Sequence record: DRR723986_4746
DNA: 51,876 nt
Strand: one strand, 5' to 3'
The translations under genes were made by a program, and so were the position numbers. This document shows positions 1-51,876 of the stretch, piece by piece. Each line of letters begins with the position of its first letter. The first letter of the stretch is position 1. Under the pieces are notes generated by a model. That model worked only from the letters and a program-made list of their open reading frames with translations, did no database searches and was not told the origin of the DNA.

Positions 1-54
1 ACCGCCAACCAGGGCCTGTTCGGCCACGGCAGCTCGGTCATTATCAAACGCTGA
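1..54 (+). CDS. 3' end of a probable thiolase-family / lipid-transfer (SCP-x-like) protein, 5'-truncated by the window
   Basis: Frame 1 reads TANQGLFGHGSSVIIKR*, which resembles the C-terminus of SCP2-type thiolases. Only 17 residues are visible. Confidence 0.5.
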   Translation, partial: TANQGLFGHGSSVIIKR

Positions 55-66
55 GAGCTGTTAACT

Positions 67-471
67 TCAGGGCTCGCGCATCGATGCCTGCTTGAGGTAG
101 GCAATCAGGTCCGCGCGCCGCTGGGGGTCGGGCACCCCCGGGCTCATCATCGTGGTGTCGGGAAACATTCCCAGCGGATCAGCCAGCCAGAGATCCAGCA
201 ACGCCGGGGTCCAGACGAAGTCCGCCTGGCGCAGGGTATCCGAGTAGTAGGCAAAGCCCGCTTGCTTGCCGGCAACCTTGCCGAATATCCGGTGCAGGTT
301 AGGGCCGTTGTTATGCCCCATGGCCAGCTCCGGATAGTGACAGGTGCGACAGGGGCCGAACACCAGCCGCCCCCGTTCCGGGTCACCCACCAGGCCACTG
401 GCAAGCTCCCCCCGCGCCATCAGCGGCAGAGCCAGAAGCAGCAGGGTAACTGTCATTGAGCGGTAGCTCAC
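67..471 (-). CDS. Periplasmic class I cytochrome c (c2-like)
   Basis: N-terminal signal peptide, heme motif CRTCH, GPNLHRIFG, and distal Met region FPDTTMM. The start overlaps the upstream flavoprotein stop (468-471). Confidence 0.9.
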   Translation of the reverse strand: MSYRSMTVTLLLLALPLMARGELASGLVGDPERGRLVFGPCRTCHYPELAMGHNNGPNLHRIFGKVAGKQAGFAYYSDTLRQADFVWTPALLDLWLADPLGMFPDTTMMSPGVPDPQRRADLIAYLKQASMREP

Positions 472-2006
472 GCGGTACTCTCCCCGGTCGCGGCATGACG
501 GCCTGCCCGACGACCAAAAAAGGTGCAGTCTCCCACTGACAGACCGCTGGCGATATAAGGCGCCAGGGGCAAACCCGCACTGGTGCGACCGGCAGCGTAC
601 AGGCCCGGTATACGCTCACCGAAGCTATTGAGTACCTCGCTGTCAGTGGTGGTGTGCAGGCCGCCGAAAGTATGCGCAGGGAAAAACGCCTTATTGACCG
701 ACAGGTCCCAGGCGACATAGGGCGGGCCCTGCACCGGCCTCAGGTAGGCCTCGTTCTTGTGATACAGCGGGTCCTCCCCGCTGGCAGCAAAACGGTTGTA
801 GTAGGCCACCGTATGCTGCAGAGCGCCCTGAGGGAAACCCGCCGCGACCGCGAGATCGCCGATGGTGCTGGCGCGGGCCACGGCCACGAAGTTGTCCTGG
901 TGGAAACCAAAGCTGCTCTGCGCGTCGGTAATCAGCCAGGCTTTTCCGCCCTGGTGATACGCCACCGCGTTGCCGACCACCCCGTGGTAGGAGTCTTCGG
1001 CGATAAAACGCTGGCCCTGGGCATTGACGATGATTCCCGAGAGCACGTTTTCCGGCGGGTAAATCGGTACAATCGCAAACCCGTGGCTCATGCGTAGCGC
1101 TGCGGCACCGGCCGCCATACCCATCTGGATACCCACGCCGAGATCGCCGGCATTACCCCAGGGAACAGAGCAATCGTGCAACTCAGGCGCGTAGAGCTTG
1201 AGCATGTCGCGATTGTGAATGAAGCCACCGCTGGCAAGGATGACACCTTTGCGCGCACGGATAGCGCGCCGCTCACCCGCCATATCGACCAGCATTCCCG
1301 CAACCCGGCCGTCAGTTTCCAGCACCAGGCGCTGGCCCGCAGTCCGTGACTGCAAACCCACACCCAGCGTCTTGGCTCGCGCCAGCAGCGCCTGCATCAG
1401 GGCTCGCCCCCCGGTCATACCGGGGACGCCGGGCACATGACCCCGTGGCGCGGGCCGGGCCAGGTCGCGCGCCGGCCAGGCCAGCTCATTACCCGAGTAA
1501 TACAGGGACTCATCGCCCATCGGCAGGCCCTTGTTGCTGGTGAACTTGTCACCGTAGGGGATGCCCTGGGCCACCAGCCAGTCGAAATGCGCCACGCTGT
1601 CGGCGCAGTAGTGCTCAATCTTGTCCAGCTGGGGATGCAGCGCACCGGCACCGGCGATGAAATCGTACATCGCCTGGGGGCTGTCCTCGATGCCGAGGGC
1701 CCGCTGCAGCGCGGTGCCTCCACCGGCGTAGACCACCCCGCCGGACATCGCCGACGAACCGCCAAAGCGCGGTAGCGACTCGATTACCAGTACCCGGGCT
1801 CCGGCAACGGCCGCTTCGATCGCAGCACTGATACCCGCCGCGCCGGAACCGGCCACCAGGACGTCAGTTTCGAGATCCCAGGTGCCAAGCTCACTGCGCT
1901 GCATGGCGGCGTGCGCACCGCCGACGCCGGCAGCAAGCGCACTGCCGGCCAGGCCCGCCAGCAGGGCGCGGCGGCCAATGCCGCCAGAGTCAGCAGGCTC
2001 TGTCAT
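468..2006 (-). CDS. Tat-exported FAD-dependent oxidoreductase, FAD_binding_2 family (3-ketosteroid dehydrogenase-like)
   Basis: Twin-arginine leader GRRALL...AHA, dinucleotide motif VAGSGAAG, SAMSGG, TFGGL, GLYAAG and C-terminal SGLSVGDCTFFGRRAG. Confidence 0.8.
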   Translation of the reverse strand: MTEPADSGGIGRRALLAGLAGSALAAGVGGAHAAMQRSELGTWDLETDVLVAGSGAAGISAAIEAAVAGARVLVIESLPRFGGSSAMSGGVVYAGGGTALQRALGIEDSPQAMYDFIAGAGALHPQLDKIEHYCADSVAHFDWLVAQGIPYGDKFTSNKGLPMGDESLYYSGNELAWPARDLARPAPRGHVPGVPGMTGGRALMQALLARAKTLGVGLQSRTAGQRLVLETDGRVAGMLVDMAGERRAIRARKGVILASGGFIHNRDMLKLYAPELHDCSVPWGNAGDLGVGIQMGMAAGAAALRMSHGFAIVPIYPPENVLSGIIVNAQGQRFIAEDSYHGVVGNAVAYHQGGKAWLITDAQSSFGFHQDNFVAVARASTIGDLAVAAGFPQGALQHTVAYYNRFAASGEDPLYHKNEAYLRPVQGPPYVAWDLSVNKAFFPAHTFGGLHTTTDSEVLNSFGERIPGLYAAGRTSAGLPLAPYIASGLSVGDCTFFGRRAGRHAATGESTA

Positions 2007-2012
2007 GCGCAG

Positions 2013-2732
2013 TCACGCCTGTGGGTCCCCGTCGTCACGGATATATTCCAGCTGGTCACTGATCATCGTGGTCCGGTGCCGACACCCGGCGACCGTTAAC
2101 TCACCGGATTCGTAGCCGGCATCGCCGGCATACAGAAAGCAGATGCCGTCATCGACAAAAACCATCTTCGGCTCGAAAACCAGGGCTTCACGCCCGGCCA
2201 GCGCCGCGCGGGCCGCATCGCAATCCGGGTGCGGCGCCAGGTCCATCAGACTGACAAAGGTCGGTGGCATGAGGCGAAAAGGGTTGTCCCTGTCCGCTAT
2301 CTCGGCGAAGGCTACCTCGGGGCGCACCCAGCGATGATGGGCGATCTCACCCCCGTCTACTGCCACTTCCTGGCCATCTTCGAGGACGCCGAGGAAAAAC
2401 CAGGTAGCGAAGCGACGCCGGGCGCCTTCCGGCGTGGTCCAGTGGGCAAAATGCACCAACTGGTCTTCGTCGATCTCAAGGCCCGCCTCCTCCCGGGTTT
2501 CCCGTATCGCGGCATTGAGCGCTGCGCGGTAGGCGTCACCATCCTCCGGGTAGTCCGTCGGGTCGACCTTGCCTCCCGGGAAAACCCACATGCCACCCAT
2601 GTGGCTGACGGCAGTGCTGCGTTGCACCAGCAGGGCCTCGGGACCCTCGCGGGAATCACGCACCAGCACTACGGTCGCCGCCGGGCAGACCGGCTCGACA
2701 CAATCACTGGTCTCCAGTGCGTCGCGGCTCAT
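2013..2732 (-). CDS. NUDIX hydrolase
   Basis: FPGGKVD...AAIRETREEAG Nudix box and HWTTPE...RRFATWFF (NUDT19-like subgroup). Start set at the ATG at 2732, just downstream of the maoC stop. Confidence 0.85.
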   Translation of the reverse strand: MSRDALETSDCVEPVCPAATVVLVRDSREGPEALLVQRSTAVSHMGGMWVFPGGKVDPTDYPEDGDAYRAALNAAIRETREEAGLEIDEDQLVHFAHWTTPEGARRRFATWFFLGVLEDGQEVAVDGGEIAHHRWVRPEVAFAEIADRDNPFRLMPPTFVSLMDLAPHPDCDAARAALAGREALVFEPKMVFVDDGICFLYAGDAGYESGELTVAGCRHRTTMISDQLEYIRDDGDPQA

Positions 2733-2736
2733 CGGG

Positions 2737-3192
2737 TCAGGGATAAAAACGGCTGATGGTGTCGATGACGCAGGCAGGTCGATCACCGCCTTCGATCTCG
2801 ATGGTGATCCTGACCACCACCTGAACGCCGCCTTTGACCTCCTCGACGCTGATTACCTCACCGCCACCGCGGATCCGGCTGTCGACGGGCACCGGGGCGG
2901 GAAAGCGCACCTTCTCGCAGCCATAATTGACCCCCATGGACACGTTTTCCACCTGCAGAATCTGGGGCAGGAACAGGTTGGCCAGGGACAGGGTCAAGTA
3001 CCCGTGGGCGATGGTGCGGCCAAACGGGCCCTGGGCCGCTTTTTCCGGATCCACGTGAATCCACTGGTGGTCCCCGGTCGCATCGGCGAACAGGTCAATG
3101 CGGTGCTGGTCTATCGCCAGCCAGTCGCTGTAACCGAGGTGGCGGCCCTCGGAACCTAATAGTTCTGCGGGCGAGGCAAAAGTCGTAGCCAT
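2737..3192 (-). CDS. MaoC-family (hotdog-fold) dehydratase
   Basis: FADATGDHQWIHVD and IAHGYLTLSL hydratase-2 motifs. Confidence 0.9.
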   Translation of the reverse strand: MATTFASPAELLGSEGRHLGYSDWLAIDQHRIDLFADATGDHQWIHVDPEKAAQGPFGRTIAHGYLTLSLANLFLPQILQVENVSMGVNYGCEKVRFPAPVPVDSRIRGGGEVISVEEVKGGVQVVVRITIEIEGGDRPACVIDTISRFYP

Positions 3193-3394
3193 AGCGGGTA
3201 AATCATCCTGGATTGCATTCGGGTAGGACTATAACACCCCGCTTGTTGGCTGGCAGCCGCGCCAGTTCAACTCCTCTCACCACCGGCGAAAACTGCCCCA
3301 TGCTATCTATCTTACTGTTTTAAATAGCAAAAATGTGCTTCGTCCGGGTCGTTCCCAGGTGCCAGGCCGGAGCAAAAAAAGTTAGTCCGAGCCA

Positions 3395-3436
3395 TTGCAG
3401 CCTCCTGATTTGGTGTTATAGTTATGTATAACACCA
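3395..3436 (+). promoter_or_regulatory. Putative sigma70 promoter overlapped by a 10-bp perfect inverted repeat (operator candidate) upstream of the RND operon
   Basis: TTGCAG (3395-3400), 16 nt, then extended -10 TGt-TATAGT (3414-3422). Inverted repeat TGGTGTTATA-gttatg-TATAACACCA at 3411-3436. Confidence 0.6.
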
Positions 3437-3448
3437 TATGACAGCCGA

Positions 3449-6400
3449 ATGATCATGCCAGACGAATCGGATTCACGCTTCCAGCGCCCGCACTACCTGA
3501 TCGACACCTTCACCCGGCACCCGCTGGCGGCCAACCTGTTGATGGTGATGCTGATCCTTGCCGGCATCTGGGGCGTCCGCCAGCTCACGGTTCAACTTAA
3601 CCCGACCGAGTCCAGCAGCAATGTTGCAGTAGAGGTCATGTGGCCCGGCGCGGCGGCGGAAGACGTGGAGCGACTGGTAACCCAGCCGATCGAGTACCAG
3701 CTGCGGGCACTGCAGGGCTTGCGCAACCTGACCTCGCAAACCGTAGATGGCAGTACCAGCATCAACATCCAGTTCCAGCCCAGGTCTGACATGGGCGAAG
3801 CACTGGATCGGGTCAAGCAGGCGGTGGCCCAGACCCGGGAGCTACCCACGGCAATCGAGCCCCCGGTTATCCGGCTGGCGGAGCGCCTCGAAACCGTGGC
3901 TGCAATCCTGCTGTCCGGCGGCGGTAGCCTGGAGGAGCTGGTGCCGCTGGCGCGGAACATTGAGCGCGACCTGATGGCCCGCGGTGCGGACAAGATCGAG
4001 TTCCGGGGCGTGCCGAAAGAAGAGATCGCCATCCAGATCGACAGCAAGACCTTGTTCGAGCTCGGCGTGCCCTTGCACGAGATCGCCCAACGCGTGCTGG
4101 AGAACAGCATCGATGTACCCGCCGGCAGCGTCGGCGGCGGCCAGCTTGAGCGCAAACTGCGCTCCCTGGACCAGCGCCGCAGCACCGTCGGCTTCGAGCA
4201 GCTGCCCATTCCGACGGGAGAAGACGGGGGGCTGCAGTACCTGGGCAACATCGCGCGCATTGAGCGGCGGCAGCAGGATGACCAGCAATTGCTGTTCTAC
4301 CAGGGAGAGCCTGCGATCATGATCCGGCTGCGCCGCGTGCCGGGCTCCGATGTGATGGACGAGGCGCAGATCCTCCACCAATGGCACGCCGATAACGTCG
4401 AGGGGCTCGCACTGCAGGGCATCGAGGCCACGATCTGGCTGGAAGCCTGGCGCTTCGCCCGGGAAACCCTGATGCTGGTGGTTTACAACGGCCTCAGCGG
4501 ACTGTTCCTGGTCATCGCCACCCTGCTGCTGTTCCTCAACACCCGGGTCGCGGGCTGGGTCACTATCGGCATCCCGGTCTCCTTCCTCGGGGCCATTGCG
4601 GTCTTCCACTTTCTCGGCGGTTCGATCAACTTCATCAGCCTGATCGGTGCCGTAATGGCGCTGGGCATCGTTGTGGATGACGCCATCGTCGTCGGAGAAC
4701 ACGCCCTGTTCCAGTACGAGAGCGGAAAATCGCCGGAACAGGCCGCCGCGCTGGGTGCCCACCGTATGTTTGCGCCGGTGATGGCGTCCTCACTGACCAC
4801 ACTCGCCGCATTCCTGCCGCTGATCGTGCTCAACGAGCCGTTTATTCGGGAAATTCCCCTGCTAATGATCTGCGTGATCGTGGCCTCGCTGGTGGAATGT
4901 TTCCTGATCATGCCAGGCCACTTGCGGCACAGCTTCCAGCGGATGGCCCACCGCGAACCGGGCCGCTGGCGGCGTGCTTTCGACCAGGCGTTCTGCCGGT
5001 TCCGGGACAATACCTTTACCCCCGTGCTGCACTGGGCCCTGGGCAACCGACGTTCCGTGGTGGCGCTGGCGCTGGGCGCTTTCATCGTCGCCATGTCACT
5101 GCTCGCCAGTGGCCGGGTGAAGCCGGAACTGAACCTCAATGTGAACTTCGAGTTTGCAGACGCCTACATCCAGTTTGGCGCAAGCGCCACCGAGGCTGAC
5201 AAAGCTGCGTTCCTGCAGGAACTGGAAACTGCCGTCGAAGCTACCAATGCCGAGTTCGGCGGCGATGTCATCGTCACGCATATCCGCCAGCGCAACTGGG
5301 CCTATCTGGAACAACAGGCGCGACGAGGCAGCCAGTACGCGGCGATGTGGGTTGAACTGGTGCCGCCGGATGAACGCGAGGTCACCCTTGCCGAATTCTC
5401 CGCCGCCTGGGCCGCGCGCCTGCAACCCAACCCACACGTGGAAACGATCCAGTTCGAGGCCGGTGAAGACAACTGGCCCGACCTGCAGCTGTATTTCAGT
5501 GGTGCCGATGTGAACACTTTGAAACAGGCCGCGGAAGAGCTGGCCCGGCGTCTCGCTACCTACCCCGGGGTCAACAACGTATTTGACGACCTGCCCTACG
5601 GCAAGGAGCAGTGGATATTCGGTCTCACAACCGAGGGCCGGGCTGCAGGCCTCAGCAGTGCTGACGTCGGCCGCCAGCTTCACACTGCCTTTGAAGGTTT
5701 CCGGGTGCAGTTGTTCACCGAGAATGATGCCGAACTGGAAGTCCGGGTATCGCTGCCCAGCGAGGAGCGCTTCCGACTCGGCACCATCGGCCAGTTACCG
5801 ATCACCACGCCATCCGGAGCGGTGCTGCCGCTAGCCAGCGTCGCCACGATCGAAGCCCGTCGCGGCATTGAACGGATCAACCATCGCAACGGGCAGCAGG
5901 TGATCAATGTGTTCGGTAACGTGAACCGGAAGATCAACACGCCCATGGCGGTGATAGCCGAGCTGGAGCAGGAGGTGATCCCCGACATCACCCAGCGTTT
6001 CGGCGTCACCTATGGCCTCGGGGAGCGGTCGGCGGATGAGGCCCAGGTATTCGGCGACATGCTGCTGGGCGCAGTCATCGGACTCACCCTGATCTACCTG
6101 ATCCTGGCCTGGATCTTCGCGTCCTGGAGCTGGCCGCTGGCAGTAATGGTAGCGATACCATTGGGCCTGACTGGAGCCGTCACCGGTCTGCAGTTGCTCG
6201 ATCTCAATCTCGGCGTGATGGCCATCATGGGCCTGTTCACCCTGACCGGGGTCATCGTCAACGACTCCATCATCCTGATCAACGCCTACAAGGAATACCG
6301 GGAGCATGGCATGGCAACGGACGAGGCCCTGATGGCCGCTTGCCGCGACCGGCTGCGCCCGGTGATCCTGACCTCTGTAACAACCACGCTGGGGCTCGCG

Positions 6401-6622
6401 CCGATGATGCTCGAGCAATCGCCTATGGGAGAAGTCATGGCACCGCTGGCGGTCGTTATCTGTTTCGGGCTTCTATACGGCACGACGCTGATCCTGCTAA
6501 CCATACCTGCGGTGCTTTCCATTCTTGAAACGCTAGCAAGCAAAACACAGAAATACCGGGCAGAACGTGGCTCACCCGCCGCCGCTGCCGGTAACACGGG
6601 GGAACTCAATCATGTCCAGTGA
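3449..6622 (+). CDS. RND efflux permease (AcrB/AcrD/AcrF family)
   Basis: 1057 aa, PGAAAEDVE, TM4 GIVVDDAIVVGE, RLRPVILTSVTT, two large periplasmic loops. Confidence 0.95.
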   Translation: MIMPDESDSRFQRPHYLIDTFTRHPLAANLLMVMLILAGIWGVRQLTVQLNPTESSSNVAVEVMWPGAAAEDVERLVTQPIEYQLRALQGLRNLTSQTVDGSTSINIQFQPRSDMGEALDRVKQAVAQTRELPTAIEPPVIRLAERLETVAAILLSGGGSLEELVPLARNIERDLMARGADKIEFRGVPKEEIAIQIDSKTLFELGVPLHEIAQRVLENSIDVPAGSVGGGQLERKLRSLDQRRSTVGFEQLPIPTGEDGGLQYLGNIARIERRQQDDQQLLFYQGEPAIMIRLRRVPGSDVMDEAQILHQWHADNVEGLALQGIEATIWLEAWRFARETLMLVVYNGLSGLFLVIATLLLFLNTRVAGWVTIGIPVSFLGAIAVFHFLGGSINFISLIGAVMALGIVVDDAIVVGEHALFQYESGKSPEQAAALGAHRMFAPVMASSLTTLAAFLPLIVLNEPFIREIPLLMICVIVASLVECFLIMPGHLRHSFQRMAHREPGRWRRAFDQAFCRFRDNTFTPVLHWALGNRRSVVALALGAFIVAMSLLASGRVKPELNLNVNFEFADAYIQFGASATEADKAAFLQELETAVEATNAEFGGDVIVTHIRQRNWAYLEQQARRGSQYAAMWVELVPPDEREVTLAEFSAAWAARLQPNPHVETIQFEAGEDNWPDLQLYFSGADVNTLKQAAEELARRLATYPGVNNVFDDLPYGKEQWIFGLTTEGRAAGLSSADVGRQLHTAFEGFRVQLFTENDAELEVRVSLPSEERFRLGTIGQLPITTPSGAVLPLASVATIEARRGIERINHRNGQQVINVFGNVNRKINTPMAVIAELEQEVIPDITQRFGVTYGLGERSADEAQVFGDMLLGAVIGLTLIYLILAWIFASWSWPLAVMVAIPLGLTGAVTGLQLLDLNLGVMAIMGLFTLTGVIVNDSIILINAYKEYREHGMATDEALMAACRDRLRPVILTSVTTTLGLAPMMLEQSPMGEVMAPLAVVICFGLLYGTTLILLTIPAVLSILETLASKTQKYRAERGSPAAAAGNTGELNHVQ

Positions 6623-7973
6623 ATCGCAGCTCACGCCCGATCACGCCATCCGGCTGCCGTTACTCCAACGCATCCTGCGACGATTGTCACGGGTCAGTCA
6701 CAAGAATCGTCTGCTGGCGGCCATCGTCACCGTAACGCTGCTGTCTACCGGCACCCTGATGGCCACCGCGCCCAGGCACGACCCGTCAAACGTCGAGGAA
6801 AAAGCCTGGCCAGTCAGCACCGTAACCGCGGACACCCAGACGATAGCGCCCCAGCTGCAGCTGTTTGGCAGGGTGGAGACACCTAACCATGCGACCCTCA
6901 GTTCAGCCATTGCCGCTGAGGTCCTGACCCTGCACGTGGTAGAAGGCCAGCAGGTCAGCGCCGGTGAGTTACTCGTATCCCTCGATGCGCGTGACGAGCA
7001 GCTCCAGCTGCAGCAGCGCGAGGCGGACCTGCGCGAGGCCCAGGCCCAGCTCAGCCGGGTCGAACGGGACATCAAAACCGATCGCCAGGTGCTTGCCCAT
7101 ATGCGCGACCTGTTGGCGCTGACCCAAAGCAAGGCAAAGCGACTCAAAACCCTCAATGGCCGCCAGCTTATCGCCACCGAGCAATTGGAAAATACCCTGC
7201 AGGAGGTCGCCCGTCAGGGGATTGAGCTGGCCAGGCAGCAGGCCCTGGTGGACAACCACCAGAACCGTCTGGGTGAAGCCCAATCCGCGGTAAGCCGGGC
7301 CACGGCCCTGCTGGAGACCCAGGCGCTGAACCTCGCCCGTGCCGAGGTCCGCGCGCCCTTTTCCGGACGGGTTTCAGCGCTGGCAGTGTCACCCGGCAAC
7401 CGCGTGCGCCCCGGGGAGGACCTGGTCACGGTCTACGATACCGGTGCCCTGCAGATCCGGGTACCGATACCCTCCAGCGTAGTGGCAGAGCTCAAGCAAG
7501 CACTCTACGCGGGCGTGCCTGTGAACGCCGGAGTCGATGGGCGGCGCGGGGGTGCCAGCTTGCAACAGCTTGCCGGCGAGATTGGCGCCGGCAAGTCCGG
7601 TGTCGATGCCCTGTTTGCCGTGTCCGGCGCGGTCGACGGCCTGGAACTTGGCCGGGCGGTGGACCTGCAGATCGAACTACCCGCGGTACGGGGCGTGGTC
7701 TCGCTGCCGCCCCAGAGTATCTACGATAACAAACGTATTTACCTGGTCGAGGACGAGCGTCTGCGCAGCGTCGAGATTGAGCCCGTTGGCCAACGCATGA
7801 ACCCGCGGGGAGAGCTAGAGATCCTGGTCTCCTCCGCCGCCATCGCGCCGGGTACCCGCATTCTCGCCACAAACCTGCCGCGCGCTAGCACGGGCTTGCG
7901 GGTGCAGGTGGTCAATCAGCAGATTGCCGAGGTGATCAGTGCTGGCAAATCGCTCACCACCACCAGCGGCTAA
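6612..7973 (+). CDS. RND periplasmic adaptor (membrane fusion protein)
   Basis: N-terminal TM, lipoyl halves (VVEGQQVSAGELL / VRAPFSGRV) and a long coiled-coil hairpin. The ATG at 6612 overlaps the RND stop. Confidence 0.9.
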   Translation: MSSESQLTPDHAIRLPLLQRILRRLSRVSHKNRLLAAIVTVTLLSTGTLMATAPRHDPSNVEEKAWPVSTVTADTQTIAPQLQLFGRVETPNHATLSSAIAAEVLTLHVVEGQQVSAGELLVSLDARDEQLQLQQREADLREAQAQLSRVERDIKTDRQVLAHMRDLLALTQSKAKRLKTLNGRQLIATEQLENTLQEVARQGIELARQQALVDNHQNRLGEAQSAVSRATALLETQALNLARAEVRAPFSGRVSALAVSPGNRVRPGEDLVTVYDTGALQIRVPIPSSVVAELKQALYAGVPVNAGVDGRRGGASLQQLAGEIGAGKSGVDALFAVSGAVDGLELGRAVDLQIELPAVRGVVSLPPQSIYDNKRIYLVEDERLRSVEIEPVGQRMNPRGELEILVSSAAIAPGTRILATNLPRASTGLRVQVVNQQIAEVISAGKSLTTTSG

Positions 7974-8051
7974 ACGCTGCCAAGCTGGGAATAACCGGGA
8001 TTATTGTCTATAGTCTGACGCTCATTTTCAGCCGGCACGAAGGAGCGCCTG

Positions 8052-8867
<816 letters not shown>

Positions 8868-9043
8868 AACCAGCCCTCACCGTCGGTTTTCCGGCCGGTG
8901 CATTCCGGGCCAGGCCCGCCGGGCGGGCAGGGCTGCTCGCGTCTGGCTTTTTAGACGAAACGCGACTCCCTGCCCCGGCTTGCAAGGATTTCACAGATAT
9001 CCGAGACGGGCTTGTGATATAACCCCAGCGTCTTTTTCCCTTT

Positions 9044-10318
9044 GTGGGCAATCACTTGGCTTCAACGACCCGACAACTGCTTATCTCGCTCGCGCTGCTT
9101 GGCGGCGCCGGTCTGGTTACCGCCCTGCTGTACCTCAACCGGCCGCCGGCAGAAATAGCCGAGCCGGTCTATCGCCCGGTCACGGTGGATGCCGCCGAGG
9201 TCGTACCGGAAACCGTGCGCATCCCGGTGCAGGCTCAGGGCACCGTATCACCGCTCCAGGCAACCACCCTGCAGGCCGAGATCAAGGGCCGGGTGGTGGA
9301 GGTCGCGGAGAATTTCAACGTCGGCGGATTTGTTCGCGAGGGTGAGGTGATTCTGCGTATCGACCCACGGGATTACCAGACCAGCCTGCTGCGCGCCCAG
9401 GCCGCCGTCGAATCGGCAGAGAGCAACCTGGCCCAGGAGCGCGGTCGCGCGGAAGTCGCGCTGCGCGAGTGGGAAAAACTACCCCGGGGCAGCCAGCGCA
9501 GCGATGAGGCCCGGGACCTGTACCTGCGCAAACCGCAGCTGGAGCTGGCCGAGGCACAACTGTTGGCCGCGCGCGCGGACCTCGATACGGCGCGGGACAA
9601 TCTCGAGCGCACCATTATTCGCGCGCCCTATGACGCCCTGGTCAAGTCCAAGCACAGCGACCTGGGCCAGTTCGTTGGCATGGGTACGGCGATTGCGGAA
9701 ATCTTCGCCGTAGCCCAGGCGGAAATACGTCTGCCCATCCCCCAGGGACGCCTACCCTACCTCGAGTTGCCCGCAGTAACCGGCGGCGATGAAGGTGCGC
9801 TGATAGACGTCTACACCGATGTCTCTGGAGAGGTAAAACACTGGACCGCCCGCCTCCATCGCACCGAGGGCGTGTTTGATGAACGCTCCCGCGCCCTGTT
9901 TGCGGTGGCCCGCATCGATGATCCCTACGGGCTGGACGACCCGGAGCGGGAACCGCTGCGAATCGGCACCTTCGTCAACGCCAACATCGAGGGCAAGGCC
10001 TTCCCCAATCTCGTAGTACTGCCCCGCCACCTGCTGCGTGCCGGCAATGAGCTCTGGGTCATCGATGAAGACATGAAACTGCGCAGTCGCAAGGTAACTA
10101 TCCTGCGAACCGGTGGCGACCTCATTTATGTCAGCGCAGGGCTGGAAGCGGGTGAACTGGTGTCGCTGACCACCCTGGACAGCAGTTTCAACGGCGCTGA
10201 GGTGCGGATCCTGTCACGCACGCCGAGCAAGCAATTGCATGGCAAGGGTATGCCAGTGCGCGCCGAGACCGTTGAAGCGACAGCTTCAGTGGCGCCCGGT
10301 ACTGGAGCGGCAGGGTGA
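9044..10318 (+). CDS. RND periplasmic adaptor (membrane fusion protein)
   Basis: N-terminal TM, FVREGEVILRIDP, LERTIIRAPYDA, PLRIGTFV. GTG start is approximate. Confidence 0.9.
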   Translation: MGNHLASTTRQLLISLALLGGAGLVTALLYLNRPPAEIAEPVYRPVTVDAAEVVPETVRIPVQAQGTVSPLQATTLQAEIKGRVVEVAENFNVGGFVREGEVILRIDPRDYQTSLLRAQAAVESAESNLAQERGRAEVALREWEKLPRGSQRSDEARDLYLRKPQLELAEAQLLAARADLDTARDNLERTIIRAPYDALVKSKHSDLGQFVGMGTAIAEIFAVAQAEIRLPIPQGRLPYLELPAVTGGDEGALIDVYTDVSGEVKHWTARLHRTEGVFDERSRALFAVARIDDPYGLDDPEREPLRIGTFVNANIEGKAFPNLVVLPRHLLRAGNELWVIDEDMKLRSRKVTILRTGGDLIYVSAGLEAGELVSLTTLDSSFNGAEVRILSRTPSKQLHGKGMPVRAETVEATASVAPGTGAAG

Positions 10319-13300
10319 GCGAGCAAGCCCATCGCGGCATCATCGCCTGGTTCGCCCACAACCCGGTTGCCGCCAACCTGCTGATGGTGGTGATCATGGT
10401 GGTGGGGCTGGCCTCGGCCTTCAGCATCCAGCGCGCGATGTTCCCGGCCTTCGAGCTCGAGTTCATCATGATCGAGATGAGCTACCCGGGCGCCGCACCG
10501 GAGGAAGTCGAAAAAGGCCTGGTCTACAAGATCGAAGACGCAGTGAACGATGTGGAAGGCATCAAACGCATCGAGTCCGACGCCTACGAGTCCTTCACCC
10601 GCATCTTCATCGAACCCCAGGACGGGGTCGACCTGCCCATGCTGATGGACGATATCCGCAGTCGTATCGATGCGGTGCAGCACTTCCCGGAGGATGCGGA
10701 AAAACCCATCATTTCCAAGCCGGAGGTAATGTTCCCCGCCCTGACCGTGCAAATCTCCGGCGCCCTTGACGAGCGCAGCATGAAAGCGCTGGCCGAGGAC
10801 ATCCGCCGGGAGCTGCTGACCTACCCGGAAATCTCCTCGGCCGAGGTCGTCGGGGCACGGGACTATGAAATCGCGATCGAGATCTCCGAGCCCCTGCTGC
10901 GGGAATACCACCTGACCCTGGGTGAGGTAGCGCGCATTATCTCCGCCTCGTCGCTGGACCTGCCCGCCGGCTCCGTACAGACCGAGAACGGCGACATCAT
11001 GCTGCGCACGGTCGGCCAGGCCTATGTACAGCAGGACTTCGAGTCCATCGTCCTGCGTACCTACCCGGACGGCACTCGCCTGCTGCTGGGCGACATCGCC
11101 ACCGTCAACGACAGTTTCGTCGACGGCGCCGGTTTCTCCCTGTTCAACGGCCAGTATTCCCTTGGGGTGAATGTTTTTGCCATCGGCAAACAGGACATCA
11201 TTGATACCGCAGACGTGGCCAAGGCCTATGTCGAGGAGAAGCAGGCCCAGCTGCCCGATGGCATTACCCTGACCGTGTGGTCTGACATCACCTACTACCT
11301 CAAGGGCCGGCTCGGCATGATGGTGCGCAATCTGGCCCTGGGCGCACTGCTGGTGTTTGTGATCCTTGCCCTGTTCCTGGAGATCAAACTGGCGTTCTGG
11401 GTCATGCTGGGCATCCCGGTATGCTTCCTGGGAGCCATGGCCCTGATCAACACCCCCTACATCCACGCCAGCCTGAATATGATCAGTATCTTCGGCTTTA
11501 TCCTGGTACTGGGCATCGTGGTGGATGACGCCATCATCATGGGTGAGAGTGCCTACACCGAGCAGGAGCGTCACGGCCACAGCATCGCCAGCGTGGTCAA
11601 CGGGGTATACAAAGTCGCGACCCCCGCAACCTTCGGCGTGCTGACAACCATCGTGGCCTTCGCCCCTACCCTGTTTATCGAGGGCACCTTCGCGGCGTTT
11701 CCGGAAGCCTGCGGCTACGTTGTTATCCTCTGCCTCTGCTTCAGCCTGGTGGAGTCGAAGTGGATCCTCCCCGCGCACCTGGCCCACAGCAAACCGACCC
11801 GGAACCGCGCCCTGTTGGCCGTGGATCACCTGCAGGAAGGGGTCAACGCCCGGCTGCGCCGGTTCGTCGATACCCGCTACCAGCCCTTCGTCACCCGCTG
11901 CGTGGAAAATCGCTACGCGACCCTTGCCCTGTTCCTCGCCGGACTGGTGCTGTGTGCGGGCCTGCTCGTCGGTGGCGTGGTCCGCACGGTAATCTCCCCG
12001 GACGTCCCGGGTGAATTCATTCAGCTCGAACTGCGCATGGCGCAGGGCACCCCCGAGGAACGCACTCTGGAAGCCCTGATGGAAATAGGCGCTGCCCTGG
12101 AGAAGGTGGAAGCTGACTACCAGGCCGGGGTCGGGCGCGAGGAGACGCTGATCAAGCACGTTGCGGTCTACGGCTTCGATCGCATCAATGGGCGCATGGA
12201 CGTGGAGCTGACCAAGGAAGACAAGCGCCGTGTCTCAACCCGCCGAATAGAGCATCTGTGGCGCGAAGAAGTCGGCACGATTCACGGTGCCGAAGTGCTG
12301 GCTATCTCCAGTGCGGACGGCCCCAAGTTCGGACCGTCGATCGCTTTCGACCTGATGCACGATGATTTCGAGACCCTTCGCCAGGCCTCGGCAGAGCTGG
12401 AGGAAGCCTTGCGCCACTACGAGGGGCTGTTCGATATCCGCAATGGCGCCAGCGACACCTCAGACGAGTTCCACCTGGACATTCTGCCGGAAGCCGAGTC
12501 CCTGGGCCTGACCCGTTTCGATCTCGGCAACCAGGTGAGGCATGCCTTCTATGGCGCCGAGGCGCAGCGAGTGCAGCGCGGCATCGACGAAGTCAAAGTG
12601 ATGGTGCGCTACCCGGAGGCGGACCGTAAAACCATCAGCAGCCTCGACAGCATGTACATCCGCACCCCGGAGGGCGACGAAGTACCCTTTGAAACGGTGG
12701 CGCGTATCGACGTACACCAGGGACTGCTCAAAGCGACCCACCTGAATTTCCAGCGGGCAGCGGAGATTACCGCCGAGGCAAACAAGGAACTGGTGGAACC
12801 GGCCCGGGTGGTCTCTGACGTCAGCGAGAACGTCATACCGAGGCTACTGGCCAAATACCCGGGACTGGGCTGGGGTATCTCCGGCATGTCGGACGAGGAA
12901 AGCAAGGCGGCCACCAGCATGATGATCGGCTTTGGCCTCGCCCTGTTCGGAATCTACGCCCTGCTTGCGATACCGACCCGCTCCTACCTGCAGCCGCTGA
13001 TCATCATGGGGGTCATTCCCTTCGGGGTCATCGGTGCCATCGTGGGACACTGGGTAATGGGCCTGCCCATGAGCCTGATGTCGATGATGGGCGTGATCGC
13101 CCTCAGTGGGGTGGTGGTAAACGACAGTCTCATCCTGGTGGACTACGTCAACAAGTCGCTGCACAGCGGCCAGGCCCTGAAGGACGCGGTGTTGGAATCC
13201 GGCAGCCGGCGCTTCCGCGCGATCCTGCTCACCTCGCTGACAACCTTTTTCGGCCTGGCTCCCATGCTGCTGGAACGCAGCGCGCAGGCCCTGGAGATCG

Positions 13301-13485
13301 TCCCGATGGCGGTATCACTGGCCTTCGGTATTGTCTTTGCAACAGTCATAACCCTGCTGCTGGTCCCCTGCCTGTACATGATCCTGGCGGATCTGGACGG
13401 CTGGTGGAAAGGTCGTACAGCGAGTGCCCAGGCTGGGCGCTCAACGCCCCCCAATGCCACAGTCAGCGGCGGCCAACAGGGCTAG
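10315..13485 (+). CDS. RND efflux permease (AcrB/AcrD/AcrF family)
   Basis: YPGAAPEEVE, GIVVDDAIIMGE, RFRAILLTSLTT. GTGA overlap with the adaptor gene. Confidence 0.95.
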   Translation: MSEQAHRGIIAWFAHNPVAANLLMVVIMVVGLASAFSIQRAMFPAFELEFIMIEMSYPGAAPEEVEKGLVYKIEDAVNDVEGIKRIESDAYESFTRIFIEPQDGVDLPMLMDDIRSRIDAVQHFPEDAEKPIISKPEVMFPALTVQISGALDERSMKALAEDIRRELLTYPEISSAEVVGARDYEIAIEISEPLLREYHLTLGEVARIISASSLDLPAGSVQTENGDIMLRTVGQAYVQQDFESIVLRTYPDGTRLLLGDIATVNDSFVDGAGFSLFNGQYSLGVNVFAIGKQDIIDTADVAKAYVEEKQAQLPDGITLTVWSDITYYLKGRLGMMVRNLALGALLVFVILALFLEIKLAFWVMLGIPVCFLGAMALINTPYIHASLNMISIFGFILVLGIVVDDAIIMGESAYTEQERHGHSIASVVNGVYKVATPATFGVLTTIVAFAPTLFIEGTFAAFPEACGYVVILCLCFSLVESKWILPAHLAHSKPTRNRALLAVDHLQEGVNARLRRFVDTRYQPFVTRCVENRYATLALFLAGLVLCAGLLVGGVVRTVISPDVPGEFIQLELRMAQGTPEERTLEALMEIGAALEKVEADYQAGVGREETLIKHVAVYGFDRINGRMDVELTKEDKRRVSTRRIEHLWREEVGTIHGAEVLAISSADGPKFGPSIAFDLMHDDFETLRQASAELEEALRHYEGLFDIRNGASDTSDEFHLDILPEAESLGLTRFDLGNQVRHAFYGAEAQRVQRGIDEVKVMVRYPEADRKTISSLDSMYIRTPEGDEVPFETVARIDVHQGLLKATHLNFQRAAEITAEANKELVEPARVVSDVSENVIPRLLAKYPGLGWGISGMSDEESKAATSMMIGFGLALFGIYALLAIPTRSYLQPLIIMGVIPFGVIGAIVGHWVMGLPMSLMSMMGVIALSGVVVNDSLILVDYVNKSLHSGQALKDAVLESGSRRFRAILLTSLTTFFGLAPMLLERSAQALEIVPMAVSLAFGIVFATVITLLLVPCLYMILADLDGWWKGRTASAQAGRSTPPNATVSGGQQG

Positions 13486-13849
13486 GTAGCGGGGGACTGC
13501 GCCTCGCGCAGTTCCGGCCCCCGCCAGCGCACATACAGCATGGCGACGATGAACAGGATCACCACACTGAGCAGGCCAATAATGCCCGGAATCTCCCCCG
13601 GCCGGGCAAACACCCGCTCTACCAGGGCAATGAAATACAACAGGCTGACAAAGCACAGCCAGACATAACTGCGCAGCCGGTCACGCAACATACCGGGCAG
13701 GAACAGCAGCAGTGGCAGCAGCTTACCCAACCAGATAATCCAGGGAGCGCCGTGAATCAGTGCATCTGCCGCCTGCTGGGCCAGCAGTGCGCCGTAGGCG
13801 AACCAGCACGTCCACCACAGCAACTGGCATACCTGGCCCCGGGCGGGCA

Positions 13850-13850
<1 letters not shown>
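13482..13850 (-). CDS. DUF2069 membrane protein
   Basis: KLLPLLLFLPG...RSYVWLCFVSLLYF. Coupled to the wrbA stop (TGATG), as in the usual arsC-wrbA-DUF2069 order. Confidence 0.8.
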
Positions 13851-14796
<946 letters not shown>

Positions 14797-14888
14797 GGGT
14801 AAACCGATAACTGGAGGACGGCTGATTATACCAGAGCTGCTGTGCGCACGGCGTACAGACCCGGGCGGATTCGTGCCATAATTCCGCC

Positions 14889-16118
14889 ATGGAATCTTTC
14901 AGGCAATTACTCGCCGCGCTGTGGCGCAGGGTGCTGTATCTGGTCGGCCGTTTCAGCATTGACCGCTGTTCGGAAATCGCCGCTGCCCTCACCTACATGA
15001 GCCTGTTCGCGCTGGTGCCCCTGCTGACCGTGCTGTACACGATGGCCTCGGCAATCCCCGCGTTTCAGGGCGTGGAAGGACAGATCCAGGAAATGCTGTT
15101 CACCCACCTGATGCCCGAGACCTCGTCGGATATCGAAAGCTACCTCCAGGATTTCTCCCGCCAGGCCAAGAACCTTACGGGCTTCGGTATCGCCTTCCTG
15201 GTGGCAACTGCCGTACTCATGCTGCGCAATATCGAGAAGGCCTTCAACATGATCTGGCGCACCCGCGAGAATCGCAGCGCCGTCTCCAGCTTCCTGCTTT
15301 ACTGGGCGGTACTCAGCCTGGCGCCGCTGACCATCGGCATGGCGCTGGGCATCAGTACCTATCTCGCCTCGCTGGCAGTCATGTTTGAAGACTACGACGT
15401 GATGGGTGCTGGCTCGGCACTGCTCAGTCTCGCTCCCTACCTGTTGAGTGTCGCCGGGTTCACCCTGATCTACGCCGCGGTTCCCAACTGCCGGGTGCCC
15501 TTCCGCCATGCGCTGCTGGGCGGCGCACTGGCAGCGCTGGCCTTCAACGTTGCCCGCCGCGCCTTTACCGATCTCGTGGTCGGCTCCAGCTATACCTTTA
15601 TCTACGGTGCTTTCGCCGCGGTACCGCTGTTCCTGCTGTGGATCTACATCTCCTGGAATATTGTGCTGATGGGGGGCATCCTGGTGCACAGCCTGTCCGC
15701 CTACCAGACCCAGGAGGAGGCGGCGCGTCCGACGGTGCTGAAAGCCCTCGATGTGCTCTACCTGCTCTGGTCACGCCAGAAAACAGGCCAGGCAGTGCGG
15801 GAAAGCGAACTGATGAGCGGCCGGACCGCGGCCATTATGGGCGTGGACAGCGAGACCTGGCGCGACCTGCGCAAAACCTTTCTCGACAACAAGCTGATCG
15901 CCGAGAACGACCGGGGTCGCTACCTGCTGGCAAGGGACCTGCACCAGGTGAGCTTCTGGCAAATCAAAGAAATGATCAATGAGGAACTGCCCTTGGATAA
16001 GGAAGACATCTCCGCCCATATGCCCTGGCAGGAACAGGCCTACAAGCTGCTCAGGGAGCAGCGCGGACAACAGCGGGAACTGCTGCACACCAGCCTGGCG
16101 GAGCTGTTTTCCCAATGA
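14889..16118 (+). CDS. YihY/BrkB family inner-membrane protein
   Basis: AAALTYMSLFALVP, IEKAFNMIW, YGAFAAVPLFLLWIY, plus a soluble C-terminal extension. Confidence 0.9.
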   Translation: MESFRQLLAALWRRVLYLVGRFSIDRCSEIAAALTYMSLFALVPLLTVLYTMASAIPAFQGVEGQIQEMLFTHLMPETSSDIESYLQDFSRQAKNLTGFGIAFLVATAVLMLRNIEKAFNMIWRTRENRSAVSSFLLYWAVLSLAPLTIGMALGISTYLASLAVMFEDYDVMGAGSALLSLAPYLLSVAGFTLIYAAVPNCRVPFRHALLGGALAALAFNVARRAFTDLVVGSSYTFIYGAFAAVPLFLLWIYISWNIVLMGGILVHSLSAYQTQEEAARPTVLKALDVLYLLWSRQKTGQAVRESELMSGRTAAIMGVDSETWRDLRKTFLDNKLIAENDRGRYLLARDLHQVSFWQIKEMINEELPLDKEDISAHMPWQEQAYKLLREQRGQQRELLHTSLAELFSQ

Positions 16119-16537
16119 ACCGCCTGGTGGTCGCCATAATGCTCGTCCTGCTGGGCGCCTGCAGCAGTGACCCCAGCGGCCTCGCCGCGTACCGTGGCCA
16201 GTGGGTGCTGATCAATTACTGGGCCCAATGGTGCAAACCCTGCATCAAGGAAATTCCCGAGCTCAACGAGCTGGACCACAGTCGTGACGATGTGACCGTG
16301 CTGGGGGTCAACTACGACGGCCTTACCGGTGCCGAGCTCGAAAGCCAGCTGACTGCCCTCAAGGTGGGCTTCGCCACCCTGGAACAGGACCCTGCGGCCA
16401 GTCTGGGCGTAACGCGCCCGGTGGTCCTACCCACCACGTTCCTGCTCAATCCCGACGGCGAACTGGTTGCCACCCTGGTGGGCCCACAGACCCTGGAGAG
16501 CCTGAACGAGGCGGTCAGCGTCGCCGCCGGCGGCTAA
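16115..16537 (+). CDS. TlpA-family thiol:disulfide reductase, lipoprotein
   Basis: Lipobox LLGAC, NYWAQWCKPC, LPTT. Confidence 0.9.
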   Translation: MNRLVVAIMLVLLGACSSDPSGLAAYRGQWVLINYWAQWCKPCIKEIPELNELDHSRDDVTVLGVNYDGLTGAELESQLTALKVGFATLEQDPAASLGVTRPVVLPTTFLLNPDGELVATLVGPQTLESLNEAVSVAAGG

Positions 16538-16585
16538 TAGTTGCAGAATTCCCTGAGCAAGCGGTTACCGGCTGGTGTTGCGCAC

Positions 16586-16608
16586 AAAAAAACCGGCCAG
16601 GGGCCGGT
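16586..16608 (-). terminator. Rho-independent terminator, minus-strand oriented
   Basis: The minus strand reads ACCGGCC-CCT-GGCCGGT followed by a T run. Confidence 0.8.
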
Positions 16609-16717
16609 CAGAGAGGAGTCTCCAAGGGAGGGGTAATAGACCTGGATGGAATCCAGTACAACAGACAATGTGGGGTCCCTCACCACAGTCGCCTCGCGCT
16701 GCAGCAACACTGTCACT
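16586..16717 (-). ncRNA. Candidate sigmaE-dependent small regulatory RNA (~130 nt)
   Basis: Bounded by a sigmaE-type promoter and an intrinsic terminator inside the tlpA-cysK gap. Has internal hairpins and C/U-rich single-stranded tracts. No matching family recognised. Confidence 0.6.
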
Positions 16718-16723
16718 GAACAC

Positions 16724-16751
16724 TAAGACTTAGCCCGGTACGAGAAGTTCC
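16724..16751 (-). promoter_or_regulatory. sigmaE (RpoE/AlgU)-type promoter
   Basis: The minus strand reads GGAACTT-N16-TCTTA (-35 at 16751-16745, -10 at 16728-16724), preceded by A/T tracts at 16755-16771 (UP-like). Confidence 0.7.
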
Positions 16752-16895
16752 AGGATTTTTGAAAAAAAAATCTGCCAGCTGATCGAGCCAAGCCACAGGC
16801 TGATCCAGCTCGAGCTGCGCGATGCGTATGGTTGGACAGTGGCCGCGGCCCAAGCTAGTCTTCTGCTCACCGAAATGCACAGGGAGCGCCAGACC

Positions 16896-17864
16896 ATGGG
16901 CCACATCTTCAACGATAATTCCGAGACCATTGGCGGCACCCCGCTGGTAAAGATCAACAACATCAGCGATGGCCAGATCTACGCGAAACTCGAGAATCGC
17001 AATCCGGCGATGTCAGTGAAATGCCGGATCGGCACCAGCATGGTTATGGCCGCCGAGGCGGATGGCAGCCTCAAGCCCGGGATGACTATCGTCGAGCCAA
17101 CCAGCGGCAATACCGGCATCGCCCTCGCCTTTGTAGCGGCAGCCAGAGGCTATGGCTGCATCCTGATCATGCCCAACACCATGAGCCTGGAGCGGCGCAT
17201 GCTGATGAAGGCGCTGGGAGCCGATATCATTCTCACCGAAGGTGCCAAAGGTATTCCCGCGGCCATCGCCAAGGCGGAGGAAATCATTGCCTCTGACCCA
17301 GCCAAATACTGGGGTCCACGCCAATTCGAGAACCCCGCCAACCCCGCCATCCACGAGAGTACAACAGGCCCTGAGATCTGGCGCGATACCGACGGCAAGA
17401 TCGACGTACTGGTCGCAGGCGTGGGCACCGGCGGCACCCTGACCGGGATCTCGCGCTACATCAAGAACACAGCGGGTAAGGCCATCACCACCGTAGCCGT
17501 AGAGCCGATAACAACTACCATGATCACCAGTGCCAAATCTGGCGAGGAACCCAGCCATGCGCCACACAAGATCCAGGGCATCGGTGCTGGCTTCGTGCCG
17601 GACAACCTGGACCTGGCCATGGTCGACCAGGTCGAGCAGGTCAGCAATGAAGAAGCCTTTGAGTGGGCTCACAAGCTGATGCAGCAGGAAGGTATCCTGG
17701 CCGGTGGCTCCTGCGGCGCGGCCATGGCGGTCGCCCACCGGGTATCACAGCAGGAACAGCACCGGGGCAAGACGATCGTGGTCATCCTCCCCGATTCGGG
17801 AGAACGCTACCTCACCTCACCGCTGTTCGCCGGTCATTTCAGCGACAACGAGACGGTACAGTAG
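16896..17864 (+). CDS. cysK: Cysteine synthase A
   Basis: [11 protein letters not shown] (PLP lysine), [30 protein letters not shown]. Start set at the ATG after AGGGAG. Confidence 0.95.
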
Positions 17865-17873
17865 TTCGCCGGC

Positions 17874-18617
17874 CTAGAGGCCGTATTTCTTATCCCAGCG
17901 CGCGACGATCTGGCGGAAGCTGCCGTCGCGCTTGACCTCCGCCAGCGCGCGGTTGAAATCCGCAATCAGTTTCTCGGAGCTCTCGCTGGCCCGTGAACCC
18001 GCCACATACAGCCCGCGCGGTGGCAGGGTGATCTTCAGGGCCTCGAATTCTTCCTTACGCTGGGGCAGGTATTCGTCGAGCATTAGCGCGATCACCCGCC
18101 GGTCACCGATCACATAGTCCACCTTGCCATTGAGCAGGTTCATCAGGTTCTGGATAAGGTGATTCTCGGTAACCAGGGTGACACCGCCGATCTCGGCAAA
18201 GTCCACCCCATAGGAATATTCGCGCTGCACACCCAGGCGACTGCCCTTGATATCCATGATCGAACGGTGGAAGCGCGGGTTGTTGGCCAGTTTCAGCACC
18301 ACCAGCTCGTTCACCAGGTAGGGTTCGCTATACACGAAGTCACGCTCCCTGGCTTCGTCGCGCCAGGCGGCCCCGAGCACGTCATACAGGCCGATGCGAA
18401 CACCTTCCATGCTGCGTGGCCAGGTCTCTATGGTGTTGTCTACCTTGTAGCCGGCGCGCGCAAAAATGTGTCGCACCAACTCCAGGGCCATGCCCTGCTC
18501 GGGCAGGTTTTCGTCAATATAGGGTGGCCAGGTATTGGTCATCATCGTTACCGGCTCGGCACGCGCCGACAGCACGGCAACAGCCAGGAAAACGCTTATG
18601 AACAGGCGTAACAACAT
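17874..18617 (-). CDS. Orphan periplasmic solute-binding protein (family 3-like)
   Basis: Signal peptide, WPPY, WPRS...G.YD and C-terminal FNRALAEVKRDG. RBS AAGGAG before the ATG at 18617. Confidence 0.85.
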   Translation of the reverse strand: MLLRLFISVFLAVAVLSARAEPVTMMTNTWPPYIDENLPEQGMALELVRHIFARAGYKVDNTIETWPRSMEGVRIGLYDVLGAAWRDEARERDFVYSEPYLVNELVVLKLANNPRFHRSIMDIKGSRLGVQREYSYGVDFAEIGGVTLVTENHLIQNLMNLLNGKVDYVIGDRRVIALMLDEYLPQRKEEFEALKITLPPRGLYVAGSRASESSEKLIADFNRALAEVKRDGSFRQIVARWDKKYGL

Positions 18618-18649
18618 GGTCTTCTCCTTGGTAATAGCGTAGCGCGGCA

Positions 18650-19237
18650 TCAGGGGCGCTGCATCAAAAGCTGCAGGCGCTGCTGAACCTCCGGCCACTC
18701 GTCATCCGTGACACTGAAATAGACCGAATCGCGGGCGAAATCGTCCTGAACGATCATATGCTTGCGCAGTACCCCCTCGCGGGTCGCACCGATGCGCTCC
18801 AGCGCCCTTTGTGAGCGCAGGTTGCGTGCATCGGTCTTGAATTCTACCCGGAGACAGCCCAGACGGTCGAATGCATGGCGCAGCAGCAGCCATTTCACCT
18901 CCGTATTCACCCCCGTGCGCTGCCACTCCTGGCCAAGCCAGGTCCAGCCAATCTCCAGGCTGCGGTGCTCGCGGCGGATCGACAGGTAGCGAGTGCTGCC
19001 GGCCACCCGGTTCTTGCCGAGCTCAATAACGGCAAACGGCAACTGGTCCGGGGCCCGCAGGGCATCGTCAATCCAGTGCCGGGTATCCGCCAGGTCAACA
19101 AAGCAACCACGGGGCATAAAGGCCCAGTCAGCCGTTTCCCGACCCCGGTTATACAAGCCCTGGGCGTGGGACTGGTCCAGCGGCTCCAGGGCGACATAAT
19201 CGCCTTCCAGGCGCACCGGGCGAACATCCAGGTACAT
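18650..19237 (-). CDS. GNAT N-acetyltransferase (RimJ/RimL-like)
   Basis: LEIGWTW, RVEFKTDARNLRSQRALERIGATREGVLR, RDSVYFS. Confidence 0.9.
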   Translation of the reverse strand: MYLDVRPVRLEGDYVALEPLDQSHAQGLYNRGRETADWAFMPRGCFVDLADTRHWIDDALRAPDQLPFAVIELGKNRVAGSTRYLSIRREHRSLEIGWTWLGQEWQRTGVNTEVKWLLLRHAFDRLGCLRVEFKTDARNLRSQRALERIGATREGVLRKHMIVQDDFARDSVYFSVTDDEWPEVQQRLQLLMQRP

Positions 19238-19332
19238 TGCTCAGTATCCTTGTGGGGTTAGCCGGCGGGGCGCACCGCCGCCGGGCCAAGCGCAGACGCT
19301 AGCAGAGCCTTCTCCACTCGGCAACGATCCAA

Positions 19333-20304
19333 TCATGGCACGAGAATGGTCGAGCCGGTGGTGCGACGAGCCTCAAGGTCACGGTGGGCCTGCTGCACGT
19401 CCGCCAGCGCGTAACGCTGATTGATCTCCACCGTGATTCTGCCGTCGAGCACCCGTTGGAAAACATCCTGGGCCGACTGGCGCAGCTCAGCGGTATCGGC
19501 GGTGTAGGTCAACAGGGTCGGCCGGGTGACAAACAGTGACCCTTTGTTGGCCAGCAGCTGGAGGTCCAACGGCTCCGGCGCGCCAGAGGCGTTGCCAAAG
19601 CTCACCATCAAACCGCGCGGGCGCAGGCAATCAAGGGAGTCGATGAAGGTATCGCGCCCTACTCCGTCGTAAACCACCGGCAGCATGGCGCCATCCGTCA
19701 GCTCCCTGACCCTGTCTACCAGGTTCTCCTCCCGGTAGTTAATGACATGCCGGTAGCCGTGCGCCCGCGCAAGCTCCGCCTTTTCCTCGGAACCGACGGT
19801 ACCGATGACGGTAGCCCCCAGGGCGCTGGCCCACTGGCCGAATATCAGGCCGACGCCCCCGGCAGCGGCGTGAAACAGGCAGGTGTCACCGGCCTGCAGC
19901 GAATACGTGCGCTGAATCAGGTATTCAGCAGTCGCGCCCTTGAGCAGCACCGCCGCTGCCGTGTCAAAATCAATGCCGTCCGGGATTCTCACCAGGCGCG
20001 ATGCCGGCAGGTTAAGCGCTTCGGCATAGGACCCGAAACCGGCCGAGCAATAGGCCACACGGTCTCCCGGTGCCAGGTCGGCGCCCTCACCCACGGCCTC
20101 GACCACACCCGCCCCCTCAAGACCAATCCCGATCGGAAGCGGCAGCGGGTAGAGCCCGCTGCGGTGGTAGGTGTCGATGAAGTTGAGACCGATGGCCTGG
20201 TTGGCCACCCGCACCATCCCCGGACCCGGTTCCTCCAGCGGTATATCCTCCAGCTCGAGCACCTCGGGGCCACCCGTCCGGTGGATTCTTATGCTTTGCG
20301 CCAT
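19333..20304 (-). CDS. qor: NADPH:quinone oxidoreductase (zeta-crystallin/MDR family)
   Basis: GLNFIDTYHRSGLYP, HAAAGGVG, VSFGNASG, GSLFVTRP. Confidence 0.9.
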   Translation of the reverse strand: MAQSIRIHRTGGPEVLELEDIPLEEPGPGMVRVANQAIGLNFIDTYHRSGLYPLPLPIGIGLEGAGVVEAVGEGADLAPGDRVAYCSAGFGSYAEALNLPASRLVRIPDGIDFDTAAAVLLKGATAEYLIQRTYSLQAGDTCLFHAAAGGVGLIFGQWASALGATVIGTVGSEEKAELARAHGYRHVINYREENLVDRVRELTDGAMLPVVYDGVGRDTFIDSLDCLRPRGLMVSFGNASGAPEPLDLQLLANKGSLFVTRPTLLTYTADTAELRQSAQDVFQRVLDGRITVEINQRYALADVQQAHRDLEARRTTGSTILVP

Positions 20305-20432
20305 GCCCTGTCCTCCATACCTCGTCGTCGGCGATTATGCGGGACCGGGTCCACCGGCGCAAAGCGCGCCACACCACGCGCATCCCGGGATGAGGGTATA
20401 CTTCCAGCAAAAATAGGAAGGCTTTTCATCGC

Positions 20433-22052
20433 ATGTCGCGTTTTAGCTCGACTGAGCGATTTCTGTCGCTGTTCACCACCTTGCGCCCCGGAGAGGGGAC
20501 AGGCGCGGTGCGGATCTGCGTGCAGTCCTTTGTGATCATGTTTGCCTACTACCTGCTCAAGGTGATTCGGGAACCGCTGATCCTTGCCGATGGATCGGCG
20601 GAACTGAAAGCCTACTCCACCGCATTCCAGGCCCTGCTGCTGATGCTGATCGTGCCCCTGTTCGCCCGCGCCTACCAGCAGGTGAGCAAACTGGAAGAAA
20701 AGCACCACCTGTTTCGCAACACCCTGCTGTTTTTTATTGGCAACCTGGTGATCTTCGGCCTGCTGCACAGCATCGGCGTGTCCATCGCCATCGCGTTCTA
20801 TGTCTGGCTGGGTATTTTTTCGGTGATGGTACTGGCGTTGTTCTGGGCCTTCGCCGCCGATCTGTACAACCTCAAGTCCGGTCAGCGAATTTTTCCGCTG
20901 ATTGCCGCAGCCTCCGCTTTCGGCGCGCTCCTGGGCTCGGGTCTGGCCAGCGATATCGACCTGCGAATCGGTCATGAGGGCGTCATGGGCCTGGCCGCCA
21001 CCCTGCTGTTGATTCCCTGGTGGCTGAGCCGCAAAACCGAGCAGCACATTCCTCTGGGTTCCCGCTCCCATACGCTGGAGCGAGGTGATGACCGCCGCTA
21101 CCCGCTGATGGAGGGCTTCCAGATCATCTGGCGCAGCCGCTACCTGACGCTCATCGCCGGCTTTGTGATCGTGCTCAACCTGATCAACACCAACGGTGAA
21201 TACATCCTGGCGAGCTTCGTCACCGATGAGGCCTACCTGCACAACCAATATACCGGCAGCGTGGACGAGTACATCACCCTGTTCTATTCCCAGTACCTGT
21301 TCCTGACCACCCTGATCAGTTTCCTGATCCAGCTGTTCCTGGTGTCGAGGATCTACGAGCGCATCGGTATTGCCGGCGCGCTCCACCTGCTACCCATCCT
21401 GATGATCGCGAACTACAGCGTGATTGCCGTATTCCCTGTGCTGGCTGTCGTGCGGCTGGCGATGGTAGCGGAGAACAGCCTGAATTACTCGCTGCAGACC
21501 ACCACCCGCCACGCGCTGTTCCTGCCGGTGAGCCGGGAGGAGAAATACGTCGGCAAGCACACCATCGATACCTTCTTCTTCCGGGTAGGCGATGTGCTCT
21601 CGGGCAGTTTCGTCTACCTGGCCAGCGCCGTGATCGGCGTCAGTCTGGTGGGTTTCGTCGCGGTTAACATCGTACTGGCGGGAATACTGCTGCTGCTATC
21701 CCGTGCAATCGGTCGGCGCCACACGAGCAACGCCGCAGAGAAGCTCAACAACATGGCCCCGGTGGTAGGATCCCCGCCGCGGGATGTGTTTGTACCCGCA
21801 GGCCAGCTTACCGAGCTGGCAATCGAGCCGGAAACCTTCATCGATCCGGACGTGGGCGACGCACTGAAGTACCACGCCTTCGCGGCCCATTCCCAGCGCC
21901 TGCCAGGCTGGGTAAAGTTCGACGGGCTCAATCGTCGCTTTGAATTTACCCCGCCCGCCAGCAGTGCCGGCAGCCTGCGGATCCGGATCGTAGCCCGGGA
22001 CTTTGACGGCCTTGAAGCCGACGTGTCCTTTACCGTGAACTACGGCTCCTGA
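20433..22052 (+). CDS. NTT/TLC-family nucleotide carrier homologue with a C-terminal cadherin-like (CADG/He_PIG) Ig domain
   Basis: About 12 hydrophobic segments with YYLLKVIREPL, FWAFAADLY...QRIFPLI and YSLQ...LFLPVSREEKYVGKHTID. The last ~100 aa read NMAPVV...FIDPDVGD.L.Y...LPGWVKFD...IVARDFDG. Confidence 0.8.
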   Translation: MSRFSSTERFLSLFTTLRPGEGTGAVRICVQSFVIMFAYYLLKVIREPLILADGSAELKAYSTAFQALLLMLIVPLFARAYQQVSKLEEKHHLFRNTLLFFIGNLVIFGLLHSIGVSIAIAFYVWLGIFSVMVLALFWAFAADLYNLKSGQRIFPLIAAASAFGALLGSGLASDIDLRIGHEGVMGLAATLLLIPWWLSRKTEQHIPLGSRSHTLERGDDRRYPLMEGFQIIWRSRYLTLIAGFVIVLNLINTNGEYILASFVTDEAYLHNQYTGSVDEYITLFYSQYLFLTTLISFLIQLFLVSRIYERIGIAGALHLLPILMIANYSVIAVFPVLAVVRLAMVAENSLNYSLQTTTRHALFLPVSREEKYVGKHTIDTFFFRVGDVLSGSFVYLASAVIGVSLVGFVAVNIVLAGILLLLSRAIGRRHTSNAAEKLNNMAPVVGSPPRDVFVPAGQLTELAIEPETFIDPDVGDALKYHAFAAHSQRLPGWVKFDGLNRRFEFTPPASSAGSLRIRIVARDFDGLEADVSFTVNYGS

Positions 22053-22055
22053 GCG

Positions 22056-23387
22056 TTAAGCGACCTCAGCCTGCTGCCGGGCCTGCTGCTCCTCATACTC
22101 GGCAAAGCGGCGACCGGCATAGCGCGCCGCGATCACCCAGACCACCAGCAGCACCAGGGTAATGATGCTCAGGTAGCGCAGGCTCTCGAAATCCTTGAAC
22201 AGGAAGGTCAACCCGAGGCTGATCACCACGGCAATCGACTTGGCAAAACGCTGCACAAACATATCGATAAACGCCTTGGCGCGGTATTTCTCGGCGGCGG
22301 AGGTCGGCACATAAAGCGCTTCCTTGGCCGACTGGTTGATGGAATAACTGAAGGCGTTATCCACCGTGTTGAGCAGGCTGCCGGCCCACAGAATCGGGAA
22401 TAGCAGGAATGCGCTGGACCCAAGGGCGATCGCGCAGGGCAGTACCAGCAGTGCAATGCCAATGCCAAACCGGGACATGACGAAGCCGGTCAGGAACAAC
22501 TGGACCAACAGGGACACCCAGTTGGTAATACTGAAAACCAGCGCAAACTGCGCGCCAATCTCGGGGCCACTCAGGTAATGGGCAATGGTGGCTGTGAACT
22601 GGAAATCCAGCATAGTGGATATGACTTCGTAGAGGCCGACGATCGCCACAATCGACAACAGGTAAGGCGAACGAAACACCAGGCGGGCACCCTCGGTGGC
22701 CGCACTGTGTTCCTGCTTCTCCGGCGCTGCCGTCGCGGCCGCTGCCAGCGGCACCTGGACATGACGACCCGCTGACCAGGCTGCCGTAATGATCAGCAGG
22801 GCCAGGCCGACGCAGACCCACAGCCAGTCCTGGTAGGAAAGCGACTCGATATTCACCCGCACCACCGTGGAGCCGAAAACACCGCCGGCGACCCCCCCAA
22901 GCCCCACCAGCCCATACATCCGTCGAGCAGTGTCCGGGCGCACGGCATCGTTGAGGAAAGCGAAAAACGTCGCCACCATCAGGGTCGAGAACAGGTCACC
23001 GAACAGGTAAAAGCTCCAGACGCCGGGACCTTCCGGATTTGCCAGACGTGACGAGAAGACGACGTAGCAGGCAATAAAGAACGCCGAAAAGGCGAAGGTA
23101 AGCTGCTGCCGGCGCAGCCGATGGCTCAACCAGCTGAACACAACAACCGCCACGAAGGCGACCACCATATTCAGCACCTTTGCCAGCAGCTCCGCCTGGG
23201 CGGCAGAGAAACTGACCGAGAGCAGGTCGAACCCATCGGTATCGTAATACTCGATAAACAGGCCCTTCTTCAGCGGCTTGAGAATCCAGAAACTGGTGAT
23301 TACCAGGAAGAAGTAGCAAAACATGGACAGGGCCAGCGGCCACTCGCCCGGACGGATGTCCATGGAAGCCTTGAACGGGTTTTTCAT
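22056..23387 (-). CDS. NTT/TLC-family nucleotide carrier homologue
   Basis: FWILKPLKKGLF, FFAFLNDAV...ARRMYGLVG and YSINQSAKEALYVPTSAAEKYRAKAFID; about 12 TM segments. Confidence 0.85.
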   Translation of the reverse strand: MKNPFKASMDIRPGEWPLALSMFCYFFLVITSFWILKPLKKGLFIEYYDTDGFDLLSVSFSAAQAELLAKVLNMVVAFVAVVVFSWLSHRLRRQQLTFAFSAFFIACYVVFSSRLANPEGPGVWSFYLFGDLFSTLMVATFFAFLNDAVRPDTARRMYGLVGLGGVAGGVFGSTVVRVNIESLSYQDWLWVCVGLALLIITAAWSAGRHVQVPLAAAATAAPEKQEHSAATEGARLVFRSPYLLSIVAIVGLYEVISTMLDFQFTATIAHYLSGPEIGAQFALVFSITNWVSLLVQLFLTGFVMSRFGIGIALLVLPCAIALGSSAFLLFPILWAGSLLNTVDNAFSYSINQSAKEALYVPTSAAEKYRAKAFIDMFVQRFAKSIAVVISLGLTFLFKDFESLRYLSIITLVLLVVWVIAARYAGRRFAEYEEQQARQQAEVA

Positions 23388-23429
23388 CAGACCGCCTTTC
23401 TCCTGTTCTTATACGCGGTGGCTATGGCA

Positions 23430-23454
23430 CGGGCGGCGCGGGTCACGCCGCCCG
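23430..23454. other. GC-rich intergenic hairpin without a U-tract
   Basis: CGGGCGGCG-cgggtca-CGCCGCCCG, between the phosphatase-kinase gene and the NTT gene. Confidence 0.45.
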
Positions 23455-23461
23455 GGGAGAA

Positions 23462-25363
23462 CTAGCTTTTCCCGGTGCCCTGCGCTTCCTTGAGGATACG
23501 GTCCCGGCGTTCCAGGATCGCCTCGATCTGGCGCGGGTGCAGGTAGTCGGAAAGCTCCGCCGTCAGGCGCGCCTCGTCCAGCGACTCTAGCTTGGAGCGC
23601 AGCAGGTCCGACACCATGAGGGTGACCTTACGATACTGCTTGGGTCGCGAGTCACTGCTGCGGAACGCCAGGCTGTGGTCGATAAAGCGCAGCATGAAGT
23701 CATCTTTCGACCACAGGATATTGGTGAGATTGCGGTCGTCATTGTGGATCAGGATGTCAAAAATAAAACGCAGCCGGTACTGCTCACTCTGCTTGCAGTA
23801 GCCACTGAATGATACTTCCTCCTCCAGTCGATCGCGTTCATTGATAGCATTTTCAATCCAGTCAGACAGGGCACCCTCATCGCCATCGACCGTCGACAAC
23901 ACCGCGGCAGGCACCATCTGCAGATCGATCATGCGATCCAGCTTGTAGGCTGCGACGTCGTAGACATAGCGGTCCGCATCGTCATTGCGACGCGGGATGT
24001 AGCGCTCCTTGCTCTCGATGCCGGGGTGGGTATCCTCATACTTGAATACCGCATCATTGCTGACGCCTTCCCGAGTCTGGCGCACCCGCTTGGGCTTGGT
24101 AATGCCGGTGCCGATATCCTTGACCGAGACGATTTCGGCGGTGCGCATAAACTCTTCCAGTTCGGTATCGGTCATGGCCGATAGCTGTTCAGAAATACTG
24201 CGCTGCTCAGGTACCGGTGACGCACGTTCCCCACTGCCGAGGTAGTGCACGTAATCCTCTCCGTCACCGGAGATCAGTGCCGAGGCGCGGCCCCGGTAGA
24301 CACTTTTCAGCATTCCGGTATCGAGGCGGATCGCCAGCCCTTCCATCCGCTCCAGCACCTCGCCACGGGACGGCGTATGACCCATCACCAGCTGGCTCGC
24401 CCCGACCCGCTTGAGGAAACGCTCGGTGTTATAGGACTCCGCATACGGGTGACAGAGCGCGGTACCGCGGTACCAGTTGGGGCTGTCATCACTGAATACA
24501 AAGGCCTGCTGGGCTTCGAATACCTCGGTGAGCGGCTCAAACCATGCGGCCCTGGCCTTGGGGTTCTGCACTGCATAGCTCTCGGCCGCCGCATTCAGGA
24601 ACCCAAGTCGATCGTGGTAGCCCACGTGCCAGGGCATGACACCGGCGGCCCGCAGCTCATCCATATTGGCGAGGAAATTGCGCAGTTCACCCTGCATCTT
24701 GTTGTTGATCGCCTCAATACTGTCCTCGCTCACAGCACTGGCAATACCACCGTGCATATAGACCTTGTCGTTGACCTTGATGACAAAGGGTTGCTGCACC
24801 AGCCAGCTGCCCAGCGCTCCCTTGCTCGAGTACGCCTTGCGCAGGGCAAAGAATCCGGGCGGATAGCTACTGTCGAAACTGGCGCGCACCTCGGCATCCT
24901 CACCGCCCGTGTTGAAGCGCCGATAGTCGGCGAAGCCCGCATCGCGATCGGCCTGTGTTTCATCCCCGGCGAAGGCGGCGAACTCAGCCGCTGAGACGTA
25001 GCGCAAGTCACCGGTCATGACCATGACTTCGTGATTACCCAGCACCATATGCACTGCCCCACCGGCCGCATCCGCCTGGCGATCGAGCTTCATCAATAAT
25101 TCCACCACCTTGCGCGAGCCGGGCCCTCGGTCGATCAGGTCACCCAGGGACACCAGGGTGGTATTACCTCCGGCCCAGTCCAGTCCGGCGTTAACCACCC
25201 CCACTTCCTGTAGCAGCGCGACCCAGTCGTCGTAGGCGCCGTGGACATCGGCAAAGGCGACAACGCGACCCGGCGCCTTGAAGTCATAGGGATCAGCTGC
25301 CTGCGCCGTGGCGATCAGGCCAGTGGCAAGCATGGCGATAAGGAACGAGATGGTGAGGCGCAT
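23462..25363 (-). CDS. Exported fusion protein: Shewanella-like (Shelph) metallophosphoesterase plus C-terminal atypical kinase-like domain (FAM20/PI4K-like)
   Basis: Signal peptide MRLTISFLIAMLATGLIATAQA. Phosphoesterase motifs ADVHG, GDLIDRG, GNHE, HGG, WYRG, GHT, LDTG. Kinase-like motifs IGTGITKP, AVFK, DVAAYKLDR, FDILIHNDDRNLTN, IDHSLAF. Start set at the ATG at 25363 after AGGGAAGG. Confidence 0.8.
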   Translation of the reverse strand: MRLTISFLIAMLATGLIATAQAADPYDFKAPGRVVAFADVHGAYDDWVALLQEVGVVNAGLDWAGGNTTLVSLGDLIDRGPGSRKVVELLMKLDRQADAAGGAVHMVLGNHEVMVMTGDLRYVSAAEFAAFAGDETQADRDAGFADYRRFNTGGEDAEVRASFDSSYPPGFFALRKAYSSKGALGSWLVQQPFVIKVNDKVYMHGGIASAVSEDSIEAINNKMQGELRNFLANMDELRAAGVMPWHVGYHDRLGFLNAAAESYAVQNPKARAAWFEPLTEVFEAQQAFVFSDDSPNWYRGTALCHPYAESYNTERFLKRVGASQLVMGHTPSRGEVLERMEGLAIRLDTGMLKSVYRGRASALISGDGEDYVHYLGSGERASPVPEQRSISEQLSAMTDTELEEFMRTAEIVSVKDIGTGITKPKRVRQTREGVSNDAVFKYEDTHPGIESKERYIPRRNDDADRYVYDVAAYKLDRMIDLQMVPAAVLSTVDGDEGALSDWIENAINERDRLEEEVSFSGYCKQSEQYRLRFIFDILIHNDDRNLTNILWSKDDFMLRFIDHSLAFRSSDSRPKQYRKVTLMVSDLLRSKLESLDEARLTAELSDYLHPRQIEAILERRDRILKEAQGTGKS

Positions 25364-25437
25364 GATTTTCCTTCCCTGTGGCTCGAGTCTCTGGCTGTTG
25401 ATTCTAGCGGCTTGACCGGGGAATGCCACGTCCGCGA

Positions 25438-27582
25438 CTAATCCACCCAGCCGAGCACATCACGCACGACCGACCAGCGCGGCTTACGATCGCGGGATGC
25501 CCCACCCAGCATCCAGTAGCGGTGCAGCCGATCAACAGTCCCGTCCTTGCGTTTCAGGTCCACCCAGTTGCTGACAAAGGCCTGCATTTCCGTGTCGCCC
25601 TTGGGCACGGCGTAGGCTGCGGGGTAGCGTATTCCGCCGCTGCGTGACCTTGCCACCGAATAGCGCGGATAGCGGTAGGCGTAGGCAGCGCCCTCTTCCG
25701 CGGACAACAGGAGAGCATCGGCTTCCACTCCATTGCCATTAAAGAAATCCTCCGCCGCCTCGAGCATTACAATCCGGGCGTTGGGCAGCATGCGGCGCAG
25801 CTTGGGTTCAAAGTAGTGGGAACTGACCAGCGCGATGGTCAGGTCGTCCATGGCGCGCAGTGCCGCCGGATCGCTAAAGAGTTCTCGCTCGTGGTCGGGC
25901 ACGACGAAAGCCAGGTTGAGGTCCAGGTAGGGCTGGGAGAAGGAGGCACGGGCAAAGCGGTCCGGCAAGGCCGCGATACAGGACATGGCCATGTCGATCT
26001 GACCGGATCCCAGCATGCGGCTCAGCGCATCAAATTCGAACGGCACAAACTCCAGATCAACGCCGATATCCTCTGCAAGGATATGGGCCATTTCGACGTC
26101 GAAGCCTACCAGTGAACCATCTGGCGTCAGGAAGCTGCAGGGCAGGTTGCTGGGCCGGTAGCCCACCTGCAGGACACCGGTGCGCAGGATATGGTCCAGC
26201 CGGGTACCGGCAAGCTGGGTGACACTGGCCTCGGGGACATCTTCCGAGACCCGGGCGCTGACCCGCTCTTCCATCAGGTGCAGTTGCGCCAGAACCGACT
26301 CACGAGCGGGCGGCTCCGGCACGAAGGCGGTGAAATAGGTGCGCAAGCCGACCACCATGATCGCCAGGCTGGCGCCGGTGATGAGCAGGTAGCGCGTCAG
26401 CTGCGGCCACTTCACCTTGACCAGGCCACCCAGCGCCAGCGTGCCAAGCACGCTGACCACAATGATATGCAGGGCCGCGAGCATCGCCCCGAAGCGCCCC
26501 ACCACCACGCCGGTTACCAGGAACAGCTGAAACATGTCTGCCGGCACCCGCAGGCTGTCCAGCATATAGGGCACCGCAACATTCAGGCTGCCGAAGAGGC
26601 TGAGCAGGCCATTGAACGCCAGCGCCAGGCTGGCGGAAAAACTTACCTGCGTATCGGTAAACCAGGCGGCAAACAGGACATACAGGATCACCAGCAGCTT
26701 GCCGAGCGAGGGGAAATTGAATGAGACAGGAACGATGATATCGATGGCGGAATCGGCGTCGCCACGCTCGACGCCGTGTTTATGCAACAGTGCTTTGCAG
26801 TTCTCGGCGATCTGCGGCAGCACGACAAACTGGTTGCCGGTAGCAAATGCCGTCACCAGCGGATCGCGAAATGTGGCCAGAACCTCACGGAATGGAATGC
26901 CACTGACCGCTGCTACAAGGCCCGGAAATATCCAGAACGTTACCAGGGCCGCCAGGCAGACATAGGTGATCAGGTAAACCTGCACCCGACCCAGTTCTTC
27001 CACTGTCATGGTACCGGCCGCCGCCGCTGCTATGGCGAAAATGCCAAAGGGTGTTAGCTGGATTACGGCGTTATTGATCCTGCTGAGTGCGTCCGCCATG
27101 CCATCGAATATCGGCAGGATAGCGCCCTTCTGCTCTACCGAGATGAATGCGACGCCCATCAGGATACTGAAGAACACCACCGCAGGAACCAGGTTGTGGG
27201 AAAGGGAGTAAAACACGTTGGACGGGAGGTAAAGCTCGAACAGGTTGACCTGCTCTACCGCATCGGCCTGCATGCTGCTGAAGAAGGCAGCAGTTTCCAA
27301 TTCAGGGAACGACAGGGCAGCGGCGAAGATCATCGCCAGGGCCAGGCCCCAGATGGCCAGGAGCACAACGGCGCCTCGTACCGCCAGCCGCTTGGCCTGG
27401 GCCATTTGCATGCGGCCGAATCCGGCGATCAGCGACACGACAATATAGGGCAGCACGGTAATCTGCAGCAGCCGGACGAATACATCGCCGACAACCTTCA
27501 GCTCGGCGACCAATTCGCCAAAAAACAGGCCGGTGGCGATACCCGCCGCCAGCCCGACCATGATTCTGCCCGAAAGGCTCAT
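25438..27582 (-). CDS. Dicarboxylate/amino acid:cation symporter (DAACS) fused to a C-terminal family-3 solute-binding domain
   Basis: N-terminal GDVFVRLLQITVLPY, VVFFSILMG, LTPFGIFA. C-terminal GVLQVGY...GSLVGFDVEMA...FSQPY. Confidence 0.85.
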   Translation of the reverse strand: MSLSGRIMVGLAAGIATGLFFGELVAELKVVGDVFVRLLQITVLPYIVVSLIAGFGRMQMAQAKRLAVRGAVVLLAIWGLALAMIFAAALSFPELETAAFFSSMQADAVEQVNLFELYLPSNVFYSLSHNLVPAVVFFSILMGVAFISVEQKGAILPIFDGMADALSRINNAVIQLTPFGIFAIAAAAAGTMTVEELGRVQVYLITYVCLAALVTFWIFPGLVAAVSGIPFREVLATFRDPLVTAFATGNQFVVLPQIAENCKALLHKHGVERGDADSAIDIIVPVSFNFPSLGKLLVILYVLFAAWFTDTQVSFSASLALAFNGLLSLFGSLNVAVPYMLDSLRVPADMFQLFLVTGVVVGRFGAMLAALHIIVVSVLGTLALGGLVKVKWPQLTRYLLITGASLAIMVVGLRTYFTAFVPEPPARESVLAQLHLMEERVSARVSEDVPEASVTQLAGTRLDHILRTGVLQVGYRPSNLPCSFLTPDGSLVGFDVEMAHILAEDIGVDLEFVPFEFDALSRMLGSGQIDMAMSCIAALPDRFARASFSQPYLDLNLAFVVPDHERELFSDPAALRAMDDLTIALVSSHYFEPKLRRMLPNARIVMLEAAEDFFNGNGVEADALLLSAEEGAAYAYRYPRYSVARSRSGGIRYPAAYAVPKGDTEMQAFVSNWVDLKRKDGTVDRLHRYWMLGGASRDRKPRWSVVRDVLGWVD

Positions 27583-27644
27583 CGGTAACCCGTCTTCCTC
27601 GACTCGTTCACGGCGTCAATCATACACAATCAATGCGCAGACGA

Positions 27645-29885
27645 TCAGCGCCCGATGCGAGTCTGGTTGGTGAGGAAAGGCCAGCCCAGGGACAGGTACA
27701 GGGCCAGGTTGGAGCCCTCCGTAGCGCCAAGCGCGAGATGGAAGGGTCCTATCGGCGAATCCACTCCCAGGTAAACGCTGCCGGCGAAACGCAGGTCGCG
27801 GAACTCCACGTCAGAGCGGTCGCGCCACAGCTGGCCGCCTTCCAGTGAGAAGCCGGCATAAACCGGCAGGTCAACCGGCAGCACACTGTTGTCCGACAGC
27901 CGCCGCTGGTACTGCGCCATCATAAAGGCCATCTGCCGACCGGACAGCAGGTCCTGCGGGAGACCTGAGAGATTGAACAGGCCGCCGAGCTGGTAGTAGT
28001 TCTGTGGTTCGTTGGTCGCGCCCAGGCTTTGCCCGGTCCGGCCAGTCAGGATGACCGTGTTACTGCTGTCCTGCCCGAAACTGTAGGCGGCCTGACCCAA
28101 GGCCTGCCAGCGTTCGAAATCAACGTCAGCGCCCAGCTCACCGCGCTGCATCTCATACTCGGTGTAGAACAGGCCGCCATCCGTAGGGAAAAACACATTG
28201 TCCAGGCCATCGTAACGGTAGGAGACATAGAGCGCACCCTCGTGGAAGTCCTCCTCCGGGAGGTCCGGGCTGCTGGAAACATCGACCCGATACTCGCCAA
28301 AACTGCGGTTCAAACCGAGGCGCAGCTGACTGCGTCGCGCAATATTCACGCCCGCGGCAAGGTCCGCAGTCGCTTTGCGCACGCGCCAGTTGCCGACTAT
28401 CGCAGTGACGTCGTTCTCGGGCCCGATCGAAAACACGTCGTAGTCCCGGTACCCCAGGTAGGGTACGACAAACCAACGGGACTGCAGATCCAGAGGCTGG
28501 TAGAACTCCGAGCTGAGGATCATTGAATCACCGAACTGGACCCTGGAGTAGACTTCGCCCCCGAGTTCATTGACGCCTTTCCACAGATAGCTCGTTCCCA
28601 GATTGAACTCGTTTGCGCCATCGAAGTCGGTGACCAGGTTGAGCCCGAACTTGAGCTTGTCATCACCCCAGTCCTTCTCCCGGGCGTTGATGTGCAGAAC
28701 GGTGATATCCCCTTCCGTGCGCACGTCGTAGTCGATGATCTGCCAATACCCCAGGGCATAGATATCGCCGATATCCGCCAGCAGGCGCTCGCGGTCCAGC
28801 GGCTCGCCCACCTGCTGCCCCAGCCTTACCCGGATCATGTCATCAGATAGCGGGCTGGTGTTATGCACGGCGATCAGGTCGATCACCTGCAGGGCAGGCT
28901 CGGGAAGCTGCCGTGCCGCCAGGTAATCGGACCAGGACTCCGGCGCGACCTGGAACGCCGCCAACTGCGGCGCCAGCGCCCGGGCGGCGTCGTAGCCAAG
29001 CTGGTAAATGTGCTCATATTGATCAAAGTCGAGCATACCGATACCGGTCAGGTCCGGGGCCAACAGCAGATCCTGTGCCTGCAGGGTGGCCAGCTGCTCC
29101 TCCGAATTCTTGCGGGTCAGAAAACCCACCATCTGGTCGGCTACCGCTACCATGGATGTGATTTCGCCACGACTGCGCAAGGGCGTCCCGATATCAACCA
29201 CGATCAGGCGGTCAACCCCCATAGACCGCGCGATATCCACCGGGATATTGTTCGCCAGACCCCCATCGACCAGCAAACGGCCATCGTGCTCTACCGGGGT
29301 CAGCAGCCCGGGGATCGACATACTGGCGCGCATGGCGGTTACGATATTGCCGTTGCCGAACACATAGGCAGTGCCACTCTCGATATCGGTGGCCACCGCG
29401 CGGTAAGGTATCGGCAGCTCATCGAAGTCCATCCGGCTGCCGACATTGCTGGTCAGCTCCTTGATGATCTGGCGGACCTGCTGGCCCTGGATGATTCCCA
29501 GCGGAGTGGAGAGCGTGCCATCTTTCAGGGAAAAGTTGATATCCGAGGGGTAGTCGTAGTCATCCCCCTTGCGCCGCTGGGGCCGCTGGGCCCGGCTCAC
29601 GCTGTCTTCAAAGGCCCATTCCCAGTCCATTTCCCAGATAACCTGCTGCAGTTCCCCGGCGTCCATGCCAGTGGCATAGAGGCCACCCACCAGCGCCCCC
29701 ATACTGGTACCGGCCACCGCGTGGATCGGGATTCGCATTTCCTCCAGCGCACGGATCACCCCCGCGTGGGCGATGCCCCTGGCGCCACCGCCGGCCAGCA
29801 CCAGGCCGGTCCTGGGCTCACTCGCCCCCTGCGCCTGGGCACAGTCGACTCCGAAAAAAAGCAGCAGCACGAGTATCCGAATCAT
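27645..29885 (-). CDS. Patatin-like phospholipase with POTRA and Omp85-type beta-barrel (PlpD-like, type Vd)
   Basis: Signal peptide MIRILVLLLFFGVDCAQA, GGGARG, GTSMG, DGG, and C-terminal DSPIGPFHLALG...YLSLGWPF barrel strands. The ORF-track extension to 30386 lies antisense to the helicase. Confidence 0.88.
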   Translation of the reverse strand: MIRILVLLLFFGVDCAQAQGASEPRTGLVLAGGGARGIAHAGVIRALEEMRIPIHAVAGTSMGALVGGLYATGMDAGELQQVIWEMDWEWAFEDSVSRAQRPQRRKGDDYDYPSDINFSLKDGTLSTPLGIIQGQQVRQIIKELTSNVGSRMDFDELPIPYRAVATDIESGTAYVFGNGNIVTAMRASMSIPGLLTPVEHDGRLLVDGGLANNIPVDIARSMGVDRLIVVDIGTPLRSRGEITSMVAVADQMVGFLTRKNSEEQLATLQAQDLLLAPDLTGIGMLDFDQYEHIYQLGYDAARALAPQLAAFQVAPESWSDYLAARQLPEPALQVIDLIAVHNTSPLSDDMIRVRLGQQVGEPLDRERLLADIGDIYALGYWQIIDYDVRTEGDITVLHINAREKDWGDDKLKFGLNLVTDFDGANEFNLGTSYLWKGVNELGGEVYSRVQFGDSMILSSEFYQPLDLQSRWFVVPYLGYRDYDVFSIGPENDVTAIVGNWRVRKATADLAAGVNIARRSQLRLGLNRSFGEYRVDVSSSPDLPEEDFHEGALYVSYRYDGLDNVFFPTDGGLFYTEYEMQRGELGADVDFERWQALGQAAYSFGQDSSNTVILTGRTGQSLGATNEPQNYYQLGGLFNLSGLPQDLLSGRQMAFMMAQYQRRLSDNSVLPVDLPVYAGFSLEGGQLWRDRSDVEFRDLRFAGSVYLGVDSPIGPFHLALGATEGSNLALYLSLGWPFLTNQTRIGR

Positions 29886-29966
29886 GAACTTAACTCCGAG
29901 GATCCGGGGCACATTATGGCCGAGATCGGCTACCATGTGGGCCGACAATCCCGGGCAATCGAACAA

Positions 29967-31304
29967 ATGACCAAGCTGATCCTGCAAGACCTTCCCCTGG
30001 ACCCCGGCCTGCTGCTGGGGCTGGCGGAAATCGGGGTATCGGAGGCCACCGATATCCAGGCACAGGCCCTGGCACCAGCGCTGGAGGGTAGAGACCTGCG
30101 GCTGTGCGCAGAAACCGGCAGTGGTAAAACCCTGGCCTATCTGCTCCCCGCAGCGCAGCTCGCCCTGCACCCGGCCCCGAACCGCGGCGAGGGTACTCTC
30201 GCGCTGGTGCTGGTACCCACGCGAGAGCTGGCTCGCCAGGTACTCAAGGTGGCGCGCAGCCTGCTGGCCAAAACCTCGTTGCGCGCAGACGCGGTTACCG
30301 GCGGGGCCGATTTCAAGTACCAGCGCGCCCTGCTGCGCAAGAACCCCGAGCTGTTGATTGCGACGCCCGGGCGGCTGCTGGAGCATTGCGCCAAAGGCAG
30401 CGCGGACCTGTCGGCACTGCGTATGCTGGTGCTGGACGAAGCGGACCGCATGCTTGACCTGGGCTTCCGTGACGAGGTGCTGCAGGTCAACAGCCTGTGC
30501 CCGGCGGGCAAGCAGTCGCTGCTGCTATCAGCCACCCTCGGTGGCCGCGGCCTGGGCGCCCTGGGCAGGGAGCTGCTCAAGGACCCCCTCACGATCAGCA
30601 CCACGGAACAACGGCGCGCCCACAGCGGTATCTTCCACCAGCGCGTGCTGGCCGACAGCAGCGAGCACAAGGAGCAATTGCTGCTGGCCCTGCTGCAGGC
30701 CGGTGGCTTCAAGCGCGCGCTGGTCTTCGCCAACAAACGGCGTACCGCCGATCGCCTGTCCGGCCTGTTGCGGCATCACCAGCTAAAAGCCGGGGTACTG
30801 CACGGTGAACTGACGACGGAGCAGCGCAAGCACGTGGTCACCCAATTTTCCGATAGCAAGATCGATATTCTCTGCGCCAGCGATGTCGCCGCCAGGGGGC
30901 TGGACATTGCGGATATCGACCTGGTCATTAATTTCGACCTGCCCCATAGCGGCGACGACTATATTCACCGCACTGGCCGTACCGGTCGTGCCGGTGCCAG
31001 CGGCCTCGCCGTCTCCCTGGTAAGCGCGCCGGAATGGAACCTGATGATCAGTATCCAGCGCTATTTACAGCTGGAATTTGAAGCGCGCACCCTGCCGGGC
31101 CTGAAAGCGCGCTTCAGCGGTCCGCGCAAGCAGAAAAAATCCGGTAAATCGGTCGGCAACAAGAAGCCTAAGGCCGAGCAGCCGCGCAAGAAAACCCGCC
31201 TGCGGGACAAAAAAGCCAAAGGCAAGCCGCGACGGAAGTCGCCGGCTACGAGTAACGATGGCTTCGCGCCCCTGACCCGACGCAAAGCCGACGAGGACGG
31301 CTGA
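29967..31304 (+). CDS. DEAD-box RNA helicase (SrmB-like)
   Basis: AETGSGKT, PTRELA, TPGRL, DEAD, SAT, ARGLD, HRTGRTGR and a Lys-rich tail. Start set at the ATG at 29967. Confidence 0.92.
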   Translation: MTKLILQDLPLDPGLLLGLAEIGVSEATDIQAQALAPALEGRDLRLCAETGSGKTLAYLLPAAQLALHPAPNRGEGTLALVLVPTRELARQVLKVARSLLAKTSLRADAVTGGADFKYQRALLRKNPELLIATPGRLLEHCAKGSADLSALRMLVLDEADRMLDLGFRDEVLQVNSLCPAGKQSLLLSATLGGRGLGALGRELLKDPLTISTTEQRRAHSGIFHQRVLADSSEHKEQLLLALLQAGGFKRALVFANKRRTADRLSGLLRHHQLKAGVLHGELTTEQRKHVVTQFSDSKIDILCASDVAARGLDIADIDLVINFDLPHSGDDYIHRTGRTGRAGASGLAVSLVSAPEWNLMISIQRYLQLEFEARTLPGLKARFSGPRKQKKSGKSVGNKKPKAEQPRKKTRLRDKKAKGKPRRKSPATSNDGFAPLTRRKADEDG

Positions 31305-31305
31305 C

Positions 31306-31848
31306 ATGCGGCTGTTCTTCGGCCTGGGGCTGGATCGCCAGGCCGCCATAGGACTGGACGGCTGGCGCAGCCTGCAACTGCACTGCGACGGCCGGCCCGT
31401 ACCCATGAGCAACTTCCACCTGACCCTGGCTTTTATCGGCGAGCTGGCGCCAGCAAAACTGGAATCCCTCGCCGAGGCAGCCGATGCGGTGGTCGCGGAA
31501 CAGGCTCAGGGGCCCGGCGAATTGCTGATCGACCAGCTCGGTTACTGGCCCAAACCCGGGATCCTCTGGGTCGGCCCCAGCCAGTGGCCAGCGCAACTGG
31601 ATCGGCTGGCCAAGAGCTTACAGACCCTGGCGCAGCGCTACGGCGCCCGGCGCGACAAGCGTGGCTTCCAGCCCCACGTCACCCTGTACCGGAATTGCCA
31701 GGCGCCACCGGTCGCACCGGTGGCCCCGCCGGCGATTGCCATGGCCTGCGACTCCCTGACCCTGTACGAATCACGCCAGGGTCGCGCCGGGGTCAGTTAT
31801 GCGCCGCTCATTGAGTGGCAGCTGGCACTTCCGGAGCGTAACGCTTAA
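31306..31848 (+). CDS. thpR: RNA 2',3'-cyclic phosphodiesterase (2H family)
   Basis: RLFF start with the two HxT motifs HLTL and HVTL. Confidence 0.9.
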   Translation: MRLFFGLGLDRQAAIGLDGWRSLQLHCDGRPVPMSNFHLTLAFIGELAPAKLESLAEAADAVVAEQAQGPGELLIDQLGYWPKPGILWVGPSQWPAQLDRLAKSLQTLAQRYGARRDKRGFQPHVTLYRNCQAPPVAPVAPPAIAMACDSLTLYESRQGRAGVSYAPLIEWQLALPERNA

Positions 31849-33868
31849 ACCAGGCCAGGATCGCCGACACCTTGGCGATGAGCTGGCTGGGGCGTCGGGC
31901 AATGCTGTGCGAGGCACCCGGTATCCTGACCATGGCCGTATCAATACCGCGCAGCTTGAGCGCCTGGTAATACTGCTCGGTTTCCGGGATCGGGGTTCGC
32001 AAATCGGCGTCACCGGTGAGCAGCATGGTCGGCGTCGAAACCTCGCCCACCAGCGACAAGGGCGAACGGCGCCAGTACTCTTCCTGCACTTCCCAGGGCA
32101 TACCGGAGAACCAGTAGCGGGTGAAATACGGGGAATTGTCCGCGGTCAGCGCGAAACTGGTCCAGTTGATTACCGGCTTGGCCACCACCGCCGCGCGGAA
32201 TCGGTCAGTTTTGCCGACGATCCAGGCCGTCAGCGTGCCGCCACCACTGCCGCCGGTCACATAGAGCTGCTCCGCGTCCACATAACCCCGATCAATCACC
32301 GCGTCGACCGCGCTGATAAGGTCATCGTAGTCCTGATCCGGGTAGCTGTGCCGGATCAGGTTGGCAAAAGCCTCGCCATAGCCGGTGCTGCCGCGAGGGT
32401 TGAGATACAGCACCACGTAGCCCGCCGCCGCATAAAGCTGCACTTCGGCAGAGAAGTAAGCGCCGTAGGCAGCGTGGGGACCACCGTGAATTTCGAGGAT
32501 CATCGGATATTGCCGGTCCGGAGAAAAACCCGGTGGCTTCACAATCCAGCCCTGGATATCCAGGCCGTCCGCGCTGGACTTCAGCCACAGTTCCTCGACT
32601 TCAGCCAGCTCGCGCCAGGCGAGCAGGTTTTCATTCACCGCGGTGAGTTGGCGGCGAGCGCTGCTACCGCGCTTGCCCAGGAAGATATCTGCGGGTCGCG
32701 CGGTACCGCCAGCCGTGTAGGCAAACACGTCGTCGCCACCCACCGCAAAGTCAGAGCCCGAATAGGGCCGGCCCAGGGACTTGCCGCCAAGTCCTCTAGC
32801 CAACTCCGTTAGCTTGCCGGCCAGATCGGTCATGGCGAGCACCGTGTCACCCCGGTCATCGTAGCTGAAGAATAGATAGCGCCCGTTCGCGGACCACTGC
32901 GGCGACGAGATGCTGCGATCCAGATCGGCAAGCAGTTCCCGGCTTTTGGAGCCGTCGACGTTCATGACATACAGGCGGTTCCCGTGATAGCTCAGCTGCC
33001 GATCATCCCAGCCGACATAGGCCAGGCGTTTGCCGTCCGGGGAGACCGCAACACCCGAGTCAGCGCCCTGACGCTCGGTCAGCGCGATGATGTCGCCCGA
33101 GCCGAGGTCCAGCCGGTAGATGTCCGTATTGCTGGTATCGCGTTCCCAGTTCGCATTGCGGTTGGCAGAAAAGAACAGGGCGCTGCTGTCCGCGGCCCAG
33201 GCGACCTTGCCGTTGTGGTGGAAATCGCCGGTACTCACCTGGCGGTAGCCGCCGCCGGCGGCGGGCATGATGAAGATATGCGCGTAACCGTGCGGTTTGT
33301 CGCCGGCTCCGTCATTGCGGTACACAACCCGGTCCACCACCTCCGGCGGCGATGCCCACTCGGCACCCTCAGGCCTGGGCGGCAATTCACCCAGCGTCGG
33401 GGGCGTCACCGGTACCCGCATCGAAAAAGCCAGCCATTTGCCATCGGGCGACCAGCTCAGGTGCCTGGGTGTATCCGGCAGCCGGGTCAGCTGGGCGCTG
33501 GTGCCGCGATCCAGCCAGTGCATGAAAATCTGGGCGCCGGTATCGTCCCTGGAAACATAGGCCACCCGATTGTCATCCGGCGCGAGCGCCGGTGCGCTGA
33601 CATTGTTTGCACCGGAGGTGATCGGGCGCGGATCTTTACCCGCACTGTCTACGGACCACAGGTTGCTGCGCGGTTGGTCTTTCATGATGTCCATGCTGTG
33701 CCTGAGGTAAAGCACCCGGTCACCGGCTCGGTTCACCAGGGGTGAGCTGGTATAGGCAAGCTGGAACACATCCACCGGCTCAAGGGCGGGCTGGGGGGCG
33801 GCCTGGAGTGGCAGTGCCGCCAACAGGCCTAGCCAGGTAACTAGCGCGCCGAAAAGTCTTTCGTTCAT
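31808..33868 (-). CDS. S9-family (acylaminoacyl/prolyl oligo) peptidase, exported
   Basis: Signal peptide, beta-propeller repeats, IHGGPH, GGSGG nucleophile, D.RTP and terminal H. Confidence 0.9.
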   Translation of the reverse strand: MNERLFGALVTWLGLLAALPLQAAPQPALEPVDVFQLAYTSSPLVNRAGDRVLYLRHSMDIMKDQPRSNLWSVDSAGKDPRPITSGANNVSAPALAPDDNRVAYVSRDDTGAQIFMHWLDRGTSAQLTRLPDTPRHLSWSPDGKWLAFSMRVPVTPPTLGELPPRPEGAEWASPPEVVDRVVYRNDGAGDKPHGYAHIFIMPAAGGGYRQVSTGDFHHNGKVAWAADSSALFFSANRNANWERDTSNTDIYRLDLGSGDIIALTERQGADSGVAVSPDGKRLAYVGWDDRQLSYHGNRLYVMNVDGSKSRELLADLDRSISSPQWSANGRYLFFSYDDRGDTVLAMTDLAGKLTELARGLGGKSLGRPYSGSDFAVGGDDVFAYTAGGTARPADIFLGKRGSSARRQLTAVNENLLAWRELAEVEELWLKSSADGLDIQGWIVKPPGFSPDRQYPMILEIHGGPHAAYGAYFSAEVQLYAAAGYVVLYLNPRGSTGYGEAFANLIRHSYPDQDYDDLISAVDAVIDRGYVDAEQLYVTGGSGGGTLTAWIVGKTDRFRAAVVAKPVINWTSFALTADNSPYFTRYWFSGMPWEVQEEYWRRSPLSLVGEVSTPTMLLTGDADLRTPIPETEQYYQALKLRGIDTAMVRIPGASHSIARRPSQLIAKVSAILAWFKRYAPEVPAATQ

Positions 33869-33930
33869 ACTGATTCCTGTCGTAAATCCGCTAAACTGCA
33901 GCTTCCGAAAAAGTCGCGAATTATACCCCT

Positions 33931-35961
33931 ATGACCAACCCTCTGCTTGAAGAGCATGAACTGCCTCCGTTTTCCAGCATCAAGCCCGAGCACGCCGAGC
34001 CGGCCGTACGCACGCTGATTGAGCGCAACAAATCCGCCATCGACCGGCTGCTGGCTGCTGGCGGCCCCTTCGACTGGCCGTCATTGCTGCAACCCATCGA
34101 AGAACTGGACGATGCGCTGGCGCGCTGCTGGTCACCCGTGGGGCACCTGAATGCAGTGATGAACAGCGAGGCACTCCGAACTGCCTATAACGCCTGTATT
34201 GGCCAACTGTCCGGTTACAGTACCTGGATGGGCCAGCATAAGGGCCTGTTCGAGGCCTACCACCAGATCGCCGAAAGCGACCAGTTCCAGACTCTGGACC
34301 AGGCCCAAAGCACCGCGCTGGAACACGCGCTGCGCGATTTCAAACTGTCCGGCGTTGCCCTGCCGGAGGCGGAGCAGGCCCGCTTCGGCGAGATCCGCAA
34401 GCGCCTGTCGGAGCTAGGTGCGAGGTTCAGCGAAAATGTGCTGGACGCCACCGATGCCTGGAGCAAGCAGGTGACCGAAGAGGACGTTCGCGGCCTGCCG
34501 GAGACTGCCCTGGCCAACGCCCGCCAGGCGGCCGAACGGGCCGGCAAGGAAGGTCTGCTGCTAACCCTGGAATTGCCTTCCTACCTGCCGGTGATGACCT
34601 ACTGCGAAAACGAGGCACTGCGACGCGAGGTGTATGACGCCTACTGCACTCGCGCGTCAGAGCAGGGGCCGCATGCCGGGCAGTGGGACAATAGTGCGAT
34701 CATCGGTGAGATCATGGACCTGCGCGGTGAACTGGCGGGCCTGCTGGGCTTTGCCAATTACGCCGAAGTATCCCTGGCCACCAAGATGGCCGGCGACACC
34801 ACGACGGTGCTGGACTTCCTGCGGGAACTGGCCCGGCACTCACGCCAGCAGGCGACGCAGGAGTACCAGGAGCTGCAGGCCTTTGCCGCGGAAGTGGCCG
34901 GCAAAGACCAGATCGCGGCCTGGGATGTGGACTACTACAGCGAGCAACTGCGCCAGCGGAAGTTCCAGGTTTCCCAGGAGGAAATCCGGCCCTACCTGCC
35001 GGTCAACCGGGTGCTGCCGGGACTGTTCGAGGTGGTGCGGCGGCTGTACGGTGTCACCGTCGTGGCCCAGGAGAACTTCGACAACTATCACCCGGATGTG
35101 CAGCTGTTCGACGTACGCCAGGGTGATGAAACGATCGCCCGCTTCTACCTCGACCTCTATGCCAGACCGAGCAAGCGCGGCGGCGCCTGGATGGACGACT
35201 GCCGGGTGCGTCGCCAGCGCGCAGAATCGCTGCAAATCCCGGTTGCCTACCTGGTCTGCAACTTCACGCCGCCGGTTGGCGATGAACCGGCCCTGTTGAC
35301 CGAGTCCGAGTTGACCACCCTGTTTCACGAGTTCGGCCATGGCCTGCACCACATGCTGACCCGGCAGACCGTCGCCGCAGTCTCGGGGATCAACGGGGTG
35401 GCCTGGGATGCGGTCGAACTGCCGAGCCAGTTCCTGGAGAACTGGTGCTGGGAACCAGAAGCGCTGGCTTTCATCTCCGGGCACTACCAGACCGGGGAGC
35501 CGCTGCCGGAAGAATTGCTCCAGCGTATGCTCAGGGCCAAAAACTTCCAGTCAGGTATGCAGATGGTGCGCCAGCTCGAGTTCGCGCTATTCGATTTTCG
35601 CCTGCATAGCGAATGGCGCCCCGGGGAAACCGACGTTCAGGCGCTGATCCAGGAAGTGCGCGACGAGGTGGCGGTCATCGAACGGCCACCTTACAACCGC
35701 TTCCAGCACGGCTTTTCCCATATCTTTGCCGGCGGTTACGCGGCAGGCTACTACAGCTATAAGTGGGCTGAGGTGCTCTCCGCCGATGCCTTCTCCCGCT
35801 TCGAGGAAGAAGGCATATTCAACACCGCCACCGGGGCCAGCTTCCGCGAGCACATCCTCGAGAGTGGAGGGTCGCGGGACGCGATGACAAGCTTTGTTGC
35901 CTTCCGGGGCCGCGAACCCAGCATCGAGCCCTTACTGCGACACTCGGGTATCGCGGCCTGA
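33931..35961 (+). CDS. prlC: Oligopeptidase A (M3)
   Basis: NPLL start, HEFGHGLH, WDAVELPSQFLE, GYAAGYYSYKWAEVL. Confidence 0.95.
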   Translation: MTNPLLEEHELPPFSSIKPEHAEPAVRTLIERNKSAIDRLLAAGGPFDWPSLLQPIEELDDALARCWSPVGHLNAVMNSEALRTAYNACIGQLSGYSTWMGQHKGLFEAYHQIAESDQFQTLDQAQSTALEHALRDFKLSGVALPEAEQARFGEIRKRLSELGARFSENVLDATDAWSKQVTEEDVRGLPETALANARQAAERAGKEGLLLTLELPSYLPVMTYCENEALRREVYDAYCTRASEQGPHAGQWDNSAIIGEIMDLRGELAGLLGFANYAEVSLATKMAGDTTTVLDFLRELARHSRQQATQEYQELQAFAAEVAGKDQIAAWDVDYYSEQLRQRKFQVSQEEIRPYLPVNRVLPGLFEVVRRLYGVTVVAQENFDNYHPDVQLFDVRQGDETIARFYLDLYARPSKRGGAWMDDCRVRRQRAESLQIPVAYLVCNFTPPVGDEPALLTESELTTLFHEFGHGLHHMLTRQTVAAVSGINGVAWDAVELPSQFLENWCWEPEALAFISGHYQTGEPLPEELLQRMLRAKNFQSGMQMVRQLEFALFDFRLHSEWRPGETDVQALIQEVRDEVAVIERPPYNRFQHGFSHIFAGGYAAGYYSYKWAEVLSADAFSRFEEEGIFNTATGASFREHILESGGSRDAMTSFVAFRGREPSIEPLLRHSGIAA

Positions 35962-35969
35962 TCAGGCGG

Positions 35970-36656
35970 TCAGTCCTCGCGGCCCAGCCACTGGTAAACC
36001 ACGCCGGCCAGTGCCGCACCCACGATGGGCGCAAGCCAGAATAGCCAGAGCTGGTTAAGCGCCCAGCCACCTTCGAACAGGGCGACACCGGTGCTGCGCG
36101 CCGGGTTCACCGACGTGTTGGTCACCGGGATGCTGATCAGGTGGATCAGGGTCAGCCCCAGGCCGATGGCGATGGGCGCAAAGCCTGCGGGTGCCCGGCC
36201 GTCAGTGGCGCCGAGGATGATGATCAGGAACATGAAGGTCATCACGACCTCGCAAACCAGGGCCGCAGTGAGACTGTAGCCTCCCGGCGAATGCTCCCCG
36301 AAACCATTACTGGCAAAGCCCGCGGTTTCGAACCCGGCCTGACCGCTGGCGATCACAAACAGCACCGCGCCACCGGCGATGCCACCCAGCACCTGGGCGA
36401 CAATATACGGGGCCAGTTCGGCTGCCGGAAAACGGCCGCCGATCATCAGCCCTACTGAAACCGCCGGGTTAAGATGACAACCGGAAATATGGCCAATGGC
36501 GAAGGCCATGGTCAGTACCGTGAGCCCGAACGCCAGCGATACGCCGAGGAGTCCGATACCGACCTCGGGAAAGGCCGCCGCCAACACTGCGCTGCCGCAA
36601 CCACCAAGAACCAGCCAGAACGTGCCGATAAACTCGGCGCCAAGTTTTTTGCTCAT
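35970..36656 (-). CDS. aqpZ: Aquaporin Z
   Basis: [15 protein letters not shown] and two NPA boxes ([12 protein letters not shown]). Alternative start at 36662. Confidence 0.97.
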
Positions 36657-36744
36657 AGACATGATCAGTTACCTCGCGAATTATTATTGTGTCGAGCCTT
36701 GGTTCACCGCCAGAGCATAGGCAATGCTGCCGGTGTGTCAACGC

Positions 36745-37227
36745 TCAGCTTTTGCGCCACAGGGCGCAACCCTTCTGCCCGGGTCCGGATGCGACGCACA
36801 ACTCGATCTCACGCAGGTCATCGCCATCCGAGTCGCGTACCAATTGCGCCAGCAGGTAGCGGGAAAACTCCTCCACGGTGGCGTTGCGGATCGGCAACAC
36901 CAGGGTATCCTTGCGCAGGAACAGCATGACATCGTCAGCGAACCGCACCTCGTAACAGTCGCCCTGGCTGGCTATCTGCTGGTACGGCGACTCCCCCGCC
37001 AGGATCATGTACTCGTCCAGCCCGTCACACAGGGCCTTGAGCCGGTTCTTGTACACGTTGTAATCCGCGGAAAAGCCGTTATCGCCCATCGGAGCGACGA
37101 TACGCGCAGACACCGAGTAGTTATGCCCATGGAGTCGCTCGCGCTCACTGGCGGAGAAAATGGTGAAATGCGCGGCGGAGAATTTATGGCTCTCCTTGTC
37201 GATATAGAGCGTGGTCAGCTGTTCCAT
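36745..37227 (-). CDS. 6-pyruvoyl-tetrahydropterin synthase / QueD superfamily protein (ExxHGH type)
   Basis: FSAAHF, ERLHGHNY, NATVEE. Start set at the ATG at 37227. Confidence 0.85.
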   Translation of the reverse strand: MEQLTTLYIDKESHKFSAAHFTIFSASERERLHGHNYSVSARIVAPMGDNGFSADYNVYKNRLKALCDGLDEYMILAGESPYQQIASQGDCYEVRFADDVMLFLRKDTLVLPIRNATVEEFSRYLLAQLVRDSDGDDLREIELCVASGPGQKGCALWRKS

Positions 37228-37481
37228 CGGGGGTCCTGGCAAGCGGTAGACTGGCATTGTGGTGCGCCCGGCCCCGGGGTGCAAGCGACTAAGCCGCGCG
37301 GCATCCGGGCAGCACTGGCAGTCCAGCCCATTGCCAGGGTGATCCCGGGCGCAGTAACAGGCGTACTACCGGATGTTATCTGAAAGCGCATGGACACCTT
37401 GAGCGGGCGGCAATGACCGAACCGCCGAGCGCGGGCAGACGGCCGAACGCGGTCACCAGAGTGCGGTATGATGACAGCCGC

Positions 37482-37531
37482 CAGCGGCGCAGCGGCGCAC
37501 CGGCGCAGCGGCGCACCGGCGCACCGGCGCA
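37482..37531. repeat. 8-bp tandem repeat CA(G/C)CGGCG x6
   Basis: cagcggcg cagcggcg caccggcg cagcggcg caccggcg caccggcg ca, read directly from the sequence. Confidence 0.9.
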
Positions 37532-37563
37532 ATCAGCAGCGAAAACAGGGGGTAAACCACGGT

Positions 37564-38265
37564 ATGAAGACCGCAATAATCACTGGCGCGAGCGTCGGCA
37601 TCGGCCAGGCCTGCGCAGAAGGTTTTATCGCCCTGGGCTACCGGGTGTTCAACCTGTCACGCCGTCAATGCCCGGTGGACGGGGTCACCAATATCCACTG
37701 CGACCTCAACGACCCTGACTCGATCAGCGCGGCGGGCGCGCTCCTGCGCGACACCCTGGCCGACAGCGACAGCGTAGCGCTGGTGCACAACGCCAGCCAG
37801 ATGCGCAAGGATTCGGTCTCGGCCTGTGACGACGATGACTTGCGCGCCGTGCTGGAAACCAATGTGGTGGCGGTCAACGCGCTCAACCGCAACCTGTTAC
37901 CGGCCCTGCCCCGCGGCTCAAGCATTGTTTATGTGGGCTCCACCCTGTCCGAGAAAGCGGTACCCGGATCATTCAGCTACGTGCTGACCAAGCATGCCCA
38001 ACTGGGCATGATGCGGGCGACCTGTCAGGACCTGATGGGCTCTGGCATCCATACCGCCCTGGTGTGCCCCGGCTTCACCAATACGGAAATGCTGCGTACC
38101 CACCTGGGCAACGACCCGGACGTCATGGCGGCGATCGGCGGCATGAACAGCTACGGCCGGCTTATCGAACCCAGGGAAATCGCGGACCTGATCATCTGGA
38201 CTCACCAGAACCCGGTCATCAATGGCGCAGTACTGCACGCCAACCTCGGGCAGAAGGAAGCCTGA
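37564..38265 (+). CDS. Short-chain dehydrogenase/reductase (SDR)
   Basis: TGASVGIG, HNAS, YVLTK (YxxxK), CPGFTNT. Start set at MKTAII. Confidence 0.9.
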   Translation: MKTAIITGASVGIGQACAEGFIALGYRVFNLSRRQCPVDGVTNIHCDLNDPDSISAAGALLRDTLADSDSVALVHNASQMRKDSVSACDDDDLRAVLETNVVAVNALNRNLLPALPRGSSIVYVGSTLSEKAVPGSFSYVLTKHAQLGMMRATCQDLMGSGIHTALVCPGFTNTEMLRTHLGNDPDVMAAIGGMNSYGRLIEPREIADLIIWTHQNPVINGAVLHANLGQKEA

Positions 38266-38267
38266 GA

Positions 38268-39050
38268 ATGGCATCGATAGACGTGATCTGGGAGCGCAGG
38301 GAACGCGTTTTCCTGATCCTCGCCGGCACATTCCTGTGCGCGATGACCCTGCTCAACGTTATCGGCATTACCCGCTTTATCCAGCTGGGGCCCATGGCGC
38401 TCGCGGTCGGGGTCCTGCCCTATCCACTCACCTTCCTGTGTACCGACCTGATCTGCGAACTGTACGGCAAGGCACGGGCAAATTTCCTGGTCAGCGTCGG
38501 CCTCGGCCTCAACTTCCTGATCCTGTTTGTCCTGTTCCTTGGCAACGCCATCCCCGCCGTGCCGGCAGACAGCATGCCGCCCTGGCAAATACTGCAGCTC
38601 GCGCAGCCCGTAGCACTGCCCAATGGGGATGTAGTGGAAAACAGCGTTGGCCTGTACCAGCTGATCTATGCCACCACCTCCGGCGCCGTGTTCGCCTCGA
38701 TGCTGGCCTACATCGCCGCCCAGTACTGCGACGTGCAGCTGTTCCACTTCTGGAAGCGGGTGACCAAAGGGAAGTACCTCTGGGTACGCAATAACTTCAG
38801 CACCCTGATGAGCCAGATGGTCGACTCGGTGATGGTGATCACCGTGACCTTCGGCGCAGCCTTCCTGCGGGGTGAAATGACATTCCAGATGCTGGCTATC
38901 CTGGTCGGCAGCAACTACCTGTTCAAGGCCACCGTCGCCTTACTGGATACCGGGCCTTTCTATCTGGGCGTTCACTACCTGCGGCGCTACCTGCGCCTGG
39001 CGCCCGGGGAACTCGCGGTCCCCGGTGGTGGCAAAACAGATATTCCCTAG
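38268..39050 (+). CDS. Queuosine precursor transporter (YhhQ/VUT family)
   Basis: YPLTFLCTDLICELYG, ASMLAY.AAQ..DV.LF, LWVRNNFSTLMSQMVDS, ALLDT. Confidence 0.88.
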   Translation: MASIDVIWERRERVFLILAGTFLCAMTLLNVIGITRFIQLGPMALAVGVLPYPLTFLCTDLICELYGKARANFLVSVGLGLNFLILFVLFLGNAIPAVPADSMPPWQILQLAQPVALPNGDVVENSVGLYQLIYATTSGAVFASMLAYIAAQYCDVQLFHFWKRVTKGKYLWVRNNFSTLMSQMVDSVMVITVTFGAAFLRGEMTFQMLAILVGSNYLFKATVALLDTGPFYLGVHYLRRYLRLAPGELAVPGGGKTDIP

Positions 39051-40117
39051 CCGGCAGCGGCCAGGGGCATCACTGCGGGGCGCGCCTCACGGAGAATCTC
39101 CTCGGCCAGTTGCTCCGCAATCACCGCGGTCTGGGTATGGCTCTCATCGGCCCGCTGTAAGACCTGGGCCAGGGTACCTTCAATCTTCCGTATGTGGTCG
39201 CGCTTGATGCTGTCGTGAGAGCCGGCCCGCTGGTGATGTACATCAATGATGCCGCCCGCATTTATCAGAAAATCCGGGCAATAAAGGATGCCCCGGTCCT
39301 GCAGACTCGCTCCGTCCTGCGCGGTAGCGAGCTGGTTGTTGGCAGCGCCGGCGATGATGCCGGCCCTGATCGCCGGGATGCTGCGCAGATTCAACACGGC
39401 GCCCATCGCACAGGGGGCAAGGACATCCACCTCAAGGGACAGGATGTCCTCCGGCGACACTGGCAGCACGCCCAGCTCCGTCACCGCGCGCTGCAGGTTC
39501 TCCGTATTCAAATCTGTACCGTGGACGACGGCGCCCTCAGCCACCAGCAGGCGAGCAAGGTAATAGCCAACATGCCCAAGGCCCTGGATAGCAACAGACA
39601 CCCCGCGCAGGCTATCGATGCCAAGCCGGTGCCGCACGGCGGTGCGGATTCCCAGAAATACGCCGCAGGCGGTACTGGGTGAAGGGTCGCCGCCGAAGCC
39701 ATTGTCATTGAGCCCACTCACATAGCGGGTGCGCTCCGCCATCACCCGAATATCTTCGACGCCGGTTCCCGAATCCTCGGCAGCCACATAACGGCCGCCC
39801 TGGGCATCAATGAAGTCGCCCATCGCCCGCAGCAACGCGACATGTTTGTCACGCCGGGGATCGCCGATGATGACCGACTTGCCACCACCGAGCGGCAGCC
39901 CCGCCAGAGCAGACTTGTAGGTCATGCCGCGGGACAGGCGCAGCACATCCTGCAGAGCCTCATCATCACTGGCATAGGGATACATCCTGCATCCGCCTAC
40001 CCCGGGACCGAGGGTTGAATCGTGAACCGCAATAATGGCGCGCAGACCGCTTTGCTTGTCCGCGCGGAATGTCACCAATTCATGCTGGTCGAAGTCAGGA
40101 GCAGAAAATACTGTCAT
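39047..40117 (-). CDS. Leucine/phenylalanine/valine dehydrogenase
   Basis: GGCR, LSRGMTYK, GGGKSVI, GDPSPSTA, QGLGHVG, GAANNQL, NAGG. Confidence 0.92.
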   Translation of the reverse strand: MTVFSAPDFDQHELVTFRADKQSGLRAIIAVHDSTLGPGVGGCRMYPYASDDEALQDVLRLSRGMTYKSALAGLPLGGGKSVIIGDPRRDKHVALLRAMGDFIDAQGGRYVAAEDSGTGVEDIRVMAERTRYVSGLNDNGFGGDPSPSTACGVFLGIRTAVRHRLGIDSLRGVSVAIQGLGHVGYYLARLLVAEGAVVHGTDLNTENLQRAVTELGVLPVSPEDILSLEVDVLAPCAMGAVLNLRSIPAIRAGIIAGAANNQLATAQDGASLQDRGILYCPDFLINAGGIIDVHHQRAGSHDSIKRDHIRKIEGTLAQVLQRADESHTQTAVIAEQLAEEILREARPAVMPLAAAG

Positions 40118-40144
40118 TTTATTATGTCCTTGAGCGCGAGCCGT

Positions 40145-43100
40145 TTAGGCGGCTTCTACAATTTTTACTGCCGATTCCGGCATCTCACCGCGCAGGCGTT
40201 GCAGCTGTTCCTGGCGCTGCAGGGCAAGCAGTTCCCGGTTGCGATCCTTGACGTGGCCGAAACCCCGCAGCTTGGTGGGGAGTTCCGCGAGTGCCAGGGC
40301 CGCGGCATAGTTGGTCCCGTCCAGCTCGCCCAGCACCGTATCCAACAGGGCTTCGTAGTCGGCGATATCCGCACGCTCCTGGCGTCGTTCGGCGGTATAG
40401 CCAAAGACATCCAGCGCGGTACCTCGCAGGACACGAAGCTTCGCCAGCCAGCCAAAGGCCGTCATCATCCATGGGCCGAATTCCCTTTTCAGCAGTTGCC
40501 CGGTGTTTGGATCGCGCTTGCTGAACAGCGGTGGTGCCAGGTTGAACCGCAGCTCGAAGTCACCTTCAAACTGGGCTTCCAGCTTGCGCCGAAACGCTTC
40601 GCCGCTGTACAGCCTGGCTACCTCATACTCGTCCTTGTAAGCCATCAGCTTGTACAGGTTGCGCGCCGCCGCGAGGCTGATGGACTGCGGCTCGCTGGCC
40701 CTGGGGTCCGCAGCCCGAACCCGGTCGATAAGCGCACGGTAACGGTCTGCATAGGCCGCATTCTGGTAGTCCGTCAAACGCCGCGCCCGGTCCTCAATCA
40801 GTTCATCCAGGGTCAGCGGCGTCCGCTGTTCCGGCGGCGAGACGATTTCCAGCACCCGCTCCGGTTGATGCGCGCAGCGCCGGCCCCAGAGGAAGGCCCG
40901 CTTGTTGAACTCGACGGCGACCCCGTTCAGTTCGATGGCCTGCTCCAGCGCAGCCGCGGACACCGGCACCAGACCCTGCTGCCAGGCAAAGCCAAGCAGG
41001 AACAGGTTGCCGCCGATCGAGTCGCCCAGCAGGCGCGTGGCGATCCGGGTGGAGTCGATGAAGTGCGACCCCTCCTCGCCAACCTCGGTGGTGATCTTGT
41101 CTTTCATGGCCTGGGTCGGAAAACGTGCGTCCGGGTCCAGGATAAACGCCGCTGTGGGCACTTCCGCCTCGTTCACGACCGACCAGGTCCGCCCCTGGGC
41201 GACCTTACCCATGGCCTCGTAGGTCGTGGTCACCACCAGGTCGCAGCCCAGCAGCAGGTCTGCCTCGCCGGCGGGTATGCGCACGGCCCGGATGTCGTCC
41301 TGGTTCTGAGCGACCCGTACATGACTGACCACGGCGCCAAATTTCTGCGCCAGACCGGTCTGGTTCATCGTGGCGCAACCCTTACCCTCGATATGCGCTG
41401 CCATCGCGATGAGCGCGGTGATAGTGAGCACCCCCGTTCCGCCAACGCCGGTAACCACCGTATTCCAGGGTCGATCGAGGGCAGGCAAGCGGGGTTCGGG
41501 CAGCGGGTCGAACAACAACTCGGCGTCTACCGCGCCAGCGGTGGGCTTGCGCAGGCTGCCACCGAGCACGGTTACGAAACTGGGGCAGAAGCCCCGGGCA
41601 CAGCTGTAGTCCTTGTTACAGGCGCTCTGGTCGATCTGGCGCTTACGGCCAAGTTCGGTATTTTTCGGGATCACTGACAGGCAGTTCGACTTGACGCTGC
41701 AGTCACCACAACCCTCACAGACCTCGTCATTGATAAACAGGCGCTTGGGCGGGTCCTCGAGGATGCCTTTTTTCCGCCGGCGCCGCTTTTCCGCGGCGCA
41801 GGTCTGCTGGTAAACGATCACCGAGGTTCCCTTGTATTCCCGCAGTTCCTTCTGCAAGGCGTCCAGTTCATCCCGGTGGTGCAGGCTGTAGCCCGGCACA
41901 TCGTGAAACTCGCCCCGCCATTGACCGGGGTCATCGCTGACCAGAGCGATTCGTCGCACGCCTTCGCCACGCACCTGGTAGACCAGGTCCTCGACGCGCA
42001 GGGTGCCGTCGATTGGCTGGCCCCCGGTCATGGCGACCGCATCGTTGTAGAGGATCTTGTAGGTAATACTGACGCCGGAGGCTACCGCTGCCCGGATTGC
42101 CAGGATGCCGGAATGGAAATAGGTACCATCGCCCAGGTTCTGGAACACATGGGGCGTGTCGGTGAAGGGCGCCTGGCCGATCCAGGTCGCACCCTCCCCG
42201 CCCATCTGGGTGAAGGTGTGGGTCTCGCGATCCGGCATCCAGGTCGCCATGTAGTGACAACCGATACCGCCCAGGGCGCGGCTGCCCTCGGGTACCTTGG
42301 TAGACGTGTTATGCGGGCAACCGGAACAAAAGTGCGGTACCCGCTCGATGATCTCCCGGGGGCGGGCAAGCGACGCTTCCTTCTGCTCAATCCAGCGGAT
42401 CCGCTGTTCCATGGTTTCTGACGTGTAGAAGCGCCGGATCCGGCTGGCAATCGCCAGCGCGATCATCGCCGGGGTGAGCTCAGCCAGATTGGGCAGCAGG
42501 TCGCGCCCCTGCTCGTCGAACTCACCGAAGACCCGGGGACGCGCGGCCACCGGGTAGTTATAAAGCTGGCCAGTGAGCTGATCCTCAATGATCGAGCGCT
42601 TTTCCTCGACTACCAGGATTTCCTCCAGACCCTCGGCAAATTCGTGGGTCGTGCGCGGCTCCAGCGGCCAGGGCATGCCAACCTTGTAGACCCGCAGGCC
42701 CACCTCGGCTGCAACCCGGTCATCAATCCCCATGTCTTCCAGGGCTTGCATCACATCCAGATAGGCCTTGCCGGAGGTGATGATACCGAAGCGGGCATTG
42801 GGGCTGTCCAGAACGATCCGGTTCAGGCCGTTGACCCGGGCGAACTCGCGCGCTGCGTAGATCTTGTACTTGTTGAGCCGCAGTTCCTGCTCCAGCGGCT
42901 TGTCAGGCCAGCGCGCATGCACGCCGTCGGCGGGCATTGCGAAATCTTCCGGGATCACGATGTCGATGCGGTTGGGGTCGATGTCGGCTGAAATCGCCGA
43001 GTCCATGTTCTCGGTTATCGCCTTCAGGGCCACCCAGCATCCGCTGTAGCGGGACAGTTCCCAACCATACACACCCAGGTCCAGCACCTCCTGGACGTTT

Positions 43101-43639
43101 GAGGGGCTGAGCACCGGCACCGATGCGCCGATAAACATGTGCTCGGACTGGTGCGGCAGGGTCGAGGACTTACAGGCGTGATCGTCCCCCGCTACCGCCA
43201 ATACCCCGCCGTAACGGGACGTGCCGAAGGCGTTCGCATGCTTGATGACATCCATGCTGCGATCGACTCCGGGGCCCTTGCCGTACCACATACCAAACAC
43301 GCCATCGTAGCGCGCTCCGGCAAACAGGTTGGTCTGCTGGCTGCCCCACACGGCGGTCGCGGCAAGATCCTCGTTGACGCCGGGCTGGAAGTGGACGTTG
43401 TGTTTTTTCAGCCAGGGCCGGGCTTTCCACATGGCCTGGTCGACCCCACCTACAGGTGAACCTCGATAGCCGGAAATGAACGCGGCGGTGTTCAGGCCGC
43501 GGCGCTGGTCGCGCTGGTGCTGCAGCATGGGCAGGCGCACCAGCGCTTCGATGCCGGTCATATAGGCGCGGGTTGCATCCAGGGCGTACTTGTCGTCCAG
43601 GGATACCTGCCTGATAGCTGGGGATTGATCTTTGCCCAC
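40145..43639 (-). CDS. Fused indolepyruvate:ferredoxin oxidoreductase-family protein (alpha+beta)
   Basis: GYRGSP, FCSGCPHN, GDGTYFHSG, ferredoxin Cys CEGCGDC...C, GVGGTG, MAYKDEYEVARL. GTG start at 43639 after AGGAGG. Confidence 0.92.
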   Translation of the reverse strand: MGKDQSPAIRQVSLDDKYALDATRAYMTGIEALVRLPMLQHQRDQRRGLNTAAFISGYRGSPVGGVDQAMWKARPWLKKHNVHFQPGVNEDLAATAVWGSQQTNLFAGARYDGVFGMWYGKGPGVDRSMDVIKHANAFGTSRYGGVLAVAGDDHACKSSTLPHQSEHMFIGASVPVLSPSNVQEVLDLGVYGWELSRYSGCWVALKAITENMDSAISADIDPNRIDIVIPEDFAMPADGVHARWPDKPLEQELRLNKYKIYAAREFARVNGLNRIVLDSPNARFGIITSGKAYLDVMQALEDMGIDDRVAAEVGLRVYKVGMPWPLEPRTTHEFAEGLEEILVVEEKRSIIEDQLTGQLYNYPVAARPRVFGEFDEQGRDLLPNLAELTPAMIALAIASRIRRFYTSETMEQRIRWIEQKEASLARPREIIERVPHFCSGCPHNTSTKVPEGSRALGGIGCHYMATWMPDRETHTFTQMGGEGATWIGQAPFTDTPHVFQNLGDGTYFHSGILAIRAAVASGVSITYKILYNDAVAMTGGQPIDGTLRVEDLVYQVRGEGVRRIALVSDDPGQWRGEFHDVPGYSLHHRDELDALQKELREYKGTSVIVYQQTCAAEKRRRRKKGILEDPPKRLFINDEVCEGCGDCSVKSNCLSVIPKNTELGRKRQIDQSACNKDYSCARGFCPSFVTVLGGSLRKPTAGAVDAELLFDPLPEPRLPALDRPWNTVVTGVGGTGVLTITALIAMAAHIEGKGCATMNQTGLAQKFGAVVSHVRVAQNQDDIRAVRIPAGEADLLLGCDLVVTTTYEAMGKVAQGRTWSVVNEAEVPTAAFILDPDARFPTQAMKDKITTEVGEEGSHFIDSTRIATRLLGDSIGGNLFLLGFAWQQGLVPVSAAALEQAIELNGVAVEFNKRAFLWGRRCAHQPERVLEIVSPPEQRTPLTLDELIEDRARRLTDYQNAAYADRYRALIDRVRAADPRASEPQSISLAAARNLYKLMAYKDEYEVARLYSGEAFRRKLEAQFEGDFELRFNLAPPLFSKRDPNTGQLLKREFGPWMMTAFGWLAKLRVLRGTALDVFGYTAERRQERADIADYEALLDTVLGELDGTNYAAALALAELPTKLRGFGHVKDRNRELLALQRQEQLQRLRGEMPESAVKIVEAA

Positions 43640-43765
43640 GGTGCCCACCTCCTGCGAATTCGGCCTATTGTCCCGTAACAGTGTAGAAATTGTTATTTGA
43701 TTTGGCCGCCACAACCGGCACAATGCACATTAATAATTCCAAAAATAGGACATATAGGTATAAAT

Positions 43766-44242
43766 ATGCCCCCAGATCTCGACAAGCAGGATGTGGCGAT
43801 TCTCCGGCTACTGCAGGCAGATGCCAGCCTCAGCTCGGCCGCTATCGCCGAAAAACTGGCCATGTCCCAGTCCCCCTGCTGGCGCCGCATCAACCGACTG
43901 GAGAAGGAGGGCCTGATCAAACGCCAGGTCGCGCTTCTGGACCGCCAGGCGCTGGGGATGGATGTGGTGGTCTTCGCCACGATCAACCTGACCTCCACCG
44001 GGCGCCAGAACCTGCTGGCATTCGAACAGGATATTGTCCGCTACCCTGAGGTCATGGAGTGCTACACCATGACCGGTATCTGGGACTACATGCTGAAGAT
44101 CGTCACCCGGGATATCCGTCACTACGAGGAGTTCGTGCGCAACACGCTGACTGCCAGCCCGGCAATCCGTGAGTTACACTCGCACATGGCAGTCACCGAG
44201 ATCAAAAACTCCACCGAGCTGCCGCTGGGATCGCAACTGTGA
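43766..44242 (+). CDS. Lrp/AsnC-family transcriptional regulator
   Basis: LDKQD..IL..LQ, SQSPCWRRINRLEKEG HTH, ECYTMTG.WDY. Divergent from the IOR gene across an AT-rich spacer. Confidence 0.93.
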   Translation: MPPDLDKQDVAILRLLQADASLSSAAIAEKLAMSQSPCWRRINRLEKEGLIKRQVALLDRQALGMDVVVFATINLTSTGRQNLLAFEQDIVRYPEVMECYTMTGIWDYMLKIVTRDIRHYEEFVRNTLTASPAIRELHSHMAVTEIKNSTELPLGSQL

Positions 44243-44262
44243 CCAAGACCGGATAGCCGCAC

Positions 44263-45408
44263 GTGCTTCTTCAAACCAAGTTACCCAGGGTCGGCACGAC
44301 CATTTTTACCCGCATGTCAGCGCTGGCAGCGGAATGCGGCGCTATCAACCTGTCCCAGGGCTTCCCCGATTTCGACCCACCGGCCGCGCTGGTCGCCGCC
44401 CTCGGCAGCCATGCCGCTGCCGGGCACAACCAGTACGCGCCGATGGCGGGCCTGCCGGCACTGCGCGAGCAGGTCGCCGGGCAGTTGCTTCGCCTGCGAG
44501 GTACCAGCGTTGACCCGGAGCGAGAAATCACCATCGTCCCCGGAGCTACCGAGGGGATTTTCTGCGCGGTGACCGCGGTGGTGCGCCCGGGCGACGAGGT
44601 CATCGTCATGGACCCGGTCTACGACAGCTACGTGCCGGCAATCGAGCTCGCGGGCGGGCACGCGGTCCGCGTCCCGCTGTGCCCGGGCACCTTCGCCATC
44701 GACTGGCAACGGGTGGAAGATGCGATCAGCCCGCGCACCCGGATGATCATGATCAACAGCCCGCATAACCCCTGCGGCAGCACCCTGTCGCTGGCCGACC
44801 TGCAGGTGCTGGAGAGCCTGGTGGAAAAACATGACCTGTTGGTCAGCAGTGACGAGGTCTACGAGCACCTGGTGTTCGATCAGCACCAGCATCACAGCGT
44901 GCTGCAACTTCCCGGTCTACGGCAACGGAGCTTTGCTCACTTCTCCTTCGGCAAGACCTACAGCGTCACCGGGTGGAAGACCGGCTACTGCGTGGCACCC
45001 GAACCCCTGACCCGCGAGTTGCGCAAGGTGCACCAGTACGTCGCCTTCGTCGCGGTTACCCCGGTGCAATGGGCCCTGGCTGATTTCATGGCCGCAGAAC
45101 CCGACTATGCCGCCAGCCTGGGGGCCTTTTACCAGCAGAAACGCGACCTGTTCTGTAACGCGCTGAGCGGCTCACGCTTTCGCTGGACCCCGAGCCCGGG
45201 CAGTTATTTCCAGCTGCTCGATTACGGCGACATCAGCGCGGCACCGGACACTGAACTGTGTGAACGGTGGACACGGGAGCTCGGCGTTGCCGCCATCCCG
45301 GTTTCGGTCTTCTATGAAGACCCGCCGGCGCAAACCCTGCTGCGCTTCTGTTTCGCCAAATCCGATGAACTGTTGCTGGAGGCTGCCGGAATCCTGTGCG
45401 CAATCTGA
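44263..45408 (+). CDS. Class I PLP aminotransferase (YbdL/methionine aminotransferase-like)
   Basis: KLP.VGTTIF, AINLSQGFPDF, NSPHNP, DEVYEH, SFGKTYSVTGWK. Confidence 0.9.
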   Translation: MLLQTKLPRVGTTIFTRMSALAAECGAINLSQGFPDFDPPAALVAALGSHAAAGHNQYAPMAGLPALREQVAGQLLRLRGTSVDPEREITIVPGATEGIFCAVTAVVRPGDEVIVMDPVYDSYVPAIELAGGHAVRVPLCPGTFAIDWQRVEDAISPRTRMIMINSPHNPCGSTLSLADLQVLESLVEKHDLLVSSDEVYEHLVFDQHQHHSVLQLPGLRQRSFAHFSFGKTYSVTGWKTGYCVAPEPLTRELRKVHQYVAFVAVTPVQWALADFMAAEPDYAASLGAFYQQKRDLFCNALSGSRFRWTPSPGSYFQLLDYGDISAAPDTELCERWTRELGVAAIPVSVFYEDPPAQTLLRFCFAKSDELLLEAAGILCAI

Positions 45409-46169
45409 CTGTCACCCTGGTCCAGTGCCAGCTGGCCTGGGAAAACCCCGCCGACAACCGCAGGCAGTTTGAAGCACTGCTGCGCGAGGATGACACCGAC
45501 TCTGACCTGATCGTTCTGCCCGAGATGTTCACCACTGGCTTTTCGATGAACGCGGTCGCCAATGCCGAGCTACCCGGTGGCGACACGGAACAGTGGATGC
45601 AGGCCATCGCCCGCGAGCGCGATTGTGCGGTTTGCGGCAGTATTGCCGTGCATGCCGACGGCGGCGTCTATAACCGACTGCTGTTCGCCACCCCCGACGC
45701 GGTCGAGCACTACGACAAGCGCCATTTGTTCCGCATGGCGGGGGAGCACAAGCGCTATCTTTCCGGTTCGAAGCGACTTGTGGTGAACTGGCGCGGCTGG
45801 CGCATCAAGACCGAGGTCTGCTATGACCTGCGTTTCCCCGTATTCAGCCGCAACCGGCAGGACTATGACGCCCTGCTGTATGTCGCCAACTGGCCGGCGG
45901 CACGCGCCAGTCACTGGCGCTGCCTGCTGCAGGCCAGAGCCATTGAGAACCAGGCCTGTGTGATCGGGGTGAACCGCATTGGCAGCGATGCCAACGGCCT
46001 GGATTACAGCGGTGACAGCCTGGCAATCGATCCGCGGGGCCAGATTCTCGCGGATCCTCGGGACCAGTCAGGCTGTGTCCACGCCACCTTCGACGGCAAT
46101 GACCTGCTGGCCTACCGGGAGGCATTCCCCTGCCACCGGGATGCGGATGACTTCGAGCTACGGAGCTGA
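45396..46169 (+). CDS. Omega-amidase (YafV/Nit2-like nitrilase family)
   Basis: LPEMFTTGF, YDKRHLF, CYDLRFP, ARAIENQ; coupled to the aminotransferase. Confidence 0.9.
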   Translation: MRNLTVTLVQCQLAWENPADNRRQFEALLREDDTDSDLIVLPEMFTTGFSMNAVANAELPGGDTEQWMQAIARERDCAVCGSIAVHADGGVYNRLLFATPDAVEHYDKRHLFRMAGEHKRYLSGSKRLVVNWRGWRIKTEVCYDLRFPVFSRNRQDYDALLYVANWPAARASHWRCLLQARAIENQACVIGVNRIGSDANGLDYSGDSLAIDPRGQILADPRDQSGCVHATFDGNDLLAYREAFPCHRDADDFELRS

Positions 46170-46214
46170 GCGACTGACTACCCGGGGGAAACGAGCGCCG
46201 GGCAGCATCAAGGC

Positions 46215-46931
46215 TTACCAGCCAAGCACCTGCTTGACGAATGGGATCGACAGGGCTCGCTGCTCGACCAGGGACGCGCGGTCCAGCTGTTCCAGCAGCG
46301 CGAGCAGGGCACCGAGTTCCCGTGGCGCGCGATTGACGATGTAATCCGCCACATCCTGACCCATGTCCAAACCGCGCCGGGAGGCGCGGAAGCGAAGCAC
46401 CGCGCACTTGCGGGCGTCATCGCAGGCCGGCAGATGGAACACCACCGCCCAGGCGAGCCGCGACTGCAGGTCCCTGAGCTGCACAGGCAGGTGTGCCGGC
46501 GCGGCAGCGGCGGCAAACAACAGGCGACACCCGGTCTCCCGAGCGTGGTTGAACAGACGGAACAGGGCGCGCTCCCAGGCCGGGTTGCCGCAGACGGCCT
46601 GAAGGTCGTCCAGCGCGATAAGCGACAGCGATTCGACATTGCTCAGCAGCTCGTCCGCCGGGTAGTCGACGAGTTCGGCCAGCGGCAGGTACAGCGCACG
46701 ATTGCCGACCCGGTGACAGGCCGCTTGCAGCAGGTGGCTTTTCCCGGTGTCCGTTGCCCCGTGCAGGAAGATGGCCGGCTCACCCCCCGCCTCGCACTGC
46801 GTACGCAGCAGGGCCAGCGCCGTTGCCATACCTTCCAGGGGCAGCACATTATCCAGGGTCGCGTCGTCGCGCAGGTGCACGTTCAGGGCGAGCTGACCGT
46901 GCCGGTACAGGCGCCCGCTGGACTCACTCAC
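46215..46931 (-). CDS. hda: DnaA regulatory inactivator Hda
   Basis: QLALNV clamp-binding motif, GKSHLL, LDDL, DLQSRL, SIPFVK. The GTG start is approximate. Confidence 0.9.
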   Translation of the reverse strand: MSESSGRLYRHGQLALNVHLRDDATLDNVLPLEGMATALALLRTQCEAGGEPAIFLHGATDTGKSHLLQAACHRVGNRALYLPLAELVDYPADELLSNVESLSLIALDDLQAVCGNPAWERALFRLFNHARETGCRLLFAAAAAPAHLPVQLRDLQSRLAWAVVFHLPACDDARKCAVLRFRASRRGLDMGQDVADYIVNRAPRELGALLALLEQLDRASLVEQRALSIPFVKQVLGW

Positions 46932-48009
46932 CACTGTAAAGATCACTCGCCCGGTAATAGGCCAGGGCATGGCGGGCAAACACCATGACCACTGCCGCCA
47001 CCGGCAAGGCCACCAACACGCCGACGAAACCCGCCAGCTGCCCGCCGGCCATCAGGGCAAAGATCACCGCAACCGGATGCAAGCCGATGCGGTCGCCCAC
47101 CAGGATGGGGGTAAGAACCATACTTTCCACCAGCTGGCCGACCCCGAACACCAGCGCCACCCAAACGAGCAGCACCCAGTCACCGGTCTGGGCCCAGGCG
47201 GCAATAAACGATGCCAGGATGCCCACCACAAAACCCAGGTAAGGCACGATGCTGGCAAGTCCCGCGATCACCCCCAGTAACAGCGCCAGTTGCACACCGA
47301 CCAGCCAGAGACCGAGACTGTAGATCACGCCCAGGGCCGCCATAACCAGGAGTTGCCCGCGGATGAACGCGCCGACAACCTCATCAGCCTCGCCAACCAT
47401 AAACGCCACTCGCGGCTGCCACGCCCGCGGGAACATCCCGAGCAGCCTCGCCATCACCCCGTCCCAGTCACGCATCAGGTAAAACGCAACTACAGGCACC
47501 AGGGCGAGATTGGCCAGCACCAGCAACAAGCCCGCACCCGAGCCGGAGATGCGGCGCAGGGTTTCCGCGGTTACCCGGCCCAGCGACTGCCAGTTATCGG
47601 CCAGTTGGGCACTCCAGTCGATCTGCGGTAGCTGGGCCGCAGGCACGCTCAGGCGCTGCTGCAACCAGGGCACCACAGTGCCGGTTACCCAGCCATAGAC
47701 CTGGGGAGCCTTGCTGACCATCGCGTCCAGCTGTTGCAGCAACATTGGCACCGCCAACAGTGCACAGGCGATTACCAGGGTAGTGAAAAAGAAAAACACC
47801 AGGATCACCGACCACTGGCGAGACAGCTTGTGGCGCTCCAGATAGTCCACCAGCGGATCACCGAGATAGGCGATCACGGCGCCGAGAACAAAGGGCAGCA
47901 GAATCGGCTGCAGCAGGTAAAACAGCACACCAAGGGCGAGCAGCACCCCCAGCACCAGGGGCCAGCGATTCACCACAATCGGTTCGCCCGGCGGCTCTAA
48001 TCGCGCCAT
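46924..48009 (-). CDS. AI-2E family transporter
   Basis: LLPFVLG..IAYL.DP, FIRGQL, IVPYLG, LVGDRIGLHPV. Confidence 0.9.
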   Translation of the reverse strand: MARLEPPGEPIVVNRWPLVLGVLLALGVLFYLLQPILLPFVLGAVIAYLGDPLVDYLERHKLSRQWSVILVFFFFTTLVIACALLAVPMLLQQLDAMVSKAPQVYGWVTGTVVPWLQQRLSVPAAQLPQIDWSAQLADNWQSLGRVTAETLRRISGSGAGLLLVLANLALVPVVAFYLMRDWDGVMARLLGMFPRAWQPRVAFMVGEADEVVGAFIRGQLLVMAALGVIYSLGLWLVGVQLALLLGVIAGLASIVPYLGFVVGILASFIAAWAQTGDWVLLVWVALVFGVGQLVESMVLTPILVGDRIGLHPVAVIFALMAGGQLAGFVGVLVALPVAAVVMVFARHALAYYRASDLYSGE

Positions 48010-49046
48010 TGGTAAAACAGGGCCCCCTCAGTCTGGGCGACGGGCGCGGGCACCAGGCGCTGGTTCAATTCAATAATCGACGACAGCTGCCCGGCATCGG
48101 CCTGCGCCACCAGGCGCAACTCAATCAGCTCGCCGCTGATCCGCTCCACGTTGGCATGCTCGATCAGCTCCAGGCTCTCCAGCCAGGACACAATTCCAGC
48201 ATAGTCGGCGTAGTCGCGAACGCCTCGCACCTGCATCAACACACCCCCGGAGGCCACCTTGGCGATCGTCTTCACCGCATAGCGCGAGGCCATGTCCTCA
48301 GCGACCAGGCCCGCCGCCGCAGCGAGGAACGCCTGCGCATCATTCGCAGTCACCGTACGGTTGATCCGACGCTCGCTGCTCAAATATGCCCAGTCACCAA
48401 CCCAGGCGCCGGTGGAAAGCGCGGCAAACCGGCCAGCCAGCACATCGCTGACCCCGTAGCGCGCGGAGGCAGCGGCCAGCAGGCCACTGTCCTGGCGCCA
48501 GGCGGCATCCGGCGGCAGGGCCGCGCCATCGGCGAGATCGAACAGGGGCAAGCGCAGGGGCACCCCTCGCCGGGAGAATTCGCGTTGCAGCAGGGCCACC
48601 AGCTCGGGGTCACCGTCGCGATTCAGGAAGCGGCGCCCGGCGGCATCCTCGAGCACGACCCAGGCCAGCACCGGCGGCCGATTGGCGGTCCAAAGGGGTG
48701 CTCCCGCCTCGGTCAGCAGGCGGGTCATGACGTTACCGTCAAACTCGAAGCGAGCGCCCAGGGGCTCGCCGCCCTGGTCGCCGGTGAAGGCGTACTGCTG
48801 GACATACTTGCGCGCCTGCGCGATTTCGCTCTCGATGCCCGGGACAGCCAGCGCGTCCCGGGAACCGGACATTTTGACCAGCACCTGGGTCATGGCCTCG
48901 CCGGATGCCGCATCCAGAGAGGCCTGGTCGCGACCGGCCACCGGCACCTCCGCGGAATACAGGTCGCGAACGATCTCGGCAGACGCGACACTGCTCCCGA
49001 CCAGCAGGCAAACAATCAGCAAGCTGAACAATCTGTGAACCGCCAC
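47997..49046 (-). CDS. DUF2066 exported protein
   Basis: Signal peptide, LYSAEVPV, VLVKMSG, PLW..NRP..L.W. Divergent from purM. The GTG start is approximate. Confidence 0.8.
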   Translation of the reverse strand: MAVHRLFSLLIVCLLVGSSVASAEIVRDLYSAEVPVAGRDQASLDAASGEAMTQVLVKMSGSRDALAVPGIESEIAQARKYVQQYAFTGDQGGEPLGARFEFDGNVMTRLLTEAGAPLWTANRPPVLAWVVLEDAAGRRFLNRDGDPELVALLQREFSRRGVPLRLPLFDLADGAALPPDAAWRQDSGLLAAASARYGVSDVLAGRFAALSTGAWVGDWAYLSSERRINRTVTANDAQAFLAAAAGLVAEDMASRYAVKTIAKVASGGVLMQVRGVRDYADYAGIVSWLESLELIEHANVERISGELIELRLVAQADAGQLSSIIELNQRLVPAPVAQTEGALFYQWRD

Positions 49047-49204
49047 GCACCGCAACCCTGGACCCTGAAGGGCGCATTGTAGCAGCCGGAGGAGCCTCTG
49101 ACAGAGCCATACCGGCAATAAAACCATGACAGGTGTACTGGAGAGACAATGCAGATAAAATACGCGCTCCCTACCATTCCAGCCATACCGGGCCAGCCAA
49201 AACA

Positions 49205-50245
49205 ATGAGCGAAGAAAGCAGCAAACCGTCCCTCAGCTACAAGGACGCGGGAGTCGATATCGACGCCGGCAATGCCCTGGTCGAGCGCATCAAAGGGGTG
49301 AGCAAACGCACCCGGCGCCCGGAGGTGCTGGGCGGGCTTGGCGGTTTTGGCGCCCTGTGCGAGCTGCCCTCGGGCTATCGGGAGCCGGTACTGGTCTCCG
49401 CCACCGACGGGGTAGGCACCAAGCTGCGGCTGGCGATGGACCTGGGAGTCCACGACACCATCGGTATCGATCTGGTGGCCATGTGCGTCAACGACCTGGT
49501 GGTCGCCGGGGCCGAGCCCCTGTTCTTCCTCGACTACTACGCCACCGGCGCACTCAATATCGATACCGCTGCGGCCGTGGTCGAGGGTATCGGCCAGGGT
49601 TGCGAGCAGGCCGGCTGTGCGCTGGTCGGAGGCGAAACGGCGGAAATGCCCGGCATGTACAGCGGTGAGGATTACGACCTCGCGGGGTTCTGTGTCGGCG
49701 TGGTGGAAAAATCGGCAATTATCGACGGCAGCCGGGTACAGCCCGGTGATGTCTTGCTGGGGCTGCCAAGCAGCGGCCCCCACTCCAATGGCTACTCCCT
49801 GATCCGTCGGATCATGGAGGTCAGCGGCGCGGATCCACAGCAGGCCTTCGGTGACAGCACCCTGGGGGCGACGCTGCTGGCACCGACCACCATCTACGTA
49901 AAGCCACTGCTGTCGCTACTGCAACACTGCGAGATCAGGGCCATGTCGCATATTACCGGCGGCGGGCTGCTGGAAAATCTGCCGCGGGTGCTGCCCGACG
50001 ACAGCAAGGCTGTCATTAACACGGGCAGCTGGGCGTGGCCGCCTGTTTTTGACTGGCTGCGCGAGCAGGGCAATGTGGCACTGACCGAGATGTACCGCAC
50101 CTTCAACTGCGGCGTGGGGATGGTGGTCTGCGTCGCGGCGCAGGACAAGGAAACCGCCCTGTCCAGCCTGCGGGAATCCGGAGTGGCGGCCTGGGAAATC
50201 GGGCAAATCGCGGCCGGTAGCGGCGAGGTGGAACTCGCCGGGTGA
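49205..50245 (+). CDS. purM: Phosphoribosylformylglycinamidine cyclo-ligase
   Basis: [39 protein letters not shown]. Confidence 0.97.
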
Positions 50246-50907
50246 GTGGCGCAAACCGGATAGCGGTACTTATTTCCGGGCGCGGCTCCAACCTGCAGGC
50301 CATGATCGATGCCAGCGCGCGGGGCGCGCTGGACGGTGACCTCTGCCTGGTGCTTAGCAACAAGCCTGAGGCGGAGGGGCTGGCGCGGGCGCGCGAGGCC
50401 GGGATACACACCGCCTGCATCGACCACCGGCAATACGATTCCCGTGAACATTTCGACGCCGCACTGATTGAGCAGGTGCAGCGGGCGGAGGCAGACCTCG
50501 TCCTGCTGGCCGGGTTCATGCGGATCCTGACCCCGGTGTTCATCGAGCCGTTGTTCGGGCGATTATTGAACATTCATCCATCTTTGTTGCCCAAGTACCC
50601 GGGATTGCATACCCACCAGCGCGCGATCGATGCCGGGGATACGGAAGCAGGGGTTACGGTACACTTCGTCACCCCGGAGCTTGATGGCGGGCCGCCGATC
50701 GTCCAGGCGAGGGTGCCTGTACTGCCCGGCGATGACGCCGCCACGCTGGCAGAGCGCGTGGTCCGGCAAGAACATGAGATCTATCCCCTGGCGGCGCAGT
50801 GGTTCCTGCAGGGTAGACTGACATTAAAAAAATCCGGGGCCGAGCTCGATGGCAAGCCGATCCCGGCAACAGGAGTGGTTTATGAACCGGATATGGCACA
50901 GCTTTAG
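50242..50907 (+). CDS. purN: Phosphoribosylglycinamide formyltransferase
   Basis: [35 protein letters not shown]. Confidence 0.97.
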
Positions 50908-51637
50908 CGCCCTGCTGCTGACAGCGGTCCTGGCGGCCGGCGCAGCCATGGCAGAGGAGACCGGCGAGACCGACAGCGCGGTACTGTCACTGAAGCCCTA
51001 TACCGCGGAGTACGCAACGACCGCTCGCGGCATGAGCGTCAACCTCAAGCGGGAACTGAAGCGGGACGAGAAAGGTAACTACACGCTGACCAACGGGGGC
51101 AAGATCCTGGTGGTCGGCTTCCATGAAGTGAGCGTGTTCACCCTGGACGGCGCGACTATCGAGCCGCGATCCTATATTTACCAGGGCACCGGCCTGATCA
51201 ACCGCCGCCGGGAAGTGCATTTTACCGAGGGCTCCGACACCATCCGCAGCCTGTATAAGGACAAGTGGTATGAATTGCCCTACACCCCGGGCACGCTGGA
51301 CCGGATGAGCCAGCAGGAGCAGCTGCGCCTGACCCTGCTGAACGATCCCACGCCACGTGAAGATGTCTCGGTACGTATCGCCGATGGACGCAAGATCAAG
51401 GATTACCAACTGCTGTATGTGGGTGAAGAAACCCTGCAGACTCCGCTGGGCGCGGTGAAAACCCTGCATTTCAAGCGCAATCACGAGGATCCCGACCGCA
51501 AGTCGGACACCTGGGTCGCGCCGGACTGGGACTACTTGATGGTCAAGACCGTCCACGTGGAGGACGGCAAACCGGTGGAAGTAAACCTGACCCGCGCCAA
51601 AATCGAGGGCACCAGGGTCTCTGCCTCAGCTGACTGA
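50882..51637 (+). CDS. DUF3108 exported protein
   Basis: Signal peptide, PY.AEY, LD..S, GEETLQTPLG, W.APDWDY. Lies downstream of purN. Confidence 0.8.
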   Translation: MNRIWHSFSALLLTAVLAAGAAMAEETGETDSAVLSLKPYTAEYATTARGMSVNLKRELKRDEKGNYTLTNGGKILVVGFHEVSVFTLDGATIEPRSYIYQGTGLINRRREVHFTEGSDTIRSLYKDKWYELPYTPGTLDRMSQQEQLRLTLLNDPTPREDVSVRIADGRKIKDYQLLYVGEETLQTPLGAVKTLHFKRNHEDPDRKSDTWVAPDWDYLMVKTVHVEDGKPVEVNLTRAKIEGTRVSASAD

Positions 51638-51641
51638 GGCC

Positions 51642-51876
51642 TCAGGCCTTGGGCAGGGTGACGCCTACCTGGCCCTGGTACTTGCCGCCCCGGTCCCGAT
51701 AACTGACCTCGCACACTTCGTCAGACTCGAAGAACAGCATCTGGGCCACGCCCTCGTTGGCGTAGATTTTCGCCGGCAGCGTCGTGGTATTGGAAAACTC
51801 CAGGGTAACGTGCCCTTCCCACTCGGGTTCCAGCGGCGTCACATTGACGATGATGCCACAGCGCGCGTAGGTGGAC
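51642..51876 (-). CDS. dcd: dCTP deaminase, 5'-truncated by the window
   Basis: [29 protein letters not shown]...YANEG...GKYQGQ. Confidence 0.95.

Follow-up and report, generated by a model that had tools for sequence, protein, structure and literature searches.

What would a kinase-like domain do on the far side of the bacterial inner membrane, and where would it find its phosphate donor? In the bacterial periplasm, phosphorylation driven by ATP is commonly thought impossible, ATP being lacking there; extracytoplasmic kinases are familiar in animals, in which FAM20C is responsible for most of the secreted phosphoproteome. The question is raised by a gene at 23462..25363 (minus strand) of the window, by which we mean the whole 51,876-nt stretch of DNA that was analysed. 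The gene encodes 633 aa plus a stop, and its predicted exported product is a fusion of a Shelph phosphatase with a FAM20-like kinase domain. In the list of open reading frames the frame spans 23462..25429 on the same strand; because an AAGGA Shine-Dalgarno sequence lies 6 nt 5’ of the ATG at 25363, and because close homologues are 628–635 aa long, we prefer this ATG to the GTG at 25429. A Sec signal peptide is predicted at residues 1–22 (25298..25363, minus strand), with the n-region MR, a hydrophobic core and the ending AQA/AD. The full-length AF2 model (pTM 0.91, pLDDT 94.0) has an isolated helix at residues 2–15, and the pLDDT of residues 1–20 is about 60. According to a crude heuristic, Sec-like N-termini are present in 114 of 120 close homologues, in 51 of the 53 complete fused representatives and in 33 of the 47 stand-alone ones. 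These N-termini support export of the fusion protein and suggest that signal peptides are systematic across this kinase family, which would be new.

The N-terminal half is Shelph, a PPP-type metallophosphatase domain at residues about 28–375 (24239..25282, minus strand). Pfam Metallophos (PF00149) scores 48.2 bits with a cut-off of 21.5, the PDB entries 2z72, 1v73 and 2zbm match its sequence at E 3e-29 to 1e-28 (2z72 and 1v73 at 3e-29), and Foldseek run with the full model recovers the same three structures at E 5e-20 to 1e-19, with the next family at 2.5e-9. The runners-up after Shelph are ApaH-type Ap4A hydrolases (sequence E 1.8e-5). The metal-binding and catalytic motifs of PPP enzymes are GDxHG, GDxxDRG, GNHE, HGG and GH, and the mark of a Shelph protein is (I/L/V)D(S/T)G. 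The set is complete in the fusion protein: DVHG (in ADVHG) lies at residues 39–42, GDLIDRG at 74–80, GNHE at 109–112, HGG (in MHGG) at 204–206, GHTP at 328–331 and LDTG at 347–350. Both the Sec-type signal peptide and the metallophosphoesterase motif set with its LDTG, as claimed in the sequence-only reading, are thus present, and Shelph is the top match by sequence as well as by fold. D39 never varies among 45 fused proteins, and conservation is at least 90% at H41, D75, D78, R79, N110, H111, H204 and H329 as well as at D348, T349 and G350 of the Shelph motif, which suggests a phosphatase with intact catalytic residues. The likeness to the Shewanella cold-active protein-tyrosine phosphatase (1v73, 2z72, 2zbm) consists of the conserved PPP motifs and LDTG; relative to 2z72 the fusion protein has two helical insertions (query 124–175 against chain 163–178, and query 210–288 against chain 213–247), and unlike the Shewanella enzyme it adds a C-terminal kinase domain.

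This second domain, a minimal FAM20/PI4K-II-like kinase (Pfam HipA_2), occupies residues about 392–628 (23480..24190, minus strand). Its motifs are IGTGITKP at residues 417–424, AVFK at 438–441, DVAAYKLDR at 469–477, FDILIHNDDRNLTN at 535–548 and IDHSLAF at 561–567. The motifs of the protein go beyond chance, given the PF00149 score, the PDB match at E 3e-29 and the 1709 representatives that are related to the C-terminal part at E ≤ 1e-3. K441, D543, N548 and D562 are conserved, and the catalytic residues are kept down to 23% identity. In the fused proteins both Asp, the catalytic one and the one for metal binding, show at least 90% conservation and the catalytic-loop Asn is invariant, with at least 90% conservation in a mostly stand-alone set; moreover, in a regex survey, 136 of 150 representatives had the catalytic loop and 139 had the DFG-like motif. 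As a single sequence the C-terminal domain found nothing meaningful among PDB sequences (best E 0.43). Its family profile does reach FAM20, with FAM20A as the best profile match, and both homology and a common fold with the solved FAM20 proteins are detectable. Every kinase motif listed in the earlier reading could be located in the translation, and its assignment of a FAM20/PI4K-like domain, made from motifs alone, agrees with fold and profile, both of which put the domain nearer FAM20 and PI4K-II than HipA. Its remark that the usual Glu is replaced by Asp is true yet unremarkable, since the alphaC column is always acidic (25 E and 20 D in the 45 fused proteins, 34 E and 16 D in the 50 mostly stand-alone ones).

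We would describe the C-terminal 240 aa as a stripped-down kinase from the FAM20/PI4K-type-II branch of the protein-kinase-like superfamily, one that retains the Lys for ATP binding, an acidic residue in alphaC, the catalytic loop with its Asp and Asn, and the Asp for metal binding. Compared with the Fam20 proteins of known structure (the Golgi casein kinase Fam20C, the xylosylkinase Fam20B and the pseudokinase Fam20A; PDB 5yh0, 5yh3, 5xom, 4kqa, 5wrr), whose chains have roughly 350–400 aa with extra segments, the bacterial domain has 240 aa and is fused to a phosphatase, and neither it nor the whole protein matches the Pfam Fam20C model (PF06702) at E ≤ 10. In a related bacterial Atlas cluster, PF06702 is found on 22% of members, an observation that we treat as a lead only. 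A passage of one kinome survey gives FAM20 as eukaryote- or metazoa-specific (PMC9758233). With respect to the type II phosphatidylinositol 4-kinases (PI4K-II alpha and beta; PDB 4pla, 4hnd, 4wtv), the PI3/PI4-kinase model PF00454 stays at 15.6 bits, under its cut-off of 27.1, and the fusion protein is predicted to be exported whereas PI4K-II sits on the cytosolic face. PF20613 (HipA_2) scores 27.6 bits with the whole protein and 29.6 bits with the domain alone, with a cut-off of 27, in a match that covers only positions 108–160 of the 240 in the profile; sequence comparison with HipA proper, the HipA_C toxin kinases, gave no match.

The fusion architecture itself is already known to databases and is not new. 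Nearly all listed homologues carry the precomputed pair PF00149 and PF20613 "HipA_2", and the names given to some of them include "HipA family kinase" and "Calcineurin-like phosphoesterase/HipA-like kinase", so the guess that automated annotation would report only a metallophosphoesterase was partly wrong. Our literature search found no paper on the Shelph-kinase fusion, on bacterial FAM20 homologues like these or on a link between such kinases and NTT transporters, families that supplements may nevertheless list. PF20613 appears in one preprint, as a database cross-reference only.

In 79 of 80 related loci the phosphatase is fused upstream of the kinase. A split form is also seen (L127), in which neighbouring genes encode a signal-peptide phosphatase and a signal-peptide kinase, and signal-peptide kinases also stand alone, without a phosphatase, in up to eight scored copies per genome. 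The model suggests that the two domains pack rigidly against each other. The mature chain has two Cys only, one per domain (C304 and C523); both are present in 31 of the 45 fused proteins and both absent in 14, with no protein having a single one, although a quick IQ-TREE tree shows that this co-variation is explicable by one evolutionary change. A C304–C523 disulfide may join the two domains in most family members. The sequence-only reading took the two activities to be opposed, but they might instead be directed at separate positions of a single substrate. Bacterial Pnkp, which likewise combines a calcineurin-type metallophosphoesterase and a kinase in one chain, may by analogy serve as a model for such non-opposing cooperation, as its activities work on different ends of one substrate. 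At the same time, the Pnkp kinase is a P-loop kinase and not of the protein-kinase-like fold, Pnkp is cytoplasmic, and the match of the fusion protein to the Pnkp model NCBIfam TIGR04075 is weak (residues 37–115, 26.7 bits, cut-off 750).

Where a phosphate donor might come from is suggested by the neighbouring genes. Directly downstream of the fusion gene, 74 bp away and on the same strand, lies a gene for a 443-aa TLC/NTT-family transporter (22056..23387, minus strand), and convergent with it is a gene for a second one of 539 aa (20433..22052, plus strand) with a C-terminal He_PIG Ig-like domain. The 443-aa protein matches PF03219 at 77.1 bits and also MFS_1, and the 539-aa protein matches PF03219 at 52.9 bits and PF05345 at 38.8 bits; both pass the Pfam TLC cut-off of 21, and the plastid NTT1 structure 9j3j matches the 443-aa neighbour at E 4.6e-18. 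Scores against TIGR00769 (NTP/NDP exchange transporter) are 86.6 and 45.3 bits, under its cut-off of 387.2. Both neighbours appear to be divergent members of the TLC superfamily, and because of this divergence and the distance from the TIGR00769 cut-off we infer, rather than assert, nucleotide transport by them. Kyte-Doolittle transmembrane segments in these proteins overlap and are unreliable, and no topology was drawn. The 443-aa gene is probably an operon partner of the fusion gene. A scan gave five terminator-like sites (mean in shuffles 2.7) and one promoter-like site (mean 1.2), which is not above chance; none of them falls in the 74-bp gap, and we take from the scan only that no obvious terminator separates the two genes.

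This arrangement is not peculiar to our window. Of the 80 related loci, 49 have a TLC gene within 8 kb (directly downstream on the same strand at 38, elsewhere in the 8 kb at 11) and 31 have none nearby; a convergent TLC pair is seen at 18. The TLC-bearing loci belong to Halieaceae, Desulfatiglandales, Paraglaciecola, Lysobacterales and Acidobacteriota, and TLC is the sole neighbour family shared across clades. In five whole genomes, which like the others used here were reached through related loci, seven of the eight TLC ORFs fall within the fusion locus. When three samples of genomes from different phyla were pooled, TLC was present in 81/83 kinase-positive and 98/719 kinase-negative genomes, counts that ignore shared ancestry and include in every sample a centre genome picked for having both genes (78/80 with the centres removed). 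Sample by sample, the figures for kinase-positive against kinase-negative genomes are 3/4 and 42/296, 75/75 and 39/226 (Fisher p 3.9e-42, kinship ignored), and 3/4 and 17/197. In the 75/75 sample it is stand-alone kinase genes, without a phosphatase, that co-occur with TLC, and the kinase-linked TLC genes of a second phylum are NTT-HEAT(-cNMP) forms; Major et al. 2017 (PMC5381601) describe such NTT-HEAT and NTT-HEAT-cNBD fusions in free-living bacteria. The link is one-sided, most TLC-like genes occurring without the kinase (42/45, 39/114 and 17/20 in the three samples), and it has exceptions on the other side as well: G308, a complete chromosome of 4.5 Mb that carries the fusion gene, has zero TLC matches, and two genomes (G067 and G646) have kinase matches, both partial, without TLC. 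We conclude that this kinase family is tied to TLC/NTT ATP/ADP-transporter-like genes, though not obligatorily, and this tie is new. Moreover, of 12 TLC loci with no kinase nearby, nine have next to the TLC gene a different protein that bears a signal peptide and an ATP-binding domain, PPDK_N, and such predicted exported proteins may be an independent parallel to the kinase-TLC link.

We think it rather probable, on these grounds, that the locus encodes a periplasmic kinase/phosphatase pair that is fed nucleotide by the neighbouring TLC/NTT transporter. Sec would carry the fusion protein into the periplasm of a gammaproteobacterium resembling the Halieaceae, where one chain would both add phosphate to and remove it from an envelope or periplasmic substrate, perhaps a protein, glycan, lipid or small molecule. 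It would rely on the adjacent TLC/NTT-type nucleotide exchanger or exchangers, which would most likely send ATP out across the inner membrane and bring ADP back. The net direction proposed here is the reverse of that of characterised NTTs, which import into parasites and plastids. That periplasmic ATP could leak through porins counts against ATP export.

A different use of the same genes would be scavenging: the exported enzyme would process, in the periplasm, phosphate esters such as dinucleoside polyphosphates or nucleotides from outside the cell, and TLC would import the products or nucleotides, with no ATP export. Dissolved nucleotides are a resource that the hosts, bacteria living freely in the sea and in soil, could plausibly use, and the next matches of the phosphatase after Shelph are, as noted, Ap4A hydrolases; moreover, the characterised NTT/TLC proteins all import nucleotides (PMC5381601). 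Scavenging, however, leaves unexplained the phosphate donor that the kinase needs in its own compartment, and kinase catalytic residues conserved to at least 90% would be needless for pure binding. Nor does it fit that phosphatase-free kinases likewise co-occur with TLC (the 75/75 genomes) and that the second TLC-linked module is also an exported ATP-binding enzyme, PPDK_N. We regard it as unlikely, though the strongest competitor.

If the kinase-fold domain were no phosphotransferase, it might be a pseudokinase-like module that binds a nucleotide or other ligand and regulates or targets the phosphatase, or it might use a donor other than ATP. This would be in keeping with the general view that there is no ATP in the periplasm (PMC7432876), with the naming of FAM20A, the best profile match, as a pseudokinase in its PDB record, and with the one genome that has the fusion gene without TLC. 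On the other hand, the conservation of both Asp and of the invariant Asn, together with the survey counts for the catalytic loop and the DFG-like motif, argues for a working active site, and the stand-alone exported copies have no phosphatase to regulate, so that we give this explanation little weight.

It is still less probable that the protein is an effector that leaves the cell, by type II secretion or in vesicles, to act on or in other organisms or lysed cells that have ATP, with the TLC link irrelevant to energy. The family is found widely among free-living lineages from the sea, from sediment and from soil, its sole cross-clade neighbour is an inner-membrane transporter, and the conserved neighbours include no secretion-system genes. 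Finally, the HipA_2 scores just above cut-off and the NCBI name "HipA family kinase" might point to a toxin kinase of HipA type that works in the cytoplasm as part of a toxin-antitoxin module. This can be rejected almost outright, since the fusion protein, unlike HipA toxin kinases and H. pylori CtkA, has a signal peptide and transporter neighbours and neither an antitoxin partner nor a toxin-antitoxin context, with no small conserved partner gene in 36 distant loci.

For the family, the analysis shows that the "HipA-like" label given by Pfam and NCBI misdescribes about 1700 representative clusters that are nearer FAM20 and PI4K-II, and that a nucleotide-exchanger-like transporter accompanies the kinase in three phyla. 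The locus offers a testable system, with a predicted exported kinase whose catalytic residues are intact, a built-in phosphatase and an exchanger-like transporter, and experiments are feasible since there are cultivated carriers (Parahalioglobus, Seongchinamella, Parahaliea, Pseudohalioglobus). It bears on two questions in print, each raised in a passage of its source: the route of ATP into the periplasm, stated as unexplained (PMC7432876), and what NTT fusion genes do in free-living organisms, which is called open, the functionally characterised NTTs all being from parasites or organelles (PMC5381601). Only tentatively, and with more doubt than belief, do we extend the reading to the claim that many diderm bacteria phosphorylate with ATP in the periplasm, where FAM20-like kinases (alone, or fused to or paired with a Shelph phosphatase) and PPDK_N-type enzymes would be energised by NTT/TLC export of ATP and return of ADP. 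If this were true, a function would have been found for the NTT genes of free-living bacteria, the way in which ATP gets to the periplasm would be explained, and the FAM20 kinases of the animal secretory pathway would be rooted in a bacterial family of exported kinases.

The fusion gene lies on the minus strand, in an open reading frame at 23462-25429, and the start chosen in the sequence-only reading, the ATG at 25363 that gives a protein of 633 aa, was accepted because an AAGGA stands at the right distance before it and close homologues are 628-635 aa long. Each motif quoted in that reading was found in the translation where it had been placed. G+C is about 62% across the whole window, and the nearest homologues, 70-81% identical, belong to Halioglobus and further Halieaceae, so that, judged by homology, the host is a diderm gammaproteobacterium, in which a Sec signal would bring the fusion protein at least to the periplasm. 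The N-terminus has a visible n-h-c layout ending AQA/AD, and signal-peptide-like N-termini recur across the family, in 51 of 53 complete fused proteins, 114 of 120 close homologues and 33 of 47 stand-alone representatives, as counted by a crude hydrophobic-segment heuristic on sets of which the stand-alone one consists partly of fragments.

The N-terminal half matches Pfam Metallophos at 48.2 bits, and by far its best solved relatives are three entries for the cold-active protein-tyrosine phosphatase of Shewanella (E 3e-29 to 1e-28), with ApaH as the next family (E 1.8e-5). Foldseek on the full-length model placed the same three entries on top (E 4.6e-20 to 9.5e-20), with RDGC, PP5, ApaH and calcineurin ranking behind them (E 2.5e-9 and weaker). 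In an alignment of the window protein with 44 fused relatives, reaching down to 23% identity, residues D39, H41, D75, D78-R79, N110-H111, H204, H329 and D348-T349-G350 are invariant or at least 90% conserved. The Shelph assignment made earlier thus holds, given these best matches and the conserved motif residues, and the phosphatase domain looks catalytically competent from its sequence.

For the C-terminal domain, the Pfam HipA_2 match is borderline and partial (29.6 bits, with the cut-off at 27, over 53 of the 240 profile positions), and those to Pfam PI3_PI4_kinase and the NCBIfam SCO1664 family are sub-threshold. An exhaustive search of 1.84 billion representatives returned 1709 kinase-domain relatives at E<=1e-3 (955 at E<=1e-10), either stand-alone, of about 250-340 aa, or of about 600-650 aa with the domain C-terminal. 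Compared with PDB sequences, the family profile matched FAM20A (7e-11), FAM20C (2.3e-9), zebrafish Fam20C (5.7e-9), Hydra Fam20 (7.1e-9) and C. elegans Fam20 (2.3e-6), then PI4K-II beta and alpha (1.6e-4 to 3.9e-3), while no HipA, HipT or CtkA chain appeared at E<=10. The AlphaFold2 model of the domain, built with 50 sequences, is very confident (pLDDT 95.4, pTM 0.92), and a Foldseek search with it agrees with the FAM20/PI4K-II relationship. The family blocks AxFK, ..AAYrLDR..VP.tV, FDxLIxNxDR and IDhsRaF align, in that order, with AMFK, AEIAAFHLDR..VPPTV, FDFLIGNMDRH and LDNARGF of FAM20A. In the fused as well as the mostly stand-alone alignment, conservation of G420, K441, D543 and D562 is 90% or higher and N541 never varies; N548 is likewise fixed in the fused proteins and reaches at least 90% in the other set, and the alphaC residue is acidic, Asp or Glu, in every case. 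The chain therefore carries intact catalytic residues in both of its domains.

With FAM20 and PI4K-II chains matched and no HipA chain, the earlier call of a FAM20/Four-jointed/PI4K-like kinase was right, and the database name 'HipA-like' is, on these comparisons, misleading for this domain. As the domain falls short of the Pfam Fam20C model, we treat it as a homologous sister family and not as a FAM20 member. We regard the identities of both domains as practically certain. The nearest ESM Atlas clusters are bacterial, mostly from Acidobacteriota, and carry the automatic name 'PI3K/PI4K catalytic domain-containing protein'. In a Myxococcota-rich cluster (score 0.93), Pfam Fam20C is found on 22% of members, a lead that certain bacterial relatives may reach that model directly.

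The full-length model has a pTM of 0.91, with low confidence limited to the first 20 residues, which implies that the two domains would be held in a fixed arrangement. Without its signal peptide the chain contains just two cysteines, of which C304 lies in the phosphatase and C523 in the kinase. Of 45 fused proteins, 31 have the pair, 14 have neither residue and none has a single one. The 14 proteins lacking the pair form one clade in a quick tree (SH-aLRT 100), which points to a single joint loss rather than repeated co-variation, and a split-gene version of the pair (locus L127) has neither cysteine. An inter-domain C304-C523 disulfide can reasonably be proposed from this pattern, and would itself argue for an oxidising compartment. 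Seven of the 14 (P0191, P0196, P0203, P0204, P0211, P0262 and P0266 in A2, the alignment holding fused proteins) have another cysteine pair, spaced by 38 residues and close to where the phosphatase domain has its N-terminus, which may form an alternative disulfide.

Two genes of the ATP/ADP-transporter-like TLC/NTT family lie near the fusion gene. The first, 74 bases downstream on the minus strand, encodes 443 aa (PF03219, 77.1 bits) and has a match, at E 4.6e-18, to NTT1, the plastid ATP/ADP carrier of solved structure; the second, convergent with it at 20433-22052 on the plus strand, encodes 539 aa, including at the C-terminus a putative Ig domain, He_PIG (38.8 bits). Both proteins fall far below the TIGR00769 cut-off. 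He_PIG-type domains are usually extracytoplasmic, whereas an MFS protein with 12 helices should have its C-terminus in the cytoplasm. Directly upstream of the fusion gene, at 25438-27582 on the minus strand, lies a gene for a 714-aa protein that joins a sodium:dicarboxylate symporter (SDF) to a family-3 solute-binding domain; the gene is kept in many Halieaceae loci and not in other clades, and so is probably synteny only.

The TLC linkage extends well beyond this window. Taking one genome per species and the best 80 of 378 loci encoding a relative, we found the phosphatase fused upstream of the kinase in 79 (the phosphatase match being partial in L021, L047 and L078, and L044 being cut by a contig end). 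Among the same best 80 of 378, a TLC gene lay directly downstream, on the same strand and within 400 bp, in 38, elsewhere in the 8-kb flanks in 11, and was absent from the flanks in 31; matches with fewer than 150 aligned residues were excluded, which removed a fragment in L041. The linked loci span Halieaceae, Desulfatiglandales, Paraglaciecola, Lysobacterales and Acidobacteriota, and when the neighbours of the 36 most distant loci were clustered, TLC was the sole family common to several clades. Across five whole genomes, seven of eight TLC ORFs lie within the fusion locus. Of five genomes checked in which the fusion gene has no adjacent TLC, four encode TLC elsewhere, and one complete 4.5-Mb chromosome carrying the fusion gene has none.

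Co-occurrence in genomes gave the same picture. The phylum of genome G005 (Acidobacteriota; 301 genomes) has the kinase in 75, TLC in 114 and both in 75, so that no kinase-positive genome there is without TLC (Fisher p 3.9e-42, uncorrected for relatedness), and a TLC match lies within 10 kb of at least 19 of the 150 kinase genes listed. The corresponding numbers are 4, 45 and 3 in a class sample of 300 genomes around G001, where one of the four kinase matches is a fragment at the edge of a contig and another scores weakly, with 31 bits, and 4, 20 and 3 in the phylum of G003 (201 genomes). Pooled, TLC is present in 81 of 83 kinase-positive versus 98 of 719 kinase-negative genomes, or in 78 of 80 kinase-positive ones once the three centre genomes, picked for having both genes, are set aside. 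The TLC tallies include three genomes flagged as unpublished (G044 and G301 of the 45, G359 of the 114), all kinase-negative, which affect background rates only. The genomic tie of the kinase family to NTT-type transporters is thus strong, and it is unreported. The link is one-sided: TLC-like genes mostly occur without the kinase.

Within the phylum of G005, the TLC proteins are of NTT-HEAT and NTT-HEAT-cNMP forms. At locus L127 (G422:C1:1295000-1307000), a 399-aa signal-peptide phosphatase and a 298-aa stand-alone kinase are encoded by adjoining genes and show 33% identity to residues 30-375 (E 1e-61) and 392-628 (BLASTP, E 1e-33) of the window protein; a divergent gene for a 1076-aa TLC-HEAT-cNMP protein stands beside the pair. 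This kinase copy is unrecognised by Pfam at E<=1e-3 and is matched by the family profile A1 at E 2.9e-63. The predicted exported, stand-alone kinase is expanded in the phylum, occurring in 75 of 301 genomes with a maximum of at least eight scored copies per genome, some in tandem (for example G598:C16, G434:C63 and G408:C143), which suggests diversified substrates. At L123 (G429:C207:1-15000), three kinase-domain genes share a 13-kb cluster with two TLC-HEAT genes (958 and 959 aa) and one for a 137-aa cyclic-nucleotide-binding protein.

We examined 12 self-chosen TLC loci on long contigs with good scores (L081-L092, from G023, G093, G225, G274, G007, G160, G064, G170, G256, G258, G276 and G134), 11 of them from kinase-negative genomes of the class sample and L092 from G134, which has a weak kinase match about 120 kb away. 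In nine of the 12, the TLC gene stands beside genes for a protein of about 970-1030 aa that has a signal peptide, an ATP-binding PPDK_N domain and a PEP-utilizers domain, and for two proteins of beta-lactamase fold, about 430 and 300 aa long and also with signal peptides, as assigned by Pfam for L081 and L088 and by phmmer for the remaining loci. This arrangement, seen in none of the best 80 of 378 fusion loci and for which we found no published description, would be a second, unrelated module of an exported ATP-binding enzyme with TLC. That two unrelated kinds of such enzyme are each accompanied by a TLC-like transporter is our main reason for preferring periplasmic nucleotide supply to coincidence or to mere uptake of nutrients.

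The architecture PF00149+PF20613 is already in databases, entered by some sources as 'HipA family kinase' or as 'Calcineurin-like phosphoesterase/HipA-like kinase'. Our literature search found no paper that treats the Shelph-kinase fusion, this family of exported bacterial FAM20-like kinases or the kinase-NTT link, although supplements may list the families. In the sections consulted, a 2026 preprint mentions PF20613 solely for its merger with HipA_C in a kinase database, and a 2022 Legionella kinome survey terms the FAM20 cluster eukaryote- or metazoa-specific (PMC9758233). The consulted part of a 2020 review states that how ATP enters the periplasm is unknown and that no ATP-ADP translocase homologue is known to be encoded by Gram-negatives (PMC7432876). 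Major et al. (2017) report that free-living bacteria have NTT, NTT-HEAT and NTT-HEAT-cNBD genes and term the fusion-gene functions unknown, with kinases, periplasm and export not mentioned in the sections consulted (PMC5381601).

Under the explanation that we favour, with moderate confidence overall, the fusion protein would sit in the periplasm, its kinase domain would use ATP, and both domains would work on one substrate, in opposition or at different positions, as in Pnkp-type enzymes. The TLC exchanger would export ATP and recover ADP, a step that we advance tentatively and hold to be somewhat doubtful. A membrane potential negative inside would drive ATP4-/ADP3- exchange outward, as is established for the mitochondrial carrier though not for NTTs. 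Relatives of this fold phosphorylate targets as different as proteins, a proteoglycan xylose and a lipid head group, so that the fold does not single out the substrate. The sequence-only reading had proposed opposing kinase and phosphatase activities in one exported chain; what it observed (ORF, motifs, domains) is confirmed, and what it proposed is supported at the computational level by both domain identities and the signal-peptide-like N-termini. By homology, the fusion is a bacterial, predicted exported, phosphatase-fused branch of the FAM20/PI4K-II kinases, and its tie to NTT-type transporters makes the periplasmic-ATP hypothesis directly testable.
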